Shown: in pieces, positions 1-64,000 of the stretch
How positions within the stretch are numbered: the first letter of the stretch is position 1
How the letters are laid out: each line of letters starts with the position of its first letter
Source: Malacoraja senta
Taxonomy: Eukaryota
Assembly (NCBI GenBank): GCA_038087875.1
Contig: CM075989.1
Location: 6,634,001 to 6,698,000, forward strand
Direction of reading: 5' to 3'
DNA: 64,000 nucleotides
Position numbers and translations under genes: made by a program
Notes under the pieces: model-generated
Database searches by the model: none
Seen by the model: only the letters and a program-made list of their open reading frames with translations
What the model was told of the DNA's origin: nothing

Positions 1-1077
1 GTAATGCACGGGGATCGCTGGTCGGCGCGGACCCGGTGGGGCGAAGGACCTGTTTCTCTAAACTGAACAAAACAAAAATTTCGGAGAAATCCCACGAAGG
101 TCATGGGGAGAAGGAACAAACTCCGTACAGACAGCACCCGTAATCAGGATCGAGCCCGGGTCTCTGGCGCGGTAAGGCAGCAACTCTACTGCTGCGCCAC
201 TTTGCCGCCCGTGCGTTTGATGGGTCCTTTTTGTGGGTCACGTGTACCTAGGTGCAGTGAAGTTCTTCGTTCTTGCAAACAAAGTACACAAATGAGCCGC
301 CACAAAGTCGCACGCAAAAACACAAAGTACTCATCCCTTCTTCATTTCCCTCCCCTCCTCCCCCCCCCCCCCTCCCTGGCGGGTCCCCATCAGTTCTTGG
401 CGGCCCCCCCTTGTTGTTATTGTACCTGCCTCAACTAACTCCTCTGGCAGCTCGTTTGTGATGTTTGGTGGACTGTGTGGGGTGGGACGAAACATAGAAA
501 CATAGAAAATAGATGCAGGAGGAGGCCATTCGGCCCTTCGAGCCAGCACCGCGCCACCTGCTGCACGGGAGGAGCAACGGGTCCTCCCACCCCACACAGT
601 CCACCAAACATCACATCGTTCCACTCCCACAAACCAACGGGGTCGATAGTAGATGCTTCATCTAGTGACCGGCACAAAGTGCTGGAGTAACTCAGCGGGT
701 CACGTTTGGGGTCGAGACCGTCCCGACCGGAACCATTACCCATTCTTTTCTCCGGCGATGTTGTCTGTCCCTCTGAGTTACTCCAGCACTTGTGTCCATC
801 TTTGGCATAAACCAGCATTTGCAGTTCCATGTTTCCACACTTCATCTGTTGATGTGGGAGATATTCTACACTGTTCTAGGGATGTGGGATTCTAACACGA
901 GGAGAGATGGAGAGACTGGATCTCTTTTAACTTCAGGCTACTGAATGCCATTGAAACAGGCAAGCCCATTTTGTATAATTGGATAATGATTGATCTTCAG
1001 CCTGGGTTCTGTGACATAATAATAATCTTGCCTAAATCTCAGCTGAATAGGTCCTGCATTTTCTGATTTGAACCTAA

Positions 1078-1397
1078 TAGCCCTGTCCCACGGTACGAGT
1101 TCATTCCAAGAGCTCTCCCGAGTTGAAAAAAAATCAAACTCGTGGTAAGCACGGAGAATGAACATAGCGGGTACGTCGGAGCTCGGGGACGTCTCTTAGC
1201 GCTAACGGCAGGTACTCGGGAAGACTCGCTAACGGCAGGTAAGCACGGGAAGACTCGTGAAGATTTTTCAACATGATGAAAAATGTCCACGAGAGCCCTG
1301 AGTACCGACGAGCGGCCATTACCGTAAATCTCCGAGTTCGAATCAGGGCAAACTCGGGAGAGCTCTTGGAATGAACTCGTACCGTGGGACAGGGGTT
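1078..1397. mobile_element. Non-autonomous Harbinger/PIF-like MITE, subfamily A
   Basis: Long TIR CCCTGTCCCACGGTACGAGTTCATTCCAAGAGCTCTCCCGAGTT; TAA on both flanks (1075-1077, 1398-1400). Removing it restores the host SINE head. Confidence 0.85.
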
Positions 1398-1814
1398 TAA
1401 GTCCCTGGATCATTATCTTCCCAGCCTCTGGATTACTCGTCCAGTAAGTAACATAACCATTGTGCCACCGCATACAATGACTTGCAGAGCTGACAACGAT
1501 TTTGCACAGTTTTAAAAAATATATATTTAATTGAGAAGCTACTCTGTAATTAGTTAGGGTAGAAGGTATTATGAAGAACGATGGTAGCTTATATAATTAA
1601 TGACTACTCACTATTAAAGGCTATTATTTCAGTGTCTCAGCCAGTGACAGATTCATAATGGGTGAGTTATAAAGGATAGCGTGGGGAAAGTTCAACGGAA
1701 TTGTTCCCCTTTGTTGCATTGATCATGGAGTGGGTCTCTCGTTGGGCAAACCACATGAATGTGCAGTGCCACGTAAAGATTCATTAAAGGACACAAAGTG
1801 TCGGAGTAAGGTCA

Positions 1815-2652
1815 GCACGCTGGCATAGCGGAAGAGCTACTGCCTTAAAGGCCTGTCTCACGAGTCTGCGGTCATTGGCGGCGAAACGGGAAGAATCTAC
1901 CGCTCCTGGGCCGCCATAGACCGCGCACTCGGTCAAACGCACAATTCCGGGGCCGTGCGGCGTTGTTCCCAACACCACACGGTGTTAAAATAAAACCAAC
2001 ACTGTTCAAAAAGATGTCCCTACCGCACAGCCTCCGCCAGTGAGCGCCGTGCGTCGAACTTGCACCGCCACAGCCTCCGCCAGTGAGGCACGACTGCCGG
2101 CACGGCCGCCGCCACAGCCACCGCTACAGCGCCGCGATCAGGACGGCCGCCGCCACAGCCCCGCAGATCCAAAATGATGTCATCGCAGTCGGCCCGCCCT
2201 TTTTTTTACTTACCACAAGCACGTGGGACCAGCCGTATTTAAATCACTCGGCCCCCGCGCAGCATCCGTGCGGCGCTCCCGTGGCTTAGGCTCGGCGCTC
2301 TCGCCGTTGCCGTGCGGTCCACTCTACAGGCGAAGCCGCGCTTCACCGCCGATGACCGCAACACCGTAAGACAGAGCCTTTACAGCACTAGAGACCCAGG
2401 TTCGATCCCGACTACGAGTGCTGTCTGTATGGAGTTTGTACGTTCTCCCTGTGACCTGCGTGGGTTTTCTCCGAGATCTTCTGTTTCCTCCCACACTCCA
2501 AAGACGTACAGCATTGTAGGTAAATTGGCTTGGTATAAATGTAAATTGGCCCTAGTGTGTGTCGGATAGTGTTAATGTGCGGGGATCGCTGGTCAGTGCA
2601 GACTCGTTGGGCCGATGGGCCCGTTGTATCCCTAAGCTAAATTAAACTAAAC
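1815..2652 (+). mobile_element. HE1/V-SINE-type tRNA-derived SINE interrupted by a MITE
   Basis: A box TGGCATAGCGG, B box GGTTCGATCCC, V-domain GGAGTTTGTACGTTCTCCC, (CTAAA)n tail. Confidence 0.85.
1848..2379. mobile_element. GC/CpG-rich Harbinger-like MITE, subfamily F, inserted in an HE1-type SINE
   Basis: Imperfect TIR AAGGCCTGTCTCACGAGTCTGCGGTCATTGGCGG / CCGCCGATGACCGCAACACCGTAAGACAGAGCCT; TTA duplicated (1845-1847, 2380-2382). The empty site is the SINE consensus TGCCTTACAGC. Confidence 0.8.
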
Positions 2653-3844
2653 TCAGCAGGTCAGGCAGCATCTCTGGAGAAGATGAATAAGTACTAACTC
2701 AGTAGGTCAGACAACATCTCTGAAAAACGTGGATAGGTCTTCTCCAGAGATGCTGCCTGACCTGCTGAGTTAATCCAGCACTTTGTGTCCTTTTGTGTGT
2801 TAACCAGTTAAGTTCAGAAACATTTATGATCCCTGGCATTGACAGCTGATAATGCTTTGGGAGGAGGCTTTAACAGCTGCTGAATCTTTTTAGACATGTT
2901 TTGAGCTTCGCCATGTGCTGCTGGAGGCTCTGTCACACCAAGTTAACACATTAACGACAAAGAGGCTATGGATCCGTAAGAGAGGGTCCCCCATCTTAGT
3001 CAGATCCACACAGTATGACCATGAGCAGTGCAACCTGCAAGAAAAATCTGGCCAAATGTGGTAGACTTTTTCTTTCTTAATTGTGTTTATTATACTGCAC
3101 AGAATCATAGATGTTCATGGCACTGAATTGAATTGAATACTTTATTGTCACATCTGACAAGTTCTTTGTTTTTCATATCCAAGGTATGCAAATAGGTGTC
3201 ACGTAAAGGGCACTGATAAAGTTACAAAGTATCCCGTGAGGGAGGCCGTTTGGCCCATCGTACCGTTCCTAGCTGACAAGCTGAGATTAACACCACATTC
3301 CACCTTTTAGTCCATAGTTGTAGATAGGTCATGTACGATAAACCTACCAAATGTAGGGTAGAAACTGGACCTTCTTCCACCTGCTTTCTAAATGAGGCAA
3401 AAGAGCAATTTTACAAGACGAACATGTAAGACCAGCAATAAAACTCGGTAAATTCTCCAACACTTTTCATAGCGGTATCATCAAACAGAATTTACCACCA
3501 AGGCCAGTACCCTTCCACAAACTAGGGTACTGTCCCATTCACCTCTACAGTGCTGTAGACATTGGACTTTGTCTATGGAAGAATGCTAAGTATATTCTGC
3601 ACTCTGTATCTTCCACTTTGCTCTGCCTATTGTATTTGAGTTTGACTTGGTTGTATTGATCAGATTGGAGAGCAGGCAAAACAAAGTGTTTCACTGTACC
3701 TCTGTACATATGACAGTAATAAACCTAAGCCTAAATTAAACCTAAACCTAATAGTTGACTTGGAGAGGGAGCTTCCTAAGAAGCATCTTAAAGGGGCTGA
3801 AGTTTGGAAAACAATTGCAGCCTGATACACTTTGGACTTTTAAA

Positions 3845-4132
3845 CTTTAGAGATACTTCATGGAAACAGGACTTTGGCTCACCGGGTCCACGTCGACCAG
3901 CGAGCACCCACTAGCACTATTCTATACACTTGGGACAATTTACAATTTTTACCAAAGCCAATTGACGTACAAACGTGGATGCCTTTGGATTGTGGGAGGA
4001 AACCGGAGCACCTGGAAAAAAAAACCACAGCGAGAATGTACAAACTCCATGCAGACAGCAGCCATAGTCAGGATCGATCTGGGTCTCTGGAGCTGAAAGG
4101 CAGCAACTCTACCGCTGCTCCTTCGTGCCGCC
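3845..4132 (-). mobile_element. HE1/V-SINE-type SINE
   Basis: Reverse complement of the consensus head, V-domain and tail. Confidence 0.85.
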
Positions 4133-5034
4133 CCATTTCAAGCCCACATCTTCCAGCCTGTTTATACGATCCCCAAATGGAGAGTGTTTTTTTTTTCCCG
4201 AAGGGAACAGAATTCCTTGGTCTGTCCAGCCATGCTCTCCCCTTTCATCCTTATCTCCAAATTACCTCCCCCCCCCATCCCTCCCCCAAACACTACCACA
4301 CCATCTCACCCCGTGACTTATCTGAAGGATAAAGAAGCCAACAAGCCTCCATGTTAGTTCAGGGAAAAGTAATATACTGTCTTTTGGCTACATACTTGAG
4401 ATAATTATGAGAGTGAGACCCAATTTTGGATGAATCTGAAATCTCATGGTTCAAATACTAATGTGCCAGAAAATAAAAACCCTATTCATCTTTCACAATC
4501 CTTGGCAATCTCCCAGGTGTAAAACTCATTCGGTTCCATCTTACCTGAGCCAGTGATGGATGACTTGCTGTGTGGGATTCTACTTGAGAAATCCAGTGGC
4601 ACACACTGAGAATCCACGCCCCTTGAGGGCAAGAGTCCAACACAAAGTGCTGGAGTAACTCAGCAGGTCGGGCAGCATCTCCGTAGGACATTGATAGATG
4701 CGTTTTGAGTCAGAACCCCTCTTCAGACAGATTGTAATGGGGGGGAGGGGGGATGAAAGCTGGAACAGAGGTGGTACAAAGCTAGGCAAGTGATCATTGG
4801 AAATAGACACAAAACGCTGGAGTAACTCAGCGGGACAGGCAACATCTCTGGAGAGAAGGAATGGGTGGTGTTTCGGGTCGAGACCCTTCTTCAGACTGAT
4901 GATGTCAGGGGAGTGGGAGATACGTAGATAAGGAAGCGAAAGGTGTCCCGCTGAGTTACTCCAGCATTTTGTGTCTACCTTCGGTTTAAACCAGCATCTG
5001 CAGTTCCTTCCTACACAAGTGATAGTTGGAGAAA

Positions 5035-5382
5035 GACACAAAGTGCTGGAGTAACTCAGGTAGCATCTCTAAAGAAAAAGGATGGGTGACGTTTTGTGTC
5101 AGGACCCTTCTTCAGATTGAAAGTAGGAGGTAGGGGCGGGGGAGGGGGTCGTGGGGAGGGTGAACACCCTACTCTAATCTCACCCCCTCGGACATCAAAC
5201 CCTTCGCCCACTGCAACAATCCCCCCGCCACCCCCTACTTTCAGTCTGAAGAAGGGTCCAGACACGAATTGTCACCCATCGTTTTTCTCCAGAGATGCTG
5301 CCCGGCCCATTACTCCGTGCCTCACTCCAGCACTTTGTGTCTATCTTTGGTATAAACCAGCACCTGCAGTTCCTTGTTTCCA
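5035..5382. mobile_element. Penelope-derived palindromic element with extended G/C-rich arms
   Basis: Head-to-head modules around a central spacer; the same protein-like text appears on both strands in the ORF track. Confidence 0.75.
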
Positions 5383-6476
5383 CAAGGGATAGTTGGATAC
5401 AGGCATGAGTGGAGTTTGTTCGGCAAATGGATGGACAAAGACTAGAAATGAAAAAGGACTCAGAAGAGGACTGAAGGAAATAAGAGGTGTTGATAAAGAG
5501 AGAAGGGGCTTGAAAGAGTAACAAATGTCAAGCCAGAAGGAAGGATATAGGTGGAACTATCACTTGCCAGGCTTTGTCCCACCCCCATCTCTCTTGTGCA
5601 ATCGGTATGATGAAGGGATCCAACCCAAAGCATCACCGGTCTATTTTCTCCACAGATGCTGCCCTACCCGTTGCGTTACTCCTGCTCTGTGTGTCCTTGG
5701 CAAGATTCCAGCATCTGCAGTTCCTTGTGTCAAACCCCTTGAGGACAAAGCTCTTTCCCGTCAGCATTCAGTAACAATCTCCCCCTTTCCCACTGTTTTG
5801 CCTTTGATCTTTCATGAAAGAAAATAATGATAGGTTTTGTGCCAAGGAACCTGTGAATCTTCCCACCCAGCTTGAAACCTGTCTTGGCAACACTCTCCCC
5901 CCACACTGGCTCTTCATCTTTCACCCTGCAGGGCTGGAATCTGTTGAACTCTTTCTGCAAGTCCCACACCTCACACATTTTTTCACTTTTTCTGATCCTG
6001 GCAACCGGTAAACCCCCCACATTTAATCACTCCGCCACCATCAGCTGCCTCTGTAACTGCCAACACATTTGGTTCTGAAACTTCCTCCTTAAACATCCTT
6101 ACTTCCCATTAAAATCCTATTTAAAGCCGATCTTTAGTTTAGTTTAGAGATACAGCATGGAAACAGGCCCGTCGGTCCATGCCGACCATCGATCACCCGA
6201 TCACACTATGCTATCCCACTTCCTCATCCACTCCCTACACACTAGGGGCAATTTACAGAGGCCAATTGACCTACAGACCCACACGGCTTTTGGATGTGGG
6301 AGGAAACCCACGTGATCACAGTGGGAACATTTAGTTTTGTTTCGTTTATTGTCACGTGTACAGCGAAAAGCTTTTGTCGCGTGCTAACCAGTCAGCGGAA
6401 AGACAAAAACACATGGTTACAATCGAGCCGTCCACAGTGTACAGTTACATGATGAAGGGAATAACGTGAATAACAT

Positions 6477-6658
6477 ATTTAAGAAGGAACTGCAGTTGCT
6501 GGAAAATCAAAGGTGGACAAAAATGCTGGGGAAACTCAGCGGGTGAGGCAGCATCTATGGAGCGAAGGAAATAGGCAACGTTTCGGCCCGAAACGTTGCC
6601 TATTTCCTTCGCTCCATAGATGCTGCCTCACCCGCTGAGTTTCTCCAGCATTTTTGTC
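6477..6658. mobile_element. Penelope-derived palindromic non-autonomous element with 15-bp TSD
   Basis: Near-perfect inverted arms of about 70 bp centred on TTTCGGCCCGAAA; TAACGTGAATAACAT at 6462-6476 and 6659-6673. Confidence 0.8.
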
Positions 6659-6984
6659 TAACGTGAATAACATTTGGTGCAAACACCACCTGGACAGCAC
6701 CCGAGGTCAGGATTGAACGCGGGCCTCTGGCGCTGTGAGGTGGAGGCTCTACCAGCTGTGCCAGTGTGTGTGTGTGTGTGTGTCCAACCACCCCTTCCCA
6801 CCAATCCCTTCAACCAAGCCTTGTGTCTTTTACTGCATTCTGTCTGACATTGCTCCACTGAAGAGCCTTCAGTTAAAGGTGCCTTAATGCATGCTGTCGC
6901 TAAATAACCCTTCTTGCTCCTTCTCCCTGCCATTTAATTCTGAATATGGTTCTGTTCCGCAGCTGCCTTGTATTTATTCAGTGG

Positions 6985-7265
6985 CAGGATGTGGGTGTCG
7001 TTGGCAAGGCCTGTATTATCTGCCCATCTGTAATTCTCTGCCCTGTTTACTGAGCCAGTTCAGGAGTCAGGTCAGGGTCAACCACTTGTGCCATGTGCAT
7101 GGAATCACAAGTAAGCCGGGCTGGGGCCAAGCAACACACTCCTTCCTGAAGGGGCGTTGGTGAACCAGACGGGGCCTGAACATTGGTTTCAGGATCGCAG
7201 TGTGATCCCAGCCCACATTTCCACATTTATTCAATTATCTGAATATAAATTGCTCAGCTGACGTC
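6985..7265 (-). mobile_element. Older degenerate SINE-like repeat (related copies near 900-1470, 34335-34600, 37900-38170)
   Basis: Shared blocks such as GTCAACCAC, GTGAACCAGA.GGG and a tRNA-like GGTTCAAATC head. Confidence 0.45.
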
Positions 7266-7498
7266 GAGTTGGGCGTTTCAATGCCAGCATGTGGAGATGG
7301 GGGCTCCGCCAAAGCCCAGCCTGTGAATGCGGAGCAGAACAACAGACGGCCAACCATGTCATCTCTGGGTGCCCGCTCTACCACCCACCCAAATGGAGTT
7401 CAGGGCCTGGCAGACATTGACGCAGAGACAACAACCTGGCTGCTCAACACCCGGCTTGAGATCTAACTATTCCTTTTGGTTTATTTATGATTCATTCG

Positions 7499-7540
7499 CA
7501 AGAAGAAGAAGAAGAAGAAGAAGAAGACAAGGAAGAAGCT
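7499..7540. repeat. (GAA)n microsatellite
   Basis: Read directly from the sequence. Confidence 0.9.
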
Positions 7541-7736
7541 AACGTCGTAGGATTCAAACTCTTCCCTTTGGATCATTAACCTATTGCTGTTCCTGGATCC
7601 ACCACCATGTTACATCAAGGATGTTCATCTTTTTCCCAGGGTTGGACGAGACCTTCTTGGTCTTGGCAGCTGCTTGACCGCATGGTCTGTGGGTTCGGGC
7701 AGTTATCCACCAGGCCACTGTCTGAGTTTTAAAGAG

Positions 7737-8040
7737 GCGGCACGGTGGCACAGCGGTAGAGTCGTTGCCTCACAGCGCTTGCAGCACCGGAGACCCGGGT
7801 TCGATCCCCACTGCGGGTGCTGTCTGTACGGAGTTTGTACGTTCTCCCCATGACCGCGTGGGTTTACTACGAGATCTTCGGTTTCCTCCCACACTCCAAA
7901 GACAATTGGCTTGGTAAATGTAAAAAATGCCCCTCGTGTGTGTAGGATAGTGTTAATATGCGGGGATCGCTGGTCGGCGCGGACCCGGTGGGCCGAAGGG
8001 CCTGTTTCCGCACTGTATCTCTTACACTAAAACTAAAAAT
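7737..8040 (+). mobile_element. HE1/V-SINE-type SINE, full length
   Basis: GGCACGGTGGCACAGCGGTAGAG...GGTTCGATCCC...GGGCCGAAGGGCCTGTTTCC tail. Confidence 0.9.
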
Positions 8041-8704
8041 AGAATCTGTTTCTTGATCATTGGAGCTCATGGATCTGTACGGATGGGTTCAGATTTCTTT
8101 CCACTATAAACGCAGCAACATAAGACTGTAAGAGGAGCAGGGCTCGGAGCAATGGCCTTCAAGCCTGCCTGCCATTCACAAAGACCATGGCAGATTACAC
8201 CCTCCAGTCTACATTGAATGAGGAGGGGGTGGGCAGGTGGGTGGTATATGAGGCGATGCACACAGTCCTCAGCATACGACGGGCTTTTGTGTAGACCCAC
8301 TGGATGGGTGTTAGGTCTCAATATCCTTCTCTGTTCTGAATGGATGAGCTAGAATGCATGGACATGTGTAGTCACTGTATTGTTAAACAGCTTCGGAGAT
8401 TCTGGAGCGCGTGCCAAATCAATTTACAAGGATGATACCACAAAGGCAACTTTTTTCTTTATCAGAAAAGATTTTTTTTCCCTCTTGTAATAAAAGGGAT
8501 GTAGGATAGCATAATACAGATCCATAAAATTGTATATTGATCGAGTAGATAGGATCGATGTTTCCACTTGTGAAGATGGACATAGCAAAAGCCATCAATA
8601 TTAGATGGTCACCAAGAAAACGCAGAAGGAATTCACAAAGAAAATCTTCTTCCTGAGTGGAATGTCAAGTTTACTATTGTGTCTTTTTAACATAACAATG
8701 ACGA

Positions 8705-9006
8705 ACATCAGCTCATATTTCGCTTGGGCAGTTTACACCCCGGCGGTATGAATATTGACTTCTCTAACTTCAAGTAACCCTTGCTTTCCCTCTCTCTCCA
8801 TCCCTTCCCTCTTTTGATCTCTTTTGATGTCTCATTTTCCACACCTTACCCTTCCTTATCTCTGTCTCACTCTCCCCTGACTCTCAGTTTGAAGAAGGAT
8901 CTCGACCAGAAACGTCACCCATTCCTTCTCTCCAGAGATGCTGAGTTGAGTTACATCAGCAATTTGTGTCTTATCTTCGGTGTAAATTTGCAGTTCCTTC
9001 CTACAC
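8705..9006 (+). mobile_element. Penelope-like element 3' end (ORF end, hammerhead-like core, terminal module)
   Basis: EHQLIFRLGSLHPGGMNIDFSNFK*, then TTGAAGAAGGATCTCGACCAGAAACGTCACCCATTCC. Confidence 0.75.
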
Positions 9007-9458
9007 CACTTCAGAAGCATCTCGTTGTGTACAAAATACTCTGAGTTAACCAAGAGGTACAAAGGGAGTTGTATAAATTTCACAGGGAATAATTGATGCA
9101 AGTCGGCTGGGATGGATTTGATCAGCAGGCAGTTGAGCCTGTGAACAACAGGATTACAATCACAGTTAGGTGAGGTAAGGTAGGACAGGAACTGAGTGGA
9201 GAATTAAACTCATTCATTCATTTGGCACAGTGGGTGACACAGTGGCGCAGCGGGTAGAGCTGCTGCCTCACAGCGCCTGAGACCCGGGTTCGAACCTACA
9301 CAGAAACCGTTTGTACAACATGGCGGACAAATAATAAAAGAAAAAAGTGGCAAAACACATAATTAATTAAGAAGATGAAAATGGACACGTTGACGAACTA
9401 AATAGTGTGTGTGTGAAAATAGGCAGATTGTAAAGGCTTATTTTAGGCTTATTGGGAT

Positions 9459-10666
9459 ACATAGAAACATAGAAACTAGGTGCAGGAGGAGGCCATTTGG
9501 CCCTTCAAGCCAGCACCGCCATTCATTGTGATCATGACTGATCATCCACAATCAGTAACCCGTGCCTGCCTTCTCCTCATACTCCTTGATTCCACCAGCC
9601 CCTAGAGCTCTATTTAACTCTCGTTTAAATTCATTCAGTGAATTGGCCTCTACTGCCTTCTGTGGCAGAGAATTCCACAAATTCACAACTCTCTGGGTGA
9701 ATTTGTTTTTCTCTTCACAGTTTTAAATGGCCTCCCCTTTATTCTTAGACTGTGGCCCCTGGTTCTGGACTCCTCCAACATTGGGAAAGCTTGTCCATTC
9801 TTTTTATAATTTTATATGTTTCTATAAGATATCCTCTCATCCTTCTAAATTCCAGCGAATACAAGCCCAATCTTTCCTCATATGACAGTCCCGCCATCCC
9901 GGGGATTAAACTCGTGAACCTATGCTGCATTGCCTCAATAGCAAAGATGTCCTTCCTCAAATTAGGAGACCAAAACTGCACACAATACTCCAGATGTGGT
10001 CTCACCAGGGCCCTGTACAACTGCAGAAGGACCTCTTTAATCCTAAACTCAAATCCTCTCGTTATGAAGGTCAACATGCCATTAGCTTTCTTCACTGCCT
10101 GCTGTACCTGCACGTTTACTTTCAGTGACTGGTATACAAGGACACCCAAGTCTCGTTGCATTTCCCTTTTTCCTAATCTGACACCATTGAGATAATAATC
10201 TGCCTCCTTGTTCATGCCGCCAAAGTGGATAACCTCACATTTATCTACATAATACTGCATCTGCCATGCATCTGCCCACTCACTCAACCTGCCCGTCACC
10301 TTGCAACCTCCGAGCATCCTTTTTGCAGTTCACACTGCCACTCAGCTTGTGTCATCTGCAAATTTGCTAGTGTTACTTTTAATTCCATCATCTAAATCAT
10401 TAATAGATATTGTAAATAGTTGTGGCCCCAGCACTGAGCCTTGCAGCACTCCACTCGTCACCGCCTGCCATTCTGACAGGGACTTGTTTATTCCTACTCT
10501 TTGTTTCCTGTCTGCCAACCAATTCTCTATCCATGTCAATACCCTACCTCCAATACCATGTGCTCGAATTTTGCCCACTAATCTCCTGTGTGGGACCTTA
10601 TCAAAGGCTTTCTGAAAGTCCAGATACACTTGCCCCCCATCATCTATTTTACGTGTCACATCCTCA
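9459..10666 (-). mobile_element. CR1 LINE 3' fragment (reverse transcriptase to 3'UTR), the longest in the window
   Basis: YLDFQKAFDKVPHRRL, GVLQGSVLGPQLF, KFADDT, LYRALVRPHLEYCVQFWSP; (TTTCTATG)n-type tail. Confidence 0.95.
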
Positions 10667-10748
10667 ACTGTGACACAGCTGGTAGAGTTGCTGGCTCACA
10701 GCGCCTGAGACCCGGGTTCAATCCTGATCTAGGGTGCTGTCTGTGTGA

Positions 10749-11296
10749 ACTTCAAGATTCAAGAGATCCAAGAGAGTTTATTGTATGTGTCCCTGATAGG
10801 ACAATGAAATTCTTGCTTTGCTTCAGCACAACAGAATATAGTAGGCATGAATACAGAACAGATCAGTGTGTCCATATACCATTATATAAATATATACACA
10901 CATGAATAAATAAACAGATGAAGTGCAAATAAACAGATAATGGTCTATTAATGTTCAGAGTTTGTTTCAGTTGAGTTTAATAGCCTGATGGCTGTGGGGA
11001 AGTAGCTATTCCTGAACCTGGACATTGCAGTCCTCAGGCTCCTGTGCCTTCTACCTGAAGGTAGCAGGAGATGAGTGTGTGGCCAGGATGGTGTGGGTCC
11101 TTGATGATGCTGCCAGCCTTTTTGAGGCAGCGACTGTGATAGATCCCCTCGATGGTAGGGAGGTCAGAGCCGATGATGGACTGGGCAGTGTTTACTACTT
11201 TTTGTAGTCTTTTCCGCTCCTAGGCGCTCAAGTTGTTGAACCAAGCCATGATGCAACTGGTCAGCATGCTCTCTACTGTGCACCTGTAGAAGTTTG
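10749..11296 (-). mobile_element. Rex1/Babar-type LINE 3' fragment inserted into an HE1-type SINE
   Basis: Minus strand reads NFYRCTVESMLTSCIMAWF...RLQKVVNTAQSIIGSDLPTIEGIY.SRCLKKAGSIIKDPHHPGH; (TCTTGAA)-like tail; the SINE resumes on both sides. Confidence 0.8.
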
Positions 11297-11436
11297 CAGG
11301 TTTTCCCTGTGACCGTGTGGGTTTCCAACAGGTGTTCCGGTTTCCTCCCACATCCAAAGACATGTGGGTTAGTGAGTTAATTGGCCTCTGTAAATTGCCC
11401 CTAGCATGCGGAAGTGGATAGAACTAGTATGAATGG

Positions 11437-11735
11437 GCCAGAGGCCATAGCTTCAGAATAAAAGGACGTACCTTCAGAAAGGAGATGAGGAGGAATTTCT
11501 TTAATCAGCGGGTGGTGAATCTGTGGAATTCATTGCCACAGACGGCTGTGGAGGCCAAGTCAATGGATATTTTTGAGGCGGAGATTGACAGATTCTTGAT
11601 TAGTAAAAGTGTCAGGGGTTATGGGGAGAAGGCAGGAGAATGGGATTGAGAGGGAAAGATCGATCAGCCATGATTTAGTGTTGGAGTAGACTTGTTGTGC
11701 CGAATGGCGTAATTCTGCTCCTTGAATTTATTAAC
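11437..11735 (+). mobile_element. CR1 LINE 3' fragment
   Basis: RGHSFRIKG...FFNQRVVNLWNSLP and CR1 3'UTR. Confidence 0.85.
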
Positions 11736-11739
11736 ATAA

Positions 11740-12097
11740 AGCCCCTGTCCCACTGTACGAGGTAATTCAAGAGTTCTCCCGAGTTTTCCCCTGATTCGAA
11801 CTCGGAGAATGTCCATAGCGGGTCCATAGGAGTTCGTGGATGTCTTGTAGCGGCTCGTAATGCTAACGGTAGGTACTCGGGACATCCGGTAACTCGTGAC
11901 ATCCGGTAACATCCCTGCAAAAAATGTCCACGAGTAAAAAAATACTCGTGATGTAAAACAGTGTTACTTTTTACTCGTACGAGCCGCTACGAGACATCCA
12001 CGAACTCCAACGGACCCGCTACGGACATTCTCCGAGTTCGAATCAGGGGAAAACTCGGGAGAACTCTCGAATTACCTCGAACAGTGGGACAGGGACT
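11740..12097. mobile_element. Harbinger-like MITE, subfamily B, almost fully palindromic
   Basis: Inverted arms over 100 bp beginning AGCCCCTGTCCCACTGTACGAGGTAATTC; flanked by TAA and TTA. Confidence 0.85.
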
Positions 12098-12290
12098 TTA
12101 TGTTCCCGTTCCTGAACTTCTGACGTTCCATTAAATTCTACTTGTTTGGGTAAAAAAGCCCAAACGTGTCCTGGAGACACCAAGATTGGTGTGCTCCACA
12201 ATGGGTGTCTGACTGATGGAGAGACTTACTTTGATTCCTTGAGACTGTGGAACTTTCCTTTATTACCTGCTGTGATTTCTATGCTTTCAG

Positions 12291-12466
12291 AATCTCACGG
12301 CCTGTGCTTGTTTGAACATCGGCCCCATTAAGAACGCCACCGTGATCCCGGGGAAGTGTCCAAGTCCAGGATGTCAAGAGGCCTTCATGACCTTCATATG
12401 TGTGATGTGTGTTTGCAGTCTCATTGGAGCCATGGCCCAGACCCCCGCCATCATTATACTCATCAG
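12291..12466 (+). CDS. SLCO3A1: SLCO3A1 (OATP3A1)-like internal coding exon (end of Kazal-like loop and TM10)
   Basis: ttcAG acceptor and AG|GTAG donor. Translates NLTACACLNIGPIKNATVIPGKCPSPGCQEAFMTFICVMCVCSLIGAMAQTPAIIILIR, close to human SLCO3A1 NLTGCACL...NATVVPGKCPSPGCQEAFLTFLCVMCICSLIGAMAQTPSVIILIR (recalled). Confidence 0.95.
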
Positions 12467-12632
12467 GTAGGACCCTCTGCACACACCATGTTACGCAGGC
12501 TTGAACTGTGAACATAATTAGCTGCTCTTGGTCGCTCCAGTGTAGGGCGGATGTGGAGCCTTTCGAGAGGATGCAGAAGAGGTTTACAATATGTTGCTCG
12601 GATTAGACGGTATTAGTCATACGGAGAAGCCG

Positions 12633-12945
12633 GGCGGTCACGGTGCCGCAGTGGTAGAGTTGCAGCCTTACAGCGAATGCAGCGCCAGAGACCCGGGTTC
12701 ACTCCTGACTAGGGGTGCTGTCTGTACGGAGTTTGTACGTTCTCCCCGTGACCTGCGTTGGTTTTCTCCGATATCTTCGGATTCCTCCCACACTCCAAAG
12801 ACGTACAGGTTTGTAGGTTAATTGGCTTGATAAATGTAAAAATTGTCCTAGTGGGTGTAGGATAGTGTTAATGTGCAGGGATCGCTGGTCGGCACGGACC
12901 CGGTGGGCCGAAGGGCCTGTTGCCGCGCTGTATCTCTAAACTAAA
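12633..12945 (+). mobile_element. HE1/V-SINE-type SINE inserted in an older CR1 fragment (about 12520-13340)
   Basis: Full head, V-domain and tail; CR1 text continues on both sides. Confidence 0.88.
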
Positions 12946-14269
12946 AAGTTTGGACAAACTTGGATTGTTTCCTCTGGAGCGTCCGAGGCTGAGGGGGAGA
13001 CTTGACAGGTTTATAAACATTATGAGGGGCCTAGATAGGTTGGAAGTTAGAACATTTATCCAGGGTTGAGATGTCAGAGACTAGAGGGCATAGCTTCAAG
13101 ATGACCGGAGCAAAGTTTTAAAAAGATGTATGGGGCAATTTATTTTACACAGAGGTGGTTGTCAGGAACGTGTTGCCAGGGGTGACGGTGGAGCAGATAT
13201 GATAGAGGCATTTAAGGGGCTTTTAGAATAGGTGCATGGATATGTAGGGAATGGAGGAATATGCAGGCAGAGGAGATTAGTTGAACTTGGAGATCACACT
13301 CGGTACGGGTATTTTGGGCCAAAGGGCCTGTTCTCGTGTTATTTGTTGTGGTTAATGAGGAAATTATTAATGTTGAGTGTATTACTAAAACCATTTAGAC
13401 CAGAAAGTGCCGAGTTCAAACCCTGGCCAATCTTCAGCAGCTTATTGTAACCAAGGGGAACGATTTATACACAAAGCCTCATTGCTACAGTCCCCACATA
13501 TATGCTCCCCACCACTGTAATAGACCTCATGTTCAATTCACCAGCCTCATGAGGTCATACCCACCCCGAGCCATCTCCTGGGCTAAAAGGGAAGCCCATA
13601 CATAGAATGTGGTAAAAAATACTATCAGTTTGGGATCTAACAATGGGATCGGTTTCAGGCTTTTGTTTCCACCATTTCAGTTCCAAGCCTAGCTCATCTA
13701 ATGGGTGGTGAGCCTACCCACAGTTCCTTTGAAAATTATTCTTGGTTCAAATTCAACATCGGTTTCAGGATGTTAAATCCAGTGTGAGATTCAAGACGGT
13801 GATGAGACTTGGTGACTCTTTGCGTGTTGTCCCAGAAGAATATCGACTATTATCCGCTACATTCGCTCTACTCCTGTACTTGCGTACGATGCGGAACAAA
13901 GACGTTCACTATATCTTGATACTTGTGACTATAATAAACTAAACTAAATTAGAGTGACTGATCTTAAAAGCCTTGCTGACATGATGCATTCAGACTTTTT
14001 ATTCAGTATCTATTTCATGCTACACCTGAACTGGAGGTGAATGCTGCTGCTAAGTGCATGCAATTGAAAAGTTTCACATGCCCTTGGGCAGTTCTATTGT
14101 TGACACTGAAAGCAATGCTACTAGGATTTAAAAAATGTCATTGCTAGCTCCAAAGATAATGTCTCATTACGATTTTGAAAGCTGTGCTGGTGAATGACAG
14201 AGCAAGGGTATCGAGCCAAATGTTTGGTTCCTTGGTTTGAATTCAGTATTGGATGCTCCTTTTAACATG

Positions 14270-15380
<1,111 letters not shown>

Positions 15381-15668
15381 ACATGTTCACATCTTCCATT
15401 TTGTAAAAAAAGTCACAGTGATAAAAGCTATCAAAAGATCTGAGATATCACAGCTGGGAATTAATGAGACAATGTATCAGACACCCATTCTGAACCTCTG
15501 CTTTCATTACTTTATTCCCTTTGGCTTTAGGTCATTTGGATGAAGTGGTTTGTAATTTGAATATGAATTAATAGCAATGGACATAACCAGTTGCACTGCT
15601 GTGGCAGAATGAATTAATGTTGAGAATGTTAATTAATTTCCATTCAATCAGCAACAGTATTTCCTGTT

Positions 15669-15804
15669 GTAAGAAGGAACTGCAGATGCTGAGTTAAACC
15701 GGAGATAAGACACAAAGACACAAAATGCCGGAGTAACTCAGCGGGACAGGCAGCATCTTTGGATAGAAGGAATGGGTGATGTTTCGGGTCGAGACCATTC
15801 TTAT
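15669..15804 (-). mobile_element. Penelope-derived short element with 13-bp TSD, in the SLCO3A1 acceptor region
   Basis: AGTATTTCCTGTT at 15656-15668 and 15805-15817. Confidence 0.85.
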
Positions 15805-15826
15805 AGTATTTCCTGTTTGCTTGCAG

Positions 15827-15891
15827 GGCAGTTAATCCAGAACTCAAGTCGTACGCGTTGGGAGTCCTGTTCCTGCTCCTACGATTACTCG
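15827..15891 (+). CDS. SLCO3A1: SLCO3A1-like 65-bp coding exon (TM11)
   Basis: ttgcAG acceptor and G|GTGAGT donor. Translates (R)AVNPELKSYALGVLFLLLRLLG; phases are compatible with both neighbouring exons. Confidence 0.95.
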
Positions 15892-16314
15892 GTGAGTTTT
15901 CTCCCTATCTGCACTATTTAAAATATAAAAACATGTTAAATTGAGAAAGGTAGACAATGAGCTGAGACTGTAAACACTATGCGCAAAGGTATCAATGTAA
16001 AATTGCCCCTAGTGTATGTAGAATAGTGTTAGTGTGCGGGGATCGCTGGTCGGCGCGGACTCGGTGGGCTGAAGGGCCTGTTTCTGCGCTGTATCTCTAA
16101 GCTAAAATAAACTAAACTAAAGGGTGATGGAAAGCATGAATTGGTGTTTCCCTGATGCCACGTATGGGAGCGTTGGCCGATATAATGCAAAGTGTTGAGC
16201 TATACAGTAGAGATGTTACCATCTATGTGGCCAAGATGGCTAACACAACACAAACTGATTGCCGTGTTCCTTCATTAACATTGTCAGAGCCTTTTTTTAA
16301 GATCTGGTCTCATA

Positions 16315-16755
16315 CGTTCATGTGTTCTAGCAGAAGATTAAAGCCATTTGGTCATTAAGTCTACTCCACAATTCAATCATGGCTGATCTATCTCTACCTC
16401 CTAACCCCATTCTCCTGCCTTCACCCCATAACCCCAGACACTTGTACTAATCAAGAATTTATCTACCTCTGCCTTCAAAATATCCATTGACTTGACCTCC
16501 ACAGCCTACATTTTCCAATGAATTCCACAGATTCACCACCCTCTGACTAAATAAATTTCTCCTCATCTCCTTCCTAAAGGAACGTCCTTTTATTCTGAGG
16601 CTATGGCCTCTGGTCCTAGACTCTCCCACCAGTGGAAACATCCTCTCCACATCCACTCTATCCAAGCCTTTCACTATTCGGTAAGTTTCAATGCGGTTCC
16701 GCCCCTCATCCTTCTAAACTCCAGCGAGCACTGGCCCAGTGCCATCAAATGATCA
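16315..16755 (-). mobile_element. CR1 LINE 3' fragment
   Basis: GLDRVDVERMFPLVGESRTRGHSLRIKG...QRVVNLWNSL. Confidence 0.88.
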
Positions 16756-17139
16756 TTAATGCAATTAGTTCATTCACAAGCCATCACTTTGGCTTTCAAA
16801 TAAATAATGTTCTCCTGATGGTAGAAAATCTATTCAATTTTTGTTCAACAAACTTTAATTTGGTCTAAAATAATTCACACAGCTGCCTAATTTCTGTGAC
16901 CCAAGATCAATTGGTTGCAGATTAGTTTGATTGTGTTGGAATGATGAAAAAAAAATATCAGTGAAGTACTTGCGAGAACTTGCATTCGCAAGAAATAACA
17001 ATGGTGCTGCTCCAGGGGAACTATGGAAGGAATTCCAGGATTTTGATCCAGCATTCAAGAAGGTATGCCTTAATCAGGATGGCATGTGAGCAGAGAGCTC
17101 CTGATTCTCCCACAATCTTACTTGCCTATGCCATCTGCT

Positions 17140-17530
17140 GGTTGCCAAATATTTATTCTCCCCAACCCATTCCCACACACTGACCTTTCTGTCCTGGGCC
17201 TCCTCCATTGTCAGAGTGAGGCCTCATGCAAATTGGAGGAACAGCGCCTCGTATTTCGCCTGGGCAGCTTACAGCTCAGCGGTATGAACATGATTCTTTT
17301 GTTTCAAGTAACTCCTGCATTCTCTCCCCTCCCCCTTTCTCTCCCACCGCCCCCCCCCCCTTCCTCCCCCTTCCCCACCCTAGTCGTCCTACCAGTTCCA
17401 CTGTTCACATCCTTGTCTCCCTTTTGTTATCACACCTTCCCCCAGCCAACAATGGACCATTGTGGGCTCCACCCTTCCTGTGGTCATCCGTTGTCAGCCA
17501 TGATTTGACCTGGCCTTTCATCGTCTCCAG
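17140..17530 (+). mobile_element. Penelope-like element GIY-YIG C-terminal remnant
   Basis: HTDLSVLGLLHCQSEASCKLEEQRLVFRLGSLQLSGMN. Confidence 0.78.
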
Positions 17531-17602
17531 TTTACTGGTTAGCAAGCAACCAAAGCTTTTCACTGTACCTCTGTACACATAACAATAAACAAAACTAAAG
17601 TT

Positions 17603-17640
17603 TCAGTCTGAAGAAGGGTTTCGGCCCGAAACGTTGCCTA
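17603..17640 (+). ncRNA. Minimal hammerhead ribozyme-like motif (type I topology)
   Basis: CTGAAGA (17608-17614), extra A, stem II GGGT-TTCG-GCCC, GAAA (17628-17631), C-GTT. Helix I is only about 2 bp, so activity is unproven. Confidence 0.6.
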
Positions 17641-17861
17641 TTTCCTTCGCTCCATAGATGCTGCTGCACCCGCTGAGTTTCTCCAGCACTTTTGTCTACC
17701 TTAAACTAAACTAAATGTGTAGGAAGGAACTGCAGATGCTGGCTTAAACCTAAGATAGACACAAAAAGCTGGTGTAACTCAGCGGGTCAGACAATATCTC
17801 TGGAGAAAAGGAATAGAGGTCCTGCTGTGACCCGCTGTGTTACTCCAGCTTTTGTGTCTAA

Positions 17862-18340
17862 CTACAGAGAAAGGTTGAACAAGTTAGGTCTTTATTCTTT
17901 GGAGCGCAGAAGGTTAAGAGGGGACTTGATAGAGGTCTTTAAAATTATGAGCGGGTTAGACAGAGTGGACGTGGATAAGCTTTTCCCATTGAGAGTAGGG
18001 AAGATTCAAACAAGGGGACATGACTTGAGAATTAAGGGACAGAAGTTTAGGGGGAACATTAGGGGGAACTTCTTTACTCAGAGAGTGGTAGCTGTGTGGA
18101 ATGAGCTTCCAGTGGAAGTGGTGGAGGCAGGTTCGATGTTATCCTTTAAAAATAGATTGGATGGGTATATGGACGGGAAAGGAATGGAGGGTTATGGTCT
18201 GAGTGCAGGTAGATGGGACTAGGGGGAAGTATTTATTTTTAATTAAAAAAAAAAAAAATTTTAAATGTTCGGCACGGACTTGAAGGGCCGAGATGGCCTG
18301 TTTCCGTGCTGTTATGGTTATATGGTTATATATGGTTATA
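17862..18340 (+). mobile_element. CR1 LINE 3' fragment
   Basis: YRERLNKLGLYSLERRRLRGDLIEVFKIM...FFTQRVVAVWNELP; (GGTTATAT)n tail. Confidence 0.9.
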
Positions 18341-18614
18341 AACTAAATTAAACTAAACTGATACAAACAGCAAGTGTTTTATCTGAAATTGTTGAGTCAC
18401 TAGGGCTGCAACCTGCCCAGTCAGAAGGTAAGGTGCATCCTTGGGCCTTGTTGGGATAGTATGGGAAGGTGCGGAAAGAACGGTCGGGGTGGGATGGGAT
18501 GGAAAGTTATAGCCTCAGCCTAGGCCGGCAGCATCAGTGGCAGGTCAGTCCATCGAACTATTCGGGCCCCTTTTCCAGTTTGCTCTCGTGTGACACCATT
18601 CTTCCCTTCGACAG

Positions 18615-18999
18615 GCTTCATTCCTCCTCCTCTCATCTTTGGCGCTGGGATCGACTCGACCTGTTTGTTCTGGACCACCATCTGCGGGGAGCTGGGGGGC
18701 CTGTATGTTATACGATAACGTGGTGTATCGCTACCTGTACATCAGCATCGCCATCACGCTGAAGACTCTGGCCTTCATCCTCTACACCACCACCTGGCAC
18801 TGTTTGAGGAGGAACGCCAAGTACATGCGAGACGACGAGGGGAACCTACAGCCATTGACAGCCAGTGAACTCTTTGTATCGACCCAAACGCTGGACACAG
18901 TGGGGAGGGACTCCGCTCAGCATCCCGTCACAAAAGACCAAATTCATCTACAACCTTGAGGACCATGAGTGGTGTGAAAATATGGAATCCGTCCTATAA
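18615..18999 (+). CDS. SLCO3A1: SLCO3A1-like terminal coding exon, with two apparent +1 frameshifts in homopolymers
   Basis: acAG acceptor. GFIPPPLIFGAGIDSTCLFWTTICGELG, shift in G6 at 18694-18699, ACMLYDNVVYRYLYISIAITLKTLAFILYTTTWHCLRRN...TLDTVGRD, shift near 18924-18935, KTKFIYNLEDHEWCENMESVL with TAA at 18997-18999. The last 20 residues match the human SLCO3A1 C-terminus as recalled. Confidence 0.93.
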
Positions 19000-19720
19000 A
19001 AAAGAGAGATTTCATTTTGTACATTTTGTTTTTGAATGGAAGAAACAATATGCGATGGTGCCCAAACTTTAAAACAAAGACTAGTTTTTGTTTGCAAGCC
19101 AAGAGCAGGGCCTAAAAAGGATTGTGAATTAACTATTGAAGACTTGTGTGTATATTTGTGAGTGAGAGGGTTGGTCAGTGTAGCACACTGATGTTTTGTC
19201 CAGGTGCATAGTTTCAATTAATGTCTTGCTCGAATGCCTTGGCCAGTAGTGCTGGGATACTCCACATCCGAGAGTGATCTGGTGAGGGACCTCGCCACTT
19301 GAGTCGTGCTTCTGTGGGGTCTTTGCCTGGCGGAGGTTAGGCATTTGCCCTTCACTCTGTCCTTTGAGCCAAAGGTTCAACCTGCAAAGAGGTCCTCGCC
19401 ATTGCCGAAAACGGGACAAGCCGGTCTTCCCTCGAGTCTTCTTTCCAGGAGAAGGATTGGGAAGAGCCACCCACTCCCAAGTGAATTGGGCCAGGATGCG
19501 AAGCCCTTTGGAGCCGTGGCCAATGACCAGATCTGCTGTAGTCTCCAGTGAGGGAGAATTCCAGGACATGTGTCTGATCAAGGCTAATGTTACGCACCTG
19601 AGATGTGAATGGATTGACCTCTCCGCAATAAAGACCACAGGGCTCAAGAGCAATGAGACGCTAACAAAGTCTGTGAACACTCTGTCCTCTTGTAAATAAA
19701 TGTGTGGACGTCCCTTCACT
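19000..19720 (+). other. Probable SLCO3A1 3'UTR with candidate polyadenylation signals
   Basis: Repeat-free sequence after the stop codon; AATAAA at 19627-19632 and 19695-19700. Confidence 0.55.
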
Positions 19721-20020
19721 TGGCAGTAGAGAGGAGGAATAATTTGCCTCTTTGATATCTTAATCATTTACTGTATCTCTAGTCTTGGCTGAGAAATGTG
19801 TTCCACCATGATACGTTACATTTTCCCTTGAAAGCACTTAGAGTCTCTTATTTTGCAGTTCCACCTCCCCCACTACTAATCAATCCTTCAAAACTTGTGT
19901 TTCAGTGTCTTGCCTGGAAGTATGTATTTGAGTTTTAAAATAGCAAATTGTGAATCTCATCGACGGCTCACTGAAGATCACCAACTGAAGCAACATTTGG
20001 TCCCCTTCCATCTGTGCAGC

Positions 20021-20620
20021 GAGTATAGGAGCAAAGAGGTCCTTCTGCAGTTGTACAGGGCCCTAGTGATACCACACCTGGAGTATTGTGTGCAGTTTTG
20101 GTCCCCTAATTTGAGGAAGGACATGCTTGCTATTGAGGGAGTGCAGCGTAGGTTCACCAGGTTAATTACCGGGATGGCGGGAATGTCATATGCTGAGAGA
20201 ATGGAGCAGCTGGAGTTTAGAAGGATGAGAGGATATCTCATTGAAACATATAAGATTGTTAAGGGTTTGGACACGCCAGAGGCAGGAAACATGTTCCCGA
20301 TGTTGGGGGAGTCCAGAACCAGGGGCCACAGTTTAAGAATAAGGGGTAAGCCATTTAGAATGGAGACGAGGAAACACTTTTTCTCACAGAGAGTGGTGAG
20401 TCTGTGGAATTCTCTGCCTCAGAGGGCGGTGGAGGCAGGTTCTCTGAATACTTTCAAGAGAGAGCTAGATAGGGCTATTGAAGATAGCGGAGTCAGGGGA
20501 TATGGGGAGAAGGCAGGAACGGGGGTACTGATTGGGGATGATCAGCCATGATCACATTGAATGGCGGTGGTGGCTCGAAGGGCCGAATGGCCTACTCCTG
20601 CACCTATTGTCCTATTGTCT
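20021..20620 (+). mobile_element. CR1 LINE 3' fragment
   Basis: YRSKEVLLQLYRALVIPHLEYCVQFWSP...QRVVSLWNSLPQRAVEAG and 3'UTR. Confidence 0.92.
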
Positions 20621-20896
20621 AGGTGTAGGAAGGAACTGCAGATGCTGGTTTACACCCAAGTTAGAGATTCAAAATGTTGGAGTAACTCAGCGGGTCAGGC
20701 ACCATCTCTGGAGAAAAGGAATAGATGATGTTTCGGGTCTGAAGAAAGGTCTCGAACTGAAACATCACTGTTTCTTTTCTCCAGAGATGCTGCCTGACCC
20801 GCTGAGTTACTGCAGCGTTTAGTGTCTCTTGTGAATCATAGTTCATCATAGAAAGAGCCAGGGCCAAGATTTCTGGCCTGTGACGTTTTGTTTATT

Positions 20897-21175
20897 TTTA
20901 AAGATACAGCATGAAATCAGGCCCTTCAGCCCATTGGGTCCATGCCGGCCATTCACATTAGTTCTCAGTAATCCCATATTAGGTGCAATGTTACAGAGGC
21001 CTACTAACCTGTAAACCGGCCCGTTTTGGGGATGTGGGAGGAAACCGAAGCACCCAGAGGAAACCCACGTGGTCACAGTGAGAACGTATAAACTCCATAT
21101 AAATAGCAGCCGAGGTCAAGATTGAACCCGGGTCTCTGGCGCTGTGAGGTAGCAGCTCCACCACCTGCACCACCA
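20897..21175 (-). mobile_element. HE1/V-SINE-type SINE
   Basis: Consensus match on the minus strand. Confidence 0.82.
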
Positions 21176-21805
21176 CAAATGTTTCATATGTATTCTAAAG
21201 GAAGGCCATGGACCTGAGATGTTAATTGTTTCTCCCTCCGCTGATACAGCCTGAACAGCTGAGTATTTCCAGCATTCTCTCATTCCAGCTCAGAGTTCCA
21301 GTTCACTGCTATTGTTTTTTGTGACCATATATGTGTGTGAGTCCCAATCTTGTTCTTTCCCCGTGACTATTCTGCTTCCCCTTTGAACGAGATGATGAAT
21401 TTGCTTTCACAGCCCTTTCAGAAAACATATTCTCGAATCACAACTCTCTGAGTCTTTGCCAATTGGATTAGATGTGTTTTCTTTGGTTATTGGATTATTC
21501 ACTATTGACCTTTCTGCTGATGGAAATAGTTTCTCCCCATCTATTGAATCAAGATGTCTCTATATAAATCTCATTTCACAAGGAATGAATCATTAAACCC
21601 AGTCATGAAGATCTTTGTGGAAACAAAGAATTACAGATGCTGGTTTATACAAAAGGATACAAAGTGCCGGAGTAAATTAAGAATAGGAGGCAGAGATCAG
21701 CCATGATTGAATGGTGGAGTAGACTCGATGGGCCGAATGGCCTAATTCTACTCCTATAACTTGTGAACGTGAACTTATGAAGATGGAAAGATTGCATAGA
21801 AGATT

Positions 21806-22270
21806 TAAGCTGGAAAGGGTGCAGAGAAGATTTACAAGGATGTTGCCAGGACTCGAGTGCCCGAGCTATAGGGAGAGGTTGGGCAGGCTTGGAGTGCAGG
21901 AAGAAGAGGGGTGATCGTGTAGAGGTGTCTAAGGTCATGAGAAGAATAGACAGGGTAAATGCAGTTTTCTGCTCAGAGGAGGGGAAGCAAGAACCAGAGG
22001 ACATGGGTCTAAGTTGAGAAGGGAAAGATTTGATAAGAGCCTGAGGGGTCACTTTTTTTACACAATGTGTGGTGGGTATTTGGAACAAGCTGCCGGAAGA
22101 GCCAGGTACTATCACGATGTTCAAAAATCATTTGGACAGATACAAGGATAGGGCAGGTTAAGAGGGATATGGGCCAAATACAGGCAGGTGGGACTAGTGT
22201 AGATGGGACAAGTTGGTCAGTTTGGGCAAGTTGGGATGAAGGGGCTATTTCCACGCTGCCTGACTCTATC
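21806..22270 (+). mobile_element. CR1 LINE 3' fragment with the tail type shared with HE1 SINEs
   Basis: KLERVQRRFTRMLPGL; GGATATGGGCCAAA..CAGGCAGGTGGGACTAG 3'UTR. Confidence 0.8.
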
Positions 22271-22682
22271 ACTCAGTGGGTCTGGCAGCATCTCTGGAGG
22301 ACATGGATTCTCAAAAGGTCCTGACCCAAAATGTTGCCTATCCATATTCACCAGAGATGCTGCCTGATGCACTGAGTTACTACAGTGCTTTGTGTTTAGA
22401 TTCCAATTAAAATGTTTCCCCTTCACCTTAAACCTATCTCCTCTGGTCCTCGATTCACCTGCTCTGGGCAAGAGACTCTGTGCATCCACCTCCACACTAT
22501 TCCTCCTCACAGTTAGAGATTTGATTTGCCCAACATGGAGGCCACACCTTCTCCCTGTAAGGATACCTTCATTGGTTCAGAGTGCAAGAACCAAGGCTTT
22601 GAACACTCAGCGATATGTTGGACTGAAATTAATACAGCCTCCCAGCGCTGTTGGTTCACAAGATGGCATTGTGCACACAATG

Positions 22683-23010
22683 TCATAAGGAGGTCATAAT
22701 GAACAGGAGTAGAATTAGGCCATTCGGCCCATCAAGTCTACTCCGCCATTCAATCATGGCTGATCTCTCTCCCCCCTAACCCCATTCTCCTGCCTTCCAC
22801 CATAATCTCTGACACCTGTACTAATCAAGAATCTATCTCTGCCTTTAAAAATATCCACTGACTTGACCTCTACAGTCTTCTGTGGCAAAGAATTCCACAG
22901 GTCTAGCTAAATAAATGTCTCCTCATCTCCTTCCATGAACATCCTTTAATTCTCAGGCTATGGCCTCTAGTCCTAGACTCTCCCACTAGTGGAAACATCC
23001 ACTCCACATA
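22683..23010 (-). mobile_element. CR1 LINE 3' fragment
   Basis: Reverse complement of the CR1 ORF2 end and 3'UTR (ATCAGCCATGATTGAATGGCGGAGTAGACTTGATGGGCCGAATGGCC). Confidence 0.85.
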
Positions 23011-24404
23011 CAGGTTTGTAGGTTAATTGGATTGGGTAAGAAATTGTAACTTGTTCCTAGTGTGTGGAATAGAACTAGTGTACGGAGTGATCGCTGATCG
23101 GCGCGGACTCAGTGGTCTGAAAGGCCAGTCTCCGCGCTGTATCCCTAAAGACTAAACATCTAAAGTAATGAATAAACCTTCATTTATTTTAAATGGCATT
23201 TGCCATGAATGGTTAGACCACAGTAGGCCATTTCTTCCATCAAGTATTTGCCAGTTCCAAGTGGATCAATTTTAATCTGTTCCCTGCTAGTTCCCAGACT
23301 TCAGCAAGTTACTCCCTTTTGAAAGCACGTCTACCAACCCTACAGGCAAGGAATTCCAGATTATAAGGGCATGAAAATGTTTTACTGTATTTTCCTCATA
23401 TCTGTCCTAAACCTTTTGTCCAGAATATTAAACCTTTGTCCTCAGTGCGTTGAGTCGTCTGCTAATGGAAACTGCTCCCCTTTATATATCCGTACGTGAT
23501 CACTGTCATCTCTGTTAGATCTCCTCTCAACCCCTTTTGCTTCAAGGAGAACGTTTCTGGTGATCGGGTGACAATGGACTCAGCCCTCAACTTGGAAGCG
23601 TACATGATGTGAAGTTATCAACCTTCCATCTCAACTTACACCTGCACGAAGAAAGCTCTCAAGTTTTCAAATGCTCAAAATAGCTGCTCAGAATTAATAC
23701 GGTCAAGACATGAGGAATAACACATTCTTCTTTAAATACTGCCACAGGAACTTTCCCCTGAAGGCAAGACCAATATCCATATTGAAGCCCAATCTTGAGA
23801 ACAGCATCTTCCAAAATGTAAACACTAGGAACTGCAGTTGCTGGAATCTCGCGCAGAACACAAAGGAAAAGAAGTGTGCTTGGGTAGCTTACAACCCCAA
23901 TGGTATAAACATTGAATTCTCTCATTTTAGATAACTCTTAAAACATCTTCCTCTCCCCTCTCTATGACTCTCATTTTCTTCCCTTCGTCTAATAAACATT
24001 AGTTAACTAGTTCCACAGTTAGCTACTCTGTGTCCCTCTTTGTCTCACACCCGTGTCTAGCCAATAGTCAGCCTATCGGGGAAAGCCAAAACGTCAACTG
24101 TGTACTTTCTCCGGAGATGTTGCCTGACCCGCTGAGTTACTATCTTAGGTGTAGACCCGCACCTGCAGTTCCTTTTTATTGCAGAACACCAAGTGTTGGA
24201 GTAACTCAGCAGGTCAGGCAGCATCTCTGGCAGGCATGGGTAGGTGACATTTTAGACAATAGGTGGAGGAGTTGGCCATTCGGCCCTTAGGTTGGCATCC
24301 ATCTTCATACTGCCTTTTGCAAGAACAGGCAGAAACAACAGGTCTGCCAAGGTTTGTAGATTTTGGAAGAAGAAACAGGTAGTTTGGGGTTAGGGAACTA
24401 TAAG

Positions 24405-24689
24405 TGTAGGAAGGAACTGCAGATGCTGGTATAAACCGAAGATAGACACAAAAAGCTGGAGTAACTCAGCGGGACAGACAGCATCTGAGGAGGACAGGAA
24501 TGGGTGACGTCTCGGGTCGAGACCTTTCTTCTCAAGAAGGGTTCCGACCCGAAAAAGTCAACAATGCATTTTCTCCAGATATGTTGCCTGACCCTTCTGA
24601 AGAAGGGTCTCAACCGGAAACATCACCTATTCCTTTTCTCCTCAGATGCTGTCTGACCTGCAGAGTTAATCCAGCTTTTTGTGTCTTTC
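24405..24689. mobile_element. Penelope-derived element with inverted plus tandem modules and 14-bp TSD
   Basis: TAGGGAACTATAAG at 24391-24404 and 24690-24703; one reverse module followed by two forward modules. Confidence 0.82.
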
Positions 24690-25212
24690 TAGGGAACTAT
24701 AAGGTTGGGGAAATCTTCCAAAATGTAGCGGTCTCTGAATTACTGGATTCGAATATCAAATTCCTGTACAGGTTGGAGCACACAATGCGCTGCCAGAAAC
24801 TAGAATTGGACCAAGCCAACACTCTGAAAAGCACCAACGTTTTTTTTTAATTACATATTTTTTATTCTGAAACCCCTTTCACATTATGTTTACCTTGGCA
24901 TCCTCTGTAATTTAGAAATCTAGGAGCTATTTATTTTCCCATTCTGGTTTTGTGCCAACCAGCCTCTTCTGTCCCTATCTAGCTAATGATGATGGCACTG
25001 CATCAGCTTATAAAGCGCTGACATTTAAGGTACAAATTGAGCAAGGCTGGTGGAATCGCTCCTAAAATATAGTTGGGTGGTAGAATCTGGGGAAAGTTGA
25101 TCAGGTTTGGAGGGATATGGGCCAAACGCAGGCAGGTGGGACTATTGTAGATGGGACATGTTGGTCGGCGTGGGCAAGTTGGACCAAAGGACCCGCTTCC
25201 ACGCTGTCTTAG

Positions 25213-25477
25213 GTGGGCACAGTGGCGCAGCGGTAGAGTTGCTGCCTTACAGCGCCAGAGACCCAGGTTTGATCCTGACACGGGTGCTGTATGTTCTCCC
25301 CGTGACCTGCGTGGGTTTTCTCCCGGTTTCCTCCGCACTCCAAAGACGTACAGGTTTGTAGGCTAATTGGCTTTGGTAAAATTGGCCCCGGTGTGTAGGA
25401 TAGTGTAAGTGTAGGTGATCGCTGGTCGGCACGGACTTGGTGGGCTGAAGAACCTGTTTCCACGCTGTATCTCTAAA
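25213..25477 (+). mobile_element. HE1/V-SINE-type SINE
   Basis: GTGGCGCAGCGGTAGAGTTGCTGCCTTACAGCGCCAGAGACCC head and tail. Confidence 0.88.
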
Positions 25478-26139
25478 TTTCTCAGAGTCCTGCATGCCTT
25501 ACCTGTTTCTGACACTGTAAACCTATGTTAACTAAACCTAGCTAATGATGATGGCATTGTATTAGCTTATAAATCACTGCCATCTCCTGCATTGCCATTC
25601 ATTGAATCCTTCATCCCCATCGTTTTCCAGCTTGCCCCGTGATAACATTATCACTTTGTCTATCACTTTGCTCGAAGGGCCGAATGGCCTACTCCTGCAC
25701 CTGTTGTCTAAAAAGCAAGGGACAGCACTGACACAAACCTTCATCTGGCATGTGGACCCAATACACATGAGAGTTCATTCATTAGCCAGTCTTCAAATTC
25801 AACAAAAATATAAGAGATGAAAGGATAACAGAAAAAAATAGATTAAAAACTATACTCAAAGAATATTTGAAAGCGTGACTTCTTTTTATAGAGAAACGAC
25901 CTTGCCATTTTGATTCATGAATGTCGAGGCTGCACTGGGATAATAAGAACAAGTTATAAGATAGTCACTATATTGGGATTCAGAGAAACATTTCTGTTTG
26001 TGCTCTCGGTTTCAATGTCAACTGTATGGAAAGATTAGATTGTGCTTGCAAACATACTTGCTCTTCACTAGCTCTTTGAACAGGAGTTGGCGGAATAGAT
26101 TTAGGATGAAATAAGGCATTTATTTAGAAAGCTTACTCT

Positions 26140-26705
26140 GATTGTGGGCAGTTTTGGGTCTGATATCTGATGAAGGATGTGCTGGCATTGGAGAGGGTCC
26201 AGAGGAGGTTTACGAGAATGATCGGGTTACCATATGATGAGCATTTGACGGCACTGGGCCTGTACTCGCTGGAGTTTGGATGGATGAGGGGACACATCAT
26301 TGAAACTTACCGAATAGTGAAAGGCCTGGATAGAGTGGATGTGGAGAGGATGTTACCACTACAATACAATACATTACAATACAATACAATACGGTGGGAG
26401 AGTCTACAACCAGAGGCCATAGCCTCAGAATAAGAGGATGTACATGAAGAAAGGAGATGAGGTGGAATTTCTTTAGTCAGAGGGTGGTGAATCTGTGGAA
26501 TTCATTGACACAGACGGTTGTGGAGGTCAAGTCAATAGGTATTTTTAAGGCAGACATTGACAGCTTCTTGATTAGTATTGGTGTATCAATATGGGGAGAA
26601 GGCAGGAGAATGGGGTTGCGAGGGAAACACAGAACAGCCATGATTGACTGGCGCAATAGACTTAATAGGCCACTTGGCCTAATTCTGCTCCTATAACTTA
26701 TGAAC
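26140..26705 (+). mobile_element. CR1 LINE 3' fragment with an internal (ATACA)n insertion near 26360-26392
   Basis: KDVLALERVQRRFTRMI...GLYSLEF...KGLDRVDVERM; FFSQRVVNLWNSL. Confidence 0.88.
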
Positions 26706-26929
26706 TAAAGATTGCTTCACTAGAATGCGCTTTACTTAGGCATGAAGATATTAACATTTTTATTAAAATGAGCTATTCAGCCCAAAATGGTCGGTGCCAA
26801 CATGTAGACACCACATAAGTCACCTCCTACCCCCCTCACATAATTACTATTCCTATTCCCATCTCCTGAATTTATATAGCTTCCTCTGCATCCTATATGC
26901 ATCCACGATGTTTATCCTAGACAATCCCA

Positions 26930-27278
26930 ATCATGAGAGGAATAGATCAGGTAGATGCAGAGTCTTTGTCCCGGAGTGGGGAATCAGGAACCAGGGGACG
27001 CAGGTTTAAGGTGAGGGGGGAGAAAGATTTAATAGGAACCTGAAGGGTAACTTTTTTACATAAAGGTTGGCGAGTATATGGAACAAGTTGTCGGAGGAGG
27101 TAGTTGAGACAGGTACTATCATAACATTTAAGAGATATTTGGCCAGGTAAATGGATAGGATAGGTTTGGAAGGTTATGGGCCAAGTGTGGGCAGGTGGGA
27201 CTAGTGGAGGTAGGGCATGTTGGTCAGCATGGGCAAGTTGGGCCAAAGGGCCTGTTTCCACATTGCATGACTCTAAGA
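26930..27278 (+). mobile_element. CR1 LINE 3' fragment (HER1-like tail)
   Basis: ORF2 end plus tail GGGCCAAAGGGCCTGTTTCCAC..TGCATGACTCTA. Confidence 0.82.
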
Positions 27279-27460
27279 CTATCCCCAAATAGCGACATCC
27301 AGACTCCTGATTAGAGGAACCATTTTAATATCGTCTTCATTGATTCTTAAAGACCACATCAATTTCTTTGTTTGAAATCAATCAAAGCTGATGGGGATAA
27401 TTCCTGTTCTCACATTTTATAAACCTTTTTTTTTGTTGCACCATCTCCAGTGTTAAGTTA

Positions 27461-27991
27461 AGGGGCTGTCCCACTTGGGCGACCTAATTGGCGAGTTTAG
27501 AAGAGTTTTGAAAAAATGTCATGTTGAAGACTTCCTTCAACCTCCTTCGACTATGTTGAAGACCAGCTTCGACTAGCTAGGACTAACTTCGGGAAAATTG
27601 GACACCGAATAGTGGAGAGGGAAGACGACCTCCTTTGATCTCCTTCGACCTCCCTTCGACAATGATGAAGACCGTCTATGACTACCTTCGACTACCCTCG
27701 ATTACCTACGACTAACATGCCGACCTATTACGACCTACTACGACTAAACCTACGAGTAAAAAAAGTATCGATTTTTTCCCATGGCGACCTTTTTTTACTC
27801 GCGGGCATTTTTTAACATGTTGAAAATACGCCGCGACCTAGCTGAGGCCTCGAGTACATGGGAACTACTCTCGAGCATGAAGGAGAGTTACAAAGACCTC
27901 CTACAACCTCGTGTCGACCATGCTGCGAGTATGAGTCGAGGACAAACTCGCCAGTACTCACGGATTAGGTCGCCCAAGTGGGACAGCCCCT
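27461..27991. mobile_element. Harbinger-like MITE, subfamily C
   Basis: Perfect 28-bp TIR AGGGGCTGTCCCACTTGGGCGACCTAAT; TTA TSD (27458-27460, 27992-27994); internal CGAC-containing repeats of about 10 bp. Confidence 0.9.
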
Positions 27992-28384
27992 TTACTCCTT
28001 TACATAAAGGATATACCGAGATTAGAACCGTTCACAGGTCAACATGCGGGTCAGTTCAAAATGTGTCCCTTCATAGGACAAGACGTATACCCCTTCTGAC
28101 TCACTTTTTAAAGAGACTTACATGGAGCAGAATTAACATCATTACTTTGTTCTTCACTCCAGATGCTTCAGCATTTATTGTGCAAATGATATTTTGGTGT
28201 CCGTATCCTAAGGACCTGTTTCTCCACTCGTGCTTGGTCATTTTACAAATGACCCCAAATTGCATTGTAGAGTAATAAATGTCTCCTCCTCATCCCCATT
28301 TAAAATGCGCATCAATAATAAAAATTCAAATTACCACAAAAGACAAGAGAAGTTCACTCACAATGTTATCACTGTCCACGGCAA

Positions 28385-28697
28385 GGTGGCGCAGCGGACG
28401 AGTTGCTGCCTTACAGCGCCAAAGACCCGGGTTCAATCCTGACTACGGGTGCTGTCTGCGTGGAGTTTTTACATTCACCACATGACCACGTGGGTTTTCT
28501 CAGGGTGCTCCGGTTTCCTCCCACATTCCAAAGGCATGCAGGTTTGTAGGTTAGTTGGCTTCGGTAAGAATTGTAAGTTGCCCCTTGTGTGAGGATAGTG
28601 TTAGTGTATGGGGATTATCTGATCGGTGTGGACTTGGTGGGCCGAAGGGACTGTTCACATGCTGTATCTCTAAACTAAACTATAACCAAACTAAACT
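28385..28697 (+). mobile_element. HE1/V-SINE-type SINE
   Basis: Head, V-domain and (CTAAA)n tail. Confidence 0.88.
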
Positions 28698-31009
28698 GAC
28701 ACATTCAGAACCTGTGGTGCCTGACTGGCAGGTTTCCATTGCCACCAGTGTTTCCATTCTGGTGTCGATGTGACTACAGAGGAATTTGGACAGTCAGGGG
28801 GGTAATGATCCCATTGAGCTTGCAGTTTGGACCCGCTAACAGTCATCTTGGCCAGTCCCAGAATATTGGGCCACCAAGAGACCTTTGACTCATTTCTCCC
28901 TTCTCCTTTAGCGAGCCATCAGGAAGCAGCTCCTCCAAAGAGGAAGAGAGACAGCAGCCTCTCATTGTCCCATTAGACATGGGGCATGGACTCGGCAGCT
29001 CTTGTAGTCAGCCCTGGAAGCTGTGAACCTTGCCGAGACCACTCCACACCACAACACCCCCATACTCAGGACCAAATGTGTAGCTTGGGCAATACTTACG
29101 TCACACCGACCCAGTCTGCAGATGTTTCAAGTCATTGTTTTATACGCAAAGGTTGGTGGGTATATTGGATAAGTTGTCGGAGAAGGTAGTTGAGGCGGGT
29201 TTCATCATAATGTTCAAGAGACATTTGGACAGGTCTCTGGATAGGATAGGTTTCAAGGGACATGGGCCAAGTGTGGGCAGGGTTAATGTTTTACTATTTA
29301 TGCCACCGCCATGTATGGGACTCCAAATCTAATACAGGAAGCAGGAGAAATGTACAGCCATGCGCTGTAGCGATTGACCATAGAATGAGCCCTGTTCCCT
29401 AAGGTTATACCGGCCATGCTATCTGAAGATAAAAGAAAAGGAGGTTGATGTGGGAGTGTTTCTGAGTGGAACATAAATGCCAGGATTTATTTCTTGGGCC
29501 GTACCTTTTCATGACCCGACCTGAATCGTCACTCCAGAGATGCTGCCTGACCCTCAGTGTTACTCCAGCACCTGGTGCCTTTTTCTGTAAGGCAGCATCT
29601 GCAGTTCCTCGTTTCTACGTGCGACATTCACAGTTGCTGGCTTGGCCCAGTGATTAGACAACCAGGAGAATGGAACCACCGGCAGCTCCTGGTGATTGTG
29701 TTCTGTGACGCTGCTGCAGGTGAGACAAAGGAGGGGAGCAAGCAATCAACTCCACACAGCGCTGTTGTTAGTCACAGCGACACCAGTTACCGCGACTCAT
29801 CTCTCCATGGCTGCAGGCAGTTCTGCCTATCGCTTAACCACGAGTGCAAATTCTTAATTAGCTGCCTGTCACAAACAGCGAGCAGCAGGATGACTTGGGA
29901 ATCGTTTTCCCTGAGAAATTTATGCAGGAGTTGTTTTGAAGAATGTACCCCTCCCTCAGTCTGCCTTTGTCCCATCCCCCAACACAAACCAATGCGCTCC
30001 TTGCATCCGTTTAGTTTTTTAGTTTAGTTTAGAGATACAGCACGGAAACAGGCCCCTCGACCGGCGATCCCCGCACATTAACACTATCCTACACACTCTA
30101 GGGACAATTTTACATTTATACCAAGCCAATTAACATACAAACCTATACGTCTTTGGAGAAGCGATTCCCCATGTGATTGGCACCAGGCTGCATGCAAATG
30201 TAAAGCTCAAAGCATCCTGCATACTTTGAAACGATGATGTGGGTATTGAGGTAGAAAGCAGCGCTCTCCTGGTGCGAGATGAATTCATTAGTCTATCAGG
30301 TAGTTGGAAGAATATTCAACCTCATTAATTATGGAGTCTACCACCACAGAAACAGGCCCTTCGGCCCAACAATCATAGCTAATCCCATTTGCCCGCATCA
30401 CTCAAAACATTTTGAATCCATGCATCTTGTCCAAACCTATCAATCGCTACTTTAAAAATACCTAATGTTTAGTTTAGTTTAGTTTAGTTTAGAGATACAG
30501 CGCTGAAACAGGCCCTTCAGTCCACCGCATCCACGCCAACCAGTGATCCCCATACACTAACACTATCCTATACACTAGAGGCAATATTTTACCGAAGCCA
30601 ATTGACCAACAAACCTGCATGCCTTTGGAGTGTGGGATGAAGCAGGAGAACCCAGGGTGTGCTACCATGCCGCCCAATGTCTTGGCCTCCACAGCCATCA
30701 GTGGCAATGAATTCCACATATTCACCATCCACTGGCTAAAAGAATTTCCTTGACATCTCCGTTCGAATGTGAAATCCCTTTTATTCTGAGGCTGTGCCCT
30801 CTGGTTCTACACTCTCCCATCATCGAAACATCTTTTCCGCATGCGCTCCATCTAGGGAGAGGTGGAGGAGTACCCAGGCTCTTCCGATCCTAGTCTTGAT
30901 AGAGCAAGGGCAAGTTGCTTGCATTATTGAGTAGAGAGGTCATCTTATATCTGAAGAGTATTGACTGCACTTAGGTCCAAAAGATTGGAGTCACATATAT
31001 GGAAGATGT

Positions 31010-31209
31010 NNNNNNNNNNNNNNNNNNNNNNNNNNNNNNNNNNNNNNNNNNNNNNNNNNNNNNNNNNNNNNNNNNNNNNNNNNNNNNNNNNNNNNNNNNN
31101 NNNNNNNNNNNNNNNNNNNNNNNNNNNNNNNNNNNNNNNNNNNNNNNNNNNNNNNNNNNNNNNNNNNNNNNNNNNNNNNNNNNNNNNNNNNNNNNNNNNN
31201 NNNNNNNNN
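31010..31209. other. Assembly gap of 200 N
   Basis: Run of N; contiguity across it is not established. Confidence 0.99.
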
Positions 31210-31483
31210 GCTCCGGTTTCCTCCCACGCTCCAAAGACGTGCAGGTTTGTAGGTTAATTGGCTTGGTGTAAATGTAAATTGTCCCCAGTGTGTGTAGGAC
31301 AGTGTTAGTTTGTCGGTATCACTAGTCGGTCTGGACTCGGTGGGCACCGACTGAAGAAGGGCCTCGACCCGAAACCTCGCGTATTCCTTCTCTCCAGAGA
31401 TGCTGCCTGTCCCGCTGATTACTCCAGCTCTTTGTGTCTATCTTCGGTTTAAACCAGCATCTGCAGTTCCTTCCTACACTTTA

Positions 31484-31820
31484 CTTACGCTCAGTCCGCC
31501 TTGGCCTACGCGATCCCCCAGATGCCAAACATTTTACCTCCCCTTCCCCTTCCCACTCCCACACTGACCTTTCTGTCCTGGGCCTCCTCCACTGTCTGAG
31601 TGAAGCCACACACAAATTGGAGGAACAGCGCCTCGTATTTCGTCTGGGCAGCTTACAACCCAGCGGTATGAACATTGATTTTTCTCATTTCAAGTAACTC
31701 CGGCATTCCCTCCCCCATCCCCCCCTCTCCCACCCCAGTTGTCTCTACCAGTTCCACTGGTCGTATCCTCCTATCCCTCTTGTTACCACACCTTCCCCAG
31801 CCAACAATGGGCCATGACGG
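31484..31820 (+). mobile_element. Penelope-like element GIY-YIG C-terminal remnant
   Basis: LRSVRLG...HFTSPSPSHSHTDLSVLGLLHCLSEATHKLEEQRLVFRLGSLQPSGMNIDFSHFK. Confidence 0.78.
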
Positions 31821-31940
31821 CTTACAAATCAGGGCCTGAGGTCACCTATTAAAGTGAAATCGGGATGAAGGAGGGTGCACCAACATAGTCTCTCCATTTC
31901 CCTCCAGAGATGCTGCCTGGCCCGCTAAGTTCCTCCAGCA

Positions 31941-32160
31941 TAGACACAAAAAGCTGGAGTAACTCAGCGGGACAGGCTGCATCTCTGGAGAAAAGGAATG
32001 GGTGACATTTCAGGTCGAGCCCTTTCTTCAGACAGTCTGAAGAAGGGTCTCGACCCCAAAACATCACCCATTCCTTCTCTCCAGAGATGCTGCCTGTCCC
32101 GCTGAGTTACTCCAGCTTTTTGTGTCTATCTTCGGTTTAAACCAGCATCTGCAGTTCCCT
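31941..32160. mobile_element. Penelope-derived head-to-head palindromic element
   Basis: Arms meet at TTCTTCAGAC-A-GTCTGAAGAA. Confidence 0.8.
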
Positions 32161-32904
32161 TCTTTGACAAGTTCCTCCAGCACTTTGTTCCTTGCTGTTA
32201 GCTTACCAAGTGCGTGTAAAAGATCTATGATTTTACTTTGAATAAAGGCAATCTTCCCTCTAAGTATCTCACGCCCGACATCACTGGCAGGCGGATGGAC
32301 TGGATGTTACCACATTGCAGTTTGCAGCAGCTTTCTGTCCACAAAGAGATTTCTTTAAGGACACAAGGAACTGCCGCTGTTGGAATCTTGAGAAAAACAC
32401 AAAATGATGGAAGAACTCAGCAGGTCAGGCAGCATCTGTGGAGAGAATGGACAGAAGACATTTTGGGTCAGGACCCTTCTTCAGATTTCTCCAATTCATA
32501 AATCACAGGTGTCGATCCAGAAAAAGTCCTGTAATACTTCTGAAACACTTTGGGTGGCCCGAGGGGGTCATGGAAGTTGCTGTAGAAATGCATGTCTTTC
32601 TTGTTCACTTGTTCTTTCATTGCTCTCTTCCATGCAACAGCTAGAGATGGGGAATGTCCACAACATTCTGCATTGGTGGCCAATCTATCGCATCAGTGAC
32701 GGAGTTACTGGGAACCCTCTATTAGTAACCACACATGCATTAAAATGCTCCAGGAAGGAAGGGAAGGGAAATGGCATGAGTTATTTGCACTATTTCTATC
32801 TATCACAGAATATAGAACAGTGCAGCACAAGGAAGAGGCCCTTCAGCCCACAATGTCTGTGCCGAACCCGAACATGATGATGCAAAAGTTAACCGAAGTT
32901 AAAC

Positions 32905-33205
32905 GCACACCTCCTGATTCCAGGGACAGTTTCTTCCCAGCTGTTATCAGGCAACCGAATCATCCTACCACAACCAGAGAGCGGTGCTGAACTACTATCT
33001 ACCTCTTTGGTGACCCTCGGACTATCCTTGATCGGACTTTGCTGGCTTTACGTTGCACTAAATGTTATTCCCTTATCATGAATCTGTACACTGTAAATGG
33101 CTGGATGTAATCATGTATTGTCTTTCTGCTGACTGGATAGCACGCAACGAAAGCTTTTCACTGTACCTCGGTACACGCGACAATAAACTAAACTAAACTA
33201 AATTA
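32905..33205 (+). mobile_element. Rex1-type LINE 3' end (related tails near 3540-3750, 6330-6476, 13850-13950, 17540-17600, 35850-35975, 37440-37570)
   Basis: RDSFFPAVIRQ C-terminal motif, then TTTTCACTGTACCTCGGTACAC..GACAATAAA(CTAAA)n. Confidence 0.65.
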
Positions 33206-33744
33206 AATGGATCTCATCTGCCTGTGAATGTTCCAAGTCCCCCCATTCCCTACATATCCTTGTTCCTATATAAAAGCCTCTTAAACTTCACTATTGTACC
33301 CCCACCACCACCCCTGGCAATGCGTTCCAAGCCCCTACCACTCTCTGTGGAAAAAACTTGTCCTCACAAACCATGGGTATCCAGGGTTCTTGGGAGAAGG
33401 TGGGGGATTGGGGTTGAGAGTGAAAGATAGATCAGCCATGTAGACTCCCACTCCTGTGATTTAATTCTGCTCCTAGAACATATGAACTTATATACATCTC
33501 CATTTAACCGCCCCTCTCTCACCTTGTAGTTATGCCCTCTATAATGGGACATTCCAACCCTGGGAAAAGTCTTCTGACCCATCTACCCTGTCCATGCCTT
33601 TCATAATTGTATATACTTTTATTAAGTCTCCCCTCAATGTCCGACGCACATCAGGTTGGATGGGACAGTCTGACCTTCAGTGTGAGAGGGAGCAAGCAAT
33701 CTCCACGGACTAACATCTGCCTTATATACCACTTTCAATGTACC

Positions 33745-34280
33745 ATTTACAAGAATGATCCCAGGAATGAGTAGGTTAACCTCTGATGAGCGTTTGTCGG
33801 CACTGGGCCTGTACTCGCTGGAGTTTAGATAAATGAGAGGGAACCTCATTGAAATATACAGAATAGTGAAAGGCTTGGATAGAGTGGATGTGGAGATGAT
33901 GTTTCCACTAGTGCGAGAGTCTAGGACTAGAGGTCACAGCCTCAGAATTAAAGGCCGTTCTTTTTTTCTTTTTTTTTCTTAAAAAAAAAAAAAAGATTTT
34001 AGGAAGGAGATGAGGATACATTTATTTAGTGAGAGGGTGGTGAAAGCTGTGGAGGCCAAGTCAGTGGATATTTTTAAGGCAGAGCTAGATAGATTCTTGA
34101 TTAGTACAGGTGTCAGAGGTTATGGGAGAAGGCAGGAGAATGGGCTTAGGAGGGGTTAGGGAATGGGCTTAGGAGGGGTTAGGGAGAGATAGACCAGCCA
34201 TGATTGAATGGCAGAGTAGGCTTGATGACCGAATGGCCTAATTCTGCTCCTATTCCTTATGCCCTTGTGACCTTATGACC
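33745..34280 (+). mobile_element. CR1 LINE 3' fragment
   Basis: FTRMIPGM...LGLYSLEFR...GLDRVDVE and 3'UTR. Confidence 0.88.
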
Positions 34281-34612
34281 ACTCACCCCAAACACTTCAC
34301 TTAACATAAGGCAATTTACAGGATGAACAAAAGGCAGTGGTTACCTTGAAGATTAGATGCTTGGCCTGATGTTCCAGAGGCATGGGTTCAAATTCAGTGG
34401 GGGAAGTTCATTTGGGTTAATTAAATGAAACTGGAATTTAAAAACCACTTTATCTTAGTAATGGTGAAACCACTGGTTCGTCATCAAGACCCATCTCATT
34501 TACTAACGTCCCTCCGGGAAACAGGTTTGCGCTGGTTAGCCATCTTCTCTGAAACCTGACTCCTGTCCCATCGATGTGGTTGACTCCAAGTTGTCCAAGG
34601 GCTCGGTATGTT

Positions 34613-35465
34613 GCAGTGACACAAGATAGGTGGAGGGGCAGGCAGTGTAGAGAAAGCAGGGACTCTGCGGAAGGATTTGGATAGGTTGGGAGAGTGGGCA
34701 GAGAGTGCAGATGGAATATAGTGTAGCAAAGTGTGGAGTCATGTATTCTGGTAGTAGGAATGAAGGGTCAGGCTATTTTCTAAATGGGGAGAGAGTCCAA
34801 AAATCGGAGGTGCAAAAGGACTTGGAGTGCTGGTGCAGGATTCCCAAAAAATTAATCTGCAAGTGGAATCGGTAGTAAAGAAAGCAAACTCAATGCTAGC
34901 ATTTATTTCATGAGGGCTTGTATTTGGAATATTGTGAGCAATTTTGGGCACCATATCTGAGGAAGTATGTGCTGGCTCTGGAGAGGGTCAGAGGAGGTTT
35001 ACAAGAATGATTCCAGGAATGAGTAGGTTAACCTATGATGAGCGTTTGTCGGCTCTGGGCCTGTACTCGCTGGAGTTTAGAAGAATGAGGGGGTATCTCA
35101 TTGAAAATTCAGAATAGTGAAAGGCTTGGATAGAGTGGATGTGGAGAGAATGTTTCCACTAGTGACCAGAGGTCATAGCCTCAGAATTAAAGACGTTCTT
35201 TTGGGAAGGAGATGAGGAGGAATATCTTTAGTCAGAGGGTGGTGAATCTGTGGAATTCTTTGCCACAGAAAGCTGTGGAGGCCAAGTCAGTGGATATATT
35301 TAAGGCAGAGGTAGATTCTTGATTAGTACAGGTGTCAAAGGTTATGGGGAGAAGGCAGGAGAATGGGGTTAGGAGGGAGAGCTGGATCAGCCATGATTGG
35401 ATGGTGGAGTAGACTTGATGGGCCGAATGGCCCAATTCATCTCCTATCACTTATGATCTTATGAA
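34613..35465 (+). mobile_element. CR1 LINE fragment (RT C-terminus to 3'UTR)
   Basis: DTKIGGGAGSVEKAGTLRKDLDRLGEW, LGVLVQDS, ANSMLAFI, then ORF2 end and tail. Confidence 0.9.
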
Positions 35466-36006
35466 AACACAGGAGTAACCCAGCGGGTTTGGCAACATCT
35501 CTGGAGAAAAGGAAAATGTGATGTTTCGGACATCAGACTGAGAGTCAGGGGAGAGGAAAACTGGAGGCATGAGAAGGTACAAAAAATAAATGAATAAAAA
35601 TGATATTCACCTCTTAAGGATCAACCTTTTACCAATGCATCATTGATACTATTGATACTCTAATACTGCCACATTAGCACTGGAACAATGATGAAGGCCA
35701 ATAGCCTACACATTTGCACATCTTTGGGATGTGGGAGGAAATCGGAGCACCCGGAGGAAACCCACGCGGTCATAATGAGAATGCGCACTAGGATGGGTGA
35801 CATTTTGGGTCGGACCCTTCCTCACAATGTTCTGCTTCAGACTATCTGTTCTGATAGGATTGCATCCAAAACAAAGCTTTTGTATGCTATACCAAAGTGT
35901 GTTTCGGCACAGTATCTCTAAAGTCTAAAGACCTTTTACTCTGCCTAGGTACACGTGACAATAAGAACCTAAACCTATCTTCCCTGCCGTCCGTACAACA
36001 GACCTT

Positions 36007-36045
36007 CGAGTCTGAAGAAGGGTCTCCACCCGAAACGTCACCTAT
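36007..36045 (+). ncRNA. Minimal hammerhead ribozyme-like motif
   Basis: CTGAAGA (36012-36018), A, GGGT-CTCC-ACCC, GAAA, C-GTC with palindromic ACGT at helix III. Confidence 0.6.
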
Positions 36046-36756
36046 TCCTTTTTCTCCAGAGATGCCGCCTGTCCCCTGAGTTACTCCAGCATTTTGTGTT
36101 TATCTTCGGATTAGACCAGCAGCTGCGGTTCCTACACAGACCGTCCCTTTCAACTGTTGCGTCCCTAATTCTCCGGCTCGGACAGATGCAAGTGTGCACG
36201 CATGGTGGCGGATTGGCAACACTGCAGTCCATCTGCAGCACAAAAATGGGGCAGTGCAGTGCTGAACGCCGTGGAGCTATGAAATGCTGCATTTCATTTT
36301 CTGATTCACCGTTATGTCCAGCAGGGAGCAGTGTAAGTCCGCGGCAGAGACACAGGCAGCTGAATACGACTTGACTTATTAACAGCGAGGCTTTGATGAA
36401 GTGTTTCGCTCCGTAGGAAGACATTTGGTGCATTGTGTTTTCGCTGATGCTCTGCGCTGTAAATCAGCATAGCGTGTAAACTGGAGATGATGTGGTGTGA
36501 CCCAGTTGAATAGCGACTGAGGGAAAATACAACATTTCTTCCTTGTGTGCAGCTGATCAATGGGCAAGCGCGAAAATGAAAATGCATTGTGAGAACATGG
36601 CTTTAAAATTCTCATTCTCACGCACAGCTTAAGCAAGGGGACAAGGGGTAAGCAAGGATTCGGGGTCAGGACTTTCAAAGGTTTTCAGTAACGAGTTATT
36701 GTTCATGTGTGTCCCATTGGCACACAGCGAGCTCCAGTTTCCCTGAGAACATCCAA

Positions 36757-37200
36757 CATAGAAACAAAGAAACATAGAAAATAGAATGCCGGAGTAGGCA
36801 TTCGGCCCTTCGAGCCAGCACTGAAATTCAGTATGACCATGGCTGATCATCCAAAATCAGTACCCTGTTCCTGCTTTCTCCCCATATCCCTTGATTCCGG
36901 TAGCCCTAAGAGCTAAATCTACTCTCCCTTCAATACATCCAATGAATTGGCCTCCACCGCCTTCTGTGGCAGAGAATTCCACAGATTCACAACTCTCTGG
37001 GTGAAAAAGCTTTTCCTCATCTTAGTCCTAAATGGCCGACCCTTATTCTTAAAACTGTGACCCCTGGATCTGGACTCCCCTAACATCGGGAACATTTTTC
37101 CTGCATCTCGCCTGGTCCATCTCTTAAGAATTTTATATGTTTCTATAAGATCCCCTCCCATCCTTCTAAATTCCAGTGAATATAAGTCCAATCGATCCAA
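36757..37200 (-). mobile_element. CR1 LINE 3' fragment
   Basis: LYSLEFRRMGGDLIETYKIL...FFTQRVVNLWNSLPQKAVEA. Confidence 0.9.
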
Positions 37201-38584
37201 TTATTTCATGCCTGTCCCGCTGAGTTACTCCAGCATTTTGTGTCTATCACAGCTGAATGAGGTGGTGGTAGTAGTAAGAGTCATGTCAAAGAGTCATAGA
37301 GGGATACAGCGCAGAAACAGGCCCTTCTGCCCAACTTGCCCACACTGGCCAACATGCCCCAGCTATACTAGTCCCACCTAATATGTGGCAAGATCTCTGG
37401 GAAGGTGGTGTGGAAGAGGTGGTTGGTTTTGGATGATTGGTCTAACGGAGCTCTTCTTCAGTCTGGAAATTGGGGTTTTCAAGCTCCTGTACTTTTTCCC
37501 AGAAGGTAGGAAAGGTAGAAAAGAGAAAAGGGAATGGCCAGGCTGGCGGGCATCCTTGCCGATATTTCCAGCCTTCCCGATGCAACATATTTTAAAGTAA
37601 GGCACTTTAATTTGCCAGGTATGAGTGGGTTTTAGTGGCAGAGCCAGTGCACATTGTGGGGCAACTCTACCACTGCTTCGATCCTGACCACGGTGCCGTC
37701 TGTACAGAGTCCGTACGTTCTTCCCGTGACCGCGTGGGTTTTCCCCGGGCGCTCCGGTTTCCTCCCACATTCCAAAAGACATACAGGTTTGTAGGTTTGA
37801 TTTGGCTCCGGTAAAAATTGTAAGTTGTCCCTGGTGTTTAGGATAGTGCTTGTATACAGGGTAAACGCTGGTCGTCGTGGACTGTACCTTTAAACCACAA
37901 TAAATGCTGCCTATCCTTAATTGCCCTTAAAGGGATTGAGTTGCTGGACAATTTCAGAGGCCGGTTTAACTATAATGGAGTGGGTGGGCACTCACTTGTA
38001 GGTTATTTTAGTCAAGGATTTCCTTCACAATGTCATCAGTGAACCAATTTGGTTTTAGGACATTTTGGAGTTACTGGAAGTTGAGACATGGTTATTTAAT
38101 TAATTGAGTTTAATTTTCCAGCTGCTACAGTGAGATTTTAACCTTGGCTTGAGAATTAATTCAGACACATCTGAGTAGCCCGCAGGAGAGCAATGGTGTG
38201 CACTTATCCGAAGGTCTTCCTATCTATTGGGAAACTTGTCTCCTTATTTAAGGAAAGACTTTTGACCCTCTGGGACTATTTCTCTCAGCTCCTCCGAACA
38301 ACATCAAGGGAAGGAAACACTCGAATCGGGTCAGCAGTGAGGTTGGTAAACTTGTGGTCTGAGAGTCATAGAGTCATACAGCATGGCAACAGGCCCTTCA
38401 GCCCAACTTGCCCATGCCGACCAACATGCCCCATCTACACTAGTTCCACCTGCCTGCATTTGGCCCATATCCCTCTAAACGCTGTTCCATCCATGGATAA
38501 TTCATGTTTAGGGTCGGTGCCCTTCTTCATGAATAGGTGACGTTTTGGGTTGGGACCCTTCTTCGAAATGTCACCCATCCATGT

Positions 38585-38855
38585 TTAGAAATACGACGCA
38601 GAAACAGGCCCTTTGGTCCACGGAGTCTCTAGCTGACCCACTAGCACTATCTTCCACACTGGGGACAATTTACAATTTTTACCAAAGTCAATTAACCTAC
38701 AAACCTGCACGTCTTTAGAGAGTGAGAGGAAACTGGAGCACCCGGAGAAAACGGTCACGGGAAGAAAGTACAAACTCCATACAGACAGCACCCGTAGTCA
38801 GAACCGAACCCGGGACTCTGGTGCTATAAGACAGCAACTCTACCGTTGCGCCACC
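38585..38855 (-). mobile_element. HE1/V-SINE-type SINE inserted in a Penelope-derived module
   Basis: Consensus match; the host module GTCACCCATCCATGT...CCAGAGATGCTG is split around it. Confidence 0.82.
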
Positions 38856-39356
38856 CAAGTTCGCCAGAGATGCTGTCTGACCCTCTGTGTTTGTTTTTGT
38901 AAACCAACATTTGCAGTTCCTTGTCTCTGCCAGAATTTGGTGAGTTACACAGCCCCCTTCCCCTCGTACATGGCAACCTCTCCTGCTGGAGGGAGACGTG
39001 TTGCTTGTATTGTGATCTGTCCTTTTAAAAGCTGCCTGCATAAAACTGTGCACGCTGTGTGACATTGTCATAACAGCGGCAACATACAGCGCATCGACAG
39101 GGAACACTGGGCAGGAACAATGATTCAGCTTGGCATTGCACCGGGAACACACACAACTCTTCACATGCAGGATGCTGCAATCTGAGCAAATGAACCCCAA
39201 GTAGCTGGGGGAACACAGCAGGTCAGGCAGCATCTGTGGAGGGAAATGGACAGACAGCGTTTTGGGTTTCGGGCCGGGACCCTTCTTCAGGCATTCCCTC
39301 CATAGATGCTGCCTGACCCGCAGAGTTCCTCCTGCTGTTTGTTTCTGATTGGAAGT

Positions 39357-39529
39357 TCTCTCTCCTCTCTCTCTCTCTCACTCTCATTCTCTCACACACA
39401 TTCGCTCTCTCACACTTTCTCTCGCAAACACATTCTCCCTTTCTAACACTCTTTCACACACGTACACACACACACACTCTCTATCTCTCTCACGTAGACT
39501 CTCTCTTTCTCTCCCTTACACTCGCTTTC

Positions 39530-39561
<32 letters not shown>

Positions 39562-39702
39562 CCTCTCCCTCTCCCTCTCCCTCTCCCTCTCCCTCTCCCT
39601 CTCTCTCCCCCTCCCCCCCTCCCCCCCTCCTCCCTCCCTCTCTCCTCTTTCTCTCTTTCTCTCTTTCTCTCTTTCTCTCTTTCTCTCTTTCTCTCTTTCC
39701 CT
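39357..39702. repeat. Polypyrimidine compound microsatellite (CT, CTCTCC, CTCTCTTT units)
   Basis: Read directly from the sequence. Confidence 0.95.
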
Positions 39703-42164
39703 CTATGCAACTCCCATAACAATGTTAGGCTGATGCATAACAGTTTCATTGCCAAAATACGATGGGATGCAGCAAATTCTGGGCTCTTGTCCCCAGTTCA
39801 TGAGTCCAGATGTCAAAATTACTTACAAAGATACTGTGGTGATTTGGAGCTTTCTGCAGAGACTTGTTAGAGACACTCATCAGTATTACATGCGGACAAT
39901 ATCAGATAGGCAGACCAGGGATGATTCAGAACTGATTCTTATTCTGTTCCGATGTAGCAAGGTACACCCGTGGTAATACTGGAAGCAGCATAATTAGCCG
40001 CAGAGAAGCCAGAAGAAGGGAGAATCAATCAGGATTCTCGTTATGATTCGCTAAACCAGCAACTCTCCAATCTAGTCAAGGACACATAGAGAGATCGAGT
40101 CAGAGTCGTACAGCGTGGAAACAGGCCATTCAGCTCAACTTGCCCATGCCAACCAAGATGCCAAGATGCCACTAGTCCCATCTGCCTGCATTTGGCCCAT
40201 ATCCCTCAAAACCTTTCCTACCCATAATGTGGATGTAGAGTGACATTGGGACTAAGTTTACCCGGCATAGCCCATTATCCCCAACTGTGGCTAGTATTCT
40301 TTTTTGGAGGCCAATGGATATATTTAAGGCAGTGATAGATAGATTCTTGATTAGTACGGGTGTCAGGGGTTATGGGGAGGAGGCAGGAGAATGGGGTTGG
40401 GAGGGAGAGATAGATCAGCCATGATTGAATGGCGGTGTAGACTCAATGGGCCAAATGGCCTAATTCTGCTTCTATCACTTGTGAACTTATGAATTTAGCC
40501 TTATGTACCAAACTCACAACCAAATGGCAAGTTTCTCCCTCTCGCCCACCAGGTTCACTCTTCAAGAATGGCCATGAGCCTCTATAGCAACTGACTCCAT
40601 CCACCCGACTTGTGGTATAGGGGCAAGAAGGGCCTCGACCCGAAAGGTCACCCATTCCTTCTCTCCAGAGATGCTGCCCGACCCGCTGAGTTACTCCAGC
40701 TTTTTGTGTCTATCTCAGAGGATGATCTTCATTTCAAATACGGGTGCTGTCTGTGCGGAGTTTGTACGTTCTCCCTGTGATCGCTTGGGTTTTCTCTGGG
40801 TGTTCCGGTTTCCTTCCACACTCCAAAGTCGTGCAGGTTTGTAGGTCAATTGGCTTCGGCAAAAAAATGGTAAATTGTCCCTAGTGTGTGTAGAATAGTG
40901 CGAGTGTACGGGGTGATTGCTGCTTGGCACAGCATCGGTGGGCCGAAGGGCCTGTTTCTGCGCCGTATCTCTAAAGAAAAGTAAAAGTGCGTGAATCTCC
41001 CGTAGCCTTTAATATGCACAGGACGGATGGAAGTGGGACAAACATCCACATATCGTTTGAAGATGTTTTTACACTGCATCCAAATGCCATCTCCCTGATC
41101 TGCAAGTGCTTAATAAGGCAAGCCGGAGGGATATACACTCAAGACCAAAATTAAGCTCGACCAGTGAAAGTTTAATGAAGCAGTACAAATGAAATCAAAT
41201 TCCGCATTCAAACGGATACAGCGTGAAAGTGGACAATTTTCCAAGTCCAGTAGTAAATGATAATTTCCCCATTTACCTTGGATCTTTAATTTGACATTAC
41301 GATCCTGAAGTAATTCGCAGGAATACAAAAAAGCCAAGAACATGAGATCAGCAGGTGTTAAACCTGCCCTTTCATTCAACTTAAACATGGCCAGGTCTGG
41401 TCCAGACCTCTGTGCCAACTTCTGTGCCTGATCCCCATAGCTGAGTCTCGACCCGAAAACGTCACCCATTCCTTCTCTCCAGAGATGCTGCCTGTCCCGC
41501 TGAGTTACTCCAGAATTTTGTGTCTATCTTCGATTTAAACCAGCACCTGCAGTCCTTTTAAATGTTTAATGTCTTATGCGTCAATCCTAACTGTCACTGT
41601 ATGTCATGTTGTCACTTGCGGGCGGAGCACCAAGGCAAATTCCTTGTATGTGAATATATTTGGCCAATAAACTTATTCATTCATTTCAACACAAAAAAAA
41701 CTATCTATCTCCTTTAAATACCTCCCTTTGCAGTGATCCATCCTCCACAATCCCAGAGGGTAGATCATTTCAGAGGTGCACCATCGTCTTTGAGAAGGAC
41801 TTCCTAAGCCTCTTATTTTTAAATATCTGCCCCCATCCCCCCCCCCCCTCCCCGAACTTGTAGCTGTGTTCCCTTGTTTGGGATTGTCCCACGACTGGAC
41901 AATCCCCAACATCTACTCTGTCAGGCTCCTTCAGCATCTGGAGTGTTTCAATAAGATGACCCCTCAATCTTATACAGTCCAAAGAATAGATATCTGATAG
42001 ATACAAGTAACTGCAGATGCTGGTTTGCAAAAACAAATGACACAAAGTGCTGGAGTAACTCAGTGGGTCAGGCAGCATTTCTGGAGAACATGGATAGCCT
42101 TCTATAGACATATTTTATAGAGGTATATGGATGGAATAACCCTCCTATCCCTGGGCTTAGCAAA

Positions 42165-42700
42165 CACAGTGGTGCAGTAGATAGAGCTGCGGCCTCACGG
42201 CACCAGAGACCTGGATTATATCCTGACCTTGGGTGCTGTCTGTGTGGAGTTTGCACTTCTCCCCATGACCATGAGGGTTTCCTCCCACATCCCAAAGATG
42301 TGTGGGTTTGGAGGTTAATTGGCCTCAGTAGATTGTCCCTACTGTGTGGGGAGTGTATGCGAAAGCGGGATTACATAAAACTAGTGGTGAACATAGGATC
42401 GATGGTTAGCATGGGCATCGTGGGCCGAAGGGCCTGTTTGTGTGGTGTATCTCTAAATAAACTGTGTGGGGTTTGCCCATGCCCCCTGTGAGTCTGTGGG
42501 CTTCCTTCGGGTGCTCCCGTTTCCCCCCACATCCCAAAAGCTGTGCGTGTTTTGAGGTTAATTGCCCTCTGTAAAATTACCCCTAAATATGTGGGGGGTG
42601 AATGAGAAAATGGGATAGCATAGAACTGATGGTGATGGATGTTTGGTGTGAGCCTGGTGGGCCGAAGGGCCTGTTCCAATGTTGTACCTCTAAATTAAAT
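42165..42700 (+). mobile_element. Two tandem HE1/V-SINE-type SINEs
   Basis: Two V-domains and two GGGCCGAAGGGCCTGTT tails. Confidence 0.8.
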
Positions 42701-42886
42701 ACCACAAAGGGCGATATAATGATGATGAGCAAAAGCTAAATAAAGCACCCAGGATTTACGGAGCATCTTAAAGACGGAAGCAGAAGTTGACAGGAAAAGA
42801 AGTTCAGGGGGGGGGGGAGATTTTGTGGCCAGGGGTCCGGGCAGCGTTTAGGTGAGAGGATGGCCAAGAAAGTGGAATTCAGGCCA

Positions 42887-43527
42887 GGATGGAGTGGATG
42901 TGGAGAGGATGTTTCCACTGGTGGGAGAGTCTAGGACCAGAGGTCATAGCCTCAGAATTAAATTATGTTCCTTTAGGAAGGAGATGAGGAAACAGAATAA
43001 GAATTTAAGAATTAGAGGTAAACCATTTAGAACGGAGATGAGGAAACACTTTTTCACACAGAGAGTTGTGAGTCTGTGGAATTCTCTGCCTCAGAGGGCG
43101 GTGGAGGCCAGTTCTCTGGATACTTTCAAGAGAGAGCTAGATAGGGCTCTTAAAGATAGCGGAGTCAGGGGATATGGGGAGAAGGCAGGAACGGGGTACT
43201 GATTGGGGATGATCAGCCATGATCACATTGAATGGCGATGTTGGCTCAAAGGGCCGAATTGCCTACTCCTGCACCTATTGTCTATTGAGGAGGAATTTCC
43301 TTAGTCAAAAGGTGGTGAATCTGTGGAATTCATTGCCACAGAAGGTTGTGGAGGCCAAGTCAGTGGATATTTTAAAAGCAGAGATAGATAGATTCTTGAT
43401 TAGTACTGGTGTCAGGGATTATGGGGAGAAGGCAGGAGAATGGGGTTACGAGGGAAAGTTAGATCAGCCATGATTGAATGGCGGAGTAGACTTGATGGGC
43501 TGAATGGCCTAATTCTGCTCCTATCAC
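42887..43527 (+). mobile_element. Nested CR1 fragments: one subfamily (about 42991-43284) inside another
   Basis: Host sequence GAGATGAGGAGGAATTTC is split, with TGAGGA on both sides of the inner copy; two different 3'UTRs occur in series. Confidence 0.85.
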
Positions 43528-43856
43528 AAGAGCATGATCCTCTTCTCAGGGTTATAGGGTTAGAAGAGATTATAGAGATAGGGAGAAGGTTCAGACTATG
43601 GAGTGATTTGAAAAGCAGGGTGAAGATTGTATGGATGAAGTCAGTGTAAGACATCAAGCAGTGTAACTTGCATGGAGCAGCGCGTGCAGTTCTGGTCACC
43701 CCAATACAGGAAGGATGTGGAGGCTTTGGAAAGGGTGCAGAAGAGGTTAACCAGAATGCCGCCTGGATTAGATGGCATTAGCTATAAGGAGATGTTGGAC
43801 AGACTTGAATTATTTTCTAAAAAAAAAAGCATGGTTGACGGTTTGAGCTCACGAAA

Positions 43857-44082
43857 TGTGTAGGAAGGAACTGCAGATGCTGGTTTAAACAGAAGATAGA
43901 CACAAAATGCTGGAGTAACTCAGCGGGACAGGCAGCATCTCTGGACAGAAGGAATGAGTGATGTTTTGGGTCGAGATCCTTTTTCAGTCTGAAGAATGGT
44001 CTCGACCCGAAACACCAACCATTCCTTCTGTCCAGAGATGCTGCCTGTCCCACTGTGTTACTCCAGCATTTTGTGTCTACCT
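43857..44082. mobile_element. Penelope-derived head-to-head palindromic element (further copies near 670-838, 2652-2800, 4640-5015, 17716-17860, 20622-20825, 24085-24250, 39215-39340, 46265-46445, 48310-48460, 54005-54255, 63486-63645)
   Basis: Arms meet at TTCAGTCTGAA; both arms carry the same variant CTGGACAGAAGG / CCTTCTGTCCAG. Confidence 0.8.
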
Positions 44083-44564
44083 ATGGTTTCAACTCAGATG
44101 AGTAGTGGTTAGATCACGCCCAGACCCATAAGCTTATGAAAATGCCACAACCATCCACGGCTCCAAAACGGATCAACTTCTAACTCCTCATCTTATTCCC
44201 CCTGTTGGGACAATATCTGGCTGAAGAAACATTATTTACAAAAATGCCACTCCATTTTCAACTCTTCCCTTGTGCGCTTTGCATTTGTGATTAGCCATTT
44301 ATTGATCTTCCGTACTGAGCCTGATTTAATGGCACTGTAGATGGCAAATAAATGACTGCGGTATGATTTAATAGTCCTTTTCAAAAAGAAAAATGATTTG
44401 ACTTAATTAATTAGAGGAACTCAAACACAGCAGAATGGATTTCCATCAATAGTTCTCGAGTTTGGTCTCAGGGGAGCCAGGGAAATACAACACTGCAATG
44501 CACAAACTACGAACAACTTACTCCAGCTGCCCAGTCAGGAGCCAGCGCTGATATTTATTAAGAC

Positions 44565-44962
44565 TCTACTCGCTGGAGTTTGGAAGGATGAGGGGAACCT
44601 CATTGAAACCTACCGAATAGTGAAAGTCCTGGATAGAGTGGAGTGGAGAGGAAGTTTCCACCAGTGGGCAGATGTCCTTGCCTCAGAATTAAAGGACGTT
44701 CCTTTAGGAAGGAGGTGAGGAGGGATTTCTTTAGTTAGAGGATGGTGAATCTGTGGAATTATTTGCCACAGAAGGCTGTGGAGGGCAAGTCAATGGATAT
44801 TTTTAGGCAGAGTTAGATAGATTCTTGATTAGTACGGGTGTCAGGGGTATGGGGAGAAGGCAGGAGAGTGGGGTTAGGAGGGAAAGATGGATCAGCTATG
44901 ATTGAATGGTGGAGTAGAATTGATGGACCGAATGACCTACTTCTGTTCCTCGAACTTATGAA
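44565..44962 (+). mobile_element. CR1 LINE 3' fragment
   Basis: LYSLEFGRMRG...; GTGAATCTGTGGAATT; CR1 3'UTR. Confidence 0.85.
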
Positions 44963-45096
44963 GGCGGTTCATCCATGAAGCCATGCCAAATCTTGGAAAG
45001 GGCTGGTATTCAAGTGGATCTACTTGTGAGAATGCAATAATGCAGTGCGCAATTTATTGAGTAATATTCGGAAGTCTGGACCATCGATTCAAGGAC

Positions 45097-45378
45097 AAGT
45101 GGCGCAGTTGGTAGATCGCTGCCTCACAGTGCCAGAGACCCAGGTTTGACCCTGACCTGAGGTGCTGACTGTGCAGAGTTTGCACGTTCTCCCTGTGACT
45201 GCGTGGATTTACTCTGGATGCTCCAGTTTCTGCCCACATCCTAAAGACATGCAGACTTGTAAGTTAATTGGTTGTCTCCTAGTGTTTAGGGATTGGGTGT
45301 GAAAGTGGGAAAAGATAGAACGATGGTCAGCGTGGACTTGGGCTGAAGGGCCTGTTTCCATTAACTCTAGACTAAACT
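45097..45378 (+). mobile_element. HE1/V-SINE-type SINE
   Basis: Head, V-domain and tail. Confidence 0.85.
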
Positions 45379-45506
45379 GAGGTGTTCAAAGCAACTGCAG
45401 AATTTATATCCATGTTTTTAAACGTAAAAAAATAAATCTGGAATTGAAGCTAGAGGAGTTCCTGATTAGAAGTGGTTTACATAAGGGTATAAGGAATGGT
45501 GCCAAT

Positions 45507-45960
45507 GGTGTGGGCAGTGGGCAGGTGCTATAGACCTGCACGGGAAGGTGGACGCTCCCGCCCCCACGAGTCTCGGGCAGATGGGGCTCGTCAGCCTGGG
45601 AAGGCAGTCCATCTAGGAGAGGGAAAACTCTGATTTAAAACCTCCATTGCCTTGTGGCCATATCCAGTCATGGAAAAGGCTCCAGGAGTAAACCACAAGA
45701 TTTATTCTGGAGTCGGAGCCCCTAAGGCAGTTCGTCGTTGCCTACAACCTCGCTCTGGCAGCTCCTGCGACGGCGCTGGTGCCAAACTGTAACGGCCCTG
45801 CTGTTCCTTTGGACCGATCAGCGACGTGGAGAGGGGGACGTGCTGCATGGGCAACAGCCTGTCCTCCATATAACATCGCCCAGGCTTGCATCCGACAAAC
45901 TAGGATGCATCACCCATGGTCAGTCATGACCGAGGGGGGGGGGGGGGGGGGGCCTACTAC
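45507..45960 (+). mobile_element. Short non-autonomous retroposon, probably RTE-clade derived
   Basis: Imperfect TSD GAATGGTGC(C/G)AAT (45494-45506, 45967-45979, extendable 5' to about 19 bp); CTACTAC tail; internal GGCAGTCCATCTAGGAGAGGGAAAACTCTGATT resembles RTE 5'UTRs (recalled). Confidence 0.55.
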
Positions 45961-46524
45961 TATACAGAATGGTGCGAATATTCAAGAGAATGGCATCAAG
46001 GGTGAGTAACTGCAGTTACTTGGAGACTTGGGTTTATTCTCCAAAGGCTGGAGAAGGTTGTATGGTGAGTTATTGAAAGGGTTTAGAATTATTAATTGAA
46101 TAAATTCAGAGAAACAGTTCCCACTGCCTGCACATTCCCCACTGACTCATACACCATCTGACTTGCAAGTGTGGAGGCACAAGAGACAGCAGGTGCTGAA
46201 AGCAGACAGGAGAAACATACAAAGTGGCCGGAGAAACTCAGTATGTCAGGCTACAGATATAAATTGAACTCTACCAGTGGCATAGATAGACATAAAATGG
46301 TGGAGTAACTCAGCGGGTCAGGCAGCATCTCTGGGGAAAAAGGATGGGTGATGTTTCAGGTTGAGACCATTATTCAGACCTTAACAAGGTCTGAATTACT
46401 CCGCTTTTTGTGTCTACCTTCGGTGAACTGCAGTTCCTTCCTACACATTATTGCATTGATTCTGGGTTCTACAGGGAATTAGGGGAATCTCAGAGGGGAA
46501 TTTAGGATGATGAATGCCATTCTA

Positions 46525-47974
46525 CAGTGCATTCAGAAAGTATTCAGACCCCTTCACTTTTTTCACATTTTGTTACGTTACAGCCTTATTCTAAAATGGA
46601 TTATATTCATTTTTTTTAATCATCAATCTACACACAATACCCGATCATAAAAAAAGCGAAAACAGGTGTTTAGAAATTTTTGCAAAGTAATTAAAAAGAA
46701 AAAACTGAAATATCACATTTACATAAGTACATCAGACCCTTTACTCAGTGTTTTGTTGAGGCCCCTTTGGCAGCGATTACAGCCTCAAGTCATCTTGGGT
46801 ATGATGCTACAAGCTGGGCACACCTGTATTTGGGTAATTTCTCCCATTCTTCTCTGCAGATCCTCTCAAGCTCTGTCAGGTTGGATGGGGAGCGTCGATG
46901 CACAGCTATTTTCAGGTCCCTCCAGAGATGTTCGATCGGGTTCAAGTCCGGGCTCTGGCTGGGCCACTCAAGGACATTCACAGACTTGTCACGAAGCCAC
47001 TCCTGCGTTGTCTTGGCTGTGTGCTTAGGGTCGTTGTCCTGTTGGAAGGTGAACCTCCGCCCCAGTCTGAGGTCCAGAACGTTCTGGAGCAGGTTTTCAT
47101 CAAGGATCTCTGTACTTTGCTCCGTTCATCTTTCCCTCGATCCTGACTAGTCTCCCAGTTCCTGCCGCTGAAAAACATCCCCACAGCATGATGCTGCCAC
47201 CACCATGCTTCACCGTAGGTATGGTATTGGCCAGGTGATGAGCGGTGCCTGGTTTCCTCCAGATGTGACGCTTGGCATTCAGGCCAAAGAGTTCAATCTT
47301 GGTTTCATCAGACCAGAGAATCTAATTTCTCATGGTCTGAGAGTCCTTTAGGTGCCTTTTGGCAAACTCCAAGCGGGCTGTCATGGGCCCTTTACTGAGG
47401 AGTGGCTTCCATCTGGCCACTCTACCATAAAGGTCTGATTGGTGGAGTGCTGCCGATATAGTTGTCCTTCTGGAAGGTTCTCCCATCTCCACAGAGGAAC
47501 TCTGGAGCTCTGTCAGAGTGACCACCGGGTTCTTGGTCACCTCCCTGACCAAGGCCGTTCTCCCCCAATTGCTCAATTTCATCTCTGGAGGGACCTGAAA
47601 ATAGCTGTGCATCGACGCTCCCCATGCAACTTGACAGAGCTTGAGAGGATCTGCAGAGAAGAATGGGAGAAATTACCCAAATACAGGTGTGCCAAGCTTG
47701 TAGCGTCATACCCAAGAAGACTTGAGGCTGTAATCGCTGCCAAAGGTGCCTCAACAAAATACTGAGTAAAGGGTCTGAATACTTTGTGACATTTAAGTTA
47801 TTTATTTTTAATTACTTTGCAAAAACCTCGAAACATCCGTTTTCGCTCCTTCATTCTGGGGTATTGCGTGCAGATTGATGATAAAAAAATGAATTGAATC
47901 CATTTTAACACAAGGCTGTAACGTAACATAAAGTGGAAAAAGTGAAGGGGTCAGAATACTTTCTAAATGCACTG
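46525..47974 (-). mobile_element. Tc1-family DNA transposon, rearranged: 5' end replaced by an inverted copy of the 3' end
   Basis: TA|CAGTGCATTCAGAAAGTATTCAGACCCC ... GGGGTCAGAATACTTTCTAAATGCACTG|TA termini; about 400 bp inverted arms; internal transposase remnant. Confidence 0.93.
46745..47578 (-). pseudogene. Tc1 transposase pseudogene (DD34E), N-terminally truncated, with stops and a frameshift
   Basis: Motifs [69 protein letters not shown]; 34 residues between the second D and E; in-frame stop at 47322-47324. Confidence 0.92.
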
Positions 47975-48801
47975 TACATCTGATGGAGAACTGTGCCTGT
48001 TTGTTGCTGTGACTCGGGCAATCAGTTTAAACCGTCTGTACTCCATTTTAACATTGGACTGCACCAGAATCTGCGCCATATAAGTGCTGCAGGAGGAATA
48101 AAGGAACAATTTATGCGGATTTAAAATCCCTCCATGACCTTCATTCCATCAGGCTTCAGAGGTTTCACGAGTCCTTTGTTCCCGGGTGTTCTCTCCAAGT
48201 GAAGTGCAAGCTGCAAAGTGTTGATTCTGCCAGGGTTATGCAGCTTATGGAGAGGGAGGTGACCCACAGTGATTAGAAGGGTGCAGAATAGCAAACAGAC
48301 ATCAACTGAAGATGGACACAAAACGCTGGAGAAACTCAGCGGGACAGGCAGTATCCCTGGAGAGAAGGAATGGGTGACGTTTCAGGTCGAGACCCTTCTT
48401 CCTCGACCCCATTTTATGTCAATCTTCAGTTTAAACCAGCATCTGTAGTTCCTTCCTGCACAAACATCATCTGATATTTTCTCCAAATTAAATTCTCCTC
48501 AGCAGCACCAGTGCAAGATTTGCCGTCAAAGAGTCGACTTCCGAAGAAGAGGTTGTACACAGATTGTTTTCTCAGGAATGTTGGCGGTAGAGGGGAGATT
48601 TGATAGAAGGCTACAAAATGATGAAAGGCATAGATAGGGTAGACAGTCAGAACCTTTTCCCCAGTGTGGAAATGTCCAATACTAGAGGGCGTAGCTATAA
48701 GGTGAGAGGGGGAAAATGTAATGGAGATGTACAGAGCAAGTTTTATCTATTATTTATCTGAGCTCATCCCACTTGCTTGACTTTGGCAAACATCTCACCA
48801 A

Positions 48802-49141
48802 TGGGCCTGTCCCACTTACGCAACCCTTTCGGCGACTGCCGGCACCCGTCATAGGTCATTGCAGGTCGGCGAAAATTGTCAACATGTTGAGAATTCAGCG
48901 GCGACCAGAAAGGCGCTACGGCCCTTTGTGCGACTGAGGAGACGACTCACGACCATACAGGCGACACCCTGGCGACATGTCGCGGGGTGAAGCCTGTATG
49001 GTCGTGAGTAGTCGCCCAAAGAGTCGTACCTTGTTCTGGTCGCCGCTGGATTTTCAACATGTTGACAATTTTCAACGACCTGCTGCGACTATGACGGGTG
49101 CCGGCAGTCGCCGAAAAAATCGCGTATGTGGGACAGGCCCA
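48802..49141. mobile_element. Harbinger-like MITE, subfamily D, palindromic
   Basis: TIR TGGGCCTGTCCCAC...GTGGGACAGGCCCA with long internal inverted arms (TTCGGCGACTGCCGGCACCCGTCATAG); flanks CAA and TAA. Confidence 0.85.
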
Positions 49142-50059
49142 TAAATCTTTTCCATCCAAAAAACCTGCCCCAAATGACTTTTACATGTTGTAAATTCACA
49201 CTCCCCTACATAGCTCATTCCATACATCTATTCGTATGCTCATTCCACACTCCTATATGCTCATTCCATACATCTATCCTATGTGTGACAAAGTTGCCCC
49301 TTTCAAATCGTTCCCGTTTCACCTTAAACTTCTTCCCCCTTGTTTTAGACTTCCTTCCCCTGACAAGGCTGTGACTATCCACCTCACTATTGTATGTATA
49401 AAGTCACCCCTGAACCTCCTTGAGTTGACAGCTTCGGTCAAATCATGACTGAACTGCACTATTTTCTTCTTTCCTTGATACCTTTATAAATTAACAATGA
49501 ACTACCTACGTAGTCTATCCTTACTAGTGAATCTTCTAAACTCTGTTCCAATTTTGATATTCTGTGCTGGATTTTCCAAAGCTATTAAGTTATTCCTGAG
49601 GTATGGTGCCCACCACATTATACCTTATCTAGATTAGGCCTGATTGGAAATTAGTGAATCTAAAGCACATTTTCTCCCCCGTTTTATGTCCATTTTTCCT
49701 CCATAAATCTCAAAAAATATTGGCAACAGCTTTCAGCAAATTATCTCATTGTTCTGTGTTACTTCTCTCTCTGTAACTTGTTCTTTCAAGGCAGTTTTGA
49801 TGCCAATAGGCGATCCATACATCCGATGCTTTAGAATGAAGACGGGAGAGTGGGGAAGGAAGCACAGTGCTTGACTTCCCGACAGATCTGCCGGAGGACC
49901 AGGAATCTCATTATGCTGCCGTCGCTATGGGTAAAACAGGGCGGAGGTTCAAAAGTTTGAAGTGAGTGAATGTTCACCTTGTTTGGCGGTAAGCTTTCAG
50001 TTCAGCTATATAGTAGGTTGTCCTGAGAGTGGAGTGACAGAGAGATCTGGTACAGACTT

Positions 50060-50332
50060 TAGTTATGTTTTAGAGATACAGTGTGGAAACAGGCTTTTCG
50101 GCCCACTGAGGCCGCGATGACTAGCGATCACCTGTACACTAGCACCATCCTACACACTAGAGATAATTTACGGAAGCAAAATAACCTACAAACCTGGAAT
50201 GTCTTTGGAAGTCTTCGGAATGTGGGAGGAAACCGGAGCACCCGGAGAAAATCCACGCTGTCGCAGGGAGAACGTACAAACTCCGTACTGACAGCACCTA
50301 TAGTCAGGTATCTGGCACTCTAAGGCAGCAAC
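50060..50332 (-). mobile_element. HE1/V-SINE-type SINE
   Basis: Consensus match on the minus strand. Confidence 0.82.
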
Positions 50333-50729
50333 ACTGGTTGGGGATTCTAACTCAAACAATTTAACTCGGCTGTTTTTGATGACTGAACCCTAAGCCTTAG
50401 AATCCCCTTTCTATACCCTGCACCTCTCTCTTCTCCTTGAAGGCTATCTCCTTGGCTAAAATCTTGGTCAAACACCCTGATGTCTCCTTATGGAAGCTAA
50501 CATAAATTTTAGTTTGATGATGGACCTATTAGAGGGTTAGAGTTTAGAGGGTTAAATAGTAAAGATAGATTGTAGAGGAACAGTTGTTCTTATTAATTTA
50601 TAAAGGTATCAAGGAAAGAAGAAAATGATGCAGTTCAGTCAAGGCGTCAACTCAAGGAGGTTCAGTGATGAGTGGCATAGATAAGGTAGATAATCGCAGT
50701 CTTGTTTTCCAGCAGAGGGGAGTCTACCA

Positions 50730-51040
50730 GTGGTGTAACTGGTAGAGCCGCTGCTTCACAGCGCCTGAGACTCGGGTTCGATCCTGACCCCGAGTGCTGT
50801 CTGTGTGACGTTTGCACGTTCTCCCTGGGAGCGCGTGGGTTTCCTCCAGGTGTTCGGCATCCTCCCACGTCCCAAGGACGGTGTGGGTCTGTAGTGGGTC
50901 TTTAATTGGCCCTGTGTAAATGGCCCCCAATGTGTAGGGAAGTGGTTGCGAATGTGGGAGAGCCCGGGTGATCAGAGGTGGGCGTAGACTCCGTGGGCCA
51001 GAGGGCCCGTTTCCATGTTGAGTCACTAAACCAAATTAAA
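50730..51040 (+). mobile_element. HE1/V-SINE-type SINE
   Basis: Head, B box GGTTCGATCC and V-domain. Confidence 0.82.
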
Positions 51041-51399
51041 TGCAACATTTCCTGTGAGGGATTATATTGAGGGAAGTTGTTATTTGTTGGGAAAATTGTT
51101 TTTTTTAGAAAAATAGGTACTTAGGAAATGCAAATATCCATGGCAATACGCCACAAATCACATCAGATTTCAAGCGGTGACGGAAGTTTTCAAGGGGGAA
51201 ACTGTGAAAAACTGAGGTTAACGATGCCTCACTAGTCACTAAAGCTCATTGATAACCTGCACTGAAAGCTGGAAGCAATCCAGGCTCAATGTAACATCAA
51301 TTACAGGTCACCTTTAGCAGAAACTTGAGTCTAATTGATGTTAAGTCTCTCAGACAAATAAATCAACTCGTTTTTAGTTGGTTGATTGAACTGATTGAA

Positions 51400-51915
51400 A
51401 GATACAGCATGGAAACAGTTTCTTCGGCCTACCGAGTCCACGCCGACCATCGATCACTTATTCAAACTAGTTCTCTGTTATCCAACAGTCACATGCATTC
51501 CCTACGTACAAGGGGCAATTTTACAGCGGCCCACTAACTTATAAACCCGCACGTCTTCGAGATGTGGGAGAAAACCCTCGCGGTCACGGGGAGAATGTGT
51601 AAACTCCACACAGACAGTTAAGCTTAGTTCAGAGGTAGAGCGCGGAAACAGGCCCCCTTTGGCCCACCGGGTCCATGCCAACCTATGCACTAACCACACA
51701 CGAGGGACAATTTACAATTTTACTAAAGCCAATTAACCTACTAACTTGTTACGTCTTTGGAGTGTGGGAGGAAACCGGAGACCCTGGAGAAAACCCAAAC
51801 AGGTCAAGGGGAGAACGTCCAAACTGCGTCCAAACAGACAGCACCCGTAGTCAGGATGGAACCCGGGTCTCTGCCGCTGTAAGGCAGCAACTCTACCACT
51901 GCGCCACCGAGCCGT
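51400..51915 (-). mobile_element. Two tandem HE1/V-SINE-type SINEs
   Basis: Consensus matches on the minus strand. Confidence 0.8.
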
Positions 51916-54589
51916 CCTCAGAAATGTTGCTTCTCATTAATTTGAAATATTCCTCCACGTGAATGGAATTGAAGATTGCCGATGAACACTCCCTCTCCTG
52001 GGTTTACGATGGAAGGAGAATGAAAGTTATGAGGCTCTCAAAACCCGCCATCACCAATGAAATCTGACAAGATTTTGACAAAATGCCATCGATAATTCCC
52101 TTGCCCTGAGATGCTCTTGCAGTATGAATCATTCAAATACAAATAATTAAAAGTTAATCTTTTAAAAATGATAGACAGCACCTTAAACAATTTAAATAAT
52201 TTAGTGTAAAATACATGACAGAGCAACTAGCTTACTCTTCTGTTCTCCAGGTCAAATTCCGTTATCAATAAAGTATGGACAAGCAACTTGCTTCTCCCTT
52301 CCAAAGCTCCCAGATTATAAAGTAGTCATCTGGCAAAATTAGCTGGATGGTTCAGGGGTGCAGTTATCGTCCTGTAGCATCGTGGAGGACAAAGGAGGGG
52401 AGCCACCAAGAGGGGGAATCAGTGGGAGGCGGACACTCACTCACACGAAGAAGGGACCAACAATATCTAAGGGTACTTTGTAACTTGGCCGCACTTGTGG
52501 CGACTCTTTTGTGTAATGTGTGTGGAAAAAACACAGAATTTCACTGAACCTTGATGGTGTGAGTGAGTAAGTTTCCTTCCTTCCTTCCTTCCTTCCTCCC
52601 TCTGCCCCCGCCCTTCCCCCCTTTTACCAAAGCCAATTAACCTACAAACCTGCACGTCTTTGGAGTGTGGGAGGAAACTGGAGCACCCGGAGAAAACCCA
52701 CGCGGTCACAGGGAGAACGTACAAACTCTGTACAGACAGGACACGTGGTCCGGATCAAACCCGGGTCTCTGGTGATGTAAGGCAACTCAATTTTGTGTAT
52801 TAACTTTAAATTTTTTATTTCACAATAGGGCAGCACAATAGGGTTGGCGGAGCTGCTGCCTCACAGCGCCAAAGACCCGGTTCGATCCTGACCATGGGTG
52901 CTGTCCGTGTGGAGTTTGCCTCCGTTTTCCTCCCACATCCCAAAGACGAATGGGTTCATCGGTTCATAGGAACAGGCACCGCTCATAAGAACTGGAGGGC
53001 GGGCTTTGAAAATGGTGCCTCTTACATGCAGGCTCAGTGGACTATTTCTGTGATTTGTTCCCAGCGCATAGGGAGTGGATGAGAAAGTGGGATAACATAG
53101 AACTAGTTTGAATGGTGATCGATGGTCGGTATGCATCTGGTGGGACGAAGGGCCTGTTTCCATGCTCTATCTCTAAATTAGGAATCTCTATTCACCTGAA
53201 TCGAGACTTTGAGCTGCAGAATAAAGGAGAAAGCTGGGCTATTTTTGACTTAATTCATATGAATAATTTAAATAACTTCCTATTGTTTAAGATGTTTCAA
53301 TCACTTTTATGTATTAACTTGTAAAAGGTTATTCACAAAGGATTTATTTAAATAATTTATACTGCAGGAGCTCCTCGGAGCAGTGTTTTATGCAGAATCT
53401 CTTTCTGTGGCTTCACCTTTGATCCTCCCTCCATCGTAAAGCCCGATGATGGCACCATCTTCCATTCCATTCACATTTCCTCAGCAGTGAAGCAGTCCGT
53501 GGCTGTGTGTTTAGTTTTTAGTTTAGCTTAGAGATGCAGTGCTTCGACCTTCAAACCCGCACGTCTTTGGAGTGTGGGAGGAAACCGGGGCACCCGGAGA
53601 AAACCCACGCAGGTCACGGGGAGAACGTGCAAACTCCGTACAGACAGCACCCGCAGTCGGGATCAAACCCCGGGTCCCCGATGCTGTAAGGCAGCAACTA
53701 TACCGCAGCGCCACCGCAGAAAGGAAAATTAATGTGGGTCTCTTACAGATTGGGATGGGAGAAAATATATTGGGAAATAAATAACTGGTGGAGAAATTAA
53801 ACAACAATTTTGTGTATTTATGAAAGAAGACTTAGAACACTTAGATTAGGTTTATTATCGTCACGTGTTAAATGTTTTTGTTGGTGTACTAACCAACCAA
53901 ACCAGACAATACGAGACATGTACGCACTTAAAACAAACACAAGCATAAAAGTTAGAGCGAAGAGAGAGATACCAGAGTGTCAAATATAGTAACAAATATC
54001 GACCCAAAAGACACAGAGTGCTGGAGTAACTCAGCAGATCAGGCTGCATCTTTGGGGAACATGGATAGGTGACGTTTTGGGTTGGGGCTCTTCTTCACAG
54101 TCTGAATAAGGGTCCCAACCTGAAGAGTCATAAGGAGGATCCCGATCTGAAACGTCACCGATCCATGTCCTCCAGAGATGCTGCCTGACCCCGTTGAGTT
54201 ACTCCAGCACTTTGTGTCTTTTTTTTTTGTTGCAAACAGGGCATCTGCAGTGCTTTGTTTCGACAAATGTCTTGCTTTGTTCTGGAAGCTGTCAAGCATC
54301 TTGAGGGTTGTGGTTGTGAAGAGGAGAATATTCCCTCACATTCCCAGGAGGGCAGAATGTGAATGGGAGGCATATCTTGCACAGCAAGGTACCCAGCCTT
54401 TGATCCACTCTTGCAGCTGTGGTATTTATGCTGTTGGTCCAGTGGTGAGCCCAAGAATTAATGATGGGGGACCTGACCATGGCAATTGTGGGTAATTAGG
54501 TTGTTGGACTCTCCCTTGTAGCAGCTGGTCAGTGCATCTTTGTGGCTCCACTGAAGCCTTTTCCTTATCACTCTAGGCCTGTACATTGT

Positions 54590-54900
54590 CTAGTTTACTT
54601 TCGGGATACAGTGTGGAAACAGGCCCTTCGGCCCACCAGGTCCATGCCGACCAGCGATCCCGGCACATTAACACTCACTAGGGACAATTTTTACATTAAT
54701 ACCAAGCCAATTAACCGACACACCTGTACGTCTTTGGAGTGTGGGAGGAAACCGAAGATCTCGGAGGAAAACCCCACGCAGGTCACAGGGAGAACGTACA
54801 AACGGCGTACAGACAAGCACCCATAGTTGGGATCGAACCCGGGTCTCCGACTCTGCAAGTGCTGTAAGGCAGCAACTCTGCCGCTGCGCCACCGTGCCGC
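54590..54900 (-). mobile_element. HE1/V-SINE-type SINE
   Basis: Full-length match on the minus strand. Confidence 0.88.
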
Positions 54901-54933
54901 CCAAGTCTTGGCCGTGCCGCACACTGCAGACTA

Positions 54934-55235
54934 GGGCGGCATGGTGACACAGTGGTTAGAGCTAGTGCCTTACAGCGACAGAGACCCGGGTTCGATTCTG
55001 ACTACAGAGTTTGTATGTTCTCCCCGCGACTGCGTGGATTTTTTTTCCAAGATCTTCAGTTTCCTCCCACACTTCAATGACGTACAGGTTTGTAGGTTAA
55101 TTGGCTTGGCATAAATGTAAATTGTCCTTGGTGTGTGTAGGATAGTGTTAATGTGCGGGGGTCGCTGGTCGGTATGGTTTCGGTGGGCCGAAGGGCCTGT
55201 TTCCGTGCTGTATCTGTAAACTGAACTAAACTAAA
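54934..55235 (+). mobile_element. HE1/V-SINE-type SINE, head-to-head with the previous copy
   Basis: Full-length match on the plus strand. Confidence 0.88.
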
Positions 55236-56004
55236 CATGAATATAAATACTTTTCCAGACTCACTACAGCGATGGTGTCTTCAGGCTTCCTCTTTATGAT
55301 CTGTTCCTTGACTGTGGAAATCTGATATTTTCTCAAAGCTCTGACTTACTGTTGCTTATCGTTACATTGTGACCCTTTTCCTTTGATCCATCGCTTTCTT
55401 TCACCCTACATAACGTCCACAAGTGGACCACTTCAGCTGCTGAGTCTTTTTTCCGCTTTGAAGGGATATATATTTAGAGTCATGGCACGAAAGCAGCGTG
55501 GAAACAAGCCCTTCGGCCCAACTTGCCCACACCGGCCAATACGTCCCAGCTACACTAGTCCCACCTGCCTGCGTTTAGTCCATATCCCTCCAAACCTGTC
55601 CTATTCAACTTAAATTTGTTGTGAACTATATAGATCCATTAAATACTCATTTATTGTCACATCTTTTACTGTGTATCGAATCCATCATGAGCAACTCACA
55701 ATTCATGGTTTCACAGTTCCCTGTCTACAGATTTAAGACCCTAGTTCCCAACTTGAATTAAATTACTGTCAACCTCATGGTTGTAAAATGCCATCAGTTT
55801 ATCATCACTCTTTTCCATGGACCTCGTTACTTCCAGATTATTTACTAACTGTTTTTCATTGGCCAGTATGGGAAACAAAATGGTCTGTGCCCCAGAGAGA
55901 TCTTCATCATTAAAATTGAGAAAAAAACATTACTTACGCATCCCATAAATTCCTCCTCCAGGGAATTATTGCTAATATGGTTTGCCCAATTTATATTCAG
56001 TTTG

Positions 56005-56325
56005 GTGTTTAGAGATACAGCATGGATACAGGCCCTTCGGCCCAACGAGTCCACGCCGACCTGCGATCCCCACACATTAACACACACTCGGGACAATTTA
56101 CATTTATTCCAAGCCAATTAACCTACAAACAATTGTAATTCATTACCTGTACGTCTATAGAGTGTGGGAGAAAACGGACAATCTTGGAAAAAACCCACGC
56201 GGTCACGGGGAGAATGTACAAACTCTGTCGAGACAGCACCCAGAGATATCTCTGCAGTCGGGATCGAACCCGGTTTTGTGGCGCTGTGAGGCACCAACTC
56301 TACCACTGCCCCCACCGTGCCACCC
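56005..56325 (-). mobile_element. HE1/V-SINE-type SINE
   Basis: Consensus match on the minus strand. Confidence 0.85.
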
Positions 56326-56429
56326 TTGATGGAAACCCCTGATGATTATTGCTTTACTGCTATAGCAGGTGCATTTAATTTCCTGATTTATACCTTCTCC
56401 TGATTGATCAGCCTAGGCCTACTGGATCA

Positions 56430-56620
56430 CTTGATAATTGCTAACCACTTTAATTACTCTTCCCATTGCCGCACTGACCTCTCTGTCCCGGGACTCCTCA
56501 AGGGCCAGAGTGCGACCACACTCAAACTGGAGGAACAGGATCTCATATTCCACTTGGGTTGCTCACAACCCAAACTTTGAATACCCCAATTTTAGGTAAC
56601 TCACCTGGACTTGCACTTAT
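56430..56620 (+). mobile_element. Degenerate Penelope-like GIY-YIG remnant
   Basis: IANHFNYSSHCRTDLSVPGL...LKLEEQDLIFHLG. Confidence 0.65.
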
Positions 56621-56624
56621 TTCC

Positions 56625-56692
56625 CCCCTCCCCCCTGCCACTGCCCCCTGCCCCCTGCCCCCTGCCCCCTGCCCCCTGCCCCTCCCCCCTCC
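56625..56692. repeat. (CCCCCTG)n heptamer repeat
   Basis: Read directly from the sequence. Confidence 0.9.
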
Positions 56693-57364
56693 ACTGGATT
56701 CACAATTTGTATGGGTTTTATCCGATATCTCCGGTTTCCTCCCCCTCTCCAAAGATGCACAGGTTTGTAGGTTAATTGGCCTGGTATAAATGTAAACATT
56801 GTCCCCAGTGTATGTAGGATGGTGTTAATGTGCAGGGATCGCTGGTCGGCACCGACCCGGTGGGCCGAAGGGCCTGTTTCCACGCTGTATCTCTAAACTA
56901 AGCTAAGCTACTCATCTACTCATCCGGTTGTAGCATTGGAGTCTCCTTGCCGGCCTTGGGCACCAAGGTTGAGAGGCAACGAAGAGTCTCCTGGCGTGTG
57001 GGCAGAGTCCTGAACCAAGGAGGCTCCGGAAAGCAGATTGCTCTCACGTGAAATGAAAGGAGATAAATCTGAAATGGCTTCCTTGCCCGATAACAGTGTT
57101 ACTGAGGTCTTCCAGCGTCGATCAAAGGTGAACAAGAACATTTTCTAGATGGTGGTTTTAACAACTCTTCATTTCCTGGGATGCAGCTGGACGTGCAGAG
57201 CGAATCATTAATTTTAATCTTATCCAATTACCAGCATACATTCCAGGGTTGCTTGCTGCTGCGTCACTTACAGGCAGAAAATGCTCTTCTCCGTTTAAAA
57301 TTCGTCAGCTTTCTCTTGTGTTGTTTTGCGTGTCAGGATCGTTTCTGGATGTCCCACCCTATTG

Positions 57365-57622
57365 CGGCACGGTGGTGCAGTGGTGGAGTTGCTGCCTTGC
57401 GGCGCCCGAGACCGACCCTGACCACGGGTGCTGTCTGTACGGAGTTTGTACGTTCTCCCTGTGCCCGCGTGGGCTTTCTCCGGGCGATCCGGTATCCTCC
57501 CACACGCCAAAGGCATACAGGTTTGCAGGTTAATTGGCTTGGTATGATTGTAAATTGTCCCTAGTGTGTGTAGGATGGTGCGGGTGTAGGGGGATCGCTG
57601 GTCGGCGCGGACTTGGTGGGCC
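57365..57622 (+). mobile_element. HE1/V-SINE-type SINE whose 3' end runs into a minisatellite
   Basis: Head and V-domain present; the tail stops at GGTGGGCC. Confidence 0.85.
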
Positions 57623-57632
57623 CCCTCTCTTC

Positions 57633-58338
57633 ACAGTACTCCACCCTCAGTACTCCACCCTCAGTACTCCACCCTCAGTACTCTCCCCTCAGTACTCTCC
57701 CTCAGTACTCTCCCTCAGTACTCTCCCTCAGTACTTTTCCCTCAGTACTCTCCCTCAGTACTCTCCCTCAGTACTCTCCCTCAGTACTCTCCCCTCAGTA
57801 CTCTCCCTCAGTACTCTCCCCTCAGTACTCTCCCCTCAGTACTCTCCCATCAGTACTCTCCCCTCAGTACTTTTCCCTCAGTACTCTCCCTCAGTACTCT
57901 CCCTCAGTACTCTCCCTCAGTACTCTCCCCTCAGTACTCTCCCTCAGTACTCTCCCCTCAGTACTCTCCCCTCAGTACTCTCCCCTCAGTACTCTCCCCT
58001 CAGTACTCTCCCCTCAGTACTCTCCCCTCAGTACTCTCCCTCAGTACTCTCCCCTCAGTACTCTCCATCAGTACTCTCCCCTCAGTACTTTTCCCTCAGT
58101 ACCCTCCCCTCAATACTCCACCCTCAATACTCCACCCTCAGTTCTCTCCCCTCAGTACTCTCCCTCAATACTCTCCCCTCAGTACTCTCCCCTCAGTACT
58201 CTCCATCAGTACTCTCCCCTCAGTACTCTCCCCTCAGTACTCTCCCCTCAGTACTCTCCCCTCAGTACTCTCCCCTCAGTACTCTCCCCTCAGTACTCTC
58301 CCTCAGTACTTTTCCCTCAGTACTCTCCCCTCAATACT
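57633..58338. repeat. Minisatellite with 13-14 bp unit CAGTACTCTCCC(C)T
   Basis: About 50 tandem units. Confidence 0.97.
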
Positions 58339-58799
58339 CGTCTCTCGCAGGTAAACAAAACATGCCCTGGATATAGACCGCAGGCACGTTTGCTGATGCC
58401 ACACTTGGTCCACGTCTCGGCAGCAGATTCTTGCAGCCATTTGAACCACGCGTGGTGGGGAATGTTGGTGGAGATGGGGCCCAGTTGGCACGTGGTGCCT
58501 GCCTGATGCCAGGACCGAGCGCAAGTTGGCACTTGTGCCGGGTCTCATTGCCATGGACTGCACGACAAAGCCATTAACGTTATGAAGGGAACATGCCGAT
58601 CTGGTGGAATCCGTTTAATCACGAGAAGTAACTTTGAGTGAAGGGTCCAAGAACATCTGAAAGTATCCAGTGAAGGTTGAAGGAGATTAGGAGCGATGAC
58701 TCATGCAGACTCACGGAGAGATGAGGAAATACACTGGAGACAAATCTCTAAACCTGACAGTTTAAAACTCCATTTAAGTTAATTTCTTCAATTTCTTCT

Positions 58800-60080
58800 G
58801 CCCTCAGTATCTTCTCCCTCAGTATCTTCCCCTCAGTATCTTCCCCTCAGTATCTTCCCCTCAGTATCTTCCCCTCAGTACTCCACCTTCCAGTACTCCC
58901 CTATCAGTACTCTCCTCTGAGTACTCCATCCTCAGTATCTTCTCCTCAATACTCTCCCTCAGTATTTTCATAGAGTCATAGAGTGATACAGTGTGGAAAC
59001 CAACCCTTCGGCCCAACTTGCCCATACCAGCCAACACGTCCCAGCTGTAGGAGTCCCACCTGCCCGTGTTTGGTCCGTATCGCTCCTAAGCCTTTCCTGT
59101 CCATGTACCTGTCTGTTTCTCAAAGGTTGGAATAGTCCCTGCCTCAACTACCTCCTCTGGCAGCGTGTTCCACACACCCACCACCCTTCCCCTCATCCTT
59201 TATCCTCAGTACTCATCCCTCAGTACTCCCTTCAATACCCTGTCTTTAGTACTCCACCCTCAGTACTCTCTCCCCTTAGAAACATTGAAACATAGAAAAT
59301 AGGTGCAGGAGTAGGCCATTCGGCCCTTCGAGCCTGCACCGCCATTCAATATGATCATGGCTGATCATCCAACTCAGTATCCTGTACCTGCCTTCTCTCC
59401 ATACCCCCTGATCCCATTTAGCCACAAGGGCCACATCTAACTCCCTCTTAAATATAGCCAATGAACTGGCCTCAACTACATTCTGTGGCAGAGAATTCCA
59501 CAGATTCACCACTCTCTGTGTAAAAAATGTTCTTCTAATCTCAGTCCTAAAAGATTTCCCCCTTATCCTTAAACTGTGACCCCTTGTTCTGGACTTCCCC
59601 AACATCGGGAACAATCTTCCTGCATCTAGCCTGTCCAACCCCTTAGGAATGTTGTACGTTTCTATAAGATCCCTCCTCAGTCTTCTAAATTCCAGTACTC
59701 TCTCCCCTCAGTACTCTCTCCCCTTAGTACTCCACCCTCAGTAATCTCTCCCCTTAGTACTCTCTCCCCTTAATACTCTCTCCCCTTAGTACTCCACTCT
59801 CAGTACTCTCTCCCCTTAGTACTCTCTCCCCTTAATACTCTCTCCCCTTAGTACTCCACTCTCAGTACTCTCTCCCCTTAGTACTCTCTCCCCTTAGTAC
59901 TCTCTCCCCTTAGTACTCTCTCCCCTTAGTACTCTCTCCCCTTAGTACTCTCTCCCCTTAGTACTCCACCCTCGGTACTCTCTCCCCTCAGTACTCTCCC
60001 CTCAGTATTGCCCCCCTCAGTACTCCACCCTCAGTACTCTCCCCTCAGTACTCCACAGTACTCTCCCCTCAGTACTCCCT
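58800..60080. repeat. Further blocks of the same minisatellite (variants CAGTATCTTCCCCT, TAGTACTCTCTCCCCT) interrupted by two CR1 fragments
   Basis: Blocks at about 58800-58966, 59204-59278 and 59693-60080. Confidence 0.93.
59279..59693 (-). mobile_element. CR1 LINE 3' fragment inserted in a minisatellite
   Basis: LDAGRLFPMLGKSRTRGHSLRIRG...FFTQRVVNLWNSLPQ. Confidence 0.9.
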
Positions 60081-60547
60081 TCAGGACCCTGCCCTTAGTC
60101 CTCTCCTCACAGTCCTGTGTCCTCAGTCCTCTCACCTCAGCAGTACGAGCGTGCAGTGCAACGACGGAGGTTGTCCGTTTGAACGGCACCTCTCACACCG
60201 TGACTGCGACCCCAAGGTCGTTTTCCCCTCCTCCTTCCATCTGAGTTCAGCCTAAAACTGTTGAGATGTAATAAAACCAGTGAAGTTTCCAGGGCAGCAT
60301 GACCCGGAGCTCATAAATACTATGCTTATTAAATCTGAGCAAACAGCAAGAAAGTAATAAGTACAAACACGACAAATAATACAACACACGACGTAAAGTG
60401 AAATGATTGAAGATTTGTGGGGCCACGGAGAAAGGTTCGGGGCAGGAATGTGAAATTTGTCCAGTTCACAGTCTGTACAGATTTGATGGTCTCGGTCGTC
60501 TCCTTTGACCATTTGATTTTCTAATAACTATTTTCTGTTAACTTGGG

Positions 60548-60856
60548 GTGGTACGGTGGCAGGGCAGTATGGTGGCGGTACGGTACGGTGGCAGGGCGGT
60601 ACGGTGGCGGGCCGGTACGGTACGGTGGCAGGGCGGTACGGTACGGTGGCGGGGCGGTACGGTGGCGGGGCGGTACGGTGGCGGGGCGGTACGGTGGCGG
60701 GGCGGTACGGTGGCGGGGCGGTACGGTGGCGGGGCGGTACGGTGGCGGGGCGGTACGGTACGGTGGCGGGGCGGTACGATGGCAGGGCGGGGCGGTACGG
60801 TGGCAGGGCGGTACGGTACGGTGGCGGGGCGGTACGGTAAGGTGGCGGGGCGGTAT
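60548..60856 (+). repeat. G-rich minisatellite with 16-bp unit CGGTGGCGGGGCGGTA
   Basis: Tandem 16-mers with interspersed CGGTA 5-mers. Confidence 0.95.
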
Positions 60857-61135
60857 GGCTACAGACTTACAGCGCCAGAGACCCGGGTTCGATCCTGGCC
60901 ACGGGTGCTGTCTGTACGGAGTTTGCACGTTCTGCCCGTGACCCCGTGGGTTTTCTCCGAGATCTTCTGTTTCCTCCCACACTCCAAAGATGTACAGGTT
61001 TGTAGGTTAATTGGCTTGGGTATAAATGTAAAAATGTCCTCAGTGTGTGTAGGGTAGTGTTAATGTGCGGGGATCGCTGGTCAGTACGGACCCGGTGGGC
61101 CGAAGGGCCTGTTTCTGCGCTGTATCTCTAATCTA
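60845..61135 (+). mobile_element. HE1/V-SINE-type SINE with a tandemly amplified head
   Basis: TTACAGCGCCAGAGACCCGGGTTCGATCC, V-domain and tail. Confidence 0.88.
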
Positions 61136-61239
61136 ACATAAATTATTGCACACCAAATTGACTTCTGCAGTCCATTCCTTGTGCAGCTTTAACCCTTAAC
61201 TGTAACTAAAGGTATGTACACATTTACTCCTCCCACTGA

Positions 61240-61895
61240 CTTTGTGGCGTTTACCAAGCATAGATTTGGCGACTACTTCATTGAACACTTGCGCTCGGTC
61301 TGCCTAGGCTTACTGGATCTCCCGATTGCTAACCAGTTTAACTCCCCTTCCCATTCCCACACTGACCTTTCTGTCCTGGGCCTCCTCCTTTGCCAGAATG
61401 AGGCCACCTGCAAACTGGAGGAACAGCACCTCATGTTCAACTTGGGTAGCTTACAACCCAATGGTATGAAAATTGAATTCTCCAGTTTTTGTTAACCTCA
61501 CAGCCCCTCCCCTTTCTTCCCCCCCTACGCCCCCACTCGGACTCCCATCTATTTCGCCCCACCCCCCATCCACCCCTCCCCCCTCCGCTTACATTCCCTC
61601 CTCTGGCTTCACAATTTGCAACTCTTCAATCCTTTGGTCTCGCGCCTTCTGTCTTTTCATCTCTGGTCTTTGTCCAACTATCTTCCTATCCAAACTGCCC
61701 CTCCACCTGTGTTCACCGAACACCTGCCATGCTTTGCCCTGCACCCCCACCCCCTACAATCAGTCTGAAGAAGAGTCGCAACCCGAAATGGCATCAATCC
61801 ATGCTCCCCAGAGACCCTGCCTGACCCCCTGAGTTACTCCAGCATTTTGTGTCTATCTTCGGTGTAAACCAGCATCTGCAGTTCCTTCCTACACA
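61240..61895 (+). mobile_element. Penelope-like element 3' fragment: GIY-YIG endonuclease C-terminus, C-rich UTR, hammerhead-like core and terminal module
   Basis: TKHRFGDYFIEHLRSV...PIANQFNSPSHSHTDLSVLGL...CKLEEQHLMFNLGSLQPNGMKIEF, then CAGTCTGAAGAAG near 61761 and the GAGTTACTCCAGC...GCAGTTCCTTCCTACA module. Confidence 0.8.
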
Positions 61896-62399
61896 TCATG
61901 TTCGGCATGGTCAGTGTGGGCCGAAGGGCCTGTTTTTGTTCTGTACTGTTCTACATTCTATCTCCTTGTATGGGAAAAGCTGGTGGAATCAGCTCCACAT
62001 ATCTATTGATTACATTGTTGTTACCAATCGAGTGGCAAGTTACAAAAACAGTGACAACGTCTCTTCAAAGGGCATGAAAGCATTTAATTTTAGATTCCAA
62101 TCAGGTAGTCACAGTTGAGAATCAATTCACTGAGGCTTATTTCAGCCGAAATGCCATGAGTGCTGGTGGGCAAAGCTTTGATCTCCTTAGGGTGCCCGAG
62201 CTTAAACTAAACACATCCAGTGGGCTGTGAATGGGAACTGATTCTTCGGTTTCTTTAAAGCAGCAAGGTCAGCAAAGTAAAAAAAAAACTGCGGCAATCT
62301 TCAATGCAAAGAGAAAAGGCTGAAGATGCTCAGAAGGTCAGGCAGCATCTACGGAAAGGAAAACAGAGGCAAGGCTTCAGGTGAAAGACTGCATGGTCG

Positions 62400-62700
62400 A
62401 GGGGCGGCAATGGTAGAGTTGCTGCCTTACAACACCAGAGACCCGGGTTCGATCCTGACTAGGGGTGCTGTCTGTGTGGAGTTTGTACTTTCTCTGTGTG
62501 ACTGCGTGGGTTTTCTCCTGGTGCTCCGGTTTTCTCCCACACTCCAAAGACTTACAGGTTTGTAGGTTAAGTTGCAAAAAGCATCCCCAGTGTGTGTAGG
62601 TTACTGTTTGTGAATGGCATGACTGCCAGTGATCGCTGGTTGGCACCGGCTCAGCGGGCCGAAGGGCCTGTTTCCTCGCTGTATCTCTAAAGTCTAAAGT
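62400..62700 (+). mobile_element. HE1/V-SINE-type SINE
   Basis: Head, V-domain and tail. Confidence 0.88.
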
Positions 62701-62947
62701 GTAAAATCTACAGTTTCTGGTGTCTCCTCATTACATCCTTCCAGAGAGTGAAGTGAGTGCCTCAGCCGAACGTGTAGTATCCCCCTTAGTGTTTGCAAGA
62801 GAAATTCAGCTGAGAACTTTGTGCATAATTCTCAGCTGGAACTTAAACCTGAAACCTACACAACATGGCTGCCACCCAAGGAAGCATGGTCACCTGCATT
62901 ATTGTGGAAAAACAGAAACATGGAACGGCAGATTTACAAAAAAGGGC

Positions 62948-63485
62948 ACAATAGACAATAGACAATAGGTGCAGGAGTAGGCCATTTGGCCCTTCGAGCC
63001 AGCACCGCCATTTAATGTGATCACGGCTGATCATCCCCAATCAGTACCCCGTTCCTGCCTTCTCCCCATATCCCCTGACTACGCTATTTTTAAGAGCCCT
63101 ATCTAGCTCTCTCTTGAAAGTATCCAGAAAACCGGCCTCCACCGCCCTCTGAGGCAGAGAATTCCACAGACTCACCACTCTCTGTGAGAAAAAGTGTTTC
63201 CTCGTCTCCGTTCTAAATGGCTTACTCCTTATTCTTAAACTGTGTGGCCCCTGGTTCTGGACTCCCCCAACATCGGGAACATGTTTCCTGCCTCCAGCGT
63301 GTCCAAACCCTTAACAATCTTATATGTTTCAATGAGATCCCCTCTCATCCTTTTAAACTCCAGAGTGTACAAGCCCAGCCGCTCCATTCTCTCAGCATAT
63401 GACAGTCCCGCCATCCCGGGAATTAACCTTGTAAACCCACGCTGCACTCCCTCAATAGCAAGAATGTCCTTCCTCAAATTAGGGG
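62948..63485 (-). mobile_element. CR1 LINE 3' fragment
   Basis: PNLRKDILAIEGVQRGFTRLIPGMAGLSYAERMERLGLYTLEF; (ATTGTCT)n tail. Confidence 0.92.
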
Positions 63486-63647
63486 ACACAAAACGCTGGA
63501 GTAACTCAGCGGATAGGGCAGCATAACTGAAAAACATGGATCGTCTGAAGAATCTGAAGTTTGAAGAAGGGTCCCGACCTGAAACGTCACCCATCCATGT
63601 TTCTCCAGGGATGCTGCCTGACCCGTTGAGGTACTCCAGCACTTTGA

Positions 63648-63913
63648 ACGGCCTGTCCCACTTGGGCGTCATTTGCGCGTCACGCAGGTGGCGCACGAAG
63701 ATTTCGTGAATCCCAAAATCCTAGGGCGCTGCGCACGACCGTGCGTCACTGCCTACGTCACCACGCACCATGCGCGCGTAATGCACGGTATGCGCGCGTA
63801 AATTACACGCCATGTGAGTATCACTAGCGTCACGATGTGCGCGTCGTGCGTCGTGACACGTAAATGATGTCGCGTAAATGACGGGCAAATGACGCCCAAG
63901 TGGGACAGGCCCT
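63648..63913. mobile_element. Harbinger-like MITE, subfamily E
   Basis: TIR GGCCTGTCCCACTTGGGCGTCATTTGC; TGA duplicated (63645-63647, 63914-63916). Inserted in the tail of a Penelope-derived element. Confidence 0.85.
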
Positions 63914-64000
63914 TGAGTCTTTCTTTGCTTTACTGTGGATATCAAGGTGAAGATATCAAGCAATCTGTTTTTAATATAATTAACACTGCCCTGGTTTCTG

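What the first reader, a model, noticed from the sequence alone, without database searches (positions are those of the whole stretch)
27458..27994. Six different MITEs share one terminal signature: a diversified Harbinger-like system
Seen: elements at 1078-1397, 1848-2379, 11740-12097, 27461-27991, 48802-49141 and 63648-63913 all begin with 5 variable nt plus CTGTC(C/T)CAC. Their 3-bp flanks are TAA/TAA, TTA/TTA, TAA/TTA, TTA/TTA, CAA/TAA and TGA/TGA. For three of them the TSD is confirmed by restoring the host repeat. Interiors are largely different (A and B are related). Known: 3-bp TWA/TNA TSDs with such termini are typical of PIF/Harbinger. Inference: one transposase lineage mobilises many non-autonomous families here, at about one per 10 kb; I cannot name them.
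Basis: partly seen in the sequence, partly recalled or inferred. Interest (0 to 1): 0.7.

Follow-up and report, generated by a model that had tools for sequence, protein, structure and literature searches.

The report
Harbinger-type mini-transposons in a cartilaginous fish
Six short, gene-less jumping DNA elements in a shark, ray or skate genome share the same end signature and 3-base insertion scar; they look like ordinary non-autonomous Harbinger-type transposons, abundant but not a new kind of system.

Summary
The six elements are real and at the stated coordinates. Eleven of 12 ends carry CTGTCYCAC at nt 6-14; the window holds 13 such motifs against 1.35 expected. Four of six have identical 3-bp flanks, and empty paralogous sites confirm the 3-bp duplication for two of them, not three. 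Correction: four elements (1078, 11740, 27461, 48802) share an internal ~30-bp core with a palindrome, so they form one clan; only 1848 and 63648 have unrelated interiors. The host is an elasmobranch. The 27461 family is very abundant in four organisms, favours C|TNA targets, shows CpG decay, and this insertion's right junction is shared with two of them. It is therefore an old burst, not a fresh one. TSD, TIR and target fit PIF/Harbinger (PHIS) Tourist-like MITEs; Kolobok, Chapaev3, NuwaI, Pangu, ISL2EU and Spy fail a test. No autonomous partner was found, so transposase identity and 'one lineage' are inferred. Dfam and Repbase could not be searched. No earlier finding of this scan matched this DNA. 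New members of a known kind; low interest.

The parts
27461..27991 (.). MITE D (531 bp), focus of the finding; 28-bp perfect TIRs (27461-27488 / 27964-27991); interior rich in short CGAC repeats; no Pfam hit in the long ORF tested over it
   Evidence: very high copy in four organisms, about 4% from the family's majority letters
27458..27460 (+). left copy of the TTA target-site duplication of D (right copy 27992-27994)
   Evidence: loose ends of other copies pile up at 27458 and 27460
27798..27826 (-). shared internal core of the clan in D (TTTTCAACATGTTGAAAA palindrome plus flank; one base differs in this copy, many family copies restore the perfect palindrome); the match to C extends to 27751
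   Evidence: (tables 3 and 7)
1078..1397 (.). MITE A (320 bp), TAA/TAA flanks, 44-bp perfect TIR match from nt 4; clan core at 1265-1293; closest to C
   Evidence: TSD not confirmable by an empty site in the window
1848..2379 (.). MITE B (532 bp, 63% GC), TTA/TTA TSD, ~41-bp TIRs at 78%, variant core CTGTCTCAC / CTGTCTTAC; inserted in the head of an abundant SINE-like repeat; interior unrelated to the other five
11740..12097 (.). MITE C (358 bp), fold-back with ~120-bp arms (94%), flanks TAA/TTA, at the 3' tail of a LINE-like repeat about 190 bp upstream of an SLCO3A1 exon; carries half of the clan core (11919-11979 matches D)
48802..49141 (.). MITE E (340 bp), whole-length fold-back (81%), flanks CAA/TAA, clan core twice (48874-48895 and 49051-49078)
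63648..63913 (.). MITE F (266 bp), TGA/TGA TSD, 33-bp TIR match at 97%, TIR nearly identical to D over 21 nt, interior unrelated; inserted in the 3' part of an abundant retroposon

Best explanation
These are non-autonomous, Tourist-like MITEs of the PIF/Harbinger (PHIS) superfamily in an elasmobranch genome. SHOWN: TIR-bounded elements of 266-532 bp without a detectable protein domain; a conserved TIR core at nt 6-14; insertion with a 3-bp TNA duplication; a bias to C before TNA; a shared internal core in four of six; very high copy number of family D in four organisms; the D insertion is older than the split from two of them; the copies are decaying at CpG. INFERRED from the known family mechanism: an autonomous Harbinger element elsewhere in the genome, present now or in the past, supplied a DDE_Tnp_4 transposase and a Myb/SANT-like protein. 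The Myb-like protein bound the TIR or subterminal DNA and brought in the transposase, which cut the element out and inserted it with a 3-nt stagger at TNA. Because nt 1-5 vary while nt 6-14 do not, recognition probably rests on the CTGTCCCAC core and the cut falls at a fixed distance from it (inference). Elements A, C, D and E descend from one ancestor through deletion, repeat expansion and fold-back duplication (C and E are largely inverted copies of one end). F uses the D-type end with another interior; B probably belongs to a sister Harbinger family. The burst is old; present activity is not shown.
For: TIR core and 3-bp flanks; empty-site proof of 3 bp for B and F. In four runs of four organisms, 28,294-30,775 contigs lay on D, with summed depth of 1e5-1e6 against 6-140 on the flank. 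Left loose ends pile at 27458 (156-204 contigs per run, consensus ending GCC before TTA) and 27460 (208-279 contigs, consensus ending G(A/T)CTA before A), i.e. C|TTA and C|TAA in 4 of 4 runs. Changes are mostly C>T and G>A; 8 of 21 majority differences in D restore a CpG. Clan core. Definitions: TWA TSD, TIRs mostly under 60 bp, first nt usually A or G for PIF/Harbinger, and C|TNA|G for NuwaII (PMC4482050); two-protein mechanism, extended target preference and Tourist MITEs (PMC2836001). PIF-Harbinger is listed among whale shark repeats (PMC8455134).
Against: No autonomous partner found. No Harbinger domain in 263 ORFs scanned with Pfam (the 150 longest of 211, plus 113 shorter ones in unique DNA, 12 overlapping) or with a Harbinger profile over six frames (best E 2.9). 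No elasmobranch name among the best 120 of 3,626 Harbinger-like proteins, most of them unnamed, which is weak evidence. Two of six flank pairs are imperfect (C, E). Three of 12 ends start with T. Only 5 of 60 inter-element end pairs pass the Repbase rule of at most 1 mismatch over nt 1-11. The loose-end consensus is a plurality (overall agreement 0.33-0.36), the 27458 group cannot show G at -1 by construction, and right-end groups were not displayed. Harbingers were reported absent from the elephant shark (PMC9179366).
Confidence: 0.8

Rival explanations
1. Harbinger-type, but served by several distinct transposase families: the core at nt 6-14 is a superfamily-level signature and B, F and the A/C/D/E clan each had their own autonomous partner. 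This is compatible with the best explanation except for the 'one lineage' step.
For: B has a variant core and links to no other element by the Repbase 1-11 rule; B and F interiors are unrelated to the clan; TIRs diverge beyond nt 15. Recalled, from no call: fish and frog Harbinger MITEs often have five loose terminal bases followed by a motif ending in CAC at about nt 12-14.
Against: D and F share 20 of 21 terminal nt; A, C, D and E share an internal core; cross-mobilisation between related Harbinger families is documented (Ping/Pong, PMC2836001).
Confidence: 0.4
2. The elements are MITEs of Zator or another superfamily that also makes 3-bp TWA duplications.
For: Zator-1 of amphioxus has 33-bp TIRs and TAA/TTA TSDs (PMC12905397); Chapaev3 has TWA TSDs (PMC3014272). 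No transposase was linked here.
Against: Chapaev3 TIRs begin with CAC, which none of 12 ends do. Zator ends begin with GG (recalled, no call), while these begin with A or T. TGA/TCA targets and the C|TNA bias fit PHIS better.
Confidence: 0.1
3. Kolobok or T2-like MITEs with TTAA targets, the reader having misplaced the boundary by one base.
For: The left junctions of D and B read TTAA followed by purines.
Against: Kolobok makes TTAA-specific 4-bp TSDs (PMC9587614). No element has a 4-bp duplication at any boundary tested; the empty sites of B and F show 3 bp.
Confidence: 0.03
4. An unclassified transposase group with its own end rule (free nt 1-5, fixed nt 6-14) moves these elements.
For: No published TIR with this core was found; no partner was identified.
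Against: Every structural feature tested falls inside described PHIS ranges. The literature library holds few TIR sequences, and Repbase and Dfam were not searchable.
Confidence: 0.07

Closest known systems
PIF/Harbinger group of the PHIS superfamily and its Tourist-like MITEs (Han et al. 2015, PMC4482050, parts 1-2 of 4 of the text read; Hancock et al. 2010, PMC2836001, Background and passages read)
   Same: 3-bp TWA-type TSD, short TIRs mostly starting with A, non-coding elements of 0.27-0.53 kb, very high copy number, signs of an extended target preference
   Different: One TSD is TGA (TNA rather than TWA); 3 of 12 ends start with T; no two-ORF partner demonstrated
NuwaII (C|TNA|G subgroup; most entries are Repbase Harbinger families of turtle, amphioxus, fish and Xenopus; PMC4482050 text and Table S7 rows)
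   Same: TNA duplication with C the commonest base before it; TIR lengths of 13-46 bp fit A, B, D and F; aquatic chordate hosts
   Different: NuwaII TIRs mostly start with GG, these with A or T; only 1 of 6 window sites is a full C|TNA|G (5 of 12 flanking positions match)
Harbinger-Snek of sea kraits (PMC8437027, passages; supplements not available) and Harbinger-1M_cIno (bioRxiv 10.64898/2026.05.26.728016, passages)
   Same: One Harbinger lineage giving many short non-coding derivatives that keep the ends and TSD and outnumber coding copies
   Different: Those are tied to coding elements and are young or active; here no coding partner was seen and the D copies are several percent diverged and shared across species
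Coral CMITEs (PMC2872659, abstract only)
   Same: MITE families that share a conserved internal region while their TIRs differ
   Different: CMITEs are linked to piggyBac-like elements; here the shared core is only about 30 bp and the TSD is 3 bp

Membership tests
MITE (non-autonomous TIR element) | Short, TIR-bounded, non-coding, with TSD | tested here: met
   266-532 bp, TIRs 28-120 bp; no Pfam hit in the long ORFs overlapping them that were scanned; TSD shown for B and F
MITE (non-autonomous TIR element) | High copy number | tested here: met
   For D only: about 28,000-31,000 contigs per run and depth about 1e4 times the flank in four organisms (the tool warns this is not a copy number). 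The other five were not tested.
PIF/Harbinger | 3-bp TSD, TWA | tested here: met
   4 of 6 identical 3-bp pairs (TAA, TTA, TTA, TGA), 2 with one mismatch; empty sites for 2; TTA and TAA head the loose-end groups of D. One TSD is TGA, so the rule is TNA rather than strict TWA.
PIF/Harbinger | TIR mostly under 60 bp, first nucleotide usually A or G | tested here: met
   4 of 6 have TIRs of 28-47 bp, 2 are fold-backs; nt 1 is A in 9 of 12 and T in 3; definition
PIF/Harbinger | Autonomous partner with DDE_Tnp_4 transposase and Myb/SANT ORF between the same TIRs | not testable with these tools
   No host genome held; none in the window; none in viral or metagenome contigs
PIF/Harbinger | Extended target-site preference | tested here: inconclusive
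   Plurality G at -3 and C at -1 in both left-end groups of 4 of 4 runs; 5 of 12 matches at +/-1 and 5 of 12 at +/-3 in the window (read); no per-position frequencies available
PIF/Harbinger | Precise excision, two-protein requirement | not testable with these tools
   Needs a transposition assay (mechanism from PMC2836001)
NuwaII | C|TNA|G target | tested here: inconclusive
   C commonest at -1 but 1 of 6 window sites is a full match
NuwaII | TIRs mostly start with GG | tested here: not met
   0 of 12 ends start with G; definition
NuwaI / Pangu / ISL2EU / Spy | TSD CWG / ANT / AT / none | tested here: not met
   TSDs are TNA, 3 bp; definitions
Kolobok | TTAA 4-bp TSD | tested here: not met
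   No 4-bp duplication in 6 of 6; definition
Chapaev3 (EnSpm) | TIRs begin with CAC | tested here: not met
   0 of 12 ends; definition
Zator | 3-bp TAA/TTA TSD | tested here: met
   Shared with Harbinger, so not discriminating
Zator | Zator transposase in the partner | not testable with these tools
   No partner found; the GG start of Zator TIRs is recalled only and is not met here
One superfamily by the Repbase rule | Same TSD length and nt 1-11 aligned with at most 1 mismatch | tested here: inconclusive
   5 of 60 inter-element end pairs pass, linking A-C, D-F and E-F; B links to none; tested on decayed copies, not consensus sequences

The most novel reading that the evidence does not exclude
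The six elements are the visible part of a large, unrecorded burst of one Harbinger-type lineage in elasmobranchs: many families of about 1e4 copies each, together a few percent of the genome, hidden in the 'unclassified' repeat fraction of genomes annotated with only 0.9-2.9% DNA transposons. It would follow a distinctive cis code: free nt 1-5, a fixed core at nt 6-14 acting as a ruler for the cut, and a conserved internal palindrome as a second binding site for the Myb-like protein, served by a partner that may be a so far unnamed PHIS clade.
Probability: 0.25. Interest if true: 0.45.

Novelty: new member of a known kind. Interest (0 to 1): 0.22.

Why it matters
As biology it is ordinary: Harbinger lineages routinely spawn many MITE families. 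Two modest points remain. A 2022 survey found Harbingers absent from the elephant shark and said other cartilaginous fishes must be tested (PMC9179366); these elements, with the automated listing in whale shark, indicate that elasmobranchs carried a prolific Harbinger-type system. Second, the six elements fill 3.7% of this window while batoid genomes are annotated with 0.93-2.90% DNA transposons in all (bioRxiv 10.64898/2026.10.27.761883), so MITE content may be under-annotated; one window cannot establish that. Shared insertions such as D could serve as presence/absence markers for elasmobranch phylogeny.

Tried and rejected
No host genome was available, so no genome-wide scan of TIR pairs was possible. 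A generic inverted-pair scan of the window gave 3,801 pairs, nearly all inverted SINE/LINE copies; a relaxed motif scan (TNA + 5 nt + core with up to 2 mismatches) gave 25 hits, 11 of them known ends, and no seventh pair. Rfam: 0 hits. TIR pattern in viral contigs: 0. TIR pattern in metagenomes: 68 hits, 0 of 68 with a convincing partner TIR or similarity to the window, judged chance. Transposase-motif patterns in viral contigs: 0, 4, 11 and 0 hits, none of the 15 Harbinger-like. Genome contigs: 10 hits, 1 a true DDE_Tnp_4 fragment on a 1-kb contig without the TIR core (L088). Harbinger alignments against viral contigs: 0 of 77 and 1 of 96 stretches, the one (L096) weak and without TIRs. A tblastn hit of one Harbinger protein at 61936-62112 (E 0.003, 1 of 116 queries) was not supported by the profile search and is treated as chance. 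Protein searches for an elasmobranch Harbinger transposase: none named among the 116 hits, the best 120 of 3,626, or 10 clusters; uninformative because most hits are unnamed. No empty allele of D was seen in the four runs; left-flank cover was nearly absent and the tool filters records, so this shows nothing. The high CpG content (o/e 1.09-1.53 against 0.45) first suggested youth; one search shows instead CpG-rich ancestors in decay. Literature: the TIR core with 'Harbinger' and 'terminal inverted repeat' gave 0 papers; supplements of PMC4482050, PMC9179366 and PMC9392472 gave no occurrence; figures with TIR logos are not held; supplements of PMC8437027 and of bioRxiv preprints could not be seen and may hold matching TIRs; the zebrafish Harbinger3 paper was not held. 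Other searches. Earlier scan notes: nothing on this DNA or genome; the eight word hits concern other systems and were not used.

Full report
1. Observation. All six elements are at the stated coordinates: A 1078-1397, B 1848-2379, C 11740-12097, D 27461-27991, E 48802-49141, F 63648-63913 (my letters, in window order). CTGTCYCAC occurs 13 times in 64 kb against 1.35 +/- 1.22 in 100 dinucleotide shuffles; 11 are ends of these elements. The twelfth end (B right) reads CTGTCTTAC. Over the 12 ends, nt 6-10, 13 and 14 are invariant, nt 1 is A (9) or T (3), nt 2-5 vary, and conservation falls off after nt 15. Four of six elements differ between their own two ends within nt 1-5. TIRs: A 44 bp perfect from nt 4, B about 41 bp at 78%, D 28 bp perfect, F 33 bp at 97%; C and E are fold-backs.

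Target duplication. Four of six have identical 3-bp flanks (TAA, TTA, TTA, TGA); a random pair of 3-mers is identical with frequency 0.02 in this window, giving P about 2e-6. For those four no other boundary (shift -3 to +5) gives a perfect duplication of 3-9 bp. C (TAA/TTA) and E (CAA/TAA) have one mismatch. Paralogous empty sites settle the length for two: B interrupts a SINE-like head whose other copies read GCTGCC-TTA-CAGC, with TTA on both sides of B; F interrupts a retroposon segment and both flanks share TGA where most paralogues have TGT.

Interiors. With 20 nt trimmed from each end, 5 of 15 pairs align far above 100 shuffles each: A-C z 21.5, C-D 12.5, A-D 8.0, D-E 6.7, A-E 5.6; the other ten reach at most z 2.5. 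The shared piece is about 30 bp, consensus ATTTTCAACATGTTGAAAAATGTCCACGAG, present in A, D and twice in E, with its right half in C. Its central 12-mer, with up to one mismatch, occurs 4 times in the window, all inside A, D and E (the motif was chosen after seeing the data). So there is one clan of four plus two singletons. F shares 20 of 21 terminal nt with D.

2. Setting. The window holds the last two coding exons of SLCO3A1 (12291-12467 and 18644-18996). The last exon is 78-87% identical to shark and ray proteins (8 hits) and 64-68% to tetrapod and lungfish proteins (4 named hits and 1 unnamed), so the host is an elasmobranch. That it is a skate is only my recollection of the SINE sequences. 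A, B and C lie upstream of the 12291 exon, presumably in an intron; D, E and F lie downstream of the gene. About 45% of the window is repeated within itself. The 150 longest of 211 ORFs and 113 shorter ORFs in unique DNA gave a reverse-transcriptase fragment, two Tc1 transposase fragments, the OATP exons and four hits below their cut-offs, but no DDE_Tnp_4 or Myb domain. A profile of 32 Harbinger transposases found nothing in six frames (best E 2.9).

3. Family D elsewhere. Fourteen runs labelled with seven organisms hold at least half of D's sampled words. Four runs of four organisms were laid on 27280-28380: 28,294-30,775 contigs each, nearly all on the element, with summed depth of 1e5-1e6 against 6-140 on the right flank. 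The tool warns that this is no copy number; the ratio still implies an order of 1e4 copies. The largest class of contigs is 90-95% alike, C>T and G>A changes dominate, and D differs from the majority letter at about 21 of the listed places (4%; the table was cut, 139 rows not shown), 8 of which restore a CpG. Contigs from two organisms bridge D's right end and continue through the unique flank with 13 differences and 9 gaps over about 385 nt, and 8 differences and 1 gap over about 410 nt. This insertion is therefore older than the split from those organisms. Left loose ends pile at two places in all four runs: at 27458 (156-204 contigs, TTA matched, consensus before it ending GCC) and at 27460 (208-279 contigs, consensus ending G(A/T)CTA before the matched A). 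The favoured targets are thus C|TTA and C|TAA with G at -3. Limits: these are plurality consensuses (agreement 0.33-0.36 over 30 letters), G at -1 is excluded from the first group by construction, and right-end groups were among 1,940 rows not shown.

4. Mechanism. The anatomy is that of non-autonomous cut-and-paste elements (shown). The enzyme is inferred. In PIF/Harbinger a Myb-like protein binds the TIR region and brings a DDE transposase to it; insertion makes a 3-bp TSD within an extended preferred target; and the superfamily generates Tourist-like MITEs (PMC2836001, Background read). Han et al. define PIF/Harbinger by TWA, TIRs mostly under 60 bp and a first nucleotide usually A or G, and NuwaII by C|TNA|G and GG starts (PMC4482050); most NuwaII rows are Repbase Harbinger families. 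The elements fit PIF/Harbinger in ends and lean to NuwaII in target, so I file them as PHIS/Harbinger-type without naming the subgroup. The fixed core with free nt 1-5 suggests recognition at nt 6-14 and a cut at a set distance; the internal palindrome may be a second binding site or only an ancestral remnant. Both are untested inferences. C and E probably arose by inverted duplication of one end. Confidence in Harbinger-type mobilisation is 0.8; whether one or several autonomous families served the six is open (about 0.4 for several), since B has a variant core and passes the Repbase nt 1-11 rule (PMC4455052) with no other element, and only 5 of 60 end pairs pass.

Rivals. Kolobok needs TTAA 4-bp TSDs: not met. 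Chapaev3 has TWA but CAC ends: not met. NuwaI, Pangu, ISL2EU and Spy fail on TSD. Zator makes TAA/TTA TSDs and cannot be excluded without the partner, though its ends, as I recall, begin with GG.

5. Search for the partner. No host genome is held. TIR patterns found nothing in viral contigs and 68 chance hits without partner TIRs in metagenomes. A real DDE_Tnp_4 fragment from a genome-contig scan (1 of 10 hits) opened the Harbinger protein family, but no listed hit was named from an elasmobranch and viral contigs gave no element with TIRs. The defining two-ORF test is therefore unrun, not failed.

6. Novelty. One Harbinger lineage with many short derivatives is documented (sea kraits, PMC8437027, passages; C. 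inopinata preprint, passages). I found no paper with this TIR core or on these families, but Repbase and Dfam were not searchable and high-copy repeats like D are likely in automated libraries. Harbingers were reported absent from the elephant shark with a call to test other cartilaginous fishes (PMC9179366, passages), while PIF-Harbinger is listed for the whale shark (PMC8455134, passages). The scan's earlier notes hold nothing on this DNA. Verdict: real, abundant, old Harbinger-type MITEs; new members of a known kind; interest 0.22.

Noticed in passing
window 46523-47976 (-): Decayed Tc1-like transposon of about 1.45 kb with long TIRs starting CAGTG and TA flanks; transposase in frameshifted pieces (HTH_Tnp_Tc3_2 at 47325-47672, DDE_3 at 46793-47125). 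The 199-nt inverted arms at 46732-46930 / 47580-47778 (96%) reach into the coding region, suggesting an internal inverted duplication.
   Followed up: partly
window 12291-12467 and 18644-18996 (+): Last two coding exons of SLCO3A1; the last exon aligns in three frames (shifts near 18690 and 18925), i.e. assembly errors or a damaged copy, despite 87-100% protein identity to shark orthologues.
   Followed up: partly
window, about 29 copies, e.g. 7996, 27246, 56868: The 3' tail of the abundant SINE/LINE repeats contains AAGGGCCTGTTTCCA, which resembles the MITE end AGGGCCTGTCCCAC (9 identical nt, then a one-base shift). Probably coincidence; unexplained.
   Followed up: no
window 11733-11739 and 12098-12104: The 7 nt flanking element C are perfect inverted copies (AACATAA / TTATGTT), so its 'TSD' is inverted rather than direct; a palindromic target or conversion between the fold-back arms could explain it.
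   Followed up: partly
window 57574-60200: Long low-complexity tandem arrays of CTCAGTACTCTCC-like units giving open frames of up to 310 codons without Pfam hits.
   Followed up: no
window, many sites, e.g. 2651-2770, 6539-6635, 20686-20806, 24440-24690, 31963-32106, 43883-44093: Frequent closely spaced inverted pairs of the same retroposon 3' segment, forming short hairpin-like doublets.
   Followed up: no
window 31010-31209: A 200-N assembly gap.
   Followed up: no
L088:60-608: A eukaryote-type Harbinger transposase fragment (about 90% identical to unnamed proteins and 70-78% to cnidarian ones) on a 1-kb contig of a bacterial genome bin; probably host contamination.
   Followed up: partly
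window 45480-45950: A GC-richer, CpG-containing stretch that is unique in the window and may be another repeat family; no Pfam hit.
   Followed up: no
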